DNA of 64,000 nt. It comes from an uncultured delta proteobacterium (lineage in GTDB: Bacteria > Desulfobacterota > RBG-13-43-22). Under the pieces are notes generated by a model. It made no database searches. It saw only the letters and a program-made list of their open reading frames with translations, and was not told the DNA's origin. How positions within the stretch are numbered: the stretch's first letter is position 1; the number at the start of each line of letters is the position of its first letter. Shown here piece by piece: positions 1 through 64,000 of the stretch. A program made the translations under genes and the position numbers. The stretch spans positions 192,001 through 256,000 of the forward strand of contig CAWDKY010000017.1 in NCBI GenBank assembly GCA_963802945.1, given 5' to 3'.

Positions 1-2
1 AA

Positions 3-110
3 TGCCCAGATCGAAGCGAAGCCATGAGCCTGGAACGATCAATTAAGAAAAGAGGAATCAGGCGATACTTAGACGATAAAGGAATTATTAGCGAGGTCGA
101 AGCAGGGTAG
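3..110 (+). CDS. GIY-YIG nuclease family protein, C-terminal fragment (runs off window start)
   Basis: Manual translation CPDRSEAMSLERSIKKRGIRRYLDDKGIISEVEAG* matches the C-terminal xRSEAMxxExxIKK helix of small standalone GIY-YIG proteins. Confidence 0.65.
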   Translation, partial: CPDRSEAMSLERSIKKRGIRRYLDDKGIISEVEAG

Positions 111-178
111 AGATCCCGCGAAAGGCGAGACTGTTAATCCCGCTGGAAGCGGGATTAACAGTCCGTCCCGGGGAGCCA
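106..178 (+). pseudogene. Degenerate tRNA-Asn(GTT) relic interrupted by palindromes
   Basis: GGTAGAG (D arm), GACTGTTAATC (anticodon arm, GTT) and AGTCCGTCCCGGGGAGCCA (T stem/acceptor with CCA) are retained; the 5' acceptor strand and GGTTCG T loop are missing. Confidence 0.6.
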
Positions 179-186
179 GAAATAAG

Positions 187-216
187 AAAAGGGCCCGTCT
201 TGTCGGGCCTTTTTTA
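187..216 (+). terminator. Rho-independent terminator
   Basis: GGCCCG-loop-CGGGCC stem followed by a T run, with an A run upstream. Confidence 0.6.
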
Positions 217-393
217 TAATGGGGACAATTCTGATGAAAATCTTTTCAGGCAGAAAATAATTACAGAGGAATACCAATTCCTATTAATATAACCAAAGAA
301 TATTGGACCTTACGGTTTTGCTTGACATTTTCCCTTAATGGTTACTATTATTTCATTATCAGCAAGAGACAAAATGAAGGAGGAAGATAAAAA

Positions 394-1894
394 ATGAGGA
401 CAAAGGAACAGTATTTCCAAGGCCTGAGTAAGTTGAAACGAAATATCTATTGCGACGGCGAATTGATCGACCGGTTGGACGAGAAGCAGCAAGACTGCCT
501 TAATACCCTCGGCACCACCTTTGATGAGACTTTGAAGCCGGAGAACCAGGAATTATTGACTGCCGTCTCCCATCTGACGGGTGAGAGGATCAGCCGATTC
601 ACTCACATCCATCAGAATACCGACGACCTGCACAAAAAACAGGACATGACCCGCATGCTCTGCGGCAAGGTGGGGGGCTGTATCCAGCGCTGCATGGGCA
701 TCGATGCCACTAATTCGATTTACAATGTCTCCTATGAAGCGGACAAACAAAATAACGGCGCCACCCAATACCATGAGAATTTTAAAAAATGGTTGACCCG
801 CTTCCAGTCCGAAGATTTGGTGGGTTGCTGCGCCCAGACCGACGTCAAGGGCGACCGGCTGGCCAGGCCCGCTGATCAGGAGAACAAAGAAGCCTATCTG
901 CGGATCTTAGAAAAACGCAAAGACGGGATCGTGGTCAGCGGCTGCAAACTGCACATTTCAGAGGCCTCTGTGGCCGATGAAGTGCTGGTGGTTCCCACCC
1001 GGGCTTTGCGCCCTGAAGATAAGGATTATGCCGTCTCCTTTGCCGTTCCGGCTGACTGGGACGGGATGAAGCAAGTGGTCACTGTCCGCAATTTCAGAAA
1101 AAGACCCGCTTTCCCCCGCGGTTTTTCCCAAGGGGCCACCGATTCCTATGTAATTTTCGACAAATGTTTTATACCCTGGGAAAGGGTCTTTCTGGCCGGC
1201 GAATGGCAGCATGGGGGTACGATGGCCTTGCTTTTTGCCTTGTTCCACCGTCACTCCTATTCAGGCTGCAAGCCGGGTCTCGGTGATGTCCTTTTAGGGA
1301 CAGCCGCCCTGGCCGCCGAAGTAAACAACATTCATAAGGCCTCTCATGTTCGGGAGAAACTGGCCGAGATCATCATGGTCACTGAGTTGGGTTACGCGGC
1401 GGGATATACAGCTTCCAGCATGGGAAAAGCCGAAGTCTATATGCCTGGCGTCGGTTTTATCCCCTATGGGCCAGGTTCCTATATCCCTCATTCGATTTAC
1501 TGTAATGTCGGCCGCTGCCTGACGGGTGAAGCGGTCTGGCGTGAAGCGGAAATCATTGTGTGATGTCTCCGGCGGTGTGCCGGCCACTTTTCCTCATGAA
1601 AAGGATTTCATGAATCCCGACATTAAAGACCTGCTTCTTAAATACACCAAACGGAATCCAAAGATGGCTGTGGAAGACCAGGCTCAATTCTGGCGGTATA
1701 TGGGCGATGTCCTGTGTTCCGCGGCCGGGGGTGTGCAAAGGATGGGGGCTTATCATGGCGGCGGCTCCCCAATCATGGAACAGATCGCCATCACCACCCA
1801 GTATGATATCGAGGCCAGGAAGAAGCTGGTCAAGTATATTGCCGGCATGAGCGGCGGGGACCGTGAGGCCTTAAGCAAGCCGGTGAAAAAATAA
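394..1894 (+). CDS. 4-hydroxybutyryl-CoA dehydratase / HpaB-family flavoprotein, split by a +1 frameshift near 1555
   Basis: ORFs 394-1563 and 1526-1894 join as EI/LCDVSGG; motifs CIQRCMGxD, QTDVKGDR, RHSYSGCK and HGGGSP are typical of the family. Confidence 0.8.
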
Positions 1895-1941
1895 TTCCAG
1901 GCCGTTGTCTGATCCGTTAAATGAAAGAGAATACCTTTTTG

Positions 1942-1975
1942 TGCCTCTCTCTTTGTTAAAAGGGAGAGGCATTTT
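1942..1975 (+). terminator. Rho-independent terminator
   Basis: TGCCTCTCTCTTT/AAAGGGAGAGGCA hairpin plus TTTT. Confidence 0.65.
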
Positions 1976-2157
1976 GATTTTAGGGGCGGAACCTAATGAC
2001 CGGGAATTATTCGTGACCAAGGGCTGTTTTAATAAAATTATTGTTTTAAAATAGAAAATGTGGTATAAATGAAGTAAAAATTTACCCTGCCTTTAAAGAG
2101 TTCCCGGCCATAATGCTTAAGACCTCTTTAAGGGACTTAAACCTTTAAGGAGGTCTC

Positions 2158-2505
2158 ATGTCCAACAAATTGTATGTAGGTAGTCTCCCTTATTCTGTGA
2201 ACGATGAAATCCTTGCTCAAATTTTCACGCCGTACGGTTCGGTTGAATCGGCTAAAGTGATCACCGATCGGGAAACCGGACTCAGCAAGGGCTTCGGGTT
2301 CGTTGAAATGGCCAACGAACAAGAGGCTAACGAAGCCATCAAAAACCTGAACGGCAGCGCCTATGAAGGACGCACGCTGACGGTTTCCCAGGCTCGTCCT
2401 CAGGTCCCTCGTGAAGGAGGAGGGGGGTTCCGCGGCGGTCAAGGCAAGGGGAAAGGGCGAGGTGGCCGAGGAGGGGGTGGCTCCCAGGGCCGCAACCGCT
2501 GGTAA
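2158..2505 (+). CDS. RNA-binding protein (RRM) with Gly/Arg-rich tail
   Basis: RNP2 LYVGSL, RNP1 KGFGFVEM, AAGGAGG RBS. Confidence 0.95.
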   Translation: MSNKLYVGSLPYSVNDEILAQIFTPYGSVESAKVITDRETGLSKGFGFVEMANEQEANEAIKNLNGSAYEGRTLTVSQARPQVPREGGGGFRGGQGKGKGRGGRGGGGSQGRNRW

Positions 2506-2548
2506 TTCCCCATTTTAATATTACTTATTTCATTTAAAATCTGCTATT

Positions 2549-2584
2549 AGCCTGCTAACCGGCTAATCCGGTTGCAGGCTTTTT
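2549..2584 (+). terminator. Rho-independent terminator
   Basis: AGCCTGCtAACCGG/CCGGTTGCAGGCT hairpin plus T run. Confidence 0.6.
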
Positions 2585-2634
2585 AAATTCTTGTTCTTTT
2601 AACTCATCGGTTATCCGTAAAGGAGCGATAATTA

Positions 2635-2856
2635 TTGTCTAAAGACGAGTTAGCCAAATTTGAAGGAAAAGTCACCAAGGCCACCGGAGGAGGAAACTAC
2701 ACGATAACCTTGGAAAGCGGGGTCACCATCTCAGCCAAATTATGCGGCACGATGAAACGATTTAAAATCCGGGTCATCGAGGGGGATAGAGTGACGGTCG
2801 GGGTTTCTCCGTACGACCTTTCTCATGGACTGATTATCTTTCGTCATAAAACCTGA
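2635..2856 (+). CDS. infA: Translation initiation factor IF-1
   Basis: 73 aa; IRVIEGDRVTVGVSPYDLSHGLIIFR signature; TTG start after AAGGAG. Confidence 0.92.
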   Translation: MSKDELAKFEGKVTKATGGGNYTITLESGVTISAKLCGTMKRFKIRVIEGDRVTVGVSPYDLSHGLIIFRHKT

Positions 2857-2986
2857 CCCATTGACAGTCGTCATCTAAGACCGGGGTTCAATCCTGCCTA
2901 CCAAAGTACCCAAAGATACTTTCTTAACACATGCATCGATAGGTATAATAGGCATGGGATGATTGTAAAAAGGAGATCAATCACAG

Positions 2987-4504
2987 ATGGTCAATGAATA
3001 TGTTGTTGAAACTTCCAACGGAAAAGTTCGAGGTTACGGTCGAAGAAGCATCATCAAATTTAAAGGCATTCCCTATGCAGCACCTCCTGACGGTATTTCC
3101 CGCTTCAAGCCCCCGGCACCGGTTGAGCCGTGGACCGGCGTGCGGGATGCCCTGGAATACAGTCCGATAGTCCCTCAACCGGCTTCTGAGCTGGAAATGA
3201 TGTTCGGGGGACAGAAGGTACAAAATGAGGCGGAATGCCTAACCTTGAACATATGGACTCCTGCGGTCGACACCTCAAAACGTCCGGTCATGTTTTTTAT
3301 TCACGGCGGGGCATTTGTGACCGGCACAGGGGCTTCTCTGGACGGTTCCCGGTTGGCCTTGAGGGGTGATGTGGTTGTGGTCAGCATTAACTATAGATTA
3401 GGGGTCCTCGGGTTTTTATTTCTGCCCGACGAGACGGATGCGAGCTCCAATGTAGGATTGCTGGATATGGTGGCCGCTCTTCGATTTGTAAAAGAAAATA
3501 TTGCCCGTTTTGGAGGAGACCCGGATAAGGTTACGATTTTTGGGGAATCCGCGGGTGGATTTGCGGTTGCTTCTTTGCTGGCCACGCCTTCGGCCAAGGG
3601 ATTGTTCCACCGGGCCATTCTACAGTCGGGAGCGGCCCATCCTTTGGGGATGAATCCCGAGGCGGCCATGCGTGCCCATGAAAAATTGATCAAAGAATTG
3701 GGGATTCAAAAAGGAGATCTCAAGGCCCTTCGCCGGTTCTCGTCGGAAGAGATTATTAAAGCCCAGATCGCCATCATGCCCGATCAATCGGAAGGTTTTT
3801 CCATTGACCGACCTTTGCGGCTGGGGCCGGTTGTAGATGGAGGGGTCCTGCCCGATCACCCCCTTTCAGCGATAAGAAAGGGTTATGCTAAAGAGATCGA
3901 TATATTTATTGGATCGAATCTCGACGAAACAAAATTATGGAATTTATTAAATCCAAAAGCGGAAAAAATTCGGCAAGAAGGGCTTGAAAAAGGAACAAAG
4001 GCCATCGCTGCTTTAACAAGAAAGAGTGAGGGTCATGTCGATAAGCTATTGAAAATTTACCAGCAGACCAGAAATACACCGAGGGACATCATGGATGCCC
4101 TAACTACGGATTATACGTTTCGAATTCCATCCATACGTCTGGCCGAAGCACAAAGTGTTCATCAAAAAAATACCTACATGTATCTTTTCACTTGGCAAAG
4201 TCCATTTCGGGGAGGTAAATACGGGGCGATGCACGCCCTGGAACTGGGTTTTGTTTTCGGAGTCCTTTTGAAGACCGAGGTTGGTATCTTTCCCAAAAGG
4301 GATGAAGAAACCGAGGCCTTGAGTGGGGCCATGATGGACACCTGGATATCGTTTGCCAGGACCGGAAATCCGAATAATGCCTCCATTCCGCCATTGCCGC
4401 CCTATGATCTTAAGAAAAGATCAACCATTATTTTTGACAAAGAGATCAAGATCGTTGATGATCCCTATGGTCAGGAAAGGGCAGCCTGGGATGAGCTGTT
4501 ATGA
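2987..4504 (+). CDS. Carboxylesterase type B (PnbA-like)
   Basis: FKGIPYA, ECLTLNIW, HGGAF oxyanion motif, GESAG catalytic Ser, HALEL catalytic His. Confidence 0.93.
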   Translation: MVNEYVVETSNGKVRGYGRRSIIKFKGIPYAAPPDGISRFKPPAPVEPWTGVRDALEYSPIVPQPASELEMMFGGQKVQNEAECLTLNIWTPAVDTSKRPVMFFIHGGAFVTGTGASLDGSRLALRGDVVVVSINYRLGVLGFLFLPDETDASSNVGLLDMVAALRFVKENIARFGGDPDKVTIFGESAGGFAVASLLATPSAKGLFHRAILQSGAAHPLGMNPEAAMRAHEKLIKELGIQKGDLKALRRFSSEEIIKAQIAIMPDQSEGFSIDRPLRLGPVVDGGVLPDHPLSAIRKGYAKEIDIFIGSNLDETKLWNLLNPKAEKIRQEGLEKGTKAIAALTRKSEGHVDKLLKIYQQTRNTPRDIMDALTTDYTFRIPSIRLAEAQSVHQKNTYMYLFTWQSPFRGGKYGAMHALELGFVFGVLLKTEVGIFPKRDEETEALSGAMMDTWISFARTGNPNNASIPPLPPYDLKKRSTIIFDKEIKIVDDPYGQERAAWDELL

Positions 4505-4533
4505 TCAATACATAATGACACAATTACGTGTGA

Positions 4534-4622
4534 CGTCATTCCGGTCCCGCATCAAGTGCAGGATAGACTCCATCCGGAATCCAGTAAGAAAAGTCTGGAT
4601 GCCGGATCAAGTCCGGCATGAC
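4534..4622. repeat. CGTC-type REP-like palindromic repeat pair
   Basis: CGTCATTCCGG...CCGGAATCCAG...CTGGATGCCGGATCAAGTCCGGCATGAC. Confidence 0.7.
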
Positions 4623-4645
4623 AGCATAGACTTTGTAGAGAAACT

Positions 4646-5248
4646 ATGGAACTGATATTGATTCGACATGCCCTTCCCCTGAGGGTTCAAAAAGAAGCCG
4701 GCACACCGGCTGATCCGGGTTTGAGCGAAAAAGGGATCGAACAAGCAAGAAGACTAGCCCATTGGATGAAGTCGGAAGAATTGGACGCCATTTATAGCAG
4801 CCCCATGAACCGGGCCCAAATGACCGCGAAACCTTTAGCTGAGATTAAAGGCATCGAGATTAAAATCGAACCGGATGTGGCCGAATTTGACAACCAATCC
4901 TCTACCTATGTTCCTATGGAAGAATTAAGGGCCAAATACTATGACCTATGGCTGGATTTAGTGAACGGCGGTTTTGAAAAGTTATTCAACCTGAAGGATT
5001 TTAGAAAAACCGTCTTGGACAGCCTGGAAAAAATCATCCAGCAAAACAGCGGTAAGCGCGTAGCCGTGGTCTGTCATGGCGGCATCATCAATATCTGGGC
5101 AGCCCATGTTCTGGGGATCGATAAATTTCTTTTCTTTGCCCCGGAATACACCAGTATCAACCGGTTTTTGGCCTCGGGAAAAGGGCAGCGTTCAGTGGCC
5201 AGCCTGAATGAGACGGCCCACCTGCGGGAAGATTTTACGTTGGTTTAA
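4646..5248 (+). CDS. Histidine phosphatase (phosphoglycerate mutase family)
   Basis: LIRHA, YSSPMNRAQMTA and VCHGG motifs. Confidence 0.92.
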   Translation: MELILIRHALPLRVQKEAGTPADPGLSEKGIEQARRLAHWMKSEELDAIYSSPMNRAQMTAKPLAEIKGIEIKIEPDVAEFDNQSSTYVPMEELRAKYYDLWLDLVNGGFEKLFNLKDFRKTVLDSLEKIIQQNSGKRVAVVCHGGIINIWAAHVLGIDKFLFFAPEYTSINRFLASGKGQRSVASLNETAHLREDFTLV

Positions 5249-5287
5249 AGAAAATTAAAGCACCACAGCTCTGCTTTCTCCAGATAT

Positions 5288-5416
5288 AGGCAACGGCTCA
5301 TGCTTCAGCCGCCGCCGTGTTTGGCAAGACTTGCTCCAATAGCCAAAGCGACGGCAGGCAAAACGCTCACGCATACCCGCCGCCGAAGGCGATCGGCTGG
5401 AAGCGCTTGTTAGGCG
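5288..5416 (-). mobile_element. Integron attC site 1
   Basis: Minus strand GCCTAAC (contains the stop of the 4Fe-4S gene) ... GTTGCC, with inner CAGCCG/CGGCTG inverted repeat. Confidence 0.75.
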
Positions 5417-6366
5417 CCTATATCTTTATTTAGCAACTCGCGATTGCCAAAATCGAATTTGAATGAGGTATCCAATGCGCCTTTCGCGCACACGTTGACG
5501 CACTCTAAGCACAGAATGCACTCGGTCGAAAGCACCCTTTGCTTATCTAAAACGTACTCGGAGACGCGAATATCCATTGGACACATCTTATTGCACGCCC
5601 CACAATCATTGCATTTCTCGGCGTCGCCAACGATTTTGAGTAGTGCAAAGCGACTCGTGATCTTTTGTAGCGTGGGAATAGGGCACACATATTTGCAAAA
5701 TGCGCGATTGTCTTGAAGCGCATACGCCAACGCGATGCCGACCGCATAGTACAGAATGTTGCCGCCGAGAAGCCAATACAACTCGGTCAGACTCTGATCC
5801 TGAACGCGATAGTTCAATCCCCACCACAGTACCGCCACCAATCCCAAACTAAGCGCAAAGTGGATGTAGCGCAGATAACCCCACTTGTCGGAAAGTCTTC
5901 CCTGTTTATTCCGCTTGTAGGGCAACAGATCAAAGACCATAGCGTTCCAACAAGCCCAGCCACACCAACCACGATTGAACACAAGCGGGCCAGCTATCTT
6001 AGCTACCAGGTAGTGAATGACTGACCCAGCAAAGAAACCAGCCAAGAGGTAAAAGAAAAACCCTTCCATCTGCATATTCTCTCGCTGAAACAATCCAAGG
6101 AAAACCAGCATATAGACCCCAACAAGAAATTGAGCCAATCTGCGTCCCCAGAGTTTTTGTCGCTTGGGAAGTGCCGAGTAAACTCCAATGCCGATGCCCA
6201 GTGCAGTACCGATATACCCAAAATTGTAGAGATAGAAGATACGGCCGGTGGTCTGCCACAGAACTACTGCGATGCCCCAGAAGATAATCATCATAATCAG
6301 TGGTATCTTGAAACGAGCAAAGTCGAAAGCGTCTTCAGATTTCATCTTCATTTCCTCGGTTGTCAT
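5410..6366 (-). CDS. Membrane 4Fe-4S binding protein (NapH/YccM-like), gene cassette
   Basis: TM helices, RGWCGWAC, FCKYVCP and two CxxCxxCxxxC ferredoxin motifs. Confidence 0.85.
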   Translation of the reverse strand: MTTEEMKMKSEDAFDFARFKIPLIMMIIFWGIAVVLWQTTGRIFYLYNFGYIGTALGIGIGVYSALPKRQKLWGRRLAQFLVGVYMLVFLGLFQRENMQMEGFFFYLLAGFFAGSVIHYLVAKIAGPLVFNRGWCGWACWNAMVFDLLPYKRNKQGRLSDKWGYLRYIHFALSLGLVAVLWWGLNYRVQDQSLTELYWLLGGNILYYAVGIALAYALQDNRAFCKYVCPIPTLQKITSRFALLKIVGDAEKCNDCGACNKMCPMDIRVSEYVLDKQRVLSTECILCLECVNVCAKGALDTSFKFDFGNRELLNKDIGA

Positions 6367-6406
6367 GATTTACCAAGGCTACCCGAGTTATGGAGTAGCA
6401 TGCCGC

Positions 6407-6461
6407 GCCTAATGGAGATCGGTGGCGCGGTTCCCCGCGTTCGCTGCATCGATTGTTAGGC
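6407..6461 (-). mobile_element. Integron attC site 2 (short, about 55 bp)
   Basis: Minus strand GCCTAAC...ATTAGGC with an internal CGCGG..CCGCG hairpin. Confidence 0.65.
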
Positions 6462-6492
6462 GATAGTACCCAGTAGTTTCACCAACTCCGAT

Positions 6493-6774
6493 CTACTTTA
6501 GGAGCTCCTCTGCCTTTGATGGGGTTGCCAAAGGGTAGGTATCGAAGCTTATGGGGACAATGTTTGACCATTGTGTCAGAAGTTCATGAAGCTCGTCATT
6601 TGACGATAAATCGAAAATGACAACAGAACCTCTGCCTACTCTAGGGTAAAAGCAAACAACATTATTCTTTGATTTCAAATCATTGATCCAGGACCTGAAT
6701 TCTAATCTTGCGTTTTTTACATCTTCGGGCTTGGAAGGACGTGGGGTACTTATCACTAAATATAACATTCTCAA
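6493..6774 (-). CDS. Muconolactone isomerase-like / DUF3303-like small protein, gene cassette
   Basis: 93 aa; GRGSVVIFDLSSNDELHELL...FDTYPL pattern; flanked by attC sites. Confidence 0.6.
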   Translation of the reverse strand: MRMLYLVISTPRPSKPEDVKNARLEFRSWINDLKSKNNVVCFYPRVGRGSVVIFDLSSNDELHELLTQWSNIVPISFDTYPLATPSKAEELLK

Positions 6775-6793
6775 ACACCTCCTTATCTATGGT

Positions 6794-6910
6794 GCCTAAC
6801 ATAGAGTTAAGCTGCGCACCCGAATCAGCCCGCACTCGCAGTTGTTGGCTGGCTGAAGTTGGCACTCTAAGAGCAAAACGCAGGGCGTCAGCTTCAACGA
6901 TTTGTTGGAG
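6794..6910 (-). mobile_element. Integron attC site 3
   Basis: Minus strand CTCCAAC...GTTAGGC, with inner AAGCTG/CAGCTT repeat. Confidence 0.8.
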
Positions 6911-6937
6911 CGACACCCTCCGGGCTTCCCGCTCCTA

Positions 6938-7512
6938 TTACCAGATTCCTGGGATCAGTTTCTTCGTCTTCCCTTGATATGCTGCGTATTCTGCCCCGAG
7001 GCCTTCCGCCAAAGCTACTTCCTCAATCCGTATTCGGTAAATGAGCGAGAACGTTGGTAGACAAACTGCAGCCAACAGAGAAAGCCAATTCTTGGAGAGG
7101 AGGCCATATCCTACAAAGAAAAGAAGAATCCCAGCGTACGATGGGTGCCTTACGTACTTGTAAGGACCCTTCTGAATTACCTTCTGACCCTTCTCAAGTT
7201 CTATGGTCGTTGAAAGTACCTTCCGAGAACGATGATCGACCAGTGCCGTAGAAATAGCCCAAGAAACATTACTACGATCCCGAGGTAGAACATCACTGTA
7301 GCTCTGGGAACGTCGAACCGAAGTACTGGAACCCAGTTCGCTATCGGGGCCAATGCCAACGCCACCATGGTTGCGATGGTGTTGTAGTTCCTTGTTCTTC
7401 GATCTATCTCCCTCTTTCCCTTTCCATGTGCACGGTCCCTTAGGATCAGGTACGCTTCCGCCGCAAGCCACAGAACCATCGCGGCGACCTGGACAATCAA
7501 GTCAAAGTACAT
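6938..7512 (-). CDS. Isoprenylcysteine carboxylmethyltransferase (Ste14/ICMT) family protein, frameshift near 7215
   Basis: ORFs 7201-7512 and 6938-7471 join at LGRYF/STTI; motifs GPYKYVRHPSY, RIRIEEVAL, KKLIPGIW. Confidence 0.85.
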
Positions 7513-7566
7513 GACGCTTCTACCTCTTAGAGAAAATAGAAAATAGGGAAATCTGCCCCTATTTTC

Positions 7567-7743
7567 ATCGATAAATTTCTCTTCTTCGCCCCGGAATACA
7601 CCAGCATCAACCGCTTTTTAGCTTCCGGCAAAGGGCAACGTTCGGTGGCCAGCCTGAACGAGACGGCTCACCTGCGAAAAGATTTTACCTTGGTTTAAGA
7701 AAAATTAACGCAACAGCTCTGCTCCATCCCAATATGGGCAACG
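7567..7743 (+). repeat. Second, diverged copy of the histidine phosphatase 3' end plus downstream spacer (direct repeat of 5117-5295)
   Basis: Encodes IDKFLFFAPEYTSINRFLASGKGQRSVASLNETAHLRKDFTLV*, almost identical to the end of 4646-5248. Confidence 0.92.
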
Positions 7744-7816
7744 AAGCACATGAGCCGCGGCTTACCCTACCACTACGCTCCAGGGTAAGCCGTCGGACTC
7801 GATGTAGGTGTTAGGC
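7736..7816 (-). mobile_element. Integron attC site 4
   Basis: Minus strand GCCTAAC...GTTGCCC; central CGGCTTACCCT/AGGGTAAGCCG palindrome. Confidence 0.75.
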
Positions 7817-7842
7817 AACCAGCTGATGTCGCGGCGCTTAGC

Positions 7843-8010
7843 TTACGGGTTCTTTAGGAATCTCAAATAGAAGGCTGCAAACACCAAGACAATACCGATG
7901 TTCACTATCAGCCGTTCCCAGAATCGATTCTTAAAGAACAGTAAATCTACACTAACGACAACTGCTATCAACACCAGAATGTAAAGCACGACAGATATGC
8001 TTTTTGTCAT
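7843..8010 (-). CDS. Small two-TM hypothetical protein (55 aa), gene cassette; not in the ORF track
   Basis: Manual translation MTKSISVVLYILVLIAVVVSVDLLFFKNRFWERLIVNIGIVLVFAAFYLRFLKNP*; GGTGA upstream; followed by attC4. Confidence 0.7.
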   Translation of the reverse strand: MTKSISVVLYILVLIAVVVSVDLLFFKNRFWERLIVNIGIVLVFAAFYLRFLKNP

Positions 8011-8062
8011 TTCAATCACCAGTTCAAATATATCAACAGCCGCTTACCTATGAATAGCAAAG

Positions 8063-8319
8063 AGGGTCAGGTCTATTTTTTCAACATTGCTTTTTTGCCT
8101 GCGTCCGAACAATACGGCTTATCGAAGAAAAATGTAACCCTAAATATTCAGAGATTTATTTCAGGGTGTAATCATATCTCTCCACCGCCTTTAGTATCCG
8201 TTTATTTCGTATCCTCTTTTTACGCATCACTTCTGCGGTGAATATTTTTTCCAGTGGACGAGACATATCTTGTTTGTATCCCTATTTATCTTCAATGTCA
8301 AGAAAATAGACCTGACCCC
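8063..8319. mobile_element. MITE-like element with about 27-bp terminal inverted repeats
   Basis: Left AGGGTCAGGTCTATTTTTTCAACATTG; right CAATGTCAAGAAAATAGACCTGACCCC; no convincing internal ORF. Confidence 0.65.
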
Positions 8320-8332
8320 TTTCCCCATTTTA

Positions 8333-8388
8333 AGCTAAAGAAAAAATCAGCCGGAGCGTTGTGATCGGCTGTATTGATTTTGTTAACC
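8333..8388 (-). mobile_element. Integron attC site 5 (short, R' mutated to TTTAGCT)
   Basis: Minus strand GGTTAAC (contains the TIR stop) AAAATCAATACAGCCGATCACAACGCTCCGGCTGATTTTTTC TTTAGCT. Confidence 0.65.
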
Positions 8389-9240
8389 GCCTATATTTTC
8401 AACAATCTTTTTTATACGCTCAGGTACACTCCAAGATTCTCTGACCTGCGCGTTACCCCTAGGTGCTGCTTTAAGCCTTTCAAGTGCATCATCCGAAAAT
8501 TGACGGCATTTTTCAATTAAATCCATAATCCTCTTCGCTTCTGCCCAAGATGATGAGGATTCAAGGCAACCAACGAGTGCATTTGAAATCTTAAACGCAA
8601 TCTGTGGCTTGGCAGCTAATAGCTCTATTATTTCCTTTGCAATATCCTTTGGTATGCGATCCTTAGCTTGAAGAGCTTGATATTTCCCTATGAAACCATA
8701 AGGATCAATTCCAACTTTTAAAGGGACAATAGGAACCTTACGCCCAATGGCCACACCAATTTCTTGATCCGTCCACTTACTTTCGTTAAATCCCGGAGTC
8801 AAGAAAGCCACAAGCGCGTCCATAGTCGTAAGAGCTATTTCAATTTCCTTCTGCCAATCCTTTGTTGGCTCAATATCTTCATGTGCAATAAAACATGCAA
8901 ACCCATACTTAACCAATTCAATTTTAATGTTTTTGACAGCAATTTTCTCTGAAGCAAGATGACTTAAAAATATGCGTGGTTGCTCAGGTGACCAGAAAGC
9001 TGGTTGTTCAGAGGATTCAAGTTCTGTCACAACACCAAGATGCTTTGCTAACTCCACTAAAGATTGATCACTGGCGTTATTAATCATATCCATGACATAA
9101 TCATCTCTATTATCTCCCCGCCATTCATCAGTCCATGGCAATTTAAATTGTTTTAGAGTTAAATCAATGATTGACCAGTTTTCTTTACCAAGTGCTGCAG
9201 ATGTTTCTTTAATGAGATGAATTCGCTCAGACGGTTTCAT
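8383..9240 (-). CDS. TIR-domain protein with an uncharacterised N-terminal domain, gene cassette (candidate anti-phage)
   Basis: IFLSH, FIAHEDIEPT, ESKWTDQEIGVA (catalytic Glu), DPYGFIGKYQA; visibly AT-rich. Confidence 0.85.
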   Translation of the reverse strand: MKPSERIHLIKETSAALGKENWSIIDLTLKQFKLPWTDEWRGDNRDDYVMDMINNASDQSLVELAKHLGVVTELESSEQPAFWSPEQPRIFLSHLASEKIAVKNIKIELVKYGFACFIAHEDIEPTKDWQKEIEIALTTMDALVAFLTPGFNESKWTDQEIGVAIGRKVPIVPLKVGIDPYGFIGKYQALQAKDRIPKDIAKEIIELLAAKPQIAFKISNALVGCLESSSSWAEAKRIMDLIEKCRQFSDDALERLKAAPRGNAQVRESWSVPERIKKIVENIGG

Positions 9241-9261
9241 CTAAAGACCTCTTTTATCATT

Positions 9262-9352
9262 AGTTAATGCGGCGTTGACCCGTGGCACGCCGCTTGCGGG
9301 GCCGTAAGGCCCAGGCAAGCAAGTGACATGGTGTCCAATGGCCTGGTTGGGG
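9262..9352 (-). mobile_element. Integron attC site 6 (degenerate; no cassette ORF upstream)
   Basis: Minus strand CCCCAAC...ATTAACT with internal GCTTGC/GCAAGC and GGGCC/GGCCC palindromes. Confidence 0.55.
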
Positions 9353-9634
9353 CCGCCGTCGGTGCCTGTCTGAAAATCTAATTTTTTTTTATAACTTCAC
9401 TTTCCAAGAAGGAGCACTTGGGAAGAATTTATTTTTTGGTGCTATTTAGGTGTGACAAAATGCAGAAACTTGGTAACATATTATAAATGATAAGCAAAAT
9501 CTTAACAATTATTTTTTTGGGGGCAAAAAGCTATAAATAAATTCTTCCGTTTTTCTTTCATTCGTAGTATCTTATTTCTTAGGATGTCGACCAGAGGAGT
9601 CTTGTAACCATTTGATTTTTGGGGGATTATATCT

Positions 9635-10078
9635 ATGAAATATTCCGAAGCCAGGCAGGGACGCATTTTCATTATCCGATTGGAAGACGGGGAGATACTT
9701 CACGAAACGATCGAACAATTTACAGCCGAACAGAGGATCAAGGCCGCTTATATGATTGCTCTCGGCGGGGCTGACAGCCAAAGCCGTTTGGTGGTCGGCC
9801 CGGAAGACGGGCGGGCCACTCCGGTTAATCCCCTGACACATGAATTGGGAAATGTCCATGAAATCGTCGGGACCGGCACTCTGTTTCCGGATGAAGAAGG
9901 AAAGCCGATGCTGCATATGCATGTGGCCGCAGGGCGCATGAATTCCACCATAACCGGTTGTGTGAGAAACGGCGTTAAGGTATGGCAGGTGGCTGAGGTG
10001 GTTATGATAGAGTTACTGGATACTTCAGCCTCGAGAAAATTGGAAGCCTCTTTGGGCTTTAAATTGTTACAACCATAA
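9635..10078 (+). CDS. PPC/DUF296 domain protein
   Basis: IRLEDGE, ALGG, EIVGTGTL, LHMHV and EVVMIE motifs. Confidence 0.88.
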   Translation: MKYSEARQGRIFIIRLEDGEILHETIEQFTAEQRIKAAYMIALGGADSQSRLVVGPEDGRATPVNPLTHELGNVHEIVGTGTLFPDEEGKPMLHMHVAAGRMNSTITGCVRNGVKVWQVAEVVMIELLDTSASRKLEASLGFKLLQP

Positions 10079-10155
10079 CAACACGGTCCACGGTTCAAGG
10101 TATATAGTTTAAGGAAAAACTTTGAAACGTTGATCTTAATGTATCCCTAAAAAGT

Positions 10156-10232
10156 GTCACCCCAGCGAAAGCCGGGGTCCAGGACATCTTAATTAAATAA
10201 AATACCTGGATTCCGGCTTCCGCCGGAATGAC
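10156..10232. repeat. CGTC/GTC-type REP-like palindrome pair
   Basis: GTCACCCCAGCGAAAGCCGGGGTCCAG...CTGGATTCCGGCTTCCGCCGGAATGAC. Confidence 0.7.
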
Positions 10233-10295
10233 TTGTTTCGGAATTTAGCCACTTTTTACAGGCATATTAAACTAACCCTTTTCACAATTTTTTCT

Positions 10296-12092
10296 ATGAA
10301 ACAGATACGCAATTTCAGCATTATCGCCCATATTGATCACGGCAAATCCACCCTGGCCGATCGGTTGATTCAATACGCCGGGCTGGTGGACCAGCGGCAA
10401 TTCCGGGATCAGATCCTGGATACCATGGACATCGAACGGGAACGGGGCATCACCATCAAGAGCAACACCGTTACCCTTCCCTATACCAATAAAAAAGGGG
10501 AAGAATTCGATCTGAACCTGATCGACACACCCGGTCATGTGGATTTTTCCTATGAAGTCTCCCGTGCCCTGGCCTCCTGCGAAGGGGTCTTGCTTTTGAT
10601 CGATGCCGCTCAGGGTGTGCAGGCTCAGACCCTGGCCAATATGTACGCCGCCGTGGAACAGGATCTGACCCTCATCCCGGTCATTAACAAAATCGATCTC
10701 CCTTCGGCCGATATTGAACGGGTCAAGGAAGAGATTGAAAACGATCTGGGCCTGGATTCCGAATCGGCCCTGCTGTGTTCGGCCAAGGAAGGGATCGGGA
10801 TTGAGGAAATTCTGGAGGCCATTACCGAACGGATTCCTTCGCCCAAAGGGAGCCGGGATGCCCCCTTGACCGCCCTGATCTTTGACGCCCATTATGATCC
10901 TTTTCGCGGGACCATTATCAGTTGCCGGGTCTTCAACGGATCGGTTCGTGCCGGGGATACGATTCGTCTCATGTCCAACGGGGCTACCTACCTGGTGGAA
11001 GAGGTGGGATTTTTTCGGTTGACGCGCGAGCCTCGAAAGGAACTTTCTGCCGGCGAAGTGGGGTATATTATCGCCGGCATCAAAACCGTCAGCGACACCC
11101 GCATCGGAGACACGATAACCCTTGATACCAATCCGGCCCCGGCGCCGTTACATGGTTTCAAAGAAGTCAAGCCCGTGGTCTTTTCCTCCATCTATCCCAT
11201 TTCATCCGAGGATTATCAGTCTCTGTCCGAAGCCCTGGAAAAATACAAGCTCAATGATGCCGCCCTGATCTATCAAAAGGATTCTTCCGCAGCCCTGGGG
11301 CAGGGGTTTCGCTGCGGCTTCCTGGGGTTGTTGCATCTGGAAATCGTTCAGGAGCGCCTGGAGCGGGAATATAACCAGTCTATCATTATGACCGTGCCCA
11401 GCGTCCAGTACCGCTATCATCTCAAGGACGGGGAGACGGTCATTGTCGATAACCCCCAATATTATCCCGATCCCATGACCATAGATTACTCCGAAGAACC
11501 CTTTATCCGGGCCACGATTTTGATCCCCGATACTTATTTAGGCAATATCATGAACCTCTGCCGGGAACGCCGCGGATTGAATCCCCAGATGCATTACCCC
11601 ACACCGGGCCGGGTGGAACTTAAATATGACCTGCCTTTGGCCGAGGTGATTTATGATTTTTACGACAAGCTGAAAAGCCTGACCCGCGGATACGGTTCTT
11701 TTGATTACGAGTTGATCGGCTATCGAGAAGCCGATCTGGTGAAACTGGATATCTTAGTCAACAGCGAGAAAGTGGATGCCCTTTCCCTGATGGTTCATCG
11801 GGATCGCGCCCGGGCCCGGGCGGTCCAGATCTGTGACCGGCTGAAAGATGAAATCCCCAGGCAGATGTTCAAGATCCCTATCCAGGGGGCCATCGGCGGT
11901 ACCATCATCGCCCGTTCGACCATCTCGGCCTTTCGGAAAGACGTCACCGCCAAATGTTACGGCGGGGACATCACCCGGAAACGAAAACTCCTTGAAAAGC
12001 AGAAAAAAGGCAAGCAGCGGATGAAGATGGTCGGCGCGGTTGAAATCCCCCAGGGCGCCTTTGTAGCCGTATTAAAGTCAGATACGGATTAA
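10296..12092 (+). CDS. lepA: Elongation factor 4 (LepA)
   Basis: [50 protein letters not shown]; start taken at MKQIRN. Confidence 0.98.
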
Positions 12093-12331
12093 CAGGTTGC
12101 TGAAACCGGGTACCGCCCTGAAGGGGTGGGTGTGAGACGAGATGTGGGGCGAACAAAAAGGCCCATCTATCCCGCCTTCGGCGGGATTGCCCTCATTCCT
12201 CCCCGCCTTTCGGCGGGGCAGGCTTATTGCGACGTACTTTTATGTACGACTCATTCCTCGGGATTTTGAGCGCCTTGTATCTGAACCTTTTTGAGCAACC
12301 TGTAAAATATGTGTTTTTCCGCAAACTGTTA
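12092..12331. repeat. Intergenic MITE-like repeat with nested mini-palindromes
   Basis: ACAGGTTGCT...AGCAACCTGT inverted ends; internal ATCCCGCCTTCGGCGGGAT and CCCCGCCTTTCGGCGGGG. Confidence 0.55.
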
Positions 12332-12619
12332 ATTAGAAAAAGTCACAAGCATCTGCCAATTTCTTTCCTTACTTTTTCCTGAAAAAGTGATTTATTATTT
12401 TGGGAAATCATGCAGATTTTCTACTGATAACCGTTGACCAGACGGTGGGAGATTCGGGTTCTTAACTTCCATCTTACAAGGCTGTTGAGAATAATCAACA
12501 AAGGGAGAAATGGTAAAAAAAATCGAAAGTATTAATGGTTAGCTATGGGAAAATTTAAGGCAGCAGAAAACCGATTTCCACAAGATATTGCGGTAAAAAA
12601 ATAATTAGCATACAATATA

Positions 12620-12648
12620 TTGACAAATTCCATAAAGTAGGATATAAA
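12620..12648 (+). promoter_or_regulatory. Sigma70-type promoter upstream of the phcB-like operon
   Basis: TTGACA-17 bp-TATAAA. Confidence 0.55.
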
Positions 12649-13054
12649 TTATAAGGATTATTGTAAAGATTCATGGTTAATGATTGAATTTATTAGAAAA
12701 TGTGGACTACAGATAAGTCGTCATCTCTTTGTTAAAGCTTTCTAAGAAGGAGATTAAATTCAAATAGTAAAAATTTCACTTTATGAAAAAGTGCACCGAA
12801 TACTCCAAGCGGGAGTAGAGGGAATTTTAGGAATAGGATTCGGATTAGTATTCTTATTTTTATGGGGTCGGCTAATTAGGTGAGGGATATGTCCTTGGTG
12901 TATGGGGATCATTCCCGTTACAAGAATAATTTGTGTCCCTGAGGTTGGAAGGCGGAGTTGTCTGGAATGGTCCAGGTTTAGTTTTTGAAAGTTTGAAAGA
13001 AAGTTGTGCGCCCGAATTCTCGATCTGCCGGTATGATGAAAGGAGGACACTGTA

Positions 13055-14710
13055 GTGAGCCAACGTTCTAAAGATCTCTCAACGCCTTGGTTAGGCAGTA
13101 AAGAGGAAAGCAGCCCAGACAGGCGCAGGACCATTGCGCCTGTTCCTTTTTTTAAAGACTCACCGATTGAAGGTTCTGCGACCGCTGAAATGAACACGTC
13201 TCCCTCCAACGAATTTATTATTATGGATAAATTGTTTGACAGAAGAAGTTATAGAGAAAGACGCATGTTTGCGCATAACGACATTGGAGAAAATTTTAGA
13301 AAAAACTCTATGGATCGAAGGATAATAAATAGAAGAAATACGCCTAGAGTTTTTGGCAATTTTAATGCGCAAATAAAAAGTTTCGGCAAACATAAAGTTG
13401 AAGCAGAAGTACTTAATATGGGTAACCGTGGAATATATATTGAAAGTAATAATTTTTTAGGATCAAAAGGAGCAGTGCTTGATATTTTGTTTAATATTGA
13501 CGGAGATAAATTAAAAATACAATCAACTGTAGTGTGGCAAAAAAAGGATGATTTGACAAACACGTATCGTTGCGGGTTAATGATAAACACCGAAAGGGAT
13601 AAAATAATTGCGCTAGAAAAAATGCTTTGGATGAGCAAAGAATATATAAGACAAATTGTAAGACCGCAGATTGAAAAAATGAATCTCAATGAAATTTTAA
13701 AACAAAAAATAATCGATTTTTTTAGAAATGACGTTAATACCTTTGCAAGACAATATTCAAAAAATGAGAAAGCGATTTTGAAGGGATTTTTAAAAAAGGA
13801 AGAAGCAAAGGATGTTGTTAGAGAATTGATAAACCAAATTGTGGAAAAAGGCGATTTGCTTTTTAATGATATAGAAGAAAGCAAGATTCTGTCAAAAATT
13901 AAAGAGATTTTCAGGCAGACCATAGGATGTTGGATATATCAGAGTGAATTGACGAGTCATGCTCTCAAGAAGCCAAGAGGGTATCCGGGTGATTACAAAA
14001 TGATAGAACTTGTTTATGACAATAAACTAATATCTAAGAAAATTGGACAATGTATGGATAGAATTTTTTTAGATAATGCATTTGCTGTAGCAATACGAAA
14101 TAGGAAAAAATGGATGGGAAACATATTAAAAGAGCAGATTAAAAAAGTAAAAATCAATGAAACGCTAAAAGTCATGAATGCTGCCTGCGGTTCTAGCAGA
14201 GAAATTAAAGAATTGTTTGAAAAAAAGATGCCGTGCCAAGGGAAAGTCATATTTTCTTTGATTGACCATGACCAAGAAGCTTTGGATTATACGAGGACCA
14301 GTTTGATGAAAGTGAAACCTAAGTGGGCAGAATTGGATTTGATAGAAGAAAATATTTTGAGATTAAGACCCGGCAATGCAAAGTATGTGAATAAATTTAG
14401 TGGATATAACCTTATCTATAGCATTGGATTAGCCGATTATCTGCCCGATAAAATACTGCTCATTTTTTATGAATTCTGTAAAAAGGTACTGGCTGATAAT
14501 GGATTTTTGGTGATTGCTCATAAGGATAAAGATAGATATGAACCTATACTCCATAGCTGGTATGTCGACTGGAATTTTATCCCTAGAAATAATCCGGAGT
14601 TTAGGGAATTGACGAGAAAAGTATTTGGCGATGATTACAGAATAGAAACAATATGGGAGCCTTCGGAGATCATATTTTTTTTAAAAATATCAAAAAAGCA
14701 GCGAGAATAG
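13055..14710 (+). CDS. PilZ domain + PhcB-like class I SAM methyltransferase (fatty acid methyl ester signal synthase family); true start probably ATG 13190 or 13223
   Basis: PilZ RRNTPR and NMGNRG; KPRGYPGDYKMIE, AIRNR, NAACGSSRE, IDHDQEAL, IYSIGLADYLPD, DWNFIPR. Confidence 0.75.
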   Translation: MSQRSKDLSTPWLGSKEESSPDRRRTIAPVPFFKDSPIEGSATAEMNTSPSNEFIIMDKLFDRRSYRERRMFAHNDIGENFRKNSMDRRIINRRNTPRVFGNFNAQIKSFGKHKVEAEVLNMGNRGIYIESNNFLGSKGAVLDILFNIDGDKLKIQSTVVWQKKDDLTNTYRCGLMINTERDKIIALEKMLWMSKEYIRQIVRPQIEKMNLNEILKQKIIDFFRNDVNTFARQYSKNEKAILKGFLKKEEAKDVVRELINQIVEKGDLLFNDIEESKILSKIKEIFRQTIGCWIYQSELTSHALKKPRGYPGDYKMIELVYDNKLISKKIGQCMDRIFLDNAFAVAIRNRKKWMGNILKEQIKKVKINETLKVMNAACGSSREIKELFEKKMPCQGKVIFSLIDHDQEALDYTRTSLMKVKPKWAELDLIEENILRLRPGNAKYVNKFSGYNLIYSIGLADYLPDKILLIFYEFCKKVLADNGFLVIAHKDKDRYEPILHSWYVDWNFIPRNNPEFRELTRKVFGDDYRIETIWEPSEIIFFLKISKKQRE

Positions 14711-14810
14711 GATGCGAAAATCTCTGCTGTCGGAATTTTATTAATACCAAAGTTAAAGAATCTCTTGGCAATACTCCCCTATAATAATTATTATTGCCGA
14801 GAAAAAAGGT

Positions 14811-17441
14811 ATGAAGGCTATAGACAGTAAAAAAATCGAACAGGACCCAATCTTCCTGGAGCGTTTAAAAAAAGAAGGGCGCGAGAGACTCCAGTCAGAA
14901 TTTCGTTACATCTTGATCCTGAGTTGTTTTATTTGGACGAGCTTCTACGGTCTTGATATCATCACCTCACCTGAACACCACCTGACTTTTCTGGGGCTGA
15001 GGCTGTTGGTGGTTCTCAACTATGTTATAGGGATCGTAGTACTTTCCTCCAAACTCGGGTCAAAAATTGGGGGACCTCTCTTAGTGTGGGAGTATTATAT
15101 TACCACCCTGTCGATCTCCATCATGACCACTTATATCGGCGGGTTCGACAGCAGCTATTATATCGGGATCGTGATGATTATTTTCATTTCAGGTCTATTT
15201 ATTCCTTTGGGCCTCCCTGAAACCGTTACCGGCGGACTGATGACATTGGTGAGTTATTTCGCGATAAACGCATTTTTCGGCCCACCCGAATCGGTCAAGA
15301 TCAACAAGGTCATTTTCCCGTTCTTTTTTATTTCGGGGGCGTTGGTCTGTACAATGTTCGGAATAAGAAGGAGTGAAAGGAACAGGCGCAGTGATCTCAA
15401 ATTGCGAATGCAGATCGAGAGGGCCAACGATGAACTCAAGGAGCTTGACCAGGCTAAAATGCGATTCTTCTCCAACGTCAGCCACGAGCTTAGAAGTCCT
15501 CTGACCCTTATTCTCGGACCTCTTGAGATGCTCCTTAAGGGCAAACAAGACCATCAGGAAATGCGCCCACTCCTCCAGGCGATGGAGGGCAATGCCCGCC
15601 GGCTGTTGCGACAGGTCAACACATTGCTTGATTTTGCCAAAATGGACGCCGGAAAGCTCGAATGTAATTATGAATACAGCAACCTGGCAAGGATCATTCG
15701 GGGATTAGCCGATGCGGCCAGACCTCATCTGATGAACCGGAAAATTGACCTGGTTATTGAAGGATTCGAAAATTTCCCAGATACGATCTTTGATCCGGAC
15801 AAAGTTGAGACGATGGCGGCTAACCTGCTGTCCAACGCAATCAAGTTTACTCCTGAAGGCGGCCGGATTACGATCAGGACCGCAGAAGAGGATGAAATAA
15901 TCTGGTTTGAAGTCGAAGACACCGGCATCGGTATCCCGGGGGACAAGCTTGAGGCTGTTTTTGAGCGGTTCATTCAAGTTGATGACAAGATGGACAGACG
16001 TCAAGAGGGAACCGGCCTCGGTTTGGCCATGGTCAAACAGTTGGCCAAGATCCATGCCGGCAGAGTGACGGTCCGTTCAAAGCTTGGCGAGGGGACGACC
16101 TGTCGTGTTGAACTCCCTAAACGACCCGATTCCAAAGTATTGGAGCGACGTCGGGTCGTCGGTCGCCGGCGCGAGGATCAGATATCCTATGCCAGGACCG
16201 TCGCTATGATCAGTACTCCCGCCGAGGAAAAATCAGAGAGCCACAAGGAAACGCTCCTGGCCGATGTCTTGAGAGCCCGGTTCGGGGAAAATGAGGATAT
16301 CGCTGAAAGCATTCGGCATAGGGCCCCATCGGATGCACAAAAAGTGCTGGTTGTTGATGACAACCCGGATTTGCGACTCTTTATTGCCAGTAATCTCGCC
16401 GATGATTACCAGGTTAAGGTTGCCAAGGATGGTATGGAAGGTCTTGAATTAGCGAGGCGTTGGTTGCCCGACCTGATCGTGTCGGATATCATGATGCCCC
16501 GGATGGATGGTTACGAGCTTACACGTCAGGTTCGAAAAGATCCATCCCTATCCCAGGTTCCGGTGATTCTGGCCACCGCCAAGTCCGGCGGGGAGGCCGT
16601 CGCGGAAGGCTTGGGTATAGGCGCTAATGATTACCTGGCTAAACCTTTTGAAATCAGGGAACTGAGGGCCAGAGTTTCGGCACAACTGCGTACGCATCGT
16701 TTGGAACGGAATTTGAGTGAACGAGATAGCCGATTAGCCGCCATTGGCCAGATGACCAGTGCTATCGTTCACGATTTGAAAAACCCACTTTCAGCGATCA
16801 TCGGGTTTGCTGAGATCTCCAGGCAGGATGTCCTAAGCGGTAAAGGGACTGATATGGTGATTCATGACCTGGAACCTGTAGTTAGCGAAGCCAATCGACT
16901 GGATCGGATGATCGCGGAGGTGCTCGATTTTGCCCGCGGCAGCTCCTCGGACCTGAATCTCGTGCCCACCGAGTTGGCGGTTTACCTGGAGATGGTTTGT
17001 CCGCCTTTGCAAAAAAAATTAGCGGCCATGGGAATCGAATTGATTTTAAAACATGAATCAGGCACGAACCTGCTTGTCCAGATCGATAATGACCGGATGT
17101 TGCGAGTGATCGAAAATCTGATTCGAAACGCCCAGGAGGCGATTTGGTCAGGTGATCAGAATCCAAAGGGTAAACACATCTGGATCACGACCAGTTGCGA
17201 TGAACGCTCGGTCGCCGTGCGGATTGCGGACGATGGTCCCGGGATTGCGAAGGAAATGGTGACGGATTTATTTAAGACCTTTGTCACCGGGAAAAAGAGA
17301 ACAGGAACGGGGTTGGGACTGGCCACCGTCCGCAACCTGGTAATCGCCCATGGGGGGGAGATCACGGTGGAACCTAAGGGTGCGGAGGGAGGGGCCGCTT
17401 TTCTGCTAAAGTTTCCGCGAATTACTAATGGTCAGCCGTAA
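14811..17441 (+). CDS. Membrane hybrid histidine kinase: multi-TM sensor-HisKA-HATPase-REC-HisKA-HATPase (PhcS+PhcR-like fusion)
   Basis: GGFDSSYYIG sensor motif; SHELRSPL, NLLSNAIKF, GTGLGL; REC VVDDN..SDIMMP..KPF; second VHDLKNPL, NLIRNA, GTGLGL. Confidence 0.9.
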   Translation: MKAIDSKKIEQDPIFLERLKKEGRERLQSEFRYILILSCFIWTSFYGLDIITSPEHHLTFLGLRLLVVLNYVIGIVVLSSKLGSKIGGPLLVWEYYITTLSISIMTTYIGGFDSSYYIGIVMIIFISGLFIPLGLPETVTGGLMTLVSYFAINAFFGPPESVKINKVIFPFFFISGALVCTMFGIRRSERNRRSDLKLRMQIERANDELKELDQAKMRFFSNVSHELRSPLTLILGPLEMLLKGKQDHQEMRPLLQAMEGNARRLLRQVNTLLDFAKMDAGKLECNYEYSNLARIIRGLADAARPHLMNRKIDLVIEGFENFPDTIFDPDKVETMAANLLSNAIKFTPEGGRITIRTAEEDEIIWFEVEDTGIGIPGDKLEAVFERFIQVDDKMDRRQEGTGLGLAMVKQLAKIHAGRVTVRSKLGEGTTCRVELPKRPDSKVLERRRVVGRRREDQISYARTVAMISTPAEEKSESHKETLLADVLRARFGENEDIAESIRHRAPSDAQKVLVVDDNPDLRLFIASNLADDYQVKVAKDGMEGLELARRWLPDLIVSDIMMPRMDGYELTRQVRKDPSLSQVPVILATAKSGGEAVAEGLGIGANDYLAKPFEIRELRARVSAQLRTHRLERNLSERDSRLAAIGQMTSAIVHDLKNPLSAIIGFAEISRQDVLSGKGTDMVIHDLEPVVSEANRLDRMIAEVLDFARGSSSDLNLVPTELAVYLEMVCPPLQKKLAAMGIELILKHESGTNLLVQIDNDRMLRVIENLIRNAQEAIWSGDQNPKGKHIWITTSCDERSVAVRIADDGPGIAKEMVTDLFKTFVTGKKRTGTGLGLATVRNLVIAHGGEITVEPKGAEGGAAFLLKFPRITNGQP

Positions 17442-17494
17442 CCGTCCGCCTCGTTATCTTTTTTAATTCGATCATCCATAGTGAGAGTGAAGAT

Positions 17495-18613
17495 ATGGAA
17501 ACAGCCAGTCAGATTCTTGTCGTTGAAGACGATCCGATGACCAGCCGTTTGCTGGCCACGATCCTTACCCGGCTGGGATACAACGTAGAAACCGCCTTTG
17601 ACGGGATTGATGGTTTGGAGAAAGTCGAATCTTCTTCTCCAGACCTGATATTACTCGACCTCAAGCTACCCAGAATGAATGGGTATGAAGTTGCCCGCCG
17701 ATTGAAACAGGCGGATCAAACGAAAATTATTCCAATCGTCGTGATCTCATCCTTTGCCGAGGTGGAAAACCGGATCGCGGCCTTTGAGGCGGGAGCGGAT
17801 GATTTTTTATCAAAGCCAATCGATCAGGTCGAGCTTCGGGCCAGGGTTCAGTCGCTTTTGAAGGTCAAGAGGTTCAATGATTACATGATCAGCCATCAGA
17901 AAATCCTCGAGGCCGAAGTTGACAGAAGGACCCAGCAACTGCGCCAGGCTTTTGAGGAGTTAAAAAATGCATCAGAAAAGATCAAACAGGCCTCACTCGA
18001 TACCACATTCCGCCTTGCACAGGCGGTCGAAAGCAAAGATGAAGAAACGGGAGGCCATATTAAGAGGATCGGATACTATTCCACCGCCGTTGCCAGGGTC
18101 ATGGCCCTTCTGCCCCAAGACATCGAGAGCATTCTCTATGCCGCACCGATGCATGATATCGGCAAGATCGGTATTCCGGACCGGATTCTGCTCAAATCGA
18201 GATCACTAAATGACGAGGAATGGAAAATCATGAAGATGCATACCGTCATCGGGGGAAGAATCCTTTCTAGTTCGGACTCGTCCGTCATTCAGATGGCCGA
18301 ACAGATCGCCCTGACTCATCATGAAAAATGGGATGGATCCGGATATCCCAATGGATTAAAGGGTTCCAATATTCCTCTCTGGGGACGAATCTCCGCGATC
18401 GTCGATGTTTTTGATGCCCTGACTACCAATCGGCCTTATAAAAAAGCCTTTTCAATCGATCAGTCATTGGAAATTTTGAATGAGGGGAAGGGGACCCATT
18501 TTGATCCGGAGGTTTCCGATGCTTTCTTCTCAATCCAAGAAGAGATACTATCGATCCGCAGGGAGTACGAAGATCCAGTTTCCGAAAAGAATAGGGTAGC
18601 TTGGTTGGATTAA
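17495..18613 (+). CDS. REC + HD-GYP response regulator (RpfG-like c-di-GMP phosphodiesterase)
   Basis: VVEDD, LLDLKLP, KP; MHDIGK, HHEKWDGSGYPNGL, DVFDAL, RPYK. Confidence 0.93.
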   Translation: METASQILVVEDDPMTSRLLATILTRLGYNVETAFDGIDGLEKVESSSPDLILLDLKLPRMNGYEVARRLKQADQTKIIPIVVISSFAEVENRIAAFEAGADDFLSKPIDQVELRARVQSLLKVKRFNDYMISHQKILEAEVDRRTQQLRQAFEELKNASEKIKQASLDTTFRLAQAVESKDEETGGHIKRIGYYSTAVARVMALLPQDIESILYAAPMHDIGKIGIPDRILLKSRSLNDEEWKIMKMHTVIGGRILSSSDSSVIQMAEQIALTHHEKWDGSGYPNGLKGSNIPLWGRISAIVDVFDALTTNRPYKKAFSIDQSLEILNEGKGTHFDPEVSDAFFSIQEEILSIRREYEDPVSEKNRVAWLD

Positions 18614-18920
18614 AGGCAACTTTAAAAAAAGGATAAGATTTCTAAAACCTAACACGGAAAACGGGAATTCTATAAGATTCCTGTCAATAGAAAAAAACCT
18701 GATCGGCTTATATATCCGCCGGCCTTTCCTTTAGGGTAAGGGACGGCCCTTCTTTTTGAGCACACTTCAAAGCCTACTCGCTATTGCAAACTCACATTCA
18801 ATGATGACCATTTAGGAAGTCGTCACCCATGAGATATCTTGACATTCTCTGGAGGATCAAATATTTTTGAAATAAGAAATTAACCTTGACGAATCGAGCC
18901 ATTCTTTTTGTAAGTCCAAA

Positions 18921-20037
18921 ATGAGCAATAACACATTAGCTGGGCTTTATATCCATGTTCCCTTCTGTCTGAGTAAATGCCCCTATTGTGATTTTTATTC
19001 CACCATGGACAACAAACTGATTCCCTTGTGGTTGAAGGCCCTGGAGAAAGAACTGGCGTTTTATCAAGGACATTCTCCTCCTTTGATACGCTCTATTTGG
19101 GGGAGGAAGTCCATCGAGGCTATCCGAACAACAAATAGAAAAAATATTTGAGCTGATTCACGGCTGCTTTCATTTTGAAGCGGATCCGGAGATTACCATC
19201 GAAGCCAATCCCAATGATTTGAATCCCTCTAAGTTAAGAAGGTATCGCAATTTGGGCGTCAATCGGATCAGCCTGGGGGTTCAATCCTTTGACGATCGGG
19301 AGTTATCATTTTTAAGAAGACGGCATACAGCCAAGGAATCGGAAAAAACCCTCAACTGGATTCGCGAAGACGGTTTTAAGAATCTTGGCATTGACCTTAT
19401 CTACGGTCTTCCTGAGCAAACGAAGGAGCAATGGCTGGCCAGTCTGAATAAGGCCCTGGCTTTCCAGCCCGAACATCTGTCTTGTTATCAATTGACCATT
19501 GCCAAGGGGACCTTATTCTGGGGAATGAAAGAAAAAGGCCGCCTTCAGTCGATAAGCGAGGCGGACGAAGAAACATTTTTTCTGACTACCTCCCAATTTT
19601 TAGAAGATCGCGGTTATATTCACTACGAAATTTCCAATTTTGCCAGACAAGAAAACTATTTTTCAAGGCACAATCAAAAATACTGGCAGAGACGGCCTTA
19701 TCTGGGATTGGGACCTTCGGCCCATTCCTTTCAGGAAAACCGCCGTTGGTGGAACCTCCGGTCCCTTAACCGCTATTGCCGGGCATTGGAAGAAGGAAGA
19801 CTCCCGATAGAGGAGCAGGAAGTCTTAACTCAAGACCAGGTGCAAATGGAAGTCATCAGTCTGGGATTACGGACAAAGGCCGGGTTGGATCTCAATTGTT
19901 TGGGGGAAAAAAAGGAGGTAAAAAAAATGCTGCCAAGACTTGTTGAAAACGGATGGATATCCATCTCAGCTAATCACCTAATTCCCACCCTAAAGGGATT
20001 TCTGGTGGCCGACCGTCTGCCTTTATTCTTTGATTGA
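18921..20037 (+). CDS. hemW: Radical SAM heme chaperone HemW (HemN-like), frameshift in a G run near 19100
   Basis: LYIHVPFCLSKCPYCDF (CxxxCxxC), NRISLGVQSF, DLIYGLP, YEISNFA, HNQKYW. Confidence 0.88.
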
Positions 20038-20039
20038 TC

Positions 20040-20357
20040 ATGGACCACAACGCTCCGATGGAATATCCTGTTGACGGCATCCTGGACCTTCACACCTTTC
20101 GACCCAACGAACTCAAGGATCTTATTCCTGAATATTTATTGCTCTGCCGCCGGCGAAGGATCCTTCAGGTGCGTATTATCCACGGGAAAGGCAACGGAAC
20201 CTTGAGACGAACCGTCCAGTCCATTCTTCAACGAATTCCCGAAGTGAGTTCTTTTCAGCAGGCCGGTGAAGATGCTGGCGGCTGGGGTGCCACCATCGTC
20301 ACACTAAGACCTGATGAGGATTATCTCGGCAAGGAGTATGGAAAGAACGGAAGTTAA
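20040..20357 (+). CDS. Smr/MutS2 domain protein
   Basis: LDLH, IIHGKGNGTLR, GGWGATIV. Confidence 0.9.
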   Translation: MDHNAPMEYPVDGILDLHTFRPNELKDLIPEYLLLCRRRRILQVRIIHGKGNGTLRRTVQSILQRIPEVSSFQQAGEDAGGWGATIVTLRPDEDYLGKEYGKNGS

Positions 20358-20449
20358 AACCAAGGATCTCGCAAAAAGTTGGGACCTCTCAGTCCCTGGA
20401 CACTGTATACTATCTTTTACGAGTCCATCAAAACTATGGAGGCTTAATT

Positions 20450-20980
20450 ATGAAGGAACTCATCAAAATCATGTTGATTGTTTCAGGCGTCTTTCTAATA
20501 AACCAAGCAGCCCAAGCCATAGAAGTCGGTGAAGTCCCACCAAAAGTGGAATTGAAGGAAAAATTAGGGGGGCGTTTGGACGGAAAACTATGGAGCAGTG
20601 AAGAGTTGCAGGGAAAGGTCCATGTCCTTTTTTATGTCGACCCTGATGAAAAGGATACCAACAATCCGGCCAGCGATGCTTTGGACAAAGAGAATTTTCC
20701 TGACGATAAGTGTCATTTCTTTGGGATCATCAACATGGCGGCAACCTTGATGCCCAATTTCGCTATTAATATCGCCTTGAAAAAAAAACAGGAACGGTAT
20801 CCCAAGACCACTTATGTGCGGGATTACAAAAAGGTGCTGGTTAACGCCTGGAAGATTGCGGATAACAACAGTGATGTACTTGCCTTTGACAAAAAAGGGA
20901 AGTTGATCTTTAAAAAAGAAGGGCAATTAAGCCCAGCGGAAACCCGAAGGCTGATTCAGGTCATTCGAGATCATCTGTGA
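20450..20980 (+). CDS. YtfJ family exported protein
   Basis: Signal peptide; WSSEELQGKVHVLFYVDP, IINMAA. Confidence 0.75.
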   Translation: MKELIKIMLIVSGVFLINQAAQAIEVGEVPPKVELKEKLGGRLDGKLWSSEELQGKVHVLFYVDPDEKDTNNPASDALDKENFPDDKCHFFGIINMAATLMPNFAINIALKKKQERYPKTTYVRDYKKVLVNAWKIADNNSDVLAFDKKGKLIFKKEGQLSPAETRRLIQVIRDHL

Positions 20981-20988
20981 TTTTACTC

Positions 20989-21023
20989 AAAAAGGCCCCC
21001 TGCACTCCAGGAACAGGGGGCCT
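20989..21023 (-). terminator. Terminator between convergent genes
   Basis: AGGCCCCCTG/CAGGGGGCCT stem preceded by an A run. Confidence 0.65.
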
Positions 21024-21036
21024 CCAAATTCAGCTT

Positions 21037-21720
21037 TTAAGCGGTTAAGACGATCAAGGCGTCAACAGCAACGGGTCTGGCTCCCGATATGATCAGCGGA
21101 TTAATATCGATTTCTTTAATTTTTTCCTGCTCTAATCCGATTTGTCCGAGTTGGACGAGGATGTCGGCCAAACTATTTTTATCCACGGCCTCCATGCCCC
21201 GGATACCTTCTAATAGTTTGTGGGCCTTAGTTTCTTCCATCATTTCCAGGGCCTCTCTCCGGTCGAATGGAGCAACCCGAAAAGAAACATCTTTAAGGAC
21301 TTCGGTAAATATCCCTCCAAGACCAAATAGAACACAAGGTCCGAATTGAGGATCCCGTGTCAGACCGGCCAAAAATTCGCGTTTTCCCTTGACCATTTCC
21401 TGGACCAAAACCGTTTTTGAACTCCCGTTCATTCGTCCCATGATTTCAGTAAAGGCCTGCCCGGCTTCCGCTTCATTTCGGATATCCAGCCGGATAAGGT
21501 CTTTTTCGGTTTTGTGGGTAATATCCGGAGCATTCCCTTTTAGGACCAGGGGAAATCCGATTTCCCGGGCAGCTTCCTTGAGATCTTTGGCGTCCTTACA
21601 TAGTTTCTCTTTGGCAATTGGGATCTGGTAATGGGTAAGCACAAGTTTAGATTCATACTCCGATAGAGTCGTTCTGCCTTCCTTTAAAGCCGATTCGATG
21701 ATTTTTTTAGGTTCCTGCAT
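21037..21720 (-). CDS. Acetate--CoA ligase (ADP-forming) beta subunit, ATP-grasp
   Basis: LSEYESKLVL, IGFPLVLK, HKTE, DPQFGP, GLGGIFTE, EIDINPL. Confidence 0.9.
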   Translation of the reverse strand: MQEPKKIIESALKEGRTTLSEYESKLVLTHYQIPIAKEKLCKDAKDLKEAAREIGFPLVLKGNAPDITHKTEKDLIRLDIRNEAEAGQAFTEIMGRMNGSSKTVLVQEMVKGKREFLAGLTRDPQFGPCVLFGLGGIFTEVLKDVSFRVAPFDRREALEMMEETKAHKLLEGIRGMEAVDKNSLADILVQLGQIGLEQEKIKEIDINPLIISGARPVAVDALIVLTA

Positions 21721-21868
21721 GGCTTGTTTTCCTTTTGATTTTTAATTTTAATTTTTCCTGCTCAAAGGGGTACTAAACTATTGAATGATACATAGGGCTA
21801 AAATAGTACCGAAATTGTTTTATCCAGTCAATCAGAAATTATTGGCCGGGAAAAAGTATTTGGGTTGG

Positions 21869-22294
21869 TTAAGGTTCAAGAAAAGGCAACGGCTTCCCTT
21901 TGCGGTAAGCCAGGGCCTGACAGGAAGCGATCAAATTCCCTTGTTCATCTTTCACCTTGATGTCGTAATTAGCCGTTTTTGCAGTCCGGCTGAATTCTTT
22001 GGCTATGGCCGTCAGTTGATTCCCGGGAGCAGGGGAAGCAATAAACGTGATATTCACATTTAAGGCTAAGGCCACCGTACCATAAGTGTTGCAGGCCGTT
22101 TGAAAGGCCTCGTCTATCAAAGCGAAAACGGCCCCGCCGTGAGCCATACCGAAGATGTTTTCCATATCCGGCGTAAAGACCATCGTTACCTTGGAATATC
22201 CTTCCTCAAGATCGACTAGTTTCAATCCGAATTTTTCAGCAAATGGTTCCCGGCCAACTTGCCGGAATAATAATTCTCTCACCCGATCGTCCAT
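21869..22294 (-). CDS. PaaI-family hotdog-fold thioesterase
   Basis: NIFGMAHGGAVFALIDEAF. Confidence 0.9.
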   Translation of the reverse strand: MDDRVRELLFRQVGREPFAEKFGLKLVDLEEGYSKVTMVFTPDMENIFGMAHGGAVFALIDEAFQTACNTYGTVALALNVNITFIASPAPGNQLTAIAKEFSRTAKTANYDIKVKDEQGNLIASCQALAYRKGKPLPFLEP

Positions 22295-22579
22295 TTTCTC
22301 CTTTGGCCTATACCATCGTCAAGAAACAACGATTTGATGCACCCTGCGCTTTTTTTTACAGGTTTCTCCGTTCAGACCGGAACCTGATCACCCTCGGCCG
22401 GCTGACGGACTTTCTATAGATCCATCATGATTTGATTTTCAAAAAAGCCGACTTGTTAGCGATATTATTATTTATTGAAGATGTTGTCCAAACAATTTTT
22501 TTGAAATTATTTAACCTTTATAAATCATTTAAAATTTCTCCAGGAGCGATGGGATGTTCTTCACCACATTTGAAGAGAA

Positions 22580-22881
22580 TCAAGCTGATTCAGCGGCTGT
22601 ATTCAATAAAAAAACCCTTGCTATCAGAAGAAGAATTCCAATAATCCGGGATGGGGAAATGTGCTCTTGGAATGAAAGGAAGGAACTTATCAGGACGATG
22701 ATGAAGCCCAGACCGGAAAGAGGATAAGCAAATTGACCTCCTCCTTGGCCAGAACAGTCAAACACAAAACAGCCCCGGCCCCAAAAGACAAAAATCCGAG
22801 GAAGACATAATCATTGCCAATGACATAGCCCGTCAACTTCCCCAGGGAAACTTGTTGATGTTGATGATCAAAAATCATCAT
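22580..22881 (-). pseudogene. Decayed SMR/EamA-type small membrane transporter
   Basis: Two overlapping frames; AYPLSGLGFIIVLISSFLSFQEHISPSRIIGILLLI is typical of SMR/EamA C-termini. Confidence 0.55.
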
Positions 22882-23215
22882 ACCTTTTTAAAAAACAATT
22901 GTCCGATGGAAGTCAAGGCCACCGAGACTAAAGTCAAAGATAAATGGAACAGGGGGGTTTTAACAAAAAGAGATGTTCATGTTTCTTTTAGCCCTACTGC
23001 TTTATTTTTAAATAATTATAGTCAATTAGGCACCGATCAACTTTAAAAAAATGAGAGTTGCCTGTCATGGGATATTTTAGTTCTTGGGGTGCCCAATAAT
23101 TATTAACAAAAAATTGAGAACCAGTTGTATTAGTCGATAGAATATGATAAAGACAGTCGGTAAGGCTTGGTAAAATGGTTAGGAAAAATGTCAGTTTTGG
23201 CCCAAGGGCGCTTTT

Positions 23216-24532
23216 ATGAAAATCAGTGTTTTCGGCTTGGGGTATGTAGGGACCATCAGCGCGGCCTGCTTAGCCCAATTGGGCCATGAGGTGATTGGGG
23301 TGGATGTCAATCCCAATAAGGTCCGGATGATTGAGCAAGGTCAATCCCCGGTTATGGAAGCAGAAGTCGGTCGGATTATTGCTGAACAAACCAAAGCACA
23401 AAGGTTAAAGGCCACTGATAAGGGCGCTTGGGCTTTTGCCCGGACGAATCTGAGTCTGGTTTGCGTGGGAACTCCAGGAAAAGATAATGGAGCCATTGAC
23501 TTAACGTATGTTCGTCGGGTTTTTGAGGAGATGGGTGACTACTTATCTTCCAAGCCCCATTTCCATTGGATTGTCTTAAGAAGCACCGTCTTGCCGGGAA
23601 CAACCGAACAGACCCTGATCCCAATCCTGGAAGAAAAATCCGGGAAATCGGCAGGAAAAGATTTTGGGGTCTGTTTTAATCCGGAATTTTTACGCGAAGG
23701 AAGTTCGGTTTGGGATTTTTTTAATCCCCCTAAGACCGTAATCGGGCTTTTAACCTCTCATGATAATCCCCCAATGCTTTCTCTTTATGAATCTCTTTCT
23801 GCTCCGGTGATCAAGACCTCGATCCGGGAGGCTGAACTGGTCAAATATTTAGACAATGTCTTCCATGCCTTAAAAATCTGTTTTGCCAACGAGATTGGGA
23901 AGGTCTGTCAGGCTTTAAAGGTTGACAGTCATGCGCTCATGAATATTTTTATACAAGACACCAAATTGAATATTTCTCCTATGTATTTAAAACCCGGTTT
24001 TGCCTTTGGCGGCTCCTGTCTGCCGAAGGATACACGGGCCTTGCTTTATATGGCCAAGAGCCTTGATCTCGAATTACCGGTGCTTCAGGCCATCCTGCCC
24101 AGTAATGAAGCTCAACTTCGAGAAGGACTTCGCCTCATCCTTAAAACAAAAAAGAAGAAGGTGGGTCTGTTGGGCTTGAGCTTCAAAGAAGGAACGGATG
24201 ACCTAAGGGAAAGCCCTTTAGTCCTTTTGGCCGAGACCCTCCTGGGAAAGGGTTTTGATCTCAGAATTTATGATCCTCAGGTATTCCTTGGCAATCTTTT
24301 CGGAACCAATAAAGATTTTATTGAGCGCATCATCCCCCATCTGGGTCAGTTGCTTACCCAGGACTTAGAAGGGCTGCTGACCCATGCCGAGGTCATCGTC
24401 ATCGGTTCAAAAATTCAAGGGGTTTCGTCATTGAGAGATTCCCTTCGGGACGATCAGGAAATTATCGATTTAGTTCGGGCCTTTCCGGAAAATAGAGGCT
24501 TTAAAGGAAGGTACCAAGGAATAAGCTGGTAA
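23216..24532 (+). CDS. UDP-glucose/GDP-mannose 6-dehydrogenase (AlgD-like)
   Basis: GLGYVG, CVGTP, NPEFLREG, FAFGGSCLPKD, GLSFKEGTDDLRESP. Confidence 0.95.
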   Translation: MKISVFGLGYVGTISAACLAQLGHEVIGVDVNPNKVRMIEQGQSPVMEAEVGRIIAEQTKAQRLKATDKGAWAFARTNLSLVCVGTPGKDNGAIDLTYVRRVFEEMGDYLSSKPHFHWIVLRSTVLPGTTEQTLIPILEEKSGKSAGKDFGVCFNPEFLREGSSVWDFFNPPKTVIGLLTSHDNPPMLSLYESLSAPVIKTSIREAELVKYLDNVFHALKICFANEIGKVCQALKVDSHALMNIFIQDTKLNISPMYLKPGFAFGGSCLPKDTRALLYMAKSLDLELPVLQAILPSNEAQLREGLRLILKTKKKKVGLLGLSFKEGTDDLRESPLVLLAETLLGKGFDLRIYDPQVFLGNLFGTNKDFIERIIPHLGQLLTQDLEGLLTHAEVIVIGSKIQGVSSLRDSLRDDQEIIDLVRAFPENRGFKGRYQGISW

Positions 24533-24562
24533 ATAAGAATGAGAAAAAAAGGCAGCTGAATT

Positions 24563-25996
24563 ATGGCTGAATTGTCTCAAAACATACCCTATCGGGTTAG
24601 TGATCTGCTGATCACCATCCTGAGCTTATTTTTGGGATATCTCCTGGCTAGCGCTCTGGCCGGATATTCGATTCCCTTTTTTAGTTTAAAGATCACCATC
24701 GGAAATCCGCATTCTTTCCCTGAGTTTGTATTGATCTTGGTTGCCATCCCTTTTATTTGGTGGGTGGCCTTAAACTGGGCATCTATCTATGATCCCCTCA
24801 TAATAAGAAATCCCAGATTGCTGTTATGGTCTCTGATCAAGGCCCATTTAAGTGGCGGAATATTTCTGTTCGGCCTTTTCTTTTTGGCTAAATTATATTT
24901 TCCGAGCCGGGCCCAGATGATTTTCTTTCTGGGCATTAATGTCTTGTTGCTCTATGGCGAAAAAAGAATACTGGTTTCTTTCTGGAATGTGAAAAAAAGG
25001 GAGACTGCTTTTCAAAGACTTCTCCTGATTGGAATGGATCTGGAAGCGAGGAGATTTGCCAGGCATGTCGAAAATTATCCTGAACTAGGTTATAAAATTA
25101 TCGGCTGTTTGGCCGATCAAACGGAAGATTTGAATGGATTCGATGATCATCTTAAAGTTTTGGGAAACATTGCTCAGGTTGAAAAAATCGTCAGGGAAAA
25201 CCCCGTTGACGAAGTCATTGTCTTTTCTCTCCAGAAGTTATGGGAAACGATGGACCTGGTAGCCGCCGTTTGTGAAGATATGGGCATTCGTCTGACGATG
25301 GTGCCCCAATGGCCGACTCTCAAGATAACCCAGCTTCATTTCCGGAAACTGGGTGGTACTCCTTTGCTAAGTTTTGTTTTCAGCCCAACTGAAAGCTGGC
25401 CTCTTTTCATTAAGAGGATGATAGATTTCAGTTTATCGCTCCTGGCCCTGATCTTTTTATCGCCGCTTTTTATTTTAATTGCTGTAATAATTAAATGGGA
25501 TTCCAAAGGCCCTGTCTTTTTTATCCAAAAGCGGTGCGGCCTTAACGGGAGGATGTTTTCCCTGATTAAATTTCGATCCATGGTTCAAGAAGCCGAAACC
25601 ATGCAGGAACAGTTGAGAAACCTAAATGAAATGTCCGGTCCGGTTTTTAAAATAACCAACGATCCCCGAATCACCCGAGTCGGCTCCTGGCTCCGGAAGA
25701 CCAGTTTGGATGAATTGCCCCAACTTATCAATGTCTTCAAAGGAGACATCAGTCTGGTTGGCCCGAGACCTCCAGTTCCCGGTGAAGTGGCTCTTTATGA
25801 ACGGTGGCAAAGGAGAAGATTGAGTGTTAAGCCGGGGATCACCTGTATTTGGCAAATCAGTGGTCGAAACAATATCAATTTTGACGAATGGATGAAGCTG
25901 GATTTAAATTATATTGATCATTGGTCTTTAACGTTGGACCTGAAGATTTTAACCCGCACCATCCCGGCAGTGCTTTTAGGCCGAGGTGCGAGATAA
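24563..25996 (+). CDS. Priming polyprenyl glycosylphosphotransferase (WcaJ/CpsE family)
   Basis: TM region, KFRSM, DPRITRVG, SLDELPQ, LVGPRP, KPGIT. Confidence 0.95.
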   Translation: MAELSQNIPYRVSDLLITILSLFLGYLLASALAGYSIPFFSLKITIGNPHSFPEFVLILVAIPFIWWVALNWASIYDPLIIRNPRLLLWSLIKAHLSGGIFLFGLFFLAKLYFPSRAQMIFFLGINVLLLYGEKRILVSFWNVKKRETAFQRLLLIGMDLEARRFARHVENYPELGYKIIGCLADQTEDLNGFDDHLKVLGNIAQVEKIVRENPVDEVIVFSLQKLWETMDLVAAVCEDMGIRLTMVPQWPTLKITQLHFRKLGGTPLLSFVFSPTESWPLFIKRMIDFSLSLLALIFLSPLFILIAVIIKWDSKGPVFFIQKRCGLNGRMFSLIKFRSMVQEAETMQEQLRNLNEMSGPVFKITNDPRITRVGSWLRKTSLDELPQLINVFKGDISLVGPRPPVPGEVALYERWQRRRLSVKPGITCIWQISGRNNINFDEWMKLDLNYIDHWSLTLDLKILTRTIPAVLLGRGAR

Positions 25997-26015
25997 TGGA
26001 CAACCGAGGTCATTT

Positions 26016-27644
26016 ATGGAATTAAAGAAAACATTAAAGAAAATTGTTACCCTGGGAAAGCATCCCCTGTATGAAGAAGGGATCCAGCTCTACAATGAGG
26101 GATTTTTCCCTGAAGCTCTGGAAATATTTAAAAAAATCGTCACTCGTGGTCAGAATGAAGCCAGCTTGCATTTTAACCTAGCCTCTTTTTACAGCGGATT
26201 AATTCACCGGAACCTTGGGTTGCTCTTTCTGCATAAAGGGGATTTCTCAGAGGCCATTGCCCACTTTAACCGGGCCCTGGAATTTAATCCGACCCATTAT
26301 GAAATTTATAATTATTTGGGCATTGCCTACAACAACTGGAAGAAATATCCAAAGGCCATGTCCGCTTTTTCCAGGGTCCTGAAGTTAGCCCCTGAACTCC
26401 TTTCCTTGCGTTATAAAGTGGCTATTGTTTTGTATAATTTAAAAAAATATGATCAGGCCCTGGAAGAAATTCGGCGCTTGATTGGCTTGAATCCAAAATT
26501 TGCTGATTTGCATTATCATCTGGGAGTGATTTATGCCCATCAGAGACAATTTAAGGAGGCCCAAAAGGCTTTTTCGCATGCTGTTGATTTAAATCCTTAT
26601 TATCTTCAAGCCAAGATAGAGTTGTCGTTAATTGAGGCCGCCCAGGGTAACCATGAATTAGCTATGGAGAAACTCAAGGCAATCATCAAGCTGCGACCCA
26701 ATTACCCTGATCTTTATTATAATATTGGGGTGATCCAGGCGGCTCAAAAAGATTGGAAAGGGGCCCGGGACAGTATTATGAAGGCCCTGGAAATAAATAA
26801 AAATTATTCTAATGCTCATTTTATTTTGGGGATTTTATCCTTAAGGAATAATGAGCCTGAGGCGGCGGAGCAAGCCATTCAAAGGGCCCTGGAGCTTGAT
26901 TTGGAAGAGCCGAAACGGTCGTTAGCTAAAAATATTTTAGACTACTTAAACAAAAGAAAGGAAATAAAACCAAACGAGGATAACGCGGCCATCCTGGCAC
27001 AACTCAATCCCCTGCAAGAGGGTTATTTGGAAGAAATGTTACAGGTTTATCCCCAACACCTGCCTATTGTCCCGGATTATTTCGAAATCATGGAGAAGTT
27101 TGGGTCCAAATGGGATCGCCCCTTACTGACTACCCTAGTCAAGCTTTATGAAGATGCTGTCGCTGAAACACCGCATTATGCTGATTTACATTTTCAATTG
27201 GGAAAGATTTACGACCAAATGGAGGCTTGGGATAAGGCTATTTTGGCCTTGACTAAGGCCCTGGAAATCAACCCTCTGTTTTCCAAGGCTCGAATCCATC
27301 TTTATCAAATTTTCCTGAAGGTTCAGATGCCGGAGAGGGCCAAGAACGAGTTGGAGTTCTTAATGCAACAAGGCATCCAGTTCCCTGATCTGTCCGTGAG
27401 TTTGGCTGAGATCTATCTTGGGGAGAAAGATTGGGACGCGGCCATGTCTTGTCTATATTCCGCCATGGAAAAAAATCCAGGGTTTGAAAAGGCCTTTTTG
27501 TTGGCCTCAGTTCTCCTTGAAAAAAAGGAGGCCATCGATCAGGCCATCAGAATCTTAGAGGAATTTAAAGATAAAAACAGAGGTTGTTCCAATGAAGTGG
27601 CTTTGAGAATCCATGAATTGGAAAAGAAAAGGGATGGGGCTTAG
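26016..27644 (+). CDS. Tetratricopeptide repeat protein
   Basis: Many ALxxNP / YxxLG TPR repeats along the whole length. Confidence 0.9.
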   Translation: MELKKTLKKIVTLGKHPLYEEGIQLYNEGFFPEALEIFKKIVTRGQNEASLHFNLASFYSGLIHRNLGLLFLHKGDFSEAIAHFNRALEFNPTHYEIYNYLGIAYNNWKKYPKAMSAFSRVLKLAPELLSLRYKVAIVLYNLKKYDQALEEIRRLIGLNPKFADLHYHLGVIYAHQRQFKEAQKAFSHAVDLNPYYLQAKIELSLIEAAQGNHELAMEKLKAIIKLRPNYPDLYYNIGVIQAAQKDWKGARDSIMKALEINKNYSNAHFILGILSLRNNEPEAAEQAIQRALELDLEEPKRSLAKNILDYLNKRKEIKPNEDNAAILAQLNPLQEGYLEEMLQVYPQHLPIVPDYFEIMEKFGSKWDRPLLTTLVKLYEDAVAETPHYADLHFQLGKIYDQMEAWDKAILALTKALEINPLFSKARIHLYQIFLKVQMPERAKNELEFLMQQGIQFPDLSVSLAEIYLGEKDWDAAMSCLYSAMEKNPGFEKAFLLASVLLEKKEAIDQAIRILEEFKDKNRGCSNEVALRIHELEKKRDGA

Positions 27645-27647
27645 CCG

Positions 27648-29360
27648 TTGAAAATAGAAGAGAGGCCTTTTATTAATCGTCATTCCGAGCTTGCCCATCT
27701 TAAACAACAGGCTGAGGAAATCGCCCAGGGTGGGGGAGAGGATTTGTTTTTATTTTCCCCTTGGGGAAGAGGGAAATCAGCCCTGTTAAAGGAGCTGAAG
27801 GAAATTCTCTTTTGGAGTCAGCAGGGAGTCATTCCTGTTTATTTCTCTTTTTCCCGGGACTATGTTGATCTGTTGGATTTTTCCGAAGAATATCTGGTTT
27901 CCGTACTCAGTCAAGTACTTTTATTCGGTCAAAAAGAGGGAATCTTAGCCCGGAAACAGGTGCCGTTTTCATTCTCCGATCTTCAAAGCGAAGCAGAGAG
28001 ACAGGGGGAAGGCATTATTGAAGAAGTTATTTTAAGTCACAAGAGGGCTGTCAAACTCAAAGATGATCGAAAAGGATTGTTAAATGCTTTGACCGCCCCT
28101 AGACGTATCGCCCAGGCCGGCAACAAGCCCATCTGGATGATGATTGATCATGTTCAAGCCGTTGAGACCCTCACGATAACCGGAAAGGGTATCGCCGGTT
28201 TGTGGAGGGAAGCGATTGCTTCTTCCTGGGCCCCACATCTTTTTTCAGGAGAGCCCCCTGCCTATTTGCTGAAAAACCTTCTTCCCTCTTTGGGACCTCC
28301 GAATATCCCGGTCATGGAATTAGGCCCTTTTCCGGTTGAGGCAGAAGAGGAACTGACCCGTCTTCTGGAAAAAATCTATAAAGTTAAGATAGCCCGAGAC
28401 TTGAGCAAAACCTGGTTTCTCTATTTGGAGTCCAATCCGGGATTTTTGACATCCTTGTTACGGGATGCTCGTTTGGAAAATAGCGGGTTGGAAAGCCATC
28501 AAAGATTTGTTAACTTATACCTGAAATCCTTCTGGCAAGGGGAATTGGGACGGTTATTTGAGGACCGACTTTATGGTTTTAATAAAATAAACCTCCTAAA
28601 TGGGCGTTTCCTGATTAAGATTTTGAATCAACTTTTGAAATTAGAGGGGCCCATGCTTCCTTCGACCGATTTGCAAAAAACCTTAAACTTGCCTTCCGGG
28701 ATGGTTCAGCCCTCGATTCGATTATTGGAACGGTCCGGCCTTGTTTGGGAACGGTTTGGAAATATCGGGTTGGAGAACAATAGGGTCATCCGGGATTGGG
28801 CGGAAGTGCTGGTGCATAAATACCTCTATCAGGAGAATCTGGACCAGATCATTAACCTGTTGGGAAAAAGGATAGAAAAAACTCTTTCCAAGTTTCAAGA
28901 AGAAGAATCGCCTTCCCCTGCGGACGGAAATGCTTTGCATTTTAATTTGGTCTTGCCGATAAACTCGGAATCCGAACTGGTGGCCGTTCGTGCCTTGGAG
29001 CAGATAGCGACTTATTCCGATTTGGATGAGGCGAGTATCGAGAAAGTCAAGATGGCCCTTATCGAAGCCTGTATCAATGCCGGGGAACACAGCCAAAGCT
29101 TTGAAAAAAAGATCCGGGTTTATTTTACGGTTCGCCCGGAAACTATTGAAGTGGTGGTTGAAGATCGAGGCCAGGCCTTTGATCCGGTTGAAGTTCAGGC
29201 CAGGCTCGTTCGAGAAGCGGATCCTCTTTCCCGGAAAAGAGGCCGGGGCTTGGCTTTAATCAAAGAGCTGATGGATGAAGTCCGATTTGAAAAAGCCGAT
29301 ATCGGAACCAGGCTTTATATGGTTAAAAAAAATCCGACAAGAGAGTGTGAGAAAAGATGA
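27648..29360 (+). CDS. P-loop NTPase fused to a C-terminal RsbW-like anti-sigma Ser kinase (HATPase_c_2)
   Basis: FINRHSEL, Walker A PWGRGKS, Walker B-like MMIDHVQ; C-terminal ALIEACINAGEH, EDRGQAFD, RGRGLALIKELMD. Confidence 0.85.
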   Translation: MKIEERPFINRHSELAHLKQQAEEIAQGGGEDLFLFSPWGRGKSALLKELKEILFWSQQGVIPVYFSFSRDYVDLLDFSEEYLVSVLSQVLLFGQKEGILARKQVPFSFSDLQSEAERQGEGIIEEVILSHKRAVKLKDDRKGLLNALTAPRRIAQAGNKPIWMMIDHVQAVETLTITGKGIAGLWREAIASSWAPHLFSGEPPAYLLKNLLPSLGPPNIPVMELGPFPVEAEEELTRLLEKIYKVKIARDLSKTWFLYLESNPGFLTSLLRDARLENSGLESHQRFVNLYLKSFWQGELGRLFEDRLYGFNKINLLNGRFLIKILNQLLKLEGPMLPSTDLQKTLNLPSGMVQPSIRLLERSGLVWERFGNIGLENNRVIRDWAEVLVHKYLYQENLDQIINLLGKRIEKTLSKFQEEESPSPADGNALHFNLVLPINSESELVAVRALEQIATYSDLDEASIEKVKMALIEACINAGEHSQSFEKKIRVYFTVRPETIEVVVEDRGQAFDPVEVQARLVREADPLSRKRGRGLALIKELMDEVRFEKADIGTRLYMVKKNPTRECEKR

Positions 29361-29707
29361 AAAATTTCAAGGTAACTCAAGAACGCCGGGGGGATGTGGT
29401 CATTTTTAAACTGCAAGGCTATCTGAACGATTTAGGTGGAGAGGAAGTTGAAAAGCAGTTTAAATTATCGGTCAAAGAGGGCCTCAAAAAATTTATAATC
29501 GATTTTGGAAAAATCGCTTATATTAATAGTATTGGAGTCTCTTTTTTGGTGGGGATTATGGATGCTACCCGGGAAAAGGCCCTTAAGGTCTGTTTCACCT
29601 CGTTATCCAAGATCAACGAGGAACTTTTCGAGATGGTGGGTATTAAAAAATATGCGGCTTCCTTTGCCTCCAATACAGAGGCCTTAGCCTATTTAAAGAA
29701 GACCTAA
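29357..29707 (+). CDS. STAS domain anti-sigma factor antagonist (RsbV/SpoIIAA-like)
   Basis: LQGYLND, IIDFGKIAYINSIG (phospho-acceptor Ser), LFEMVG. Confidence 0.9.
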   Translation: MKNFKVTQERRGDVVIFKLQGYLNDLGGEEVEKQFKLSVKEGLKKFIIDFGKIAYINSIGVSFLVGIMDATREKALKVCFTSLSKINEELFEMVGIKKYAASFASNTEALAYLKKT

Positions 29708-30932
29708 ATGGATTACCAAAAACTCTTTTATATTTTTTCAACCCTCTCTGAATTAGGGGAAGAAGTTACCTCGATCCGGAATTTTCAGCTTACTATCCAG
29801 ACTTCCCTGCATATGATTTTAGGAACCCTTTCCGTGGCCCGGGGGGGAATTTTTGCCCTCCAGGAAACCAAGGATCGACTTAGTCTATTGGCCGCCAAAG
29901 GTCTGAAGAAAGACGACCCTTCCTATTTGCTCCTTCCCCCTGAAACCAAGGCCTATCTAACCGGGAATCCGGGTATTTTTCTCTTTTCGAAAACGGGAAA
30001 AGGAGATTCATAACTTTTACGAAGCCAACCTGCCACTCTTTTCCCGTTTAAAGGTGAACCTGGGTGTTCCTTTACAGGTCAAGGGAGAATGGATAGGCCT
30101 GATTTGTCTAGGGCCCAAATTGGATGAGGCCCCTTATTCATCCATGGATAAAAACGTCCTTACCTTGCTCGGACACCACATTGCCAACGCCCTTTACAGC
30201 CAGCGTTTGATCGAAGCCTTGAATGTCAAGGTAAAAGAAAATCAAAAAATGGTGGAGAACCTACGTTTTATTTGGGATGATACCATCAGGGCCTTTGCCG
30301 CGGCGATCGATGCCAAGGATTCTTATACCCGGGGTCATTCCAACCGGGTGGCCCAGTATGCGGTGGCTATCGGGAAAGAAATGGGTTTGAAGGGTAAAGT
30401 CCTGGAAGGGTTTTATGTGGCCGGACTGCTTCATGATGTCGGCAAGATTATTGTTGACCGGGATATCATCAATAAGAAAAAACACCTTACGACTAAAGAA
30501 TTCGCAGCCATAATGGAACATACCAGGGCGGGGTATCAGATATTATCGACGATCCGCTTCCCCTGGTCCGACGTGCCCCTCATGGCCAAATCGCACCATG
30601 AAAAATTAGACGGCCAAGGGTATCCCGATGGTTTGAAAGGGGATCAAATTTCCCTAGGGGCCAAGATTATCAGCTTGGCCGATGCCTTTGATGCCATGAC
30701 CAGCCAGCGTCCTTATCGTCATCGCCTCAGTTTCGAGGGGACGTTAAAAGAAATAAGAAAAAACGTTAATATCCAATTTGAGAAACGTATTGTCTCGGCT
30801 TTTTTTAATGTCCTCAAAAAAGAAATTGAGGGGAAACTGTATAAACAGAAGATCATCCCTAATTTGGATGAGCATTTTAATCCTCAGGTGATTCATTCCC
30901 TTTTAGAAATGACCATTTTAGAACTCTCCTAA
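29708..30932 (+). CDS. GAF + HD-GYP protein, frameshift near 29980
   Basis: ORFs 29708-30013 and 30054-30932 are in different frames; YTRGHSNRV, LHDVGK, HHEKLDGQGYPDGL, DAFDAM. Confidence 0.85.
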
Positions 30933-30935
30933 AAA

Positions 30936-31610
30936 TTACTTATTTTCAAAAAGAGGCAGATATTGATAAGTTAGGGTAAGTTCGATTTCCCCTCCCCGGC
31001 CTTTTAGGGAAAGCAATATCTTCATGTCATCTACGTTTTCCCAATAATCAAAAAAATAGGCGTTTCCCGTCTCTAAAGCGATTAATTGATAGTGGAAATT
31101 AGGATGAACATAGCTGGTGGTATTGGTCGATTGGCCGTAGGTTTGGTTCAGGTTTTTACGAAGTTCGTTATAAAAATCAAAGAGGGGCTCTCCAGCCGTT
31201 GTTTTGGAATCGATGGGGACATCAAAAATAATATTGAGCTTGCTCAAACGATCCTTAGTGTAAAATAGATTAGCTTTTTTAATAAAGGATATTTCCCCTA
31301 TAAGTCGTGGGAAGGTATCCATTGGAGCCGTCTGTTGTTGAGGCTGAATATTTTTTTCTGAAAAAATCCTGGATATTTCGGATCGGTAAGCCCCTAGCGG
31401 AATTCCGGCAACCACAGGTGTTTTTTTGTTTTGTCCGGTTATGTCGGCGGATTTTATATAACTTGTTGGAACCTCGGTTTCCGATGTCTGAGGTATTTTT
31501 TTATTTTTTGTCTCTTGCCCCATAACCGGAAAGGTGGTTGAGACCAAAATAACCCCCATAACAAAAACAATAAAGCCAGGCCATTTAACTTTAACCCTTT
31601 TACTGTTCAT
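30936..31610 (-). CDS. Hypothetical exported protein
   Basis: AAGGAGG RBS, N-terminal signal-like segment, 224 aa. Confidence 0.7.
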   Translation of the reverse strand: MNSKRVKVKWPGFIVFVMGVILVSTTFPVMGQETKNKKIPQTSETEVPTSYIKSADITGQNKKTPVVAGIPLGAYRSEISRIFSEKNIQPQQQTAPMDTFPRLIGEISFIKKANLFYTKDRLSKLNIIFDVPIDSKTTAGEPLFDFYNELRKNLNQTYGQSTNTTSYVHPNFHYQLIALETGNAYFFDYWENVDDMKILLSLKGRGGEIELTLTYQYLPLFENK

Positions 31611-31722
31611 TTTTCCCTCCTTTAACAACCTTAAATAATGGAATAACTTTCCTACACGCCGGTATTTTTATGGAATATAGATAATATTTTTATAAGTTGC
31701 CAGTAAAAAACAAAACAAAGTA

Positions 31723-32075
31723 ATTTAATTTCATTTAATATAACATTATAAAAATAAATATCAAGAAAAAAAAATAAATGACATTAATTTTTTTCTTGAC
31801 ATCAGATAATTTCTTTGATATATTTACAAATAATATTAAAAAAATATGAAATATCAATGTATTGAACAAGTTATCTTTTAAACAGTTGCAAATGTTATTT
31901 AATTTCATTTAGTATAACATAATAAAAATAAATATCAAGAAAAAAAAATAAATGACATTAATTTTTTTCTTGACATCGGATAATTTCTTTGATATATTTA
32001 CAAATAATATTAAAAAAATATGAAATATCAATGTATTGAACGAGTTATCTTTTAAACAGTTGCAAATGTTATTTA
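31723..32075. repeat. Tandem 174-bp duplication of an AT-rich promoter region
   Basis: 31723-31896 repeated from 31897 with a few substitutions. Confidence 0.92.
31761..31824 (+). promoter_or_regulatory. Promoter with overlapping palindromic operator (copy 1; copy 2 at about 31935-31998)
   Basis: TCAAGAAAAAA...TTTTTTCTTGA inverted repeat overlapping TTGACA-17 bp-TATATT. Confidence 0.6.
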
Positions 32076-32461
32076 TGGGGCCGGAAAGTACGAGAATAAG
32101 AGAAAAGAAAGTGATGTATTCTACCTCATTACCTAAGAGCCTTAAGGACTCCCTTCAGAAGGCCGTAATGGTTCTTCATCGAACTAAGTCGGAGTGGATC
32201 CGCACCTCTTTAAACCTTTTTTTTGTCTTGAGTGAACAAGATCAGAATCAAATAATATTAGATACGTATCAAAAAATGGATAGTTCCCACTTAAGGCCGT
32301 TCACCACCACCATATTGGAAAATCAATTAATGCGGTTAAATATATTGTCGAGAACAATAAATCGCTCCAAGGCGGAAATTCTTCGAACGGCTATATTTAT
32401 CTTTTTATCAAAGAGTCCTGAAGAGCAGGAAAAAACGATAAAAACATTTTTATCCCGGTGA
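32075..32461 (+). CDS. Tandem ribbon-helix-helix (CopG-like) DNA-binding protein
   Basis: Two internal repeats: YSTSLP...LHRTKSEWIRTSL and FTTTIL...INRSKAEILRTAI. Confidence 0.65.
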   Translation: MGPESTRIREKKVMYSTSLPKSLKDSLQKAVMVLHRTKSEWIRTSLNLFFVLSEQDQNQIILDTYQKMDSSHLRPFTTTILENQLMRLNILSRTINRSKAEILRTAIFIFLSKSPEEQEKTIKTFLSR

Positions 32462-32465
32462 GGCG

Positions 32466-33683
32466 ATGACTATTAAAAGAACATCCGGATTTGTCCTGGT
32501 CCTAATCCTTGTGGGGCTTATTTTTGCCTCTGTTTCTTTTTCGGCCATGCCGGAAAGATTGCAGTTGGCCTTGTCGCAATGTCCTAAATGGATTAAGCTT
32601 TCCAGCGGAAACACCCCCTTTATTTGGGATCTGCCTAATCAAAAAAAATCCTTCCTGATCCAACTGGAGAGTGCCTGTTATCCGGCGCTCCTGGAAACTC
32701 GGCAAATAGAAATTTTAAAAGAATGGGTGGCCAAGGGAAATATCCTTTGGATTCTATTTAATCCTCTGCGGGACAATGTCCCGGGAAATCAAGATTGGGC
32801 CCATTATTTTGGCTTAAATATTGCCCTCTCTTCCCAATCAACCCTGATAACCAAAAGAGATGGGATGATTTTGCCGGTCCAGGGACTGACGGAAGGGGTA
32901 GAGGTCCTGCAGCTGGGGACCCCGAATATCACCCCGGCTTTTTATACTTTTACAGGTAATATTCTTCCCGTATTACAAACCAAAGAGGGATCAGTGGTCT
33001 TTGGAGGGCAGAATTTTGGAGCCGGTCGTATCATCTTTGATGGCTTCGGCTGGCTGTTTTTTGAAACCGAGAAGGATTGGTTGGATCCCAACGTCTATGA
33101 TAGCGAAGTCTTTTGGGTGAACTTCTTCAAATGGGCCAGAACTTGTGTCCAGCCAAAGGCGAAAATAGAAGAAAAAGTGGAATTGTATGTTGCTCCGGCA
33201 CTGGTAAAAAAAGCAAAAATAGATTGTTCGGAATTATCCGGCGCCTTAAGAGGTAAATTTCCAAAGCTTGAAATTAAGGTTCTGGAACGTCCCAATGGGG
33301 ATTGTGTATTTAGTTTGGATAGGGTTCTCTTTGATACGGGAAAGGCGGATTTAAGGGAAGAAGGACGGATGGTTCTCAATGAGATCGCAGAGATTTTAAG
33401 GGAGAATCCGGACTATCAGGCTCGAATCGAGGGTCATACTGATTCCATGCCGATCCGGGGAAGATTGAAAAAACAATTTCCGACGAATTGGGAATTATCT
33501 CTGGCTCGAGCTCGGGCGGTCTATGGGTATTTTCATGAGACGGGTCAAATTTCCAAAGATCGTATGACCACGGAAGGATTTGCTGACACCCGATCCGTGG
33601 CCAGCAATAAAACTCCAAAAGGCAGGCAAATGAATCGCAGGACTGAAATCATTCTTTTTATAAACCGATCAGCCGAGAAATAG
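32466..33683 (+). CDS. Exported OmpA/MotB-family peptidoglycan-binding protein
   Basis: Signal peptide; LFDTGKADL, IEGHTD, NWELSLARA, NRRTEI. Confidence 0.88.
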   Translation: MTIKRTSGFVLVLILVGLIFASVSFSAMPERLQLALSQCPKWIKLSSGNTPFIWDLPNQKKSFLIQLESACYPALLETRQIEILKEWVAKGNILWILFNPLRDNVPGNQDWAHYFGLNIALSSQSTLITKRDGMILPVQGLTEGVEVLQLGTPNITPAFYTFTGNILPVLQTKEGSVVFGGQNFGAGRIIFDGFGWLFFETEKDWLDPNVYDSEVFWVNFFKWARTCVQPKAKIEEKVELYVAPALVKKAKIDCSELSGALRGKFPKLEIKVLERPNGDCVFSLDRVLFDTGKADLREEGRMVLNEIAEILRENPDYQARIEGHTDSMPIRGRLKKQFPTNWELSLARARAVYGYFHETGQISKDRMTTEGFADTRSVASNKTPKGRQMNRRTEIILFINRSAEK

Positions 33684-33691
33684 GAGAAAAA

Positions 33692-34918
33692 ATGTATCAA
33701 AAGTACTTTGGATTGGTTGAAAAACCTTTTGCTGAGACCCCCAATCCTAAGTTCTTATATCTTTCGGCGAAACACCGGGAGGGATTGGCCCATTTAGAAT
33801 ATAATATTTTAGACGGAAAAGGCTTTACCGTCTTGGTGGGAGAGGTAGGAACCGGGAAGACAACCTTGTGCCGGGCGCTCATGGAACGTTTGGATAAAGA
33901 GAAAGTTACCGTAGTTCATATTATTCATACCAATTTGGATTTTTATGAGTTTTTAAGAGAGGTGGTCGATGAACTGGGGATTTCTTCCCAAGGACAGCAA
34001 AAATGGGATCTTCTGAAGGCGTTAAATCAATATTTGATTGAGGCCTTTGGGCAGAATCGCAAGGTAGTCCTGATTGTCGACGAAGCCCAAAACTTGACCC
34101 CATCGGTCCTGGAAGGGATTCGGATGCTTTCCAATCTTGAAACCCCCAAAGAGAAATTGATACAAATAGTTTTTGTAGGCCAGCCAGGACTTTTGGAACA
34201 TATTCAACGGCCCGATATGCTGCAGTTAAAACAAAGGATTGCCGGAAGTTTTTATTTGGGGCCTTTGTCCGAAAAAGAGACTCAGGAGTATATCCTTTTC
34301 CGCTTGGAGCGTGTTCAGTCCAGGCCCGTTTTGCGGTTTACCCCGGAGGCTGCAAGTCTGATTTACCGGTTAAGCGGCGGTATCCCTCGATTGATTAATT
34401 TTCTATGCGACTTTAGTTTGATGGAAGCCTATGTGGCCGAATCCTGGACAGTCGATCCTCTGCTGGTTCAGAAGGCCTATAAGGATTTAAAAGGGTCTCA
34501 GGAGTTTGAAAAACAAGCAGAAGGCGAAGAAAAAAAATTCTCCGGAAAGATTCAGGGAATACCGAGGAGTAATGAACTGGGGCTTGCAGTTTCCCCGGGG
34601 ACCTTTAAGACTCAAGAGGTACGGTTTCAAGGTATTGGTTTGGAAGAAGATTCTTCGGCAGGAGAGGAGAATTTTCTTTTTCCGGACAAAAAATCATTGG
34701 GGAAAAAAATGGTCGTTGTCTTGGGTCTGCTGTTGACCGTTGGAGGATTGTGGTCTTTCCTTTTCCGGGAAATGAATCTGGAACAGTGGAGTCCCAAGGA
34801 CGTCTCTCCGGCCTATCAAATAAAGATGCCCGTGGCCGATCTCGGGAGCAATCTTCATTCGTCGATGGTTTTATCTGAGAAAAAGCTGAGTAAAATGAAT
34901 CAAGGATCAAGCGAGTAA
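33692..34918 (+). CDS. ExeA/GspA-like AAA ATPase (EPS/PEP-CTERM-associated type)
   Basis: MYQKYFGL..PF..TP, GEVGTGKTT, IVDEAQNL, GQP, GGIPRLIN. Confidence 0.92.
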   Translation: MYQKYFGLVEKPFAETPNPKFLYLSAKHREGLAHLEYNILDGKGFTVLVGEVGTGKTTLCRALMERLDKEKVTVVHIIHTNLDFYEFLREVVDELGISSQGQQKWDLLKALNQYLIEAFGQNRKVVLIVDEAQNLTPSVLEGIRMLSNLETPKEKLIQIVFVGQPGLLEHIQRPDMLQLKQRIAGSFYLGPLSEKETQEYILFRLERVQSRPVLRFTPEAASLIYRLSGGIPRLINFLCDFSLMEAYVAESWTVDPLLVQKAYKDLKGSQEFEKQAEGEEKKFSGKIQGIPRSNELGLAVSPGTFKTQEVRFQGIGLEEDSSAGEENFLFPDKKSLGKKMVVVLGLLLTVGGLWSFLFREMNLEQWSPKDVSPAYQIKMPVADLGSNLHSSMVLSEKKLSKMNQGSSE

Positions 34919-34942
34919 AAATCTGACCCCAGGAGTGCCCAA

Positions 34943-35797
34943 TTGAGTACAAAAGAAGAGGCGTTAAAAAAAGCCATGGAACTAAAGGAAGAGATACGAT
35001 TTCGTGGTGATGACCTGCAACAATTGGTTGAGGGGGCGGTAAGAAAGGCTTTGGGGGAGACTCAGAAGGAAGAGGGATCTCCTAAACGGCCTGTTTTTTT
35101 TGAGACCGAACATCACCCGGAAGGAAGAGCCGCGGCTGGAGAGATTCTTCCCAGAGAATCGGGAGGTTCATTGCAGTGGCATCAGGGGATTGATTCCATC
35201 GCGGTCAACATCAAATTAAAAATCGGGGAAGGAAAGAAAGGGGCCGTCGTGTTCACTTCTTCCGTTTCCGGCGAGGGCACGACGACCGTTTGTTCCAATG
35301 TGTCCCGGGCCTTGGCCAAAGTCTGTCCGGGAAACATCTTGCTTTTGGATTGTAATGCCCACCATCCGGAAATCCATAGGCTGTTTGGAACAGAGGGGGT
35401 CCCCGGGTTAACCGACATCCTGATGGGAAGAATACATTGGGAAGATGCCGTCAGGAAAAGTAATGTTAGAAATTTTTATGTACTTCCTTTCGGTCAACCT
35501 CTTCAAGAATCTTTATCTCTATTGGGTTCGGAAGGGATGGGACAGTTGTTGAACGTTCTCAAGACGGATTTTGATTTCATTCTTATGGATTCTCCCCCTA
35601 TTTTACAGAGTGCCGGAGCGGAATTGATCGCTCCCTGGGTCGATGGCGTGATTTTAGTTATCAAGGCCAATACGACCCGCAGGGAAGTGGTGATGCGAGC
35701 GGTGGAACGAATGATTCAGCAGAAAGGATTTCTTGGTACGGTATTAAATCAGCAGGAATTCATTATCCCCCAGTATCTGTATAAGAGGCTCAAATAA
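34943..35797 (+). CDS. CpsD/CapB-family polysaccharide tyrosine kinase-like protein (Walker A Lys replaced)
   Basis: FTSSVSGEGTTT, LLLDCN, ILMDSPP, GTVLN, C-terminal IPQYLYKRL. Confidence 0.85.
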   Translation: MSTKEEALKKAMELKEEIRFRGDDLQQLVEGAVRKALGETQKEEGSPKRPVFFETEHHPEGRAAAGEILPRESGGSLQWHQGIDSIAVNIKLKIGEGKKGAVVFTSSVSGEGTTTVCSNVSRALAKVCPGNILLLDCNAHHPEIHRLFGTEGVPGLTDILMGRIHWEDAVRKSNVRNFYVLPFGQPLQESLSLLGSEGMGQLLNVLKTDFDFILMDSPPILQSAGAELIAPWVDGVILVIKANTTRREVVMRAVERMIQQKGFLGTVLNQQEFIIPQYLYKRLK

Positions 35798-35801
35798 TAC
35801 T

Positions 35802-37364
35802 ATGAAAAAAAATAATTTCGGTTTTCGGAATTTAGATTTCGGAAAAAGAGCGGTCAGTTTTCCGGAAATTTATTTTTTAATGCTATCCTTCGTAATTTTT
35901 GGCCTTATGGGATGTGCCGCCCAGTCCGTTCAAGGGGAAAAGGGATCCGCAGGCATACCCAAGGAGGAACCTCAAAAAATGGTCGCTATGCCTTCCGGAG
36001 GGCAGCAGTCCGAATCAGTCTTAATATCCAGAGGGGACAGCCAAGGGTCTGATGAGAAAGCCCGTATCGGCTCCGAACTGGAAAAAGCGGTAGCCGAGTT
36101 GAAAGAAAATGTGGTCACTCTTAAAAAGAAACTGGATGAAGAGGTGGTCGCCAATGAAGCCTTGTTTAAGAAAGATCCGCCGGAATATAAGATTCGATCA
36201 GGGGATGTGATTGAGATTATTTATCATATGATGTATGAGGAAAATCCGACTGAATATCTTTTGGAAATTCAGGATTCCGTTAAGATAGAATTTTTTAATC
36301 AGCCTGATATGAACAGAACCGTAAATGTAAGATCGGATGGAAAGATTACCCTTCCTTTAATTGGAGATATCCCGGCAGCCGGGTTATCCACTACACAACT
36401 CGAACAAGAATTAATTGTCCGATACAAGAAATATCTTATAGATCCAAATATAGCCATTTATTTGGAACGCTTTAACGTCAAAATAGACGAACTCAAAAAA
36501 GCCATTACTACGGCACCAAGAGGGCAAAGTAAAATTTCTCCGGTTCGGCCCGATGGCAGAACCTCTTTCCCTTTTATTGGAGATGTTAAGGTAGCTGGGC
36601 TTACGGTCGAAGAGGTTCGAAAGGTCATCAATGAAAAATATCGGTCTTTTGTTCGAAATCTGGAAGTTACCGTGGTGCTTGAACGGGTGGTGAATCCCAC
36701 CATTTTTGTCAGTGGTGAGGTTAATGGACCTGGGGATTTGACCATTACCGGGCCTTTGTATTTATCGCAAGTCATCAGTCGGGCGAAAGGGTTAACCCCC
36801 ACTGCAGAGGGAAAACATGTTTTGGTGATACGGCGATTTGGAGTAAGCAAGCCTGTGGTGTTTTATGTCGATCTGGATGCCGTGTTGATAAAAGGGGATA
36901 TCAGCAAAGATGTTCTATTGACCGAAGATGATATGGTTTATGTGCCCCGGGCTTCCAGACACCGGTTTTTTATTTGCGGAGAGGTCAATACCGCCGGGGT
37001 GTATCCTATATTCCCCGAAGAACCTTTGACGTTGTCTCAAGCCGTTTCCATGGCTATGGGATTTAGACCAACGGCCGCTTTGAGTAGCGTGATAGTTTTA
37101 AGAAGGCCTGAGGGCCAACCTCCTCAAGCCATCAAGGTCGATTTCAAGGAAGTGCTTGCAAACAGTAATATGAGTCAGGATATTCTCATTCAAAAAAATG
37201 ATGTCATTTTTGTGCCTAAAACTTTTATCACTAAAGCGGATGAGTTTATCGATCAATGGTTTACCCATGGGATCTATTCACTTTTCCCGGCCAATTCAAC
37301 TTTGGATTTTATCATTGACCTGGATACGGTAAGTCATCTCAATAAACGAAGCTATGCTTTTTAA
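35802..37364 (+). CDS. Polysaccharide export lipoprotein (Wza-like, multiple SLBB domains)
   Basis: Lipobox GLMGC; VRSDGKITLPLIG, VRPDGRTSFPFIG, GEVNxxG repeats. Confidence 0.9.
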   Translation: MKKNNFGFRNLDFGKRAVSFPEIYFLMLSFVIFGLMGCAAQSVQGEKGSAGIPKEEPQKMVAMPSGGQQSESVLISRGDSQGSDEKARIGSELEKAVAELKENVVTLKKKLDEEVVANEALFKKDPPEYKIRSGDVIEIIYHMMYEENPTEYLLEIQDSVKIEFFNQPDMNRTVNVRSDGKITLPLIGDIPAAGLSTTQLEQELIVRYKKYLIDPNIAIYLERFNVKIDELKKAITTAPRGQSKISPVRPDGRTSFPFIGDVKVAGLTVEEVRKVINEKYRSFVRNLEVTVVLERVVNPTIFVSGEVNGPGDLTITGPLYLSQVISRAKGLTPTAEGKHVLVIRRFGVSKPVVFYVDLDAVLIKGDISKDVLLTEDDMVYVPRASRHRFFICGEVNTAGVYPIFPEEPLTLSQAVSMAMGFRPTAALSSVIVLRRPEGQPPQAIKVDFKEVLANSNMSQDILIQKNDVIFVPKTFITKADEFIDQWFTHGIYSLFPANSTLDFIIDLDTVSHLNKRSYAF

Positions 37365-37380
37365 AAAGGAGTGACAGCAC

Positions 37381-38748
37381 TTGGTTAAAACACAGACATC
37401 AGGGCCAACAATTCGGGATTTTTTGCGGGTAATTTTTTCACAGAAAAAGGTTATCATAGCCGCCATTCTGGGAGCGACCTTGCTGGCATTGATTATCAGT
37501 CTGCTCACACCGCCGAAATATGAATCGGCGACAAAAATATTAGCCAGAGAACGCAAAACAGAAAATCCCTTGGAACTTAAAAATTACTTCGACGTTCGGA
37601 CCGAGCGTGTGGCTTTCCTTCAGTCCCAGATGGAGATTATCCAAAGCGATGAGGTGGCCAGGAGGGTTCTTAGAAAAATAAATCCTGCTAAACAGGAAGT
37701 CGGTCCAAAAGAAACAAAGGCCTTCGTGTCGAAGATCAAGGTAATGTCCCCCAAAGGCTATGATATAACTAATTCGGATATTTTGTTTGTTCAAGTTTCT
37801 GATAATAATCCTGTAAAAGCCGCCGATGCGGCAAATATTTTAACTGATGAGTATATCAATTACACCTATGAGTTAAAAGGTAAAACATCCAAACAGACCA
37901 TAGATTTTCTGGAAAAACATTCCCAGGGTACCCTTGACAAATTGAAAGCCTTGGAGGAAGAGGTAAAAGTCTTTGAAGGGAAGGCCGGCCCTGATTTGGC
38001 CTTTCTGATTGCTACGGTTAAATCAAGCGGTCCCAATAATGAATTAATCAATTATAATACGAATTACGTTAATGCCAAAGCCGCTTTAATAGAAACGGAA
38101 AGCTATTTAAATCAACTGAGGGCCTTAGTCCGCAAGGGGACTCTCCCCAATAAGCTGATCAGGGAAAATCCCTTCCTGATTACTATGAAAGACAATATTG
38201 CTAAACTGCAAAATCAGTTAGCCAACCTTAGGTCCCAATATACGGATCAGTATCCTAAAAATATAATGCTTCTTAAAGAGATCGAATCGAATAAAAAAAT
38301 ATTAAAGCAGGAAATAGACGCGGATATTGATGGGCGATCTGTGGATGTAATAGCCCTGGAAGCTAAAATTAAATCTCTAAAAGAAACGGTGGACCATTAT
38401 ACGGCGTTGGCCCAAAAACAACTCGAATATTCCCGGATCTATAAGAATTATCAAATCGTTGAGGAGGAATATCAAAACCAAGTGCGGGACATTCAGAAGG
38501 CCAAGACGGCAGAAGCTATGGAGACTTATAAGTTGGCCAGTATTGAGATTATTGATCGGGCCAGGGTACCTAAAAGTCCAATCAGTCCCGACATCCTATT
38601 GAATATCTTAATTGGGGCGCTCCTCGGAGTTCTGCTTGGTTTAGGGTTGGCCGTCTTAAGAGATCGATTTGACCATACCCTGAAATCAATTGAGGATGTG
38701 GAACGATATATCAATTTGTCTAATCTGGGATCTATACCCCGTAGATAG
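37381..38748 (+). CDS. Polysaccharide co-polymerase (Wzz/GumC)
   Basis: Two TM helices flanking a coiled coil; PPKYES, IIDRARVPKSPISP, LGSIP. Confidence 0.9.
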   Translation: MVKTQTSGPTIRDFLRVIFSQKKVIIAAILGATLLALIISLLTPPKYESATKILARERKTENPLELKNYFDVRTERVAFLQSQMEIIQSDEVARRVLRKINPAKQEVGPKETKAFVSKIKVMSPKGYDITNSDILFVQVSDNNPVKAADAANILTDEYINYTYELKGKTSKQTIDFLEKHSQGTLDKLKALEEEVKVFEGKAGPDLAFLIATVKSSGPNNELINYNTNYVNAKAALIETESYLNQLRALVRKGTLPNKLIRENPFLITMKDNIAKLQNQLANLRSQYTDQYPKNIMLLKEIESNKKILKQEIDADIDGRSVDVIALEAKIKSLKETVDHYTALAQKQLEYSRIYKNYQIVEEEYQNQVRDIQKAKTAEAMETYKLASIEIIDRARVPKSPISPDILLNILIGALLGVLLGLGLAVLRDRFDHTLKSIEDVERYINLSNLGSIPRR

Positions 38749-38843
38749 TCAAATCCATTCTCTTTCTGAGGAGAAATCCCTTTCTTCTTATTGCCTTTTA
38801 AGGAATGAAGAAAAATCTATATTGAAATCAAGGAAAGGACTTT

Positions 38844-40355
38844 TTGTGTTTAAGGAGCCATAATACATTGGAAAAGAGGAGATTCTTAAGAGATGCCGCA
38901 TTTTATTCCAGCAGTCTTTTTTTGACTCGATTTCTTCTCTCCATTCGTGGGATTCTGATTCCTAAATTTCTTGGGCCGAGCCAATACGGCCTTTATAATG
39001 GTCTACTGCTTATTCCCGAATATTTACTCCACATTCATTTCGGTTCTTTAAATGCCCTGATACGGGAAATTCCTTTCAGTTATGGCCGCCAAGATCAGGC
39101 TCAAGCTGACCGTATAAGAAATATTGTCTTTTTTCAATATATTTTCAATACTACCTTCTCATTGTTGATTATTTTGTTGATCGCCTTCTTCGTCCGGGGT
39201 CGCTTATTACCTTCGGTCTTTTCCTATCTGGGATTAATATCTATTTGGATCTTTTTTTTATCCTTTGAGACCTTTTTTGATCAAGTAGCCAGGACCGATA
39301 ACCGTTTTGACATTTTATCCCGGTCTGAAATCTTTAAGTCCGTGGCTGGTTTTATCATTATGCTACTCCTGATATTAATCTGGGGTTTATACGGCTTGAT
39401 CACCTCCTTGATCCTGGCTTCGATTCTTAAAGGAGGCTATATTTATCGAGTAGTACAATATAAAATTAAATGGCAATGGGATTTTAAAGAACTAAAACGC
39501 CTGCTGACCATCGGATTCCCTATTTTTGTAGGGCTAATCTTTTTTACAATATTAAACAGTGTTGATCGGTTTATTATCATTGGCTTTTTGGAAAGGAAGG
39601 AATTAGGCTATTATGCTTTGGCTTTGACGGTCCTAAGTTTTCTTTTAATTATTTTAAATGGGACCTTTAGTGTTTTAGAACCGAAGATCTACCGGAATTA
39701 CGGAGCGAATGAGGATATCCAGGCGATTCGACCCATGATTTTGGAGGCCCTTTCCGGTATGACTTTGTTTTTCCCTTTGATCTTGGGGATTACTTATATC
39801 CTATTTCCTTTGATTGTCATCTTCTTTCTTCCAAATTATCTTCCTTCAATAAGATGTATTCGTATCATGGTCTTGGGTTCTTTCTTTTATATCTTTCAGG
39901 GGGGAACCTATAATTTTTTTGTGGCCATCAGTCGCCAGGCCTTTATTGTCAAAACCATAGGGATTTGTATTCTGGCAAGCTATGGGACCAGCTATTTCTT
40001 GGTCAAACAGGGATGGGGGATTGAGGGAGTGGCCTTAAGCACTATGGGTTCCAATGCCCTGGTTAGTGTGATCTTTCTCTTCATGGCCTTGTCACTCTTA
40101 TTCGACCAACAAAGGGAAAGGATCGGCTACTGTATTCGATTTTTTTATCCATTTTTTTTTGTGGTCCCCCTGGTAATTTTAATGGATTATTTCTGGCCTC
40201 TCCAAGGTGAGCTAATAAAAGATCTCTTTAAGACCTTATTAAAAGGGGGAGGGCTGATTCTTTTTTTGTTACCTTTTTTGTGGCAGTTAAAGAAAAAAAT
40301 AAAATTTTTTCGAGAATATGGTTATAATTACATATTTTATGAGAGTAAAAGTTGA
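38844..40355 (+). CDS. Oligosaccharide flippase (Wzx)
   Basis: LGPSQYGLY, DRFII, LGYYALA; multi-TM. Confidence 0.88.
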   Translation: MCLRSHNTLEKRRFLRDAAFYSSSLFLTRFLLSIRGILIPKFLGPSQYGLYNGLLLIPEYLLHIHFGSLNALIREIPFSYGRQDQAQADRIRNIVFFQYIFNTTFSLLIILLIAFFVRGRLLPSVFSYLGLISIWIFFLSFETFFDQVARTDNRFDILSRSEIFKSVAGFIIMLLLILIWGLYGLITSLILASILKGGYIYRVVQYKIKWQWDFKELKRLLTIGFPIFVGLIFFTILNSVDRFIIIGFLERKELGYYALALTVLSFLLIILNGTFSVLEPKIYRNYGANEDIQAIRPMILEALSGMTLFFPLILGITYILFPLIVIFFLPNYLPSIRCIRIMVLGSFFYIFQGGTYNFFVAISRQAFIVKTIGICILASYGTSYFLVKQGWGIEGVALSTMGSNALVSVIFLFMALSLLFDQQRERIGYCIRFFYPFFFVVPLVILMDYFWPLQGELIKDLFKTLLKGGGLILFLLPFLWQLKKKIKFFREYGYNYIFYESKS

Positions 40356-41114
40356 ATAAAACGGGATTGATCAACGGAGATGGTAAGCAATAAAAAAGGA
40401 GATAACCATGGATAGCGTGGGAGGTATTTATCTCTTAATCATCGGAATCTTGGTGGCCGTTCTTTTCTTTTTAATCTTTGCTCTATGGGGGCATATTACC
40501 ATTATATCTTTCAGGGGGGAACCTATAATTTTTTTGTGGCCATCATCGTCAGGCCTTTATTGTCAAAACCATAGGGATTTGTATTCTGGCAAGCTATGGG
40601 ACCGGCTATTTCTTGGTCAAACGGGGATGGGGGATTGAGGGAGTGGCCTTAAGCACTATGGGTTCCAATGCCCTGGTTAGGGTGATCTTTCTCTTCATGG
40701 CCTTGTCACTCTTATTCGACCAACTAAGGGAAAGGATCGGCTACAGTATTCGATTTTTTTATCCATTTTTTTTGTGGTCCCCCTGGTAATTTTAATGGAT
40801 TATTTCTGGCCTCTCCAAGGTGAGCTAATAAAAGATCTCTTTAAGACCTTATTAAAAAGGGGGAGGGCTGATTCTTTTTTTGTTACCTTTTTTGTGGCAG
40901 TTAAAGGAAAAAAAATTTTTTCGAGAATATGGTTATAATTACATATTTTATGAGAGTAAAAGTTGAATAAAACGGGATTGATTAACGGAGATGGTAAGCA
41001 ATAAAAAAGGAGATAACCATGGGTAGCGTGGGAGGTATTTATCTCTTAAGCCTCGGAATCTTGGTGGCCGTTCTTTTCTTTTTTATCTTTGCTCTATGGG
41101 GGGATATTACCATT
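39887..41114. repeat. About 615-bp imperfect tandem duplication (wzx 3' end + wzy 5' end)
   Basis: 39887-40503 repeated at 40502-41114 with substitutions and small indels; creates chimeric ORF 40408-40638. Confidence 0.92.
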
Positions 41115-42411
41115 GTTTTCCTTTTCTGGTTTTTCTCATCCATTTTTTTGGGTAAGGAGTTCTTTTTAGTATCTGTCCCGGGCTTACCGGATATTTATAT
41201 AGAGCGGCTGGTTTTCATCGCCCTCGCGGCGGTTTTTTTATACCTGATTTGGATGAGGAGGGAGCGTCTTTTGCCGAACACGGCCATAGAGTATTGGATG
41301 ATTTTATTGCTGGTCGTTTCATTGGTTTCTATGAGTCTGACGGGTTTCTTGGCGATTTCGAAGAGATGAACTGCAACCCTTTTCTATGTTCCTGAGTGGT
41401 TTTCTCTATCCTTTTTTCTTTTATTATTTTGGGAAGACAATAATCCATACTGAGCAGAGAATCCGGATTCTCCTTTGGGCTTTTTTCCTGTTATTTATGT
41501 ATCTGGTCATAACCAGCTATCTGGAGCATTTTAAGATTAATAGCCTGATCTTTCCCAAGTACATCACCAATCCTCTGGTGGGAATTCAATTTGGTCGGGC
41601 TCGGGGGCCTTTTGGTGTTTCCTCGGTTAACGGTTGGTTCATAAGCTCTCTGTTTTTCCTCACCCTCTTTTTGAGATCGAGGATTTCGGGTGAAGCCATG
41701 CGGTTTTGGATGCTCTTATTCTTATTTTTAACCATTCCTGCTATTTTTTACACCTATACCCGATCGTCATATCTATCTTTTCTGTTACCCCCCCTGGTAG
41801 TTTTTGTTTTTTCCAAGGGGATGATCTTTAAGAGACGCTTTCTGGTTTTCCCCTTGGTGATCCTAATCTTTTACGTTTTTGTGAACTGGCAAAACGTGGT
41901 TAGTCAGGAACGGGAGTTGGGTGGGGTTTACCAGGTTGCGGAAGTCAAGGATCGACTTGCCCTTTATGCGGCTACCAAGGCCATTTTTAAGGAACGTCCC
42001 ATTTTCGGCATCGGCTTCGGGCGGTTTGGAAGAGAGGCTAACCTCTATGTGACAGGCCTCGGTCTCAGGACCAATGTCGGTGCGACTGCCCAGCACAACC
42101 TTTTTTTCTCACTGGTGTCCGAGGTGGGACTCATAGGGCTGATACCCTTTGTTCTGCTCCTTTTTTTTAGCCTGAGGTACAGTTGGCTTTTGTTTCGCAA
42201 TTTAGGAGAAGAAGGGGTGATCAGCCGTGACCTGGTGATCACCTTCTGGGCCATGATGATTATTTATTTGGTCAATTCCTCTTTTACACAGACCCAGTTC
42301 TTTACCTCTGCTAATTCCTTTATTTTCCTATGGATCGGCATCGTGGTGGGACTCTATCAGAGAAACGTAATACAAGTTCCTGATGAAGGGTTTGAACGGA
42401 ACATATCGTGA
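41019..42411 (+). CDS. O-antigen ligase / Wzy polymerase family, frameshift near 41365
   Basis: ORFs 41019-41369 and 41386-42411; RARGPF, TYTRSS, PIFGIGFG, HNLFF..SEVGLIG. Confidence 0.85.
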
Positions 42412-42468
42412 GACCTTCCTGATGCTAAGATTTAAGACCGGCAACCAAGAGGAGATCCCTTAATAAAG

Positions 42469-43509
42469 GTGAATAAATGTTACCATCCATTGTCTCTGAG
42501 GCTGAAAGGTTTCATCTGGAATCTGGCCTATATCTCTGGTCTCCTCTTTTTGTTGGAAAGGATAAAAAGTAAGCCGGCTGATAAGGGTATCATATTTTTC
42601 TATCATCGTATTCATCCCAATTTCAAGAGCGATTTTTGGAATTTAAGTATCCCCCCATCTCTTTTTCAAAGACAATTATTTCTGATTCAAAAAAAAGGAT
42701 CTTTTGTTGGCCTGAGGGAGTTTTTAGAGCCAAGCCAAAAGAGGCCTTCTTCTTCCAGAACTCCTCAAATAGTCCTGACCTTTGATGATGGGTATCGGGA
42801 TGTTATAGATTATGCTTGGCCGATCATGCGGTCATTGAGCATCGTTCCCCATCTGTTTGTGTGTACTGATCCCCTGCTCCGGGGGATCCCCCTTATCTGG
42901 GATCTCTTGGCCCGAGCTGTACAAGATTTTCCGAGAAAGGAAATTCATTTCAGGGATTCTTCCGGACAGGTTCGCTCCTTTTTATTGCAAAACGACACAG
43001 ATAAAAGGATTTGTGTCGATCAATTGAATCAAACCCTTTTAGGGGTCAGTCGGAAAAAATTGAAAAAGGCCCTGGATGATCTATTCCTATCCTTAGAGAA
43101 AATAAGTACGGCAGACCTGGCCGGAATGTATCTAAATCTGGACCAAGCCAGGATCTGTCTTCAGGAGGGAATTGAAATTGGAGCCCACACGGTTTCCCAT
43201 CCTTATTTAACTAAGATCCCTAACACGGAATGGGAGCAGGAGATTCGGGGTTCGAAAATAGAACTTGAGTCCCTTCTAGGCCGGGAAGTCCCCTATTTTT
43301 CTTATCCATCCGGAGAATTCAATGCTGAAGTCAGAGAGTATGTCCGGCAAAGCGGGTACCAGGCTGCCTTAGCTACCGGGAAAAGGCCAGTTTTTTTAGA
43401 TGATCAAGATCCTTATTCTGTTCCCCGGTTTTGTCCCGCCAGGGTGATCTCTATGGGAAAATTCTATGCCTTGGTCTCCGGGGTAAAGCCGGAATGGTTC
43501 ACCCAGTGA
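42469..43509 (+). CDS. Polysaccharide deacetylase
   Basis: FYHRI, LTFDDGYRD, IGAHTVSHP, FSYPSG. Confidence 0.92.
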   Translation: MNKCYHPLSLRLKGFIWNLAYISGLLFLLERIKSKPADKGIIFFYHRIHPNFKSDFWNLSIPPSLFQRQLFLIQKKGSFVGLREFLEPSQKRPSSSRTPQIVLTFDDGYRDVIDYAWPIMRSLSIVPHLFVCTDPLLRGIPLIWDLLARAVQDFPRKEIHFRDSSGQVRSFLLQNDTDKRICVDQLNQTLLGVSRKKLKKALDDLFLSLEKISTADLAGMYLNLDQARICLQEGIEIGAHTVSHPYLTKIPNTEWEQEIRGSKIELESLLGREVPYFSYPSGEFNAEVREYVRQSGYQAALATGKRPVFLDDQDPYSVPRFCPARVISMGKFYALVSGVKPEWFTQ

Positions 43510-43582
43510 TATGGTCTTTTCCTTTTTTTAACAGGACAAAAAAATTTTATGTCAAAACCCCCTGAATACCCCGTGCGGAAGC

Positions 43583-43852
43583 ATGGGGTTATTTACTTAT
43601 AAAGAGGTGGATGAACTGCTTCGGGGGAAGGGGATAGGCAAGGCTCTTATTGCTAAAGTCCTTAAGATGTTTGCCGAGGCTGGATGGAGATACACCTTCT
43701 GCCACATCCCCCCTAAGAATACGACTTCCATAAGGGCAGTTGAAAGTTGCGGCTTTAGAAAGATGGAATTGGTCCGGTTTGTCGAGATGGTTGGTTTCAA
43801 ATGGAAAAGCAAGAAGATCGAGGATTTCCTGGTAAGGGGGATAGGGGATTGA
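43583..43852 (+). pseudogene. GNAT acetyltransferase C-terminal fragment
   Basis: RGKGIGKAL acetyl-CoA motif, NTTSIRAVESCGF; N-terminus appears missing. Confidence 0.6.
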
Positions 43853-45051
43853 ACCGACACTCTCCCATTAAAGTATTTCATATCACCAATACCCTGAGGA
43901 TCGGAGGGGCCGAAAATGCTCTTTGTCTTTTGGTAAAAAATCTCGATCCCAAACGATTCTCCCCGACAGTAATCTGTATCCGAGCAGGTGGCCCACTGGA
44001 AGAGGATTTGACCCAGGCGGGCATCCCGGTTAAAATTTTGCACAGGAATCTGAGATCAGTACTTCTTTTTCCTCTTTTTCTTTGGGATGTGCTGGTCATT
44101 TTCTGGGATTTGTATCATCTTTTTAAAAGGGAACATCCGGGAATTATTCAAACCCATCTGCCGGCCAGCGATTATTTAACCATAATGGCCGGAATATGGG
44201 TTGGTATCCTGCCCATAATTTATACCTTTCATAGCAGCACCTTTCTTCCAATACGACGAAGGAAAAGTCTTCGGACTTGGTTGAGGATAAAACTTACTCA
44301 ATTCCTCTGTCGACGGGTGCAAATCATTGTGGCTGTCTCTAAAGCCATACAAGACAAATTATTAGAAGTGGTTCCCGGCCAAGCGGACTCTATCCGGGTT
44401 ATTGCCAACGGAATAGATGTGGCTGCTTTTAGATCAAGACAGCCTGAGATGAGAATAAAACAAAAAATAGGGATGAACCAGGAAGATATATTGATTACGA
44501 CGGTTGGCTCATTAAGCTCGGTTAAGAATCAAGCCATGCTTTTAAAGGCAGCATCAAAATTGATTATCGCTTATCCAAAAGTGCGCTTTATTATTGTAGG
44601 GGAAGGGCCACTTAAAGAGGAACTTCTTCTCTTGAAGGAAAACTTGGGTCTTAACAACTATTGTCTCTTTTTGGGTCTAAGGAAGGATATCCCGGAAATT
44701 CTCTCTGATACCGATATTTTTGTCAGCACTTCGCGTTGGGAAGGTCTCCCTCTGGCTATTTTGGAGGCCATGGCCGCCTCGGTACCGATAGTGGCCACGG
44801 CTGTCCCCGGTATTAAGGAGGTGTTGGTGGATGGATCAGGAATATTAGTTCCTTTGAATAATGTGGAAGAACTAAAAAAGGCCCTAGATAGATTGATCAA
44901 GGATCATCAGTTAAGGCAAACAATAGGGAAGAAAGGGCAAGAAAGGGTATCCCATTTCTATTCTTTAAGCACTTTTATTCATCGATGGCAGGACCTTTAT
45001 GAGGAACTGATTTTAAAGGCCGAAGCGAGAAGAGGAGGTTCCGAGCAATGA
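43849..45051 (+). CDS. Glycosyltransferase family 4
   Basis: GGAE, NGID, KNQ, EGLPLAILEAMA. Confidence 0.92.
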   Translation: MNRHSPIKVFHITNTLRIGGAENALCLLVKNLDPKRFSPTVICIRAGGPLEEDLTQAGIPVKILHRNLRSVLLFPLFLWDVLVIFWDLYHLFKREHPGIIQTHLPASDYLTIMAGIWVGILPIIYTFHSSTFLPIRRRKSLRTWLRIKLTQFLCRRVQIIVAVSKAIQDKLLEVVPGQADSIRVIANGIDVAAFRSRQPEMRIKQKIGMNQEDILITTVGSLSSVKNQAMLLKAASKLIIAYPKVRFIIVGEGPLKEELLLLKENLGLNNYCLFLGLRKDIPEILSDTDIFVSTSRWEGLPLAILEAMAASVPIVATAVPGIKEVLVDGSGILVPLNNVEELKKALDRLIKDHQLRQTIGKKGQERVSHFYSLSTFIHRWQDLYEELILKAEARRGGSEQ

Positions 45052-45486
45052 AGGGCAACGAAAACGTATCCTGTATCCGCTAAGGAAGGCAAATAAGATC
45101 TGGGACCAGGCCAGGATGAATATATCATCGGACAGATGGCCAACTGGCAACCGGTTGATAATCATCCCTTACGGCCTTAAACGGCTAAAGGATTTTTAAA
45201 CAGGTGGGGAAAGACTTTGAAAAAGGTTTATTTGGACCTTGCTGAGAGTAGCGCCGGATATTGGCGGGATTCCTGAATTGATCTTCTCCGGTATTCAGGG
45301 TCTGCTTTTTCCTCCCCCCGAAATCCCGAGGTGTTAACCGATCAACTTCTTTCCCAACCTCAACTGGCCAAGCGACTTGGAGAGGAGGTATTAAAGAGAG
45401 TGAAGGTTTCTTTGACTTTGGACCTGAGGCTGAAAAGGATGGAAGACTTAATGATTTCACTCCTTCGACAGCAAGGATTGTAGCCG

Positions 45487-46569
45487 ATGGCTCGTGCCAT
45501 CCTGATGATTGGAGCCCATCCTTATCGGGTCAAAGGAGGTGTTTCCGGTTGTGTTCGTAATATCCTCTCTTCCGATATCGTCCAGGAATTTCCAATAGAC
45601 TATATTGCAACCATGGTAGATGGTCCTTGGTTGCTGAAATTAGGAACGGCAATCCGGGCTTTATTTATTTTTTTATTCAAGCTGTCTTTTTCCCGCCCAT
45701 TGCTGGTGCACGTCCACGGCTCGAAAGAAGCCAGTTTTTACCGGAAAATGTTTTTTATGGTCTTGGCCAAGGTATGGAGAAAAAAAATCATTTTTCATTG
45801 TCACAGTGGAAAATTTGATCAATTTTATTTTGGAGAAAAGGATTGGCAGAAAACCCTGATTCGAAGGGTGCTTTCGTTATCTGCCCGGGTAGTGATCCTC
45901 TCTCCCCATTGGGCTCTTTTTTTCTCTCAACTGGTTCCATCATCCAAGTTGAAGGTGCTGGAGAATGCCGTTCCTCTAAATTTATATCAATCGATGAGGG
46001 CCGAATTTCCTAAAGCCTTGGAACCCACTATTCTTTTTGCAGGACTGTTAACCAAAAACAAAGGCATATTCGACCTGATTGCCATTGTCCCTGAACTGGT
46101 TAAAAAGATACCTTCCCTCAAGGTGCTTTTGGCCGGGACCGGAGATGTTCCAAGGATTAAAGCCATACTCCAAAGCAGTCACATCGAAGGATCGGTACAA
46201 CTTTTGGGATGGGTGGATCCGCAGCAACTCATCGAGCTTTACAGTCAGTCGCACCTTTTCGTACTCCCGTCTTACTACGAAGGATTACCGATGGTCCTGT
46301 TGGAGGCTATGGCTTGCGGGCTTCCTATTGTCGGCACCCGGGTGGGAGGAATTCCAGAACTGATTGAGGAAGGGGAGAATGGGATCCTGATTCATCCAGG
46401 GGACCGGGACGCCCTTTTAAATTCATTGGTCTGGCTGTTGAACGACCCGATCCTTCGAGAGCACATGGCCTTGAAAAATGTTCAAAAAATAAAAGAAAAA
46501 TATGATATACCTATGTATATTCAAAAATTAAAAAACCTATACCGAGATATCCTGGGAGAGAAACCATGA
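45487..46569 (+). CDS. Glycosyltransferase family 4
   Basis: KGIFDL, LPSYYEGLPMVLLEAMACG. Confidence 0.93.
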   Translation: MARAILMIGAHPYRVKGGVSGCVRNILSSDIVQEFPIDYIATMVDGPWLLKLGTAIRALFIFLFKLSFSRPLLVHVHGSKEASFYRKMFFMVLAKVWRKKIIFHCHSGKFDQFYFGEKDWQKTLIRRVLSLSARVVILSPHWALFFSQLVPSSKLKVLENAVPLNLYQSMRAEFPKALEPTILFAGLLTKNKGIFDLIAIVPELVKKIPSLKVLLAGTGDVPRIKAILQSSHIEGSVQLLGWVDPQQLIELYSQSHLFVLPSYYEGLPMVLLEAMACGLPIVGTRVGGIPELIEEGENGILIHPGDRDALLNSLVWLLNDPILREHMALKNVQKIKEKYDIPMYIQKLKNLYRDILGEKP

Positions 46570-47678
46570 TAAAAAATATCTTGGAAGATTTTAAGGACTT
46601 TGAAGTTTATCAAGGGGAGTGGGAGAAAATCCTGGACAATATGCCCGCGGATTCCCCTTTTTTGACTTATGAATGGCTTTCCACCTATTGGAAGCACTTT
46701 CAGAAAGACGGGAAACTGATGGGCATGGTGTTTAAGGATGAGGCCCAAGTCCAAGGGATTATTCCTTTGATGGTCTATCGTGAAACCATCAAATTTTATC
46801 CCTTGCGTAAAATTTCTTTTGTCGGCCGGAGGTATTCCGATCGGGCCGACTTGATTATCGGCAAGAACAAAGGGAAAGTCATTGATGCCTTAATCCATTT
46901 TTTCGCCGAGGATTTTCGAAATTGGGATGTGATTCATTTGGAACAGATTCCAGAACAATCCGATTCCATTGGGATGTTGCGTCACTGTGCCCGGAAAAAA
47001 GGGTTGTTGTTTGAATGTTGGGAACAGACCGTCTGTCCCTATATTATTCTCAATCAGGAATTGGGCCGGATGATGGAAAAACGGGACGCATCTTTTAGAA
47101 AAGAAATTCGAAAATCGGCCCGAAGACTTCAAGATATGGGAAAGGTCACCTTTTCCCGTTCGATTTCTCATGAGAACATAGATGAATTGATTAAAACGGC
47201 CGCTTTGGTGGATGAAAAAAGTCATAAGTTTCAGGAAGGGAAAACCCTCTTTACTAACTCAGTAACCCGGGAATTTTTAAGGGATGCAACCAAGGCTTTC
47301 TCTCAGAGGAAGTGGCTCGATTTCGCCACCCTGGAGTTGAATGAAGTACCCATCGCCTATGAATTTCATTTCCGCTATAAAGAAAAAAATTTTGCTTACA
47401 CCGGCTCTTATGACCAGGAATATGCTTCCTTTGCCCCGGGAACAGGTATTATGTACCGGCTTATCCAAGATTCCATTGATCAAGGCATAAAAGAATATGA
47501 TCTTCTCCAGGGAGGGCATGAATACAAGTGGCGCTGGACCGATAGGGGACGAAAGCACTATCAGTTGATGATCATTAATAACACCCATTATGCACGAATT
47601 TTCCATTATTTAAAATTCAAATCCCGGAAGGAATGGCGGGAAAAGACGAAGGTTATCGAAGAATCGGCGCAGGATTAA
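46566..47678 (+). CDS. CelD/BcsL-like GNAT acyltransferase
   Basis: PFLTYEWL, CPYI, YASFAPG, YDLLQGGHEYKWRW. Confidence 0.88.
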   Translation: MIKNILEDFKDFEVYQGEWEKILDNMPADSPFLTYEWLSTYWKHFQKDGKLMGMVFKDEAQVQGIIPLMVYRETIKFYPLRKISFVGRRYSDRADLIIGKNKGKVIDALIHFFAEDFRNWDVIHLEQIPEQSDSIGMLRHCARKKGLLFECWEQTVCPYIILNQELGRMMEKRDASFRKEIRKSARRLQDMGKVTFSRSISHENIDELIKTAALVDEKSHKFQEGKTLFTNSVTREFLRDATKAFSQRKWLDFATLELNEVPIAYEFHFRYKEKNFAYTGSYDQEYASFAPGTGIMYRLIQDSIDQGIKEYDLLQGGHEYKWRWTDRGRKHYQLMIINNTHYARIFHYLKFKSRKEWREKTKVIEESAQD

Positions 47679-47699
47679 TCAGATACAGGTCTATCAAAC

Positions 47700-48926
47700 G
47701 TGGAAACACCGAACACCGAATTTCAAACTCCGAACTCCGGATTGGAGGGGCGACGGGTCTTATTCATCGTCGAAAATCTCCCGGTCCCTTTCGATACCCG
47801 TCCTTGGCTGGAGGCCCAGGCCCTCAAAGAAAATGGGATGGAAGTGGCGATTATCTGTCCCAGGGGGAAAGGATACGAAGCCCCTTACGAACAGTTGAAA
47901 GGTATTCATATCTATCGCCATCCTTTTATAGAGGCAGGAAGGGCATGGGAATATCTTTTAGAATATGGGCTGGCCCTGTTTTGGGAACTCGTTTACAGCC
48001 TGAAGATTTTCCGCAAAATTCGATTTGAGGCCATCCATGTGGCCAATCCCCCGGATCTTCTTTGCCTGATCGGCTTGCTGTACAAGTGGAGAGGGATCCG
48101 GTTCATTTTCGACCAGCACGATATCTGTCCTGAGGTTATGGAAGCCAAATTTGGGGGAAAGGGTTTTCTTTTTAAGGCCCTTGTTTTCTGGGAAAAATTA
48201 AGCTATTGGACATCCGATCTGGTGATTGCCACGAACGAATCCTATCGGGATCTGGCCATTCAACGGGGGAAGGTGAACCCTCAAAAAATCGCCGTGGTCC
48301 GGACAGGGCCGGATTTATCAAGGATTCCCTCGGAGATCCCCAAAGACGAATCCCTCAGGCAAGGGAAACGTTTTATGGTCGGTTATGTGGGGGTCATCGA
48401 GAAGCAGGAAGGCCTGGATTATCTGGTTCGGGTGGTGAAGGAGATTGTCCAAGAGTTTGACCGGAAGGATATCCTGTTTATGATCGTCGGCGGAGGAACT
48501 CAAGTTCCTGTTATTCAAGATTTGGTCAAAGAAGAGGGCCTGGAGGAGTATTTCCATTTTACCGGGCGGGTTTCCGATGAAGTGCTTTTTAGCTGGCTGG
48601 GCAATTGTGATGTTTGCGTCAATCCCGACTTGTTTAATGATGCCTCCAATCGATCCACCATGCGCAAGATCATGGAGTATATGGCCTTGGGAAAACCGAT
48701 TGTTCAAACCGAGGTGATCGAAGGCCGTTACACCGCTCAAGAAGCTTCCCTTTATGCCCGGCCCGATGACCAAAGAGACTTTGCCGAAAAGATTCTGTAT
48801 TTGTTGGATCATCCCGAAGAGGCCCAAAAGATGGGATCGATCGGCAAGAAAAGGATATATGAATCGCTTCACTGGGGGATACAAAAACAAAACCTGGTAA
48901 CGGCTTATCAAACCCTATTTTCCTGA
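47700..48926 (+). CDS. Glycosyltransferase family 4
   Basis: VENLPVPFDTR, NPPD, FDQHD, KIMEYMALGKP. Confidence 0.92.
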   Translation: METPNTEFQTPNSGLEGRRVLFIVENLPVPFDTRPWLEAQALKENGMEVAIICPRGKGYEAPYEQLKGIHIYRHPFIEAGRAWEYLLEYGLALFWELVYSLKIFRKIRFEAIHVANPPDLLCLIGLLYKWRGIRFIFDQHDICPEVMEAKFGGKGFLFKALVFWEKLSYWTSDLVIATNESYRDLAIQRGKVNPQKIAVVRTGPDLSRIPSEIPKDESLRQGKRFMVGYVGVIEKQEGLDYLVRVVKEIVQEFDRKDILFMIVGGGTQVPVIQDLVKEEGLEEYFHFTGRVSDEVLFSWLGNCDVCVNPDLFNDASNRSTMRKIMEYMALGKPIVQTEVIEGRYTAQEASLYARPDDQRDFAEKILYLLDHPEEAQKMGSIGKKRIYESLHWGIQKQNLVTAYQTLFS

Positions 48927-49026
48927 GATTCCCACCCCCACCCCTTCCCCCCTCGGAGGTGGTGAGGGTGGGGGAAATTTGGTGTTTCCTATATTTAATC
49001 TCCAATTTACCATTTGAAAAGGACGA

Positions 49027-51056
49027 ATGTTTTTTTGGTACCTCAACAGGCTCCGTTTAATGCCTCTTCCCGAAATCGGGCTTCGACTTTATCGCAAGGT
49101 TAGGGCGAAGATATGGAAGATCCTCCTTCCCTGGGCTTGGCGAAGGCCCTTGGCCTTTTCAAAGGCTTTGCCAGAATCACCAGGAGACTGGCTTGTTGAA
49201 CTAAAAAGAAATTTTCCCATAAATTTGGAAGCGGATTTTCTGGAACGATATGCTCGGTATTTCTCCCATTGGCAGGTTAAAGAGGCTGCCGAGAACCTAG
49301 TGAAGGGCAGGATCCCAGTTTTCCATTGGATTTATGATACCGGCGGGGAGATTCCTGATTGGCACCGAGATTTTTTAGCCCCGTGTTCATGGCCGAGGGT
49401 TTTTTTTAATCAATTGAATCATAATGATCTCCGATACGGCCGGGTTATTAATGTCTGGGAGTTAAACCGTCATTTTTATTTTTACGATCTGGGCAAGGCC
49501 TATTATTTTACCCAAGACCCCTCTTTGGCCCAAACTCTTTTAGTCCATCTTGAATCCTGGATTGATCAAAATCTCCCGGGCATAGGCATTAACTGGTACA
49601 GTCCTATGGAAAATGCCATCCGACTGATCAGTTGGCTTTGGGGATTGTTCTTTATTTCAGAGAACAGGGTCGACCCGTTCGGACCTTTCGCCGGTCATGA
49701 CCGATGAAATACAAAAAAAACTCCTGGGTTCCATTTACTGGCAGACCTATTATATTGAAAAGAATCTTTCCAAATATTCTTCAGCCAACAATCATCGTAT
49801 TGGTGAAGCACTGGGCCTTTTCTGGATCGGGTCTTTGATTCCTACTTTTTCCCGGGCCAAGAAATGGAAAGAAAAAGGGTGGGAAATTCTTTGTCAGGAA
49901 ATTGAAAGGCAGATTTTTCCGGATGGGGTCTCCTAAGGAACAAAGCACACGGTATTTATTTTTTCTCTTTGACCTATATTGCCTGGCAGTTCTTTTGGCG
50001 AAAAAGCAAAATCTGGCTATTCCTCAAGTGCTTTTGTGATCGTTTGGAAAAAATTTGTGAATATATCATGGCTCAAATGAATGAAGGAGGAAATCTCCCT
50101 GATCTTGGGGATTCATCGGATGGATTAGCTTGTAAGCTCCACACGACTTCTTTCCATCCTTATCGATCTCTTTTAACCACCGGGGCCATATGGTTTAATC
50201 GGGGAGATTTTAAATATTGGGGGGGAAGCTGGATGAACGAAATTTCTGGTTGTTCAATAAGGACGACCTCGACCGGTATGAACACTTGCAAGAAGATCCG
50301 ACCGAAAGAAAATCCCAGTTTTTCCCGGAGGGAGGCCAAATTGTCCTAAGAAAAGGAAAAGGAAAGGATGAGTCGGTTTTGTCTTTCGATGCCGGTCCTT
50401 TTGGTTTTCTTTCCATCGCCGCTCATGCCCATGCCGATGCCTTGTCGTTCACCTTAAGCTTAGGGGGAATCCCGATTTTAGTTGATCCCGGGACTTACCT
50501 ATATCACGATGGGGGTAAATGGCGTTATTATTTTCGAGGAACCCGTGCCCACAATACCATTGAAGTGGATGGTCAGGATCAGGCCGTTTCCGGCGGACCC
50601 TTTATGTGGCTGACTAAACCTGAAACAGTGGTTAAGAAGGTATCCATGGTTCAGGACCATGTTTTTGTCCATGCCTCTCATAAAGGATACGCCCGTCTTT
50701 CCTTTCCCCTGAATCATGAACGATCCTTTCTCTGGAACCGGCAGAGAGAATCCTGGACTATCAATGATCGTCTAGAAACCCAGGGACCCCATCTTATTCG
50801 GCAGACTTTTCATTTTCATCCCCTTTGCCGGGTGCAGTCTCTAAAACCCGGTCTTTTCGAAGTTTCCATTGATAAACCGGTTCTTTATTTGGAACTGGAT
50901 TCCCGATTTCAACCTTCATTACATCGGGGCGAAGAAGATCCCATCTGGGGCTGGAATTCCGGATGTTTTGGGGAAAAGGTCCCGGCTTTTACCTTGGTGG
51001 GGGAGATGACTATTGAGGAGACAGAAATGCTTCAAACCCTAATGTGGCGGCCGTGA
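49027..51056 (+). pseudogene. Heparinase II/III-family protein split into four ORFs
   Basis: WELNR, NNH, GDSSDG, AHAHADALSF, VDPGTY, AHNTI..DGQDQ spread across 49027-49707, 49697-49936, 49969-50349 and 50217-51056. Confidence 0.8.
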
Positions 51057-51130
51057 ACCCTATGAACATTGGTTTTTATTATCACAATATTGCCCGGAGC
51101 TGACTTGGGGCTCATAAGGAGGGTAGTTTT

Positions 51131-52504
51131 ATGAGGCAAGAGAAAGGAAACCTTTTGTGTTTCGATCAAATGGCCCTATGGGTAGTAATCATCCTCTATG
51201 CCCTTATCCATTTCCCCTTTATTGGAATCGGTTTTGGCGAGCCTGATGCCTGGAGAAATGGGTTAAGCGCCCTGGATATTAGGGATGGGCTGGGTTACTC
51301 ACCGAACCGAGTTCCCGGATTCCCGGTTGTAGAATTAAGTTTTGGTTTTCTGGCCAATTGGGTCTCTCCGGATACACTTTGGATTTATACCAATTTATTA
51401 ACCCTTATGGTTTCGCTATTGGGAATGTATTTCTTTTATAAGATAGTTGAATATCACAAGATTCCCCATCCGTTTATCCCTATTTTATTGCTTTATTTTA
51501 TTCCTATTATTTTTACCAATGCCGCTTTTTCCATGGATAATATGTGGGCTATGACCTTCCTCTTAATGGCTTATTGGTATCTCCTTAAGGTTAAACCTTT
51601 TTGGGGGAGCTTATTTTTTGCCTTGGCCATAGGAAGCAGGCTTACCTCGGCGCTTTTTCTTTTTCCCTTTTTTTTCTATATGGTTTGGAATCCTCGGATA
51701 TTTCCAAAGAAAAAATCACTTCGAGGAACTGTTTGGATAGTCATGGCAGTCTTGGCCTGGGCCGTGATCTATCTATGGTTGAACATCAAAGATTTAGGAT
51801 ATCTAAAAGAAAATGCAGTTATTCCCAGGGATTATTTTAGAAGTGGATATTATTTCATTCAGGAAGTTTTTGGGTTGTCTGGGACCTTGTTTTTGATAGG
51901 GATGATCATTGGACGATGGAAAAAATTTCCTTCTCGGACCTGGGAATTATCCTTCCTGATCATGACTCTGATTTTTTATGCCTTTCTTTTTCTCTATCGG
52001 CCAGATAAGATAGCCTATCTTATTCCAGTATTGCCCTTTTTGGTACTTTGGATTTGTCGATGGTTGGAAGGGAAATGGAGTTATTTATTAACAGTGTTGA
52101 TTATCCTTAATAATATACTGTCATTCGCTGTAGTCCAAAATACCCCCCAAGGGTTGGTTGTTAAATGGGTGAGCAAAGGAATTACCTGGGAAAAATACCG
52201 GCACTTTTATCAATATATTAAAGATGTGGATTATTTAATCCACTTTCCTTATCCTCCGGATACCAGAGTAGAAACGGGATGGCATCAGGCAGGAATTTTG
52301 TATCTTCTTAGATTGCCTGAGTATCAGAACCGAAAAAAGGAATTACTCCAAGGGGGAATCATCTTCTCGGACATTTTAGCCCAAGAGAGGAAAAAGAACA
52401 TTTACTGGGTTTTCGGGTCCCTTCCTTATAAAACAGAAAGGCAAGTTTTATCATCGAAAAAATATCAGATGATCTATTTGCCATCATCAAGGACCGGGCC
52501 ATGA
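51131..52504 (+). CDS. Polytopic membrane protein, probable GT-C glycosyltransferase
   Basis: Loop EPD after TM1, PGFPV, LAIGSR; many TM helices. Confidence 0.65.
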   Translation: MRQEKGNLLCFDQMALWVVIILYALIHFPFIGIGFGEPDAWRNGLSALDIRDGLGYSPNRVPGFPVVELSFGFLANWVSPDTLWIYTNLLTLMVSLLGMYFFYKIVEYHKIPHPFIPILLLYFIPIIFTNAAFSMDNMWAMTFLLMAYWYLLKVKPFWGSLFFALAIGSRLTSALFLFPFFFYMVWNPRIFPKKKSLRGTVWIVMAVLAWAVIYLWLNIKDLGYLKENAVIPRDYFRSGYYFIQEVFGLSGTLFLIGMIIGRWKKFPSRTWELSFLIMTLIFYAFLFLYRPDKIAYLIPVLPFLVLWICRWLEGKWSYLLTVLIILNNILSFAVVQNTPQGLVVKWVSKGITWEKYRHFYQYIKDVDYLIHFPYPPDTRVETGWHQAGILYLLRLPEYQNRKKELLQGGIIFSDILAQERKKNIYWVFGSLPYKTERQVLSSKKYQMIYLPSSRTGP

Positions 52505-52660
52505 TGAATTAAAGATAACTCCAGGTGAGAAGAGATTAATCCCAATAGAGACCGGTTGGCATGCGGGATATACCTTCTGAAGAAAGCCTTAAATCGGTCT
52601 TTTCGTCGAATCCCATTCGTTAATAGGGGAAATAAATTCTCTTTTCAGGGGGGAAAAGGC

Positions 52661-53797
52661 ATGTCCGACCTAAAGGAAAAAGGATATACAAAACCGTTCG
52701 AACGTAGAAATATTCCCACCAACGATTCCGAAGAAGCCCTCCACTTTTGCCGACTGCTTCAAAGAATGTTAAATGGCAACGATGAGTTGTCGGATAATGA
52801 CCAGATTACCAGTCAGTTGGGTCAAGGCCCCCTTCCTGGAGAATCAAGGCATTCAGTTTCCCCAGAAATTTCTATTGTGATTCCCGTTTTTAACGAAGAG
52901 GGCAATCTCTCACTCCTTTACGAACGGCTTATCTCTGTTTTAGTGAAGATTCAACTCCTTTATGAAATTATCTTCGTTGTTGATGGCAGTCGCGATTCAA
53001 GTCTTCAAGTGCTTTGTCGCCTGGCAGATGAGAATCCTCGGTTAGTTGTTATAGAGTTGGCTCGCAACTTCGGACACCAGATTGCCATAAGTGCCGGACT
53101 GGATTATGCCCGTGGCCAAGGAGTTGTGGTGATGGATGCCGATTTGCAGGATCCTCCGGAATTTTTGCCGGATCTGGTAACAAAATGGAAGGAGGGTTAC
53201 GAAGTGGTCTATGCCGTTCGGGTCAAACGCAAAGAGAATATCATTAAACGAACGGCCTATAATCTTTTTTACCGTCTTTTGAATCGGGCCTCCAACATAC
53301 AGATCCCCCGGGATGCCGGAGATTTCTGTATTATGGATCGACGGGTAGTGGACATCCTAACCGCTATGCCGGAGCGGAACCGTTTTATCCGGGGCATCAG
53401 GAGTTGGGTGGGGTTCAAACAGGTAGGATTGAATTGCGAACGGCACACCCGTCACAGTGGAAAGCCGGGTTATTCTTTGTCGCGACTAATTTACCTGGCC
53501 CTGGATGGTTTGGTCTCTTTTAGTTATCTGCCGCTAAGGATTATTTCCATTTTAGGTTGGTGTGTGTCAATTTTGTCCATCCTTCTTTCTATTTTATATA
53601 TCATTAAGAAAATTTTTTTCGGCCTTAATCCTCCAGGTTTTGCTACCTTGGTCGTAGCCGTTTTTTTTCTGTCCGGCATCCAATTGATCACCATCGGGGT
53701 GATTGGTGAATATGTGGGGCGCATATCCGAGGAGGTTAAACAACGTCCCCTTTATGTGGTGAGACAGGTCATCGATAAGACCAAAAAGGATTTTTGA
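52661..53797 (+). CDS. GT2 polyprenol-phosphate glycosyltransferase (ArnC/GtrB-like)
   Basis: IPVFNEE, RNFGHQ, MDADLQDPP, GDF, IGEYVGRI..EVKQRP. Confidence 0.92.
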   Translation: MSDLKEKGYTKPFERRNIPTNDSEEALHFCRLLQRMLNGNDELSDNDQITSQLGQGPLPGESRHSVSPEISIVIPVFNEEGNLSLLYERLISVLVKIQLLYEIIFVVDGSRDSSLQVLCRLADENPRLVVIELARNFGHQIAISAGLDYARGQGVVVMDADLQDPPEFLPDLVTKWKEGYEVVYAVRVKRKENIIKRTAYNLFYRLLNRASNIQIPRDAGDFCIMDRRVVDILTAMPERNRFIRGIRSWVGFKQVGLNCERHTRHSGKPGYSLSRLIYLALDGLVSFSYLPLRIISILGWCVSILSILLSILYIIKKIFFGLNPPGFATLVVAVFFLSGIQLITIGVIGEYVGRISEEVKQRPLYVVRQVIDKTKKDF

Positions 53798-53798
53798 T

Positions 53799-54947
53799 TT
53801 GCGCATCTTAATGCTGAATAATGAATTTCCACCTTTAGGCGGGGGCACGGGGACAGTCAATCAAGCTATTCTACAACGATTGATCGGAAAGTCAGAGATT
53901 GAGGTTGACCTGATCACCTCAGCGTTGGGAAAAAGGCAGGAAGAGGAATTTCTTAGCGATAACATTCGAATAAATAAGGTGCCGGTCAACAACCGCAATA
54001 TTCATCATTCTTCAAATAAAGAATTATTCACTTACTTCATTCGTACACTGCCATTTGCCTTAAGGCGCCACCGGAATTACCCTTATGACCTGTGCTTCGC
54101 CTGGAGCGCTGTTCCGGCAGGTGCTATTGCCCTGGTTTTACGTTTCCTGACCGGTTTAAAATATTTAGTGCGTGTCTGTGGTCCGGACATTCCCGGGTTT
54201 GAGAGACGATATAAAATGGCGTACTTTCCTCTTAAACCGATCATTAGGGCAGTCTGGGATAACGCTGAGTTGGTTGTAGCCAAATGCGATGGTGAAGCTG
54301 AATTGATTCATTCTGTGGATAAACGGGTTACCACTATTCTTATACCAAACGGTGTAGACTCAGAGGCCTTTAAACCGGAGAATCCCATTTCCAATGAGGG
54401 GACGTTACGTTTACTTTGTGTGGGCCGTCTCATTGAACGCAAGGGACAACATCATCTGATCGAAGCGATAAAGCGGTTGGTCGATGAAGGGTTGGATGTG
54501 AACCTTGAGCTGGTAGGTACCGGTGACGCAGAGGCAGCCGACAAGGCTTTGGCACAGCGATTAGGGGTGGCTTTTCGCATTCATTTCACAGGGTATGTAC
54601 CGAGGGAGCAAATTCTTCAACACTACACTGCAGCCCACGTTTTTGTACTGGCCTCCTATAACGAAGGAATGAGTGTAGCGACGTTGGAGGCCATGGCGAC
54701 CGGGCTTCCTGTCGTTATCACCTCTACCGGCGGAACGGCTGAACTGGTTGAAGAAGGAATTAACGGCTTGACTTTTAACTGGGCAGACCTGGATACCCTC
54801 ACAGCCCATCTACGACGTCTTGCGAGCGACCGTTCTTTGGTGCGGCAAATGGGTGCCGCCGCTCGCCGGAAGGCAGAACAGTTTTCATGGGAGACGGTGG
54901 CCGAACGGTATCAGGAGATGTTTATGAAAATAGGAAATCAGACATGA
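53799..54947 (+). CDS. Glycosyltransferase family 4
   Basis: EFPPLGGG, PNGVD, GRLIERKG, EGMSVATLEAMA. Confidence 0.92.
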   Translation: MRILMLNNEFPPLGGGTGTVNQAILQRLIGKSEIEVDLITSALGKRQEEEFLSDNIRINKVPVNNRNIHHSSNKELFTYFIRTLPFALRRHRNYPYDLCFAWSAVPAGAIALVLRFLTGLKYLVRVCGPDIPGFERRYKMAYFPLKPIIRAVWDNAELVVAKCDGEAELIHSVDKRVTTILIPNGVDSEAFKPENPISNEGTLRLLCVGRLIERKGQHHLIEAIKRLVDEGLDVNLELVGTGDAEAADKALAQRLGVAFRIHFTGYVPREQILQHYTAAHVFVLASYNEGMSVATLEAMATGLPVVITSTGGTAELVEEGINGLTFNWADLDTLTAHLRRLASDRSLVRQMGAAARRKAEQFSWETVAERYQEMFMKIGNQT

Positions 54948-55663
54948 AAGAAATGGAGGCAGTCGAATACGATAGAGCTTGGGAAACCAGAGATGATATG
55001 AAAATCTATGGCCCCTTTTCTCGAACCCTTAGACATATCATTGTCAATCTCATCCGCCCATTGGCCTTTGACTCAGTCCTTGATGTCGGTTGTGGGCAGG
55101 GATCTTTTTTGAAATTGCTTAGTTCTGATTTTCCGGAAATCCAAGTTTCCGGAACGGATTTTTCCATGAAGGCCATTGAAATGGCTCGCCTGCGGGTACC
55201 GAATGGCCGATTTCAATTGCTCAATCTGTCGAAGGAACACTTGGATGAAACCTTTGACCTGGTGGTTTGTAGTGAAGTTTTAGAACATATTATTGATGAT
55301 AAGGTGGCTATTCAGAACTTGGTCTCTATGACGGATAAGTATCTTGTCGTTTCTGCGCCGCAGGGTCGTATGCGACCATTTGAGATCGCCGTCGGGCATG
55401 TGCGGAATTATGCGTCTGGCGAATTGGTACGAAAGCTTAAACAAGAGGGTTTATCTATCATCCGGGTAATCGAATGGGGCTTTCCCTTTTATTCGCCGCT
55501 TTACCGCGATCTTTTGAATGGCCTGGGGGGTAAAGGCACCACCGGGGAGATAGGACCGCTTCGTAAATTGATTTCTCTGGGAATTTATGGCTTGTTTAAG
55601 CTTTGTTCTTCCAAACATGGAGATGAAATTGTCATACTGGCTGAGCCGACCCGGGTCAGGTGA
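54944..55663 (+). CDS. Class I SAM-dependent methyltransferase
   Basis: VLDVGCGQG, FDLVVCSEVLEHI, GHVRNY. Confidence 0.9.
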   Translation: MKEMEAVEYDRAWETRDDMKIYGPFSRTLRHIIVNLIRPLAFDSVLDVGCGQGSFLKLLSSDFPEIQVSGTDFSMKAIEMARLRVPNGRFQLLNLSKEHLDETFDLVVCSEVLEHIIDDKVAIQNLVSMTDKYLVVSAPQGRMRPFEIAVGHVRNYASGELVRKLKQEGLSIIRVIEWGFPFYSPLYRDLLNGLGGKGTTGEIGPLRKLISLGIYGLFKLCSSKHGDEIVILAEPTRVR

Positions 55664-55830
55664 ATCGGCTTTGGGTAAAGGTCCAGTGACTGAAATCGAG
55701 AAGCAAGGGAAGATGGTTTTAAAAATTAAACGATCCTGGTGTTGATGAATCTAAGAAGGTTTTTATCCGCAGATTCTACCTTAGGGAAGATCCTGGTCAC
55801 TATGAAGTCATTCGTCGACCTTCTTGTTTT

Positions 55831-56525
55831 ATGTTTCCAAAATCTTTCAAAGGATCTGTTAAATTTGCCGGCCTGATTATGAAAGTCAAACCTAAATTTA
55901 CCATAATAAAAAACAGAAACCTCATTAATCTTTATAGACTGATCCAAGAAGTTAATCGGAGCGATTTACCGGGAGATATAGTGGAGTGTGGCGTCTGGAA
56001 TAGGGGTCGGCCGCGATAATGGGTGTTGCTAATTTTCAGGGGAAATATACAAAAGCAAGGACGTTATGGCTGTTTGATTCCTTTCAAGGGCTTCCATGTC
56101 CTTCTGAGGAAGATGGAGACCTAGAAAAAGGGGATTATTTTAAGGAATGGAATAAAGGTGACGTAGAAAAAGTGAAACAAGTTTTCATAAGATTTGGTCT
56201 TGCTATGCATAATGTTAGAATTATTCCCGGGTGGTTCGAATCGACTTTGAAGACCGCTTCCATAGAGTCCATTGCCGTCTTGCACATTGGCGCTGACTGG
56301 TATCGCTCTGTCAGGACGGTCTTGGAAGCATTTTATGAGAAGGTAGTGCCGGGAGGATTTATTATTCTTGATGACTACGGGTATTGGAAAGAATGGGCGC
56401 AAGCCTTAGAGGATTTTCTTTCCAAGAAGACCATTAAGGATGTTTTGATCAAATCGGTTGGTAAGGTGGGGGCTTTTTTTCAAAAATCTGTCCGGAACAG
56501 ACTCTCCGAAATTAGCCTGAGATGA
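55831..56525 (+). pseudogene. TylF/MycF-family O-methyltransferase, frameshift in a G run near 56005
   Basis: PGDIVECGVW, LFDSFQGLP, GWFESTL, LHIxADWY, LDDYG. Confidence 0.8.
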
Positions 56526-57487
56526 TTAATAAGCAGGGACATGCTTGGCTTCGATTGACTCAAGCCGTCGTTACCCTCGTTCTTTTGATATTTCTGGGGC
56601 GATCTATCAAGTGGCCAGACTTTTTTCAATTGATGACTCATGCCCATTGGAAACTCGTGCTGTTAAGCGTTGCCCTCTTGCTTATCTGCCATCTGATTAA
56701 TGTGTCACGATGGCAATATCTGATGCAGCAGAAATCCCTTCTCTACATGAAACTACTGGCATTTTATGGAATCGGTCTTTTTAGTAATAATTTTCTCCCC
56801 ACGGGGATCGGCGGCGATGGGGTACGCACCATTTTAACCAGCCGTTATGTTTCTTTACCGGAGGCCATCATCTTTGTTGGGTTGGATCGAATAATAGGCC
56901 TTACAACCCTAGGTGTGGTCTTGATCCTTGGCCTTTGTCTGGGGTTGCCGCCGGGGATGAAAATCGTAAAAGTCGGACTGCTTTATGAAACATGGCGGAC
57001 CTCTTTGAACATCTTTTTTATCATAGCTTTAGGGGGCCTTTTGAGTTTGATCGGGCTGGTTAGGATTCTAAAGTTCCGCAAATGGGTTTCAAGTTTCTTT
57101 ACCGGCCTCATCGATTCGGCAGTTTTTTCTCCGTGGAAGGAAAGAGGTTGGGTAAGGCGGTTGGGCGGTGCCGGAAGTTTTTCATTGGCCGCACATGCCA
57201 TTCATATTACTGCCTACTGGGTAATTTTGGAGGCCTTGAATATCCAGGTTCCCTTAAGTGCTTCGATATGGCTTGTTTTAGTTGGGTCTGCCATCATTCT
57301 GTTGCCAATTTCGATCAACGGCTTGGGATTGCAGGAGAGCGCTTATGTGGTAGTTTTGACCGCTTACGGAGTGGAAACGACTATGGCGATTGGTTTTGCC
57401 TTGACCGTCCGAATAGTATTGGTGATATTCAGTCTGGCCGGCGGTCTTTTTTTACTCGGAGGTAATCTGACCAGCAATAAAACTTAA
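56522..57487 (+). CDS. Lysylphosphatidylglycerol synthase TM / flippase-like membrane protein
   Basis: RW, NNFLPTGIGGD, DRIIG, LPISINGLGLQE. Confidence 0.88.
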   Translation: MINKQGHAWLRLTQAVVTLVLLIFLGRSIKWPDFFQLMTHAHWKLVLLSVALLLICHLINVSRWQYLMQQKSLLYMKLLAFYGIGLFSNNFLPTGIGGDGVRTILTSRYVSLPEAIIFVGLDRIIGLTTLGVVLILGLCLGLPPGMKIVKVGLLYETWRTSLNIFFIIALGGLLSLIGLVRILKFRKWVSSFFTGLIDSAVFSPWKERGWVRRLGGAGSFSLAAHAIHITAYWVILEALNIQVPLSASIWLVLVGSAIILLPISINGLGLQESAYVVVLTAYGVETTMAIGFALTVRIVLVIFSLAGGLFLLGGNLTSNKT

Positions 57488-57627
57488 AAAGGGAAGCTCA
57501 TTTAAAACAAAAATAGGGTTTCAGGATTCGAGGATTCAAGCCTCGTAAAAGGCGGGATTGAAAAATTGAATCCTTGAATCATTCGATCATCGCCGACTCA
57601 TTTGGAGATGATCGATGAGGCTTTATT

Positions 57628-59172
57628 TTGAAAACACAATTCATTTTCCGTTTTTTGCTCGTCGGTTTCATTTTCTTAGGATTATGTGCCGTTGAAACCT
57701 TCAAGCTCGAGAGCAGCCCCCATCTTGAGTGGGATGAGGGCTGGACGGCCCTGGTGGCCCGTAACTGGGTTGAAAAAGGGCATTATGGCTTATGGTTGAT
57801 GGGAAAGCCGGCTCCACCGGCCCTTAATGCCTCCTTTCCTACCAGCAGTCTGGTGGCCCTTAGTTTTAAATGGCTGGGCGTCGGGATTTGGCAGGGGCGC
57901 TTGGTCGGTGTAGTATCTATCATCGGAAGTTTCATCCTGCTCTTTTTGTTAGTCCGCCGGCTTTTTAACCAAAAAACGGCTTGGTTGACCTTGGCGATCC
58001 TGTGCCTATCCCCCTTGCCTTATAAATTTCATCCCCTGGGAATTGGACGACAGATCTTGGCAGAACCGCAGATGCTTTTTTTTATACTGGCCGGGTATCT
58101 TTGCTTTCTATCCGCCCAGGCCAAACCCAGCTTTTATATGCCTTTAACCGTCCTGTTTTGGGGAACGGCCCTGATAACCAAAGCACAGGTCCTGCCTTTT
58201 TGGATAATCGCCTTGTTTATTCCCATGGTAATGAATCTTTATAAACGTCAATGGAAATCGGCCTGGCTTCTTGGAATAGCCCTCTTCGGGTCTTTAACCT
58301 TTTCTTACCTCCTGCTATGGTTTCAAAAACTCCTTTTGCAAGGTCAAACTCTTCCACGTGTTCCGGTCGAGAATCTTTATTGGATTGTCGCTTTTGTGTT
58401 TCAATGGCATATTCGCCTTGAGGCATTAAGCGACTGCTTGTGGTATGGCTGGCCGACCCTGTTGGGGTTAGGATATGGGGGCTGGAAATGGTATAAAAAA
58501 TTTAACCATAGCAATACTGATCCTGAAAAACACATGGTCCAACTTTCTCTACTTTTATTTGTCATAGGGTGGATCTCCTGGTTTGTATTGCTCTCCATCG
58601 GTTATCTTCGATATTTACTTCCGCCGGTCTTTATCGGAAGTATATTTGAAGCTGGATTATTGGGGGATTTGATGGGACGCGTCCGACTTGGATTATCGGC
58701 TGATCGGATAAGGGCGGTGATACGTTCTGTCCCTCTTAAAAGAAAGGTGATCTTTATCTTAGTAATGGTTGTTGGAGCTGCCGGTACCGCCTTCAATATT
58801 TCTATTCCCGATAGACTCCATCGATTCCTTTTCGACTCGGGAGATATTCCGCTTTTCCAAGCTGCCAACTTCCTTAACAACCATACCTCCTCTAAGGCCC
58901 TGATCGAAAGTTTTGATTCTCAAATACTTTTTCTTTTGGATCGTCCCATCCATTATCCACCCCCACACATTAATGGGGAGGTCACCAAACGCGTTTTCTT
59001 AAGACTTCCCTTAACCGTTGACTATGATCCACTCCTGACGACCGACCTGGATTATTTAGTCGTGGGCCCATATGGTCGATTATGGAAGCTTTACGACCCT
59101 ATTCTGAGGGAGAATCAATTTCATTTACTGCATACCTTTGGACTCTATGATATCTATGAACGCCGGCGCTGA
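57628..59172 (+). CDS. ArnT/PMT-like GT-C glycosyltransferase
   Basis: WDEG loop motif, GIWQGRL, LITK, RYLLP. Confidence 0.82.
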   Translation: MKTQFIFRFLLVGFIFLGLCAVETFKLESSPHLEWDEGWTALVARNWVEKGHYGLWLMGKPAPPALNASFPTSSLVALSFKWLGVGIWQGRLVGVVSIIGSFILLFLLVRRLFNQKTAWLTLAILCLSPLPYKFHPLGIGRQILAEPQMLFFILAGYLCFLSAQAKPSFYMPLTVLFWGTALITKAQVLPFWIIALFIPMVMNLYKRQWKSAWLLGIALFGSLTFSYLLLWFQKLLLQGQTLPRVPVENLYWIVAFVFQWHIRLEALSDCLWYGWPTLLGLGYGGWKWYKKFNHSNTDPEKHMVQLSLLLFVIGWISWFVLLSIGYLRYLLPPVFIGSIFEAGLLGDLMGRVRLGLSADRIRAVIRSVPLKRKVIFILVMVVGAAGTAFNISIPDRLHRFLFDSGDIPLFQAANFLNNHTSSKALIESFDSQILFLLDRPIHYPPPHINGEVTKRVFLRLPLTVDYDPLLTTDLDYLVVGPYGRLWKLYDPILRENQFHLLHTFGLYDIYERRR

Positions 59173-59208
59173 GGGACCCTTATCTGGATACTTTGGGGGG
59201 AAAAAGCC

Positions 59209-60012
59209 GTGGATGAGTTGCTTATGATAGATGACCCTTATCATGACCCGATGGGTGAACCTGCTCGGCGAGCAAATTACGAATATCGCCTTGCCCTGGA
59301 TTGCATTTTGCCGTTTCTAAGTCGTTGGAGAGTTGATGTAAGAGGTTTGAAAGTGCTGGATATCGGTTGTGGAAGTGGGGGACTGTCTGTGGCGCTAACC
59401 GAATTGGGCGCTTGCTGTTTGGGGATTGATTATAATACCCAGCGTATCGTAGAAGCTAGGAAAATTGCTACTCAGCATCAGGTTGACGTCCGTTTCTTGG
59501 AAACGGATATTCTGAAGCTGGATGGTTGTGACGAACAATTCGACCTGATCATCTTATCTGAAATTGTAGAACATCTGGTTACCCTGTTAAACGTAGAAGC
59601 ACTGTTAAGTTGGTGCCGGGAACGGCTGGTATCAAGTGGGCGTATCTATGTTTCCTTCCCGCCTTGGTTTAGCCCTTTTGGGGGTCATCAGGCGGGGTGG
59701 CCTGGTATGTGCTATATACCCTGGTATCATCTTCTACCGGACAGAGTCAAGCGGTGGCTTGTGCCCCAACAGGCCTCTAAATACCTCGAGTATGCACAAG
59801 AACTGGATCACCTGACCATCAACGCCTTTGAGAAAGCTGTTGATCGTTCCAGGTTAAAAATTATTCGTCGTCAATTGTTCCATCTCCGACCAGAGTACTA
59901 TTGGCGCTACCGTGTGCCTGCGATACGAGCGGTGCCTTTGATTTCCGACATCCCGGTTGTGAGAGAATTCCTGATAACAGGGGCCTTCTATCTTTTGGCC
60001 TGGCGCATATAA
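59209..60012 (+). CDS. Class I SAM-dependent methyltransferase
   Basis: VLDIGCGSG, FDLIILSEIVEH, FPPWFSPFGGH. Confidence 0.9.
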   Translation: MDELLMIDDPYHDPMGEPARRANYEYRLALDCILPFLSRWRVDVRGLKVLDIGCGSGGLSVALTELGACCLGIDYNTQRIVEARKIATQHQVDVRFLETDILKLDGCDEQFDLIILSEIVEHLVTLLNVEALLSWCRERLVSSGRIYVSFPPWFSPFGGHQAGWPGMCYIPWYHLLPDRVKRWLVPQQASKYLEYAQELDHLTINAFEKAVDRSRLKIIRRQLFHLRPEYYWRYRVPAIRAVPLISDIPVVREFLITGAFYLLAWRI

Positions 60013-60139
60013 GGAAAACTTGCAAAATTTGACTGGGTGATTTAAAAGCGTAAGGCATTCCTGCCTACAGGAAAAACATGCAATCCAAGGCGGCTCGAAT
60101 AGTAATGATCGTTTTGGCTTTGCTCTATCTTGTCCTTTC

Positions 60140-60887
60140 GAGGCACTAAGCGACTACCTGTGGTACGGCTGGCCGACCCTGTTGGGGTTAGGATATGGGG
60201 GCTGGAAATGGTATAAAAAATTTAACCATAGCAATACTGATCCTGAAAAACACATGGTCCAACTTCCCTACTTTTATTTGTCATAGGATGAATCTCCTGG
60301 TTTGTATTGCTCGCCATCAGCGATCGGCGATATTTACTTCCTCCGGTTTTTATGGGAAGTCTTTTTGTAGCCGACTTGCCGATGGATTTGATTGAAAATT
60401 TGTATCTCCGATTTTCTGGTAATCAGACATGAGTAATCGTAGATTATTTTTCTATTAAAGAAATTGTTGCTTGGTTTATTAATATTTATTGGAACTACCT
60501 TGATCTTCTTCAATGTTTCTTTTCCCAATAGACTCCATCATTTCCTTTTTGTCTCTGGAGATATCCCTCTTTTCCAGGCCGCCAGATTCCTTAATAAACA
60601 CACCTCTCCTGAAACCTTGATCGAAAGTTACGAATCCCAGCTCCTTTTCCTTTTGGATCGTCCCTACCCATTGCCCGCCTTCACAGGTTCCTGTGGAAGC
60701 CTCTAAGAGGGTTTTCCTAAGGATTTCCATTGCCGTCGACTATGATCCACTCTTGGCCGACCCGGATTATTTAGTCGTAAGCTCATATGGTCGATTATGG
60801 AGTCTTTATGAACCGCTACTGGCAACAAATCAATTTCGCTTATTGCATACCTTCGGGACCTATGATATCTATAAACCTCGGCGCTGA
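60140..60887 (+). pseudogene. Fragmented paralogous copy of the ArnT-like gene 3' half
   Basis: Nucleotide similarity to 58420-59172 (e.g. GGCTGGCCGACCCTGTTGGGGTTAGGATATGGGGG) with frameshifts. Confidence 0.85.
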
Positions 60888-61296
60888 AGAGTATTTTCTG
60901 GAGACTTTAAAGTAATTAAGTTATGAGAAAAGAAGTCATGAGCTCCAATATAAGTCTTCCTACTGTCATATCCATGTTTAAGCATCTCTTACAACCAAGT
61001 GTGCCTAGGCGAATTTCTAAAAATATTTTGTGGATGGAATGGGAAGAACAGGCAAGTAAATAAGCCGCTGGCAGGCTTTTACGCCGGTGCCCCTGGCCTA
61101 CTTCTTAACCGAAGTAAATAGCAGACTTTCTGACTGGGGATATCAGAAGCACTTAAGGTCCCACGAAAATTGCCTCACCAACCCTAATTTGACGATGTCC
61201 ACCTACAAGTCCTCAAATTTTAATCTGAAGGTGGCTGAAGATTACCAGCCGAAAGGATGCGTGATAAGGTAATAGGCTATGCCTGGTAGCCTCTGA

Positions 61297-61371
61297 GAAC
61301 CGCCTGGTGCGGATACCCGCATGGCAGGTGGTGTGTGAGGAGGGGGAGAGAAATATTCCTCCTTACCCGAT
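61297..61371 (+). mobile_element. Group II (class C-like) intron domains V-VI, ORF-less remnant
   Basis: GAACCGCCTGGTGCGGATACCCGCATGGCAGGTGGTGTG (DV, CGC triad), then a DVI hairpin ending TTACCCGAT. Confidence 0.75.
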
Positions 61372-61383
61372 TAGATGGCGTGC

Positions 61384-62583
61384 CTATCGTGATTTACTTG
61401 CATGTGCCGTCTGTGCAATCCATCCATAAAGAGATTGAGCCAGAATTATGTTCCCGGTATCGTTGAAATGGGAATCATGAGCCCATCGTGTCGAGACTCC
61501 ATTCCTGTTTGCCTTTAAAAGCTCCTCATATAACGGAATGTACCCAAAGCCATGTTCAGCACAAAGCTCATTCAAAGTCCTAGATACAATCTCACCATCT
61601 CCAAAATATTGTGATGCGTCCACAACAACCAATCTGCCGCCCGCATCATGAACTTTTCGCCCTAATTCTTCTATAATCTTCAGGTTAACCGCAAATAATA
61701 TGCCATCTTCATCTGCGTTGTTACTAGGCGGAATCGCATTCTGGTTTGAGGTTTGGTTAAAATGCTGTACCAACCTTTCAAAAAGGGCTTTCCCGTAATA
61801 CAAGGTGAGTAGTCGCATTTTTTTTCTGCGAATTCTCTTACCAGCAAATTCACCCTTTATCAAACCTTCTTGGGTCTTGACAAATCTCTGGTAATCTTTA
61901 GCAGATTTTCGTATCAATAGGCCATTTTCAAGGCCGAAAGTTGGTCTTATCCATAATTTCTCCTTTGCGGTAGAAGTGAATGCTCCGTATCCATACTTGT
62001 CGATCGTTCTTTCCATGTGAAATTTAGCGACAAATATTGCGACATAATCTGGATGATATCTCCTCGTATATTGCTCCCATGTCAGTAAATACTGTCCAAC
62101 TCCATAGTTGGAGATTCCAAAGTTGAGCACTTCCCATCTTTGGAAGCGTTCCGGACTCCTGTCGAGTGCGGTATTTAATCTCCGTTCCAAAAGCTGCGCG
62201 GCAGTCTTTGCAAAAGGGACTTGAATGGCCTCGATAAATGAATCTCCCAGAAGGGCCAAACGTGTTACTCCGGGGGGCTTTGAAAATTCTCTTGCAATGT
62301 CTCTGAATCCAAGAGGATTGGTTTTGACCTCAACACTGAAGTCAGCGGCAAACCAAGAATGACCCGCCCAAGTCCAACGGAGATTGGGAACCTGTTTCCA
62401 TCCTACAGCCTCGTCGGGCTGTAAGAAGAGTACGTCATAGGAGGGACGCATCAAAGCCATCACTTGTCCTGCCGCCTCGATCAAGAGCAAGAGGCCCAGA
62501 AAGACCATAATGTTCACTCCTACGATTGTTAGGGTTTTTGCTTTCAATGAAGAAAAAACTCCTCTTTTATCTCGTTTATCCAT
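61384..62583 (-). CDS. SGNH/GDSL hydrolase family membrane-anchored protein
   Basis: TNPLGFRD, LLGDSF, NFGISNYG, DSHFNDTG. Confidence 0.88.
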   Translation of the reverse strand: MDKRDKRGVFSSLKAKTLTIVGVNIMVFLGLLLLIEAAGQVMALMRPSYDVLFLQPDEAVGWKQVPNLRWTWAGHSWFAADFSVEVKTNPLGFRDIAREFSKPPGVTRLALLGDSFIEAIQVPFAKTAAQLLERRLNTALDRSPERFQRWEVLNFGISNYGVGQYLLTWEQYTRRYHPDYVAIFVAKFHMERTIDKYGYGAFTSTAKEKLWIRPTFGLENGLLIRKSAKDYQRFVKTQEGLIKGEFAGKRIRRKKMRLLTLYYGKALFERLVQHFNQTSNQNAIPPSNNADEDGILFAVNLKIIEELGRKVHDAGGRLVVVDASQYFGDGEIVSRTLNELCAEHGFGYIPLYEELLKANRNGVSTRWAHDSHFNDTGNIILAQSLYGWIAQTAHASKSR

Positions 62584-63082
62584 CTGACGGAACCAGCATC
62601 AACGGGAGTGACTGCCTTTTGCCACAATCCGGAGCCCGGTCAGGTTATGTAAAAACTTATTTATCATAAAGTCCGTACTTAGATTCTAAGCAACCAAATC
62701 TGAGAATTTATCTCTAACTTTCAAATCCAGAGGTTTCGGGGGATTTTATTTTTGGGGTTGTCCACCAATAAGCTTGGAGCTCCGATTGTCGGGCCAAATT
62801 TTGAGTTTAGTCCATTATAGAAACCCTTGCCCGATGGTCAAGGTCAGAGTTTAGTGGCTATGCCTTTTGAACGACTCATTTGTTGTAACCAAAGACAACG
62901 AAACCTAAATTTCAAATATCTTTGTCTAGTATTATACACTATTTTCAAGTTTATCCGGAATAAATAATGATACCTTTGAGTACCTACTTTTCTCCTTGAT
63001 CTTGCTCTTTTCTTGCTTTATACTATTTCCTTTGAAAATCAATTTCTTGTCAATATCAGTAGTTTTAATTGTTGTCAAGAAT

Positions 63083-64000
63083 ATGCAAGAGGGTTCCACC
63101 TTGTTAAAAAAATGTTGCCGAAAATGTCGTCGAGTTATAATGGTAGGCGGCATTATTTTGTTTGATCTACTATTGGTGTTTATCATTGGAGAAGTTGCGC
63201 TCAGGATTATTCCAATTGCCGGGATAAAATATAATGAGTACCGGTTTGATCCTGATGTCGGAAGCGGCTTGTATCCACATTCCAAAGTGATTTATCGCAA
63301 TGATCAAGGCGTTCATGTTGTACGCGAAGTGAATCGTTGGGGGTTTTTGGATAAGGATCATGAGCCCCAAAAACCGGACGGTGTATTTCGAATTGGATTT
63401 TTTGGCGATTCTTATACCGAAGCGGAACATGTTGAATTGAAAGACACCTTTTTTCGACGGATTGAGTCCATGCTTACGCCAAAACGTGTTGAAACACTGG
63501 CTTTCGGGGTCACTGGGTATAGCATGTTGCAGGCCCATTTGCTATTTTTAAAATGGGCCGATTTTTTCGATATTGATCTGGCCGTGTATGTATTTGTTGA
63601 AAACGATTTGGGTGATCAGTTGGCAACCATTGATAGATCCTGGGATAAACCTTATCTTGTTTTGAAAGACGGCGAAATGGTCGTTGACTATGGATTTCGC
63701 GAAAAACATAAACATAAACAAAAATTCTTATATCGAATCGCTAAATATTTAACGGCTAAATCGCTTTTAATGGCCACGGTAAGTGAACGGTTGAAATTAT
63801 TGAAGCGATATGGCATTCAAATGCGGATCACGGAACAGGAACGTAAAATGGCCACAAAAGCAAAGGATGTGGTAAATGTTGTGGCAACTGATTTGCCTTC
63901 AACTTGGCCAATAGCACTTAGAAATGAAGCACAAAAATTGGGCAGACTGGAGCTATTAAAATTTCGTGAGGATGTTGCACGACACCAGAAAGATTTTGCG
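63083..64000 (+). CDS. SGNH/GDSL hydrolase family protein (runs off window end; not in the ORF track)
   Basis: Manual translation: N-terminal TM, NRWGFLD, RIGFFGDSYTE, FGVTGYS, FVENDLGD. Confidence 0.8.
   Translation, partial: MQEGSTLLKKCCRKCRRVIMVGGIILFDLLLVFIIGEVALRIIPIAGIKYNEYRFDPDVGSGLYPHSKVIYRNDQGVHVVREVNRWGFLDKDHEPQKPDGVFRIGFFGDSYTEAEHVELKDTFFRRIESMLTPKRVETLAFGVTGYSMLQAHLLFLKWADFFDIDLAVYVFVENDLGDQLATIDRSWDKPYLVLKDGEMVVDYGFREKHKHKQKFLYRIAKYLTAKSLLMATVSERLKLLKRYGIQMRITEQERKMATKAKDVVNVVATDLPSTWPIALRNEAQKLGRLELLKFREDVARHQKDFA

Follow-up and report, generated by a model that had tools for sequence, protein, structure and literature searches.

A candidate Phc-type synthase-sensor cassette with predicted c-di-GMP links at both ends in an uncultured delta proteobacterium

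The closest described counterparts of the locus analysed here belong to two signalling systems. The signal 3-OH MAME/PAME, whose production requires the methyltransferase PhcB, is sensed by PhcS (excerpts of PMC7694676 and PMC6989110). In the phcBSRQ loci of Ralstonia, Cupriavidus and Paraburkholderia, for which the R. pickettii locus L090 and the P. graminis plasmid locus L002 served as references, the methyltransferase gene is directly followed by a membrane sensor kinase gene, a REC-kinase module comes after the sensor, and the locus ends with PhcQ. In the DSF pathway, the signal synthase is an RpfF-type enoyl-CoA hydratase. The fatty-acid-type signal of this pathway in Xanthomonas is relayed by a hybrid kinase, RpfC, to the REC-HD-GYP protein RpfG (excerpts of bioRxiv 10.1101/2021.11.05.467447). 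Relevant here as well are BcsA, Alg44, YcgR and MapZ-CheR1, in which a PilZ domain with an RxxxR motif stands beside an effector that it possibly controls (excerpts of 10.1101/814665 and PMC12564702).

In the window (the whole stretch of 64,000 nucleotides that was analysed), three ORFs on the plus strand form an insert between lepA and hemN. They are co-oriented and closely spaced, as a preliminary description of this DNA had reported, and every motif quoted there is present in the translations of genes 1–3; the gaps measure 100 bases between genes 1 and 2 and 53 bases between genes 2 and 3. We consider it reasonably probable, judging from sequence, that this trio is a Phc-type signal synthase/sensor cassette with c-di-GMP turnover as its output. 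The features on which this reading draws are as follows.

12093–13054, no strand assigned: AT-rich spacer between lepA and gene 1, 962 bases with a GC content of 39.7 per cent; left edge of the insert
13055–14710, plus strand: gene 1, PilZ domain, helical linker and class I SAM methyltransferase, assigned by homology to the PhcB family in the broad sense
13118–13153, plus strand: terminator-like hairpin with an 11-pair stem and a T run, upstream of the conserved ATG and inside the unconserved N-terminal extension
13328–13588, plus strand: PilZ domain of gene 1, residues 92–178, with R94-x3-R98 and N121-M-G-N-R-G126
13595–14143, plus strand: helical region of gene 1, residues 181–363, with the family motif K306-P-R-G-Y-P-G-D-Y
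14144–14707, plus strand: Rossmann-fold methyltransferase core of gene 1, residues 364–551
14811–17441, plus strand: gene 2, 876 aa, predicted PhcS-type membrane sensor, HisKA/HATPase (H225), REC (D559) and HisKA/HATPase (H654)
14910–15380, plus strand: predicted PhcS-type integral membrane sensor domain of gene 2, residues about 34–190
16344–17420, plus strand: internal REC and second kinase module of gene 2, PhcR-like in architecture, with no specific PhcR kinship
17495–18613, plus strand: gene 3, 372 aa, REC (D55) and HD-GYP, predicted RpfG-family response regulator

Gene 1 encodes 551 aa if read from the GTG at 13055 and 495 aa from the ATG at 13223 (M57). The latter is probably the conserved start, as it is at this codon that five related loci abruptly become similar; residues 1–90 are disordered in the structure model, which otherwise consists of a barrel, helices and a Rossmann fold. 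The N-terminal PilZ domain that had been proposed for this protein holds up, with a Pfam match just above the cut-off (22.6 versus 22.5 bits), a beta-barrel modelled at pLDDT 85–95 and an intact RxxxR motif. Both R94 and R98 are invariant in the 72 aligned family sequences, 71 of which have G126. The second motif, NMGNRG, departs from the D/NxSxxG pattern by a glycine in the serine position, a substitution found in only 5 of the 72 family members (62 have serine there), and in this respect gene 1 also differs from BcsA, Alg44, YcgR and MapZ-CheR1. A fusion of PilZ to a PhcB-type methyltransferase is not mentioned in the excerpts of two PilZ reviews (10.1101/814665 and PMC12564702), where 'methyltransferase' refers to CheR only.

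The catalytic part of gene 1 matches Pfam Methyltransf_20 (PF12147; 24.3 bits versus a cut-off of 21). A sequence search of the PDB gave no match at E-values up to 1, and a search of NCBIfam assigned the protein to no family. Among solved structures, the fold nearest to the model is 3ocj, a protein of unknown function. Small-molecule O- and C-methyltransferases make up most of the next closest folds, which argues against gene 1 acting as a protein methyltransferase on its partner sensor, like an adaptation enzyme of the CheR type. Protein N-terminal methyltransferases do occur among the fold matches, weak matches to the CheR SAM domain are seen in relatives of gene 1, and a receptor-modifying enzyme would also show tight pairing or fusion with its receptor; yet the homology of gene 1 is to PhcB, maker of the 3-OH MAME/PAME signal (excerpts of PMC7694676 and PMC6989110), and we regard a CheR-like role as highly improbable.

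This homology to PhcB is well supported. In BLASTP comparisons, gene 1 and R. pickettii PhcB are 23 per cent identical over 315 aa (E-value 8e-20) and have in common the motifs KPxGYxGDY, RNR, CG..EI, GL.DYL.DK and EW/DW, with KPRGYPGDY of gene 1 corresponding to KPLGYAGDY of PhcB; the comparison with a PhcB-like protein of Paraburkholderia is alike (E-value 5e-19). When profiles of 72 PilZ-methyltransferases and 18 PhcB sequences were compared with hhalign, the probability of homology was 99.7 per cent (E-value 3e-25). The searches are also reciprocal: phcB is the only significant match of gene 1 in the R. pickettii genome (2e-15), and PhcB retrieves gene 1 first from the source genome (3.7e-16), followed by a match at 0.007. 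In a quick IQ-TREE phylogeny (SH-aLRT supports only, midpoint root), however, nine PhcB sequences form a clade of their own with a support of 100 and group with cNMP-type enzymes, separated by a branch with a support of 95 from the PilZ/short subfamily to which gene 1 belongs. The preliminary assignment of gene 1 as PhcB-like thus stands with respect to homology, while membership in the PhcB clade itself does not: on these comparisons, gene 1 is genuinely related to PhcB in its catalytic part and falls in a sister subfamily. Given an identity of only 23–24 per cent and the different subfamily in the quick tree, the substrate of PhcB is not safely transferable to gene 1.

The N-termini of the two proteins are a further point of difference, since gene 1 carries a PilZ domain with RxxxR and PhcB has an N-terminus without these motifs. 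The hhalign comparison aligned the catalytic parts only, leaving the N-termini unaligned and giving no indication of PilZ in PhcB. A model of the N-terminal 130 aa of PhcB has six strands and a helix, at a pLDDT of only 62.8, and all of its 22 top-ranked solved folds (ranks 1–22) are PilZ proteins, with weak E-values of 2.5e-3 to 2.4e-2. An adaptive R22C change has been reported in PhcB (excerpts of PMC6989110), and the PilZ-like fold suggested for the part of the protein in which it lies offers a lead on this known result.

In gene 2, Pfam matches (HisKA and HATPase twice, with REC in the middle) and a hydropathy scan that places the membrane segments within residues 34–186 agree with the transmembrane sensor-kinase-REC-kinase arrangement read from the sequence earlier. 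The two halves of the proposed PhcS/PhcR likeness fared differently. For the sensing half, the likeness was confirmed by reciprocal searches, in which the PhcS membrane domain finds gene 2 as its sole match in the source genome (9e-11) and the membrane domain of gene 2 finds phcS as its sole match in R. pickettii (1.4e-7), and by profiles of the PhcS-type domain (probability 98.5 per cent, E-value 4e-15; reversed-sequence controls at 2 per cent or less). A weak match to MASE8 (E-value 0.004, below the cut-off) is common to gene 2 and the PhcS-like kinase of Paraburkholderia. By these measures, gene 2 and PhcS have genuinely related membrane sensor domains. The other half is PhcR-like in its REC-HisKA-HATPase architecture, and residues 512–869 are collinear with PhcR (25 per cent identity, E-value 1e-16), but reciprocal searches failed: the best match of PhcR in the source genome is C43:5129-6211 (4e-24), with gene 2 in seventh place, and PhcR ranks 57th of the 115 matches of the gene 2 C-terminal half in R. 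pickettii. Relative to phcBSRQ, then, methyltransferase catalytic part and sensor membrane domain are homologous and REC-kinase follows sensor in both, whereas in the trio these two modules form one polypeptide and the last gene encodes a REC-HD-GYP protein in place of PhcQ.

That gene 3 encodes such a protein, as had been described, is borne out by Pfam matches to REC and HD_5/HD and by its motifs. Residues 152–360 match PDB 4mcw, whose entry title is 'metal dependent phosphohydrolase', with an E-value of 3e-66, and all HD-GYP motifs of this PmGH-type enzyme, checked by eye, are retained in gene 3 (E183, H188, H220-D221, H275-H276-E277 and G283-Y-P). PmGH is one of the HD-GYP enzymes that carry E185, and its family has an N-terminal GAF domain where gene 3 has REC (excerpts of bioRxiv 10.1101/2021.11.05.467447). 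By its motifs, gene 3 is a REC-HD-GYP regulator of the RpfG family with an intact catalytic set; the match to the NCBIfam NosR-family model NF053512 (188 bits) lies below the cut-off of 400. Gene 3 has the architecture of RpfG, but the Xanthomonas protein lacks a key histidine that is part of the full set in gene 3 (same excerpts), and the trio differs from RpfC-RpfG in having a methyltransferase as its putative signal synthase and a PhcS-type sensor domain. The source genome contains nine GGDEF matches above the cut-off.

The exact trio is rare. Of 13 further genomes in the genus, one has it (locus L013), and it is present in full on metagenome contigs L109 and L110 and in part on L108, which ends inside gene 2; across these four loci, identity is 84–90 per cent. 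Given these recurrences, the trio arrangement is more than chance. More widely, it is the link between methyltransferase, PhcS-type sensor and c-di-GMP enzyme that recurs. In 26 of 36 methyltransferase-bearing genomes, drawn from 401 genomes of the phylum, a gene for a PhcS-type membrane domain directly follows the methyltransferase gene, an order that agrees with that of phcB and phcS. In sister genera, a cNMP-binding PhcB-like methyltransferase adjoins a PhcS-type membrane domain fused to HD-GYP at all five assessable loci. Across the phylum, the PhcS-type domain is fused to kinases, HD-GYP, GGDEF-EAL or SpoIIE, and once, in L211, a single protein combines it with PAS, GGDEF and methyltransferase domains.

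Farther afield, the family proves to be large, with 1,274 clusters at an E-value of 1e-10 or better among 1.84 billion representative proteins. Among distant metagenome loci of the gene 1 subfamily with enough flanking sequence, the next gene downstream encodes a membrane kinase in 32 of 35, but of 77 distant metagenome loci only 4 have HD-GYP within 5 kb. The usual partners of the subfamily carry another sensor, being HisKA_7TM-GAF kinases. Profile comparison showed no relation between HisKA_7TM and the PhcS-type domain (probability of 6.6 per cent or less).

These partners bear on the history of the locus, as does base composition. Gene 1 has a GC content of 33.8 per cent (GC3 32 per cent), compared to 50.7 per cent for gene 2 and 48.3 per cent for gene 3, and is foreign in this respect. 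Moreover, in another genome of the genus (G002), a pair resembling gene 2 (67.5 per cent identical) and gene 3 (72 per cent) stands behind an unrelated hydrolase-like/methyltransferase gene. Because of the composition of gene 1 and this pair, it is possible that synthase and sensor have not co-evolved for long and that gene 1 joined the locus later. All three observations (the 7TM-GAF partners, the composition and the G002 pair) would also suit a stronger claim, namely that genes 2 and 3 are an older two-component pair for another stimulus beside which gene 1 was later inserted as a functionally separate gene. However, the trio has been retained at high identity in the four other loci, and PhcS-type sensor kinases also follow PilZ-type enzymes elsewhere in the phylum, both in the gene 1 subfamily (L195, L196 and L212) and in its sister branch (L197 and L199). 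The upstream gene in G002 is, again, a methyltransferase, which looks like replacement of the synthase and not like indifference to it. We hold functional separation of gene 1 to be improbable.

If the trio is a Phc-type cassette, the following circuit can be proposed. Gene 1 would use SAM to methylate a hydrophobic carboxylate of small size, with a hydroxy-fatty-acid methyl ester as the product if PhcB is a guide, and c-di-GMP bound to the N-terminal PilZ domain would gate this activity. The product would partition into or cross membranes and be sensed by the PhcS-type domain of gene 2. Kinase module 1 (H225) would then phosphorylate the internal REC (D559), which would determine how active kinase module 2 (H654) is, and module 2 would in turn phosphorylate D55 of gene 3, switching the HD-GYP phosphodiesterase on. 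The motifs of these phospho-acceptors are intact. The level of c-di-GMP would then fall, and feedback of either sign through the PilZ domain of gene 1 would close the loop.

In an alternative reading, the signal never leaves the cell: gene 1 would methylate a fatty acid or a lipid of the membrane, this component would be monitored by the PhcS-type domain of the same cell, and the HD-GYP protein would adjust c-di-GMP accordingly. The sensor domain is almost wholly membrane-embedded, the synthases of different members are gated by intracellular messengers (through PilZ, cNMP-binding or REC domains), and the sensor-GGDEF-methyltransferase fusion in L211 suits a local circuit better than a broadcast signal. 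In PhcB/PhcS, the only studied relatives, the product is nevertheless an extracellular diffusible signal (excerpts of PMC7694676 and PMC6989110), and we judge purely cell-autonomous sensing to be rather unlikely, though worth keeping in mind.

Genes for acyl-chain supply are absent from the flanks of the trio, a point against the proposed cassette. The EPS locus about 5 kb downstream, named earlier as a plausible target, is tied to the trio by position only, with genes on both strands in between. The ytfJ, ATP-grasp and UGDH genes also come after the trio in G005, and the stretches examined of G004, G008 and G012 contain no trio and none of the three genes. The spacer upstream of gene 1 has no Rfam family at its threshold, and a search of 11900–19400 at E-values up to 1 gave only aceE-II (22.4 bits versus 100) and mir-2813 (24.2 versus 70), both sub-threshold; these matches were taken as chance, which leaves the long leader with no riboswitch match. 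Promoter and terminator scans yielded numbers near shuffle level (21 versus 12.5±3.1 and 11 versus 7.9±3.4, respectively). The sole noteworthy element of these scans is the hairpin at 13118, which L013 and L108 retain with a single change of G-C to G-U and L109 and L110 lack. The sequencing-run listing contains no RNA run that holds the locus, and the DNA runs have small shares only (0.16 or less).

We found no description of a PilZ-PhcB-type methyltransferase cassette in the literature searched. The synthase-sensor pair of the trio is of the known Phc kind, and the wiring to c-di-GMP at both ends, through PilZ on the synthase and HD-GYP as the output, would be a new variation on it, here in an unrelated uncultured lineage. 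The fusions of the PhcS-type domain to HD-GYP, GGDEF-EAL, SpoIIE and, once, a methyltransferase point to one circuit logic with many reuses. Somewhat speculatively, and short of what we would call probable, the Ralstonia Phc system may be a specialised offshoot within a class of modules that is very large and undescribed, in which a methyl-ester-type synthase switched by an intracellular second messenger (through PilZ, cNMP-binding or REC domains) is coupled to a membrane-embedded receptor for its product, which drives HD-GYP/GGDEF-EAL enzymes, kinases or PP2C phosphatases; the loop through c-di-GMP would be closed in the locus described here, and the PilZ domain of PhcB would have lost its binding motifs. 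If the reading of the trio as a signalling cassette is true, a lipid-like signal would be wired directly, and testably, to the main switch by which cells change between sessile and motile lifestyles.

Three open reading frames (ORFs), called and translated from the window, make up what we refer to as the trio:

13055–14710, + strand: gene 1, PilZ-methyltransferase
14811–17441, + strand: gene 2, PhcS-type sensor hybrid kinase
17495–18613, + strand: gene 3, REC-HD-GYP protein

By these calls, the gaps are 100 bases between genes 1 and 2 and 53 bases between genes 2 and 3. The trio is best read, in our judgment and with moderate confidence, as a Phc-type synthase-sensor cassette with a c-di-GMP output, where the definition of the Phc system follows passages of PMC7694676 and PMC6989110. 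The preliminary description had proposed a Phc-type synthase and sensor with an RpfG-type output, and all motifs that it quoted are present in the translations of genes 1–3.

A plasmid tblastn search led to a locus of Paraburkholderia graminis with a methyltransferase (468 aa), a kinase (445 aa), and two response regulators. Scanning genomes with this methyltransferase recovered 80 loci, nearly all labelled Burkholderiales, including several in Cupriavidus necator and one in Ralstonia pickettii (L090), whose ORFs of 463, 453, 377, and 333 aa lie in the order phcB-phcS-phcR-phcQ and have domains that agree with that assignment. Gene 1 and R. pickettii PhcB are 23 per cent identical over 315 residues (E = 8e-20) and have the KPxGYxGDY and SAM-fold motifs in common. 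Comparison of a PilZ-methyltransferase alignment with 18 PhcB sequences gave a profile-profile probability of 99.7 per cent (E = 3e-25, gene 1 residues 290–546). With gene 1 as a query, phcB was the sole find in the Ralstonia genome (2e-15), and with PhcB as a query, gene 1 ranked first in the source genome (3.7e-16; second match at 0.007). Several homologs of gene 1 are named 'extracellular factor (EF) 3-hydroxypalmitic acid methyl ester biosynthesis protein' by JGI. The proposed PhcB-like synthase is therefore homologous to PhcB by profiles and reciprocal genome searches but lies outside the PhcB clade: in a tree of 63 catalytic domains (a quick search with a midpoint root and SH-aLRT support only), gene 1 groups with PilZ-type and short forms, and PhcB with cNMP-type enzymes, across a branch with a support of 95.

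Gene 1 matches Pfam PilZ at residues 92–178 (22.6 bits; cut-off 22.5) and Methyltransf_20 (PF12147; 24.3 bits; cut-off 21). Its AlphaFold2 model (72 homologs; mean pLDDT 82.9, pTM 0.78) comprises the following parts:

Residues 1–90: disordered stretch
Residues 99–177: beta-barrel
Residues 181–363: helical region
Residues 370–547: Rossmann-fold domain

In a 72-sequence alignment, PilZ residues R94 and R98 are invariant, G126 is found in 71 of the sequences, and the serine position of D/NxSxxG is occupied by S in 62 and by G in 5, including gene 1; K306, P307, G309, Y310, G312, D313, R350, G379, R382, E383, D404, and D406 are likewise invariant. The top match in a fold search was 3ocj, a Bordetella protein of unknown function, followed by natural-product O- and C-methyltransferases interspersed with some protein N-terminal methyltransferases. 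That gene 1 is instead a protein methyltransferase that modifies the receptor seems to us very improbable, and we retain its reading as a Phc-type synthase.

The GTG at 13055 has a good AAAGGAGG site just 5' of it. Because similarity among the five loci compared (the window, G005 of the same genus, and three metagenome loci) has its sharp onset at ATG 13223 (M57), the conserved gene 1 protein probably starts there and is 495 aa long. In metagenome loci L109 and L110, the equivalent ATG has its own ribosome-binding site. One further feature lies between the two starts:

13118–13153: terminator-like hairpin, 11 pairs and a T run, between the GTG and ATG starts of gene 1

The hairpin, for which no Rfam family match was found, is retained in G005 and metagenome locus L108 apart from a single G-C to G-U change; it may act as an attenuator or mark where an upstream transcript ends.

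A PilZ-like region may also exist in PhcB. The low-confidence model (pLDDT 62.8) of residues 1–130 of R. pickettii PhcB (L090 6001–6390) is a six-stranded barrel with a helix, and the best 22 solved folds listed for it are all PilZ proteins, including PP4397, YcgR, BcsA, MrkH, Alg44, MotI, VCA0042, and PlzA, at weak E-values of 2.5e-3 to 2.4e-2. The RxxxR and D/NxSxxG motifs of PilZ are absent from the PhcB consensus. The model and its fold matches suggest that PhcB may be a methyltransferase of the PilZ type whose PilZ domain has degenerated. An adaptive R22C substitution in PhcB, outside the methyltransferase domain, is described in a passage of PMC6989110 as altering cell-density responsiveness.

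In gene 2, Pfam domains are ordered HisKA-HATPase, REC, HisKA-HATPase, membrane segments fall between residues 34 and 186, and H225, D559, and H654 are in place as phospho-acceptor residues. Residues 47–437 are collinear with R. pickettii PhcS (26 per cent identity), membrane region included. PhcS residues 1–225 match only gene 2 in the source genome (9e-11), and in the Ralstonia genome phcS is the only match to gene 2 residues 1–200 (1.4e-7). Against 25 PhcS domains, the membrane domain scores a local profile probability of 98.5 per cent (E = 4e-15), with reversed-sequence controls at ≤2 per cent. As judged from these reciprocal searches and profiles, the membrane domain is specifically PhcS-type, which supports, as homology, the PhcS part of the earlier proposal. 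The PhcR part is not supported as specific kinship: the C-terminal REC-kinase half is 25 per cent identical to PhcR (E = 1e-16), but a PhcR query ranks gene 2 seventh in the source genome, with another gene as best match, and PhcR is 57th of the 115 Ralstonia matches to that half, a likeness that we regard as generic. Elsewhere in the source genome, a 393-aa REC-kinase ORF (G000:C43:5129-6211) is closer to Ralstonia PhcR than gene 2 is (E = 4e-24, residues 5–366).

Gene 3 is a REC-HD-GYP protein, as originally described: Pfam assigns REC and HD_5/HD, the REC domain keeps D55, and the HD-GYP domain aligns with PDB 4mcw, a solved HD-GYP enzyme (E = 3e-66), with all motifs retained. An NCBIfam NosR-family model reaches 188 bits on gene 3, under its cut-off of 400. 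Since the source genome has nine GGDEF matches above the cut-off, c-di-GMP is predicted to be made in this organism. The trio could alternatively be a cell-autonomous membrane-lipid circuit, which we consider unlikely relative to a Phc-type cassette.

The trio lies downstream of lepA and is followed by a hemN-like gene, smr, ytfJ, and an ATP-grasp gene on the opposite strand. Compared with its G005 ortholog, the hemN/hemW-like radical SAM gene (18921–20037) has an apparent frameshift, with ortholog residues 1–51 in the frame of 18921–19073 and residues 60–372 in another frame (19096–20034); the gene may be truly broken or misassembled. A 285-aa TIR_2 protein is encoded some 4 kb 5' of the trio, at 8383–9240 (− strand; E = 6.7e-15). 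A polysaccharide locus begins at 23216 (UDP-glucose dehydrogenase, sugar transferase, and TPR protein). The suggestion that this EPS locus is the target of the trio is unsupported; EPS genes also follow the trio in G005, and in trio-less genomes EPS-side genes were likewise not found within the stretches fetched.

The trio in this exact form is uncommon. Only one of 13 other genomes of the genus, G005, has a gene 1 ortholog (89 per cent identity), in the same order as in the window (lepA, gene 1, gene 2, gene 3, hemN, smr); the complete trio recurs on two metagenome contigs (L109 and L110), and the L108 contig ends inside gene 2. In G004 and G008, hemN and smr directly follow lepA, and in G012 different genes do, including an ABC transporter. 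From these arrangements, we infer that the trio is an insert at a variable site. GC content is 33.8 per cent in gene 1 (GC3 32 per cent), 50.7 per cent in gene 2, 48.3 per cent in gene 3, and 52.6 per cent in lepA. In G002, of the same genus, a pair similar to gene 2 (67.5 per cent identical) and gene 3 (72 per cent) lies elsewhere (L214, G002:C149, 3307–9190), preceded by a gene whose product, at least 638 aa long, is hydrolase-like at its N-terminus and carries a class I methyltransferase domain that is split and without similarity to gene 1; the synthase may have been replaced at this locus. A late insertion of gene 1, functionally untied to genes 2 and 3, is in our view quite unlikely, and we continue to treat the three genes as one Phc-type cassette.

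An exhaustive search of representative proteins for the gene 1 family returned 2,832 at E ≤1e-3, 1,274 at 1e-10, and 207 at 1e-30. At least 2,300 bases were available downstream of the methyltransferase gene in 35 of 77 distant metagenome loci, and in 32 of these 35 a same-strand kinase gene is directly 3' of it (33 of 63 when a flank of only 700 bases is required). Five of the seven partner kinases scanned have HisKA_7TM, all five also with GAF hits; profile comparison ruled out this sensor as a PhcS-type relative. One metagenome locus (L163, 7410–14115) encodes a double-PilZ methyltransferase (650 aa), a 7TM-GAF-kinase-REC-kinase protein (1,183 aa), and a REC-kinase (394 aa); the 1,183-aa protein shares its kinase-REC-kinase build with gene 2 but has a different sensor domain. 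G385 and G262, two small genomes from a single family of the phylum, have part of an HD-GYP gene (L197 6502–6999 and L198 2–403), at the margin of the stretch fetched, directly upstream of a PilZ-methyltransferase/sensor kinase pair.

Cassettes like the trio were not found in the literature searched, which took in few subscription journals. Passages of a 2026 review mention the Phc system only for Ralstonia, a PilZ-PhcB fusion was not found in the 'methyltransferase' passages of two PilZ papers (10.1101/814665 and PMC12564702), and the word 'methyltransferase' is absent from an HD-GYP census preprint (10.1101/2021.11.05.467447).

Among 401 genomes of the phylum, 47 have the PhcS-type domain and 36 the methyltransferase; by coordinates, the methyltransferase gene is immediately followed by the sensor-domain gene in 25 of the 36 (26 with G217, by a local HMM). 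In all six genomes searched from sister genera, there is a cNMP-binding methyltransferase, which adjoins an HD-GYP protein in five of five assessable loci; the HD-GYP protein begins with a PhcS-type membrane domain (28 per cent identity with PhcS across 195 aa, E = 3e-11; profile probability of 98.0 per cent against the gene 2 domain). At L209 (G364:C1, 773–6084), two proteins with a PhcS-type membrane domain come after a PhcB-family methyltransferase in which no N-terminal domain was recognised. One of them is fused to a SpoIIE phosphatase domain and the other to PAS-GGDEF-EAL. Across the phylum genomes, the PhcS-type membrane domain is joined to kinase-REC at 13 loci and to HD-GYP at L207 and L208 (two copies each), and combinations with SpoIIE and with PAS-GGDEF-EAL were also found. 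At L211 (G196:C11, 2625–5183), the methyltransferase itself is part of the fusion: one 852-aa protein contains a PhcS-type membrane domain, PAS and GGDEF domains, and a PhcB-family methyltransferase. In their domain composition, the fusions independently link the putative synthase, the sensor domain, and c-di-GMP enzymes.
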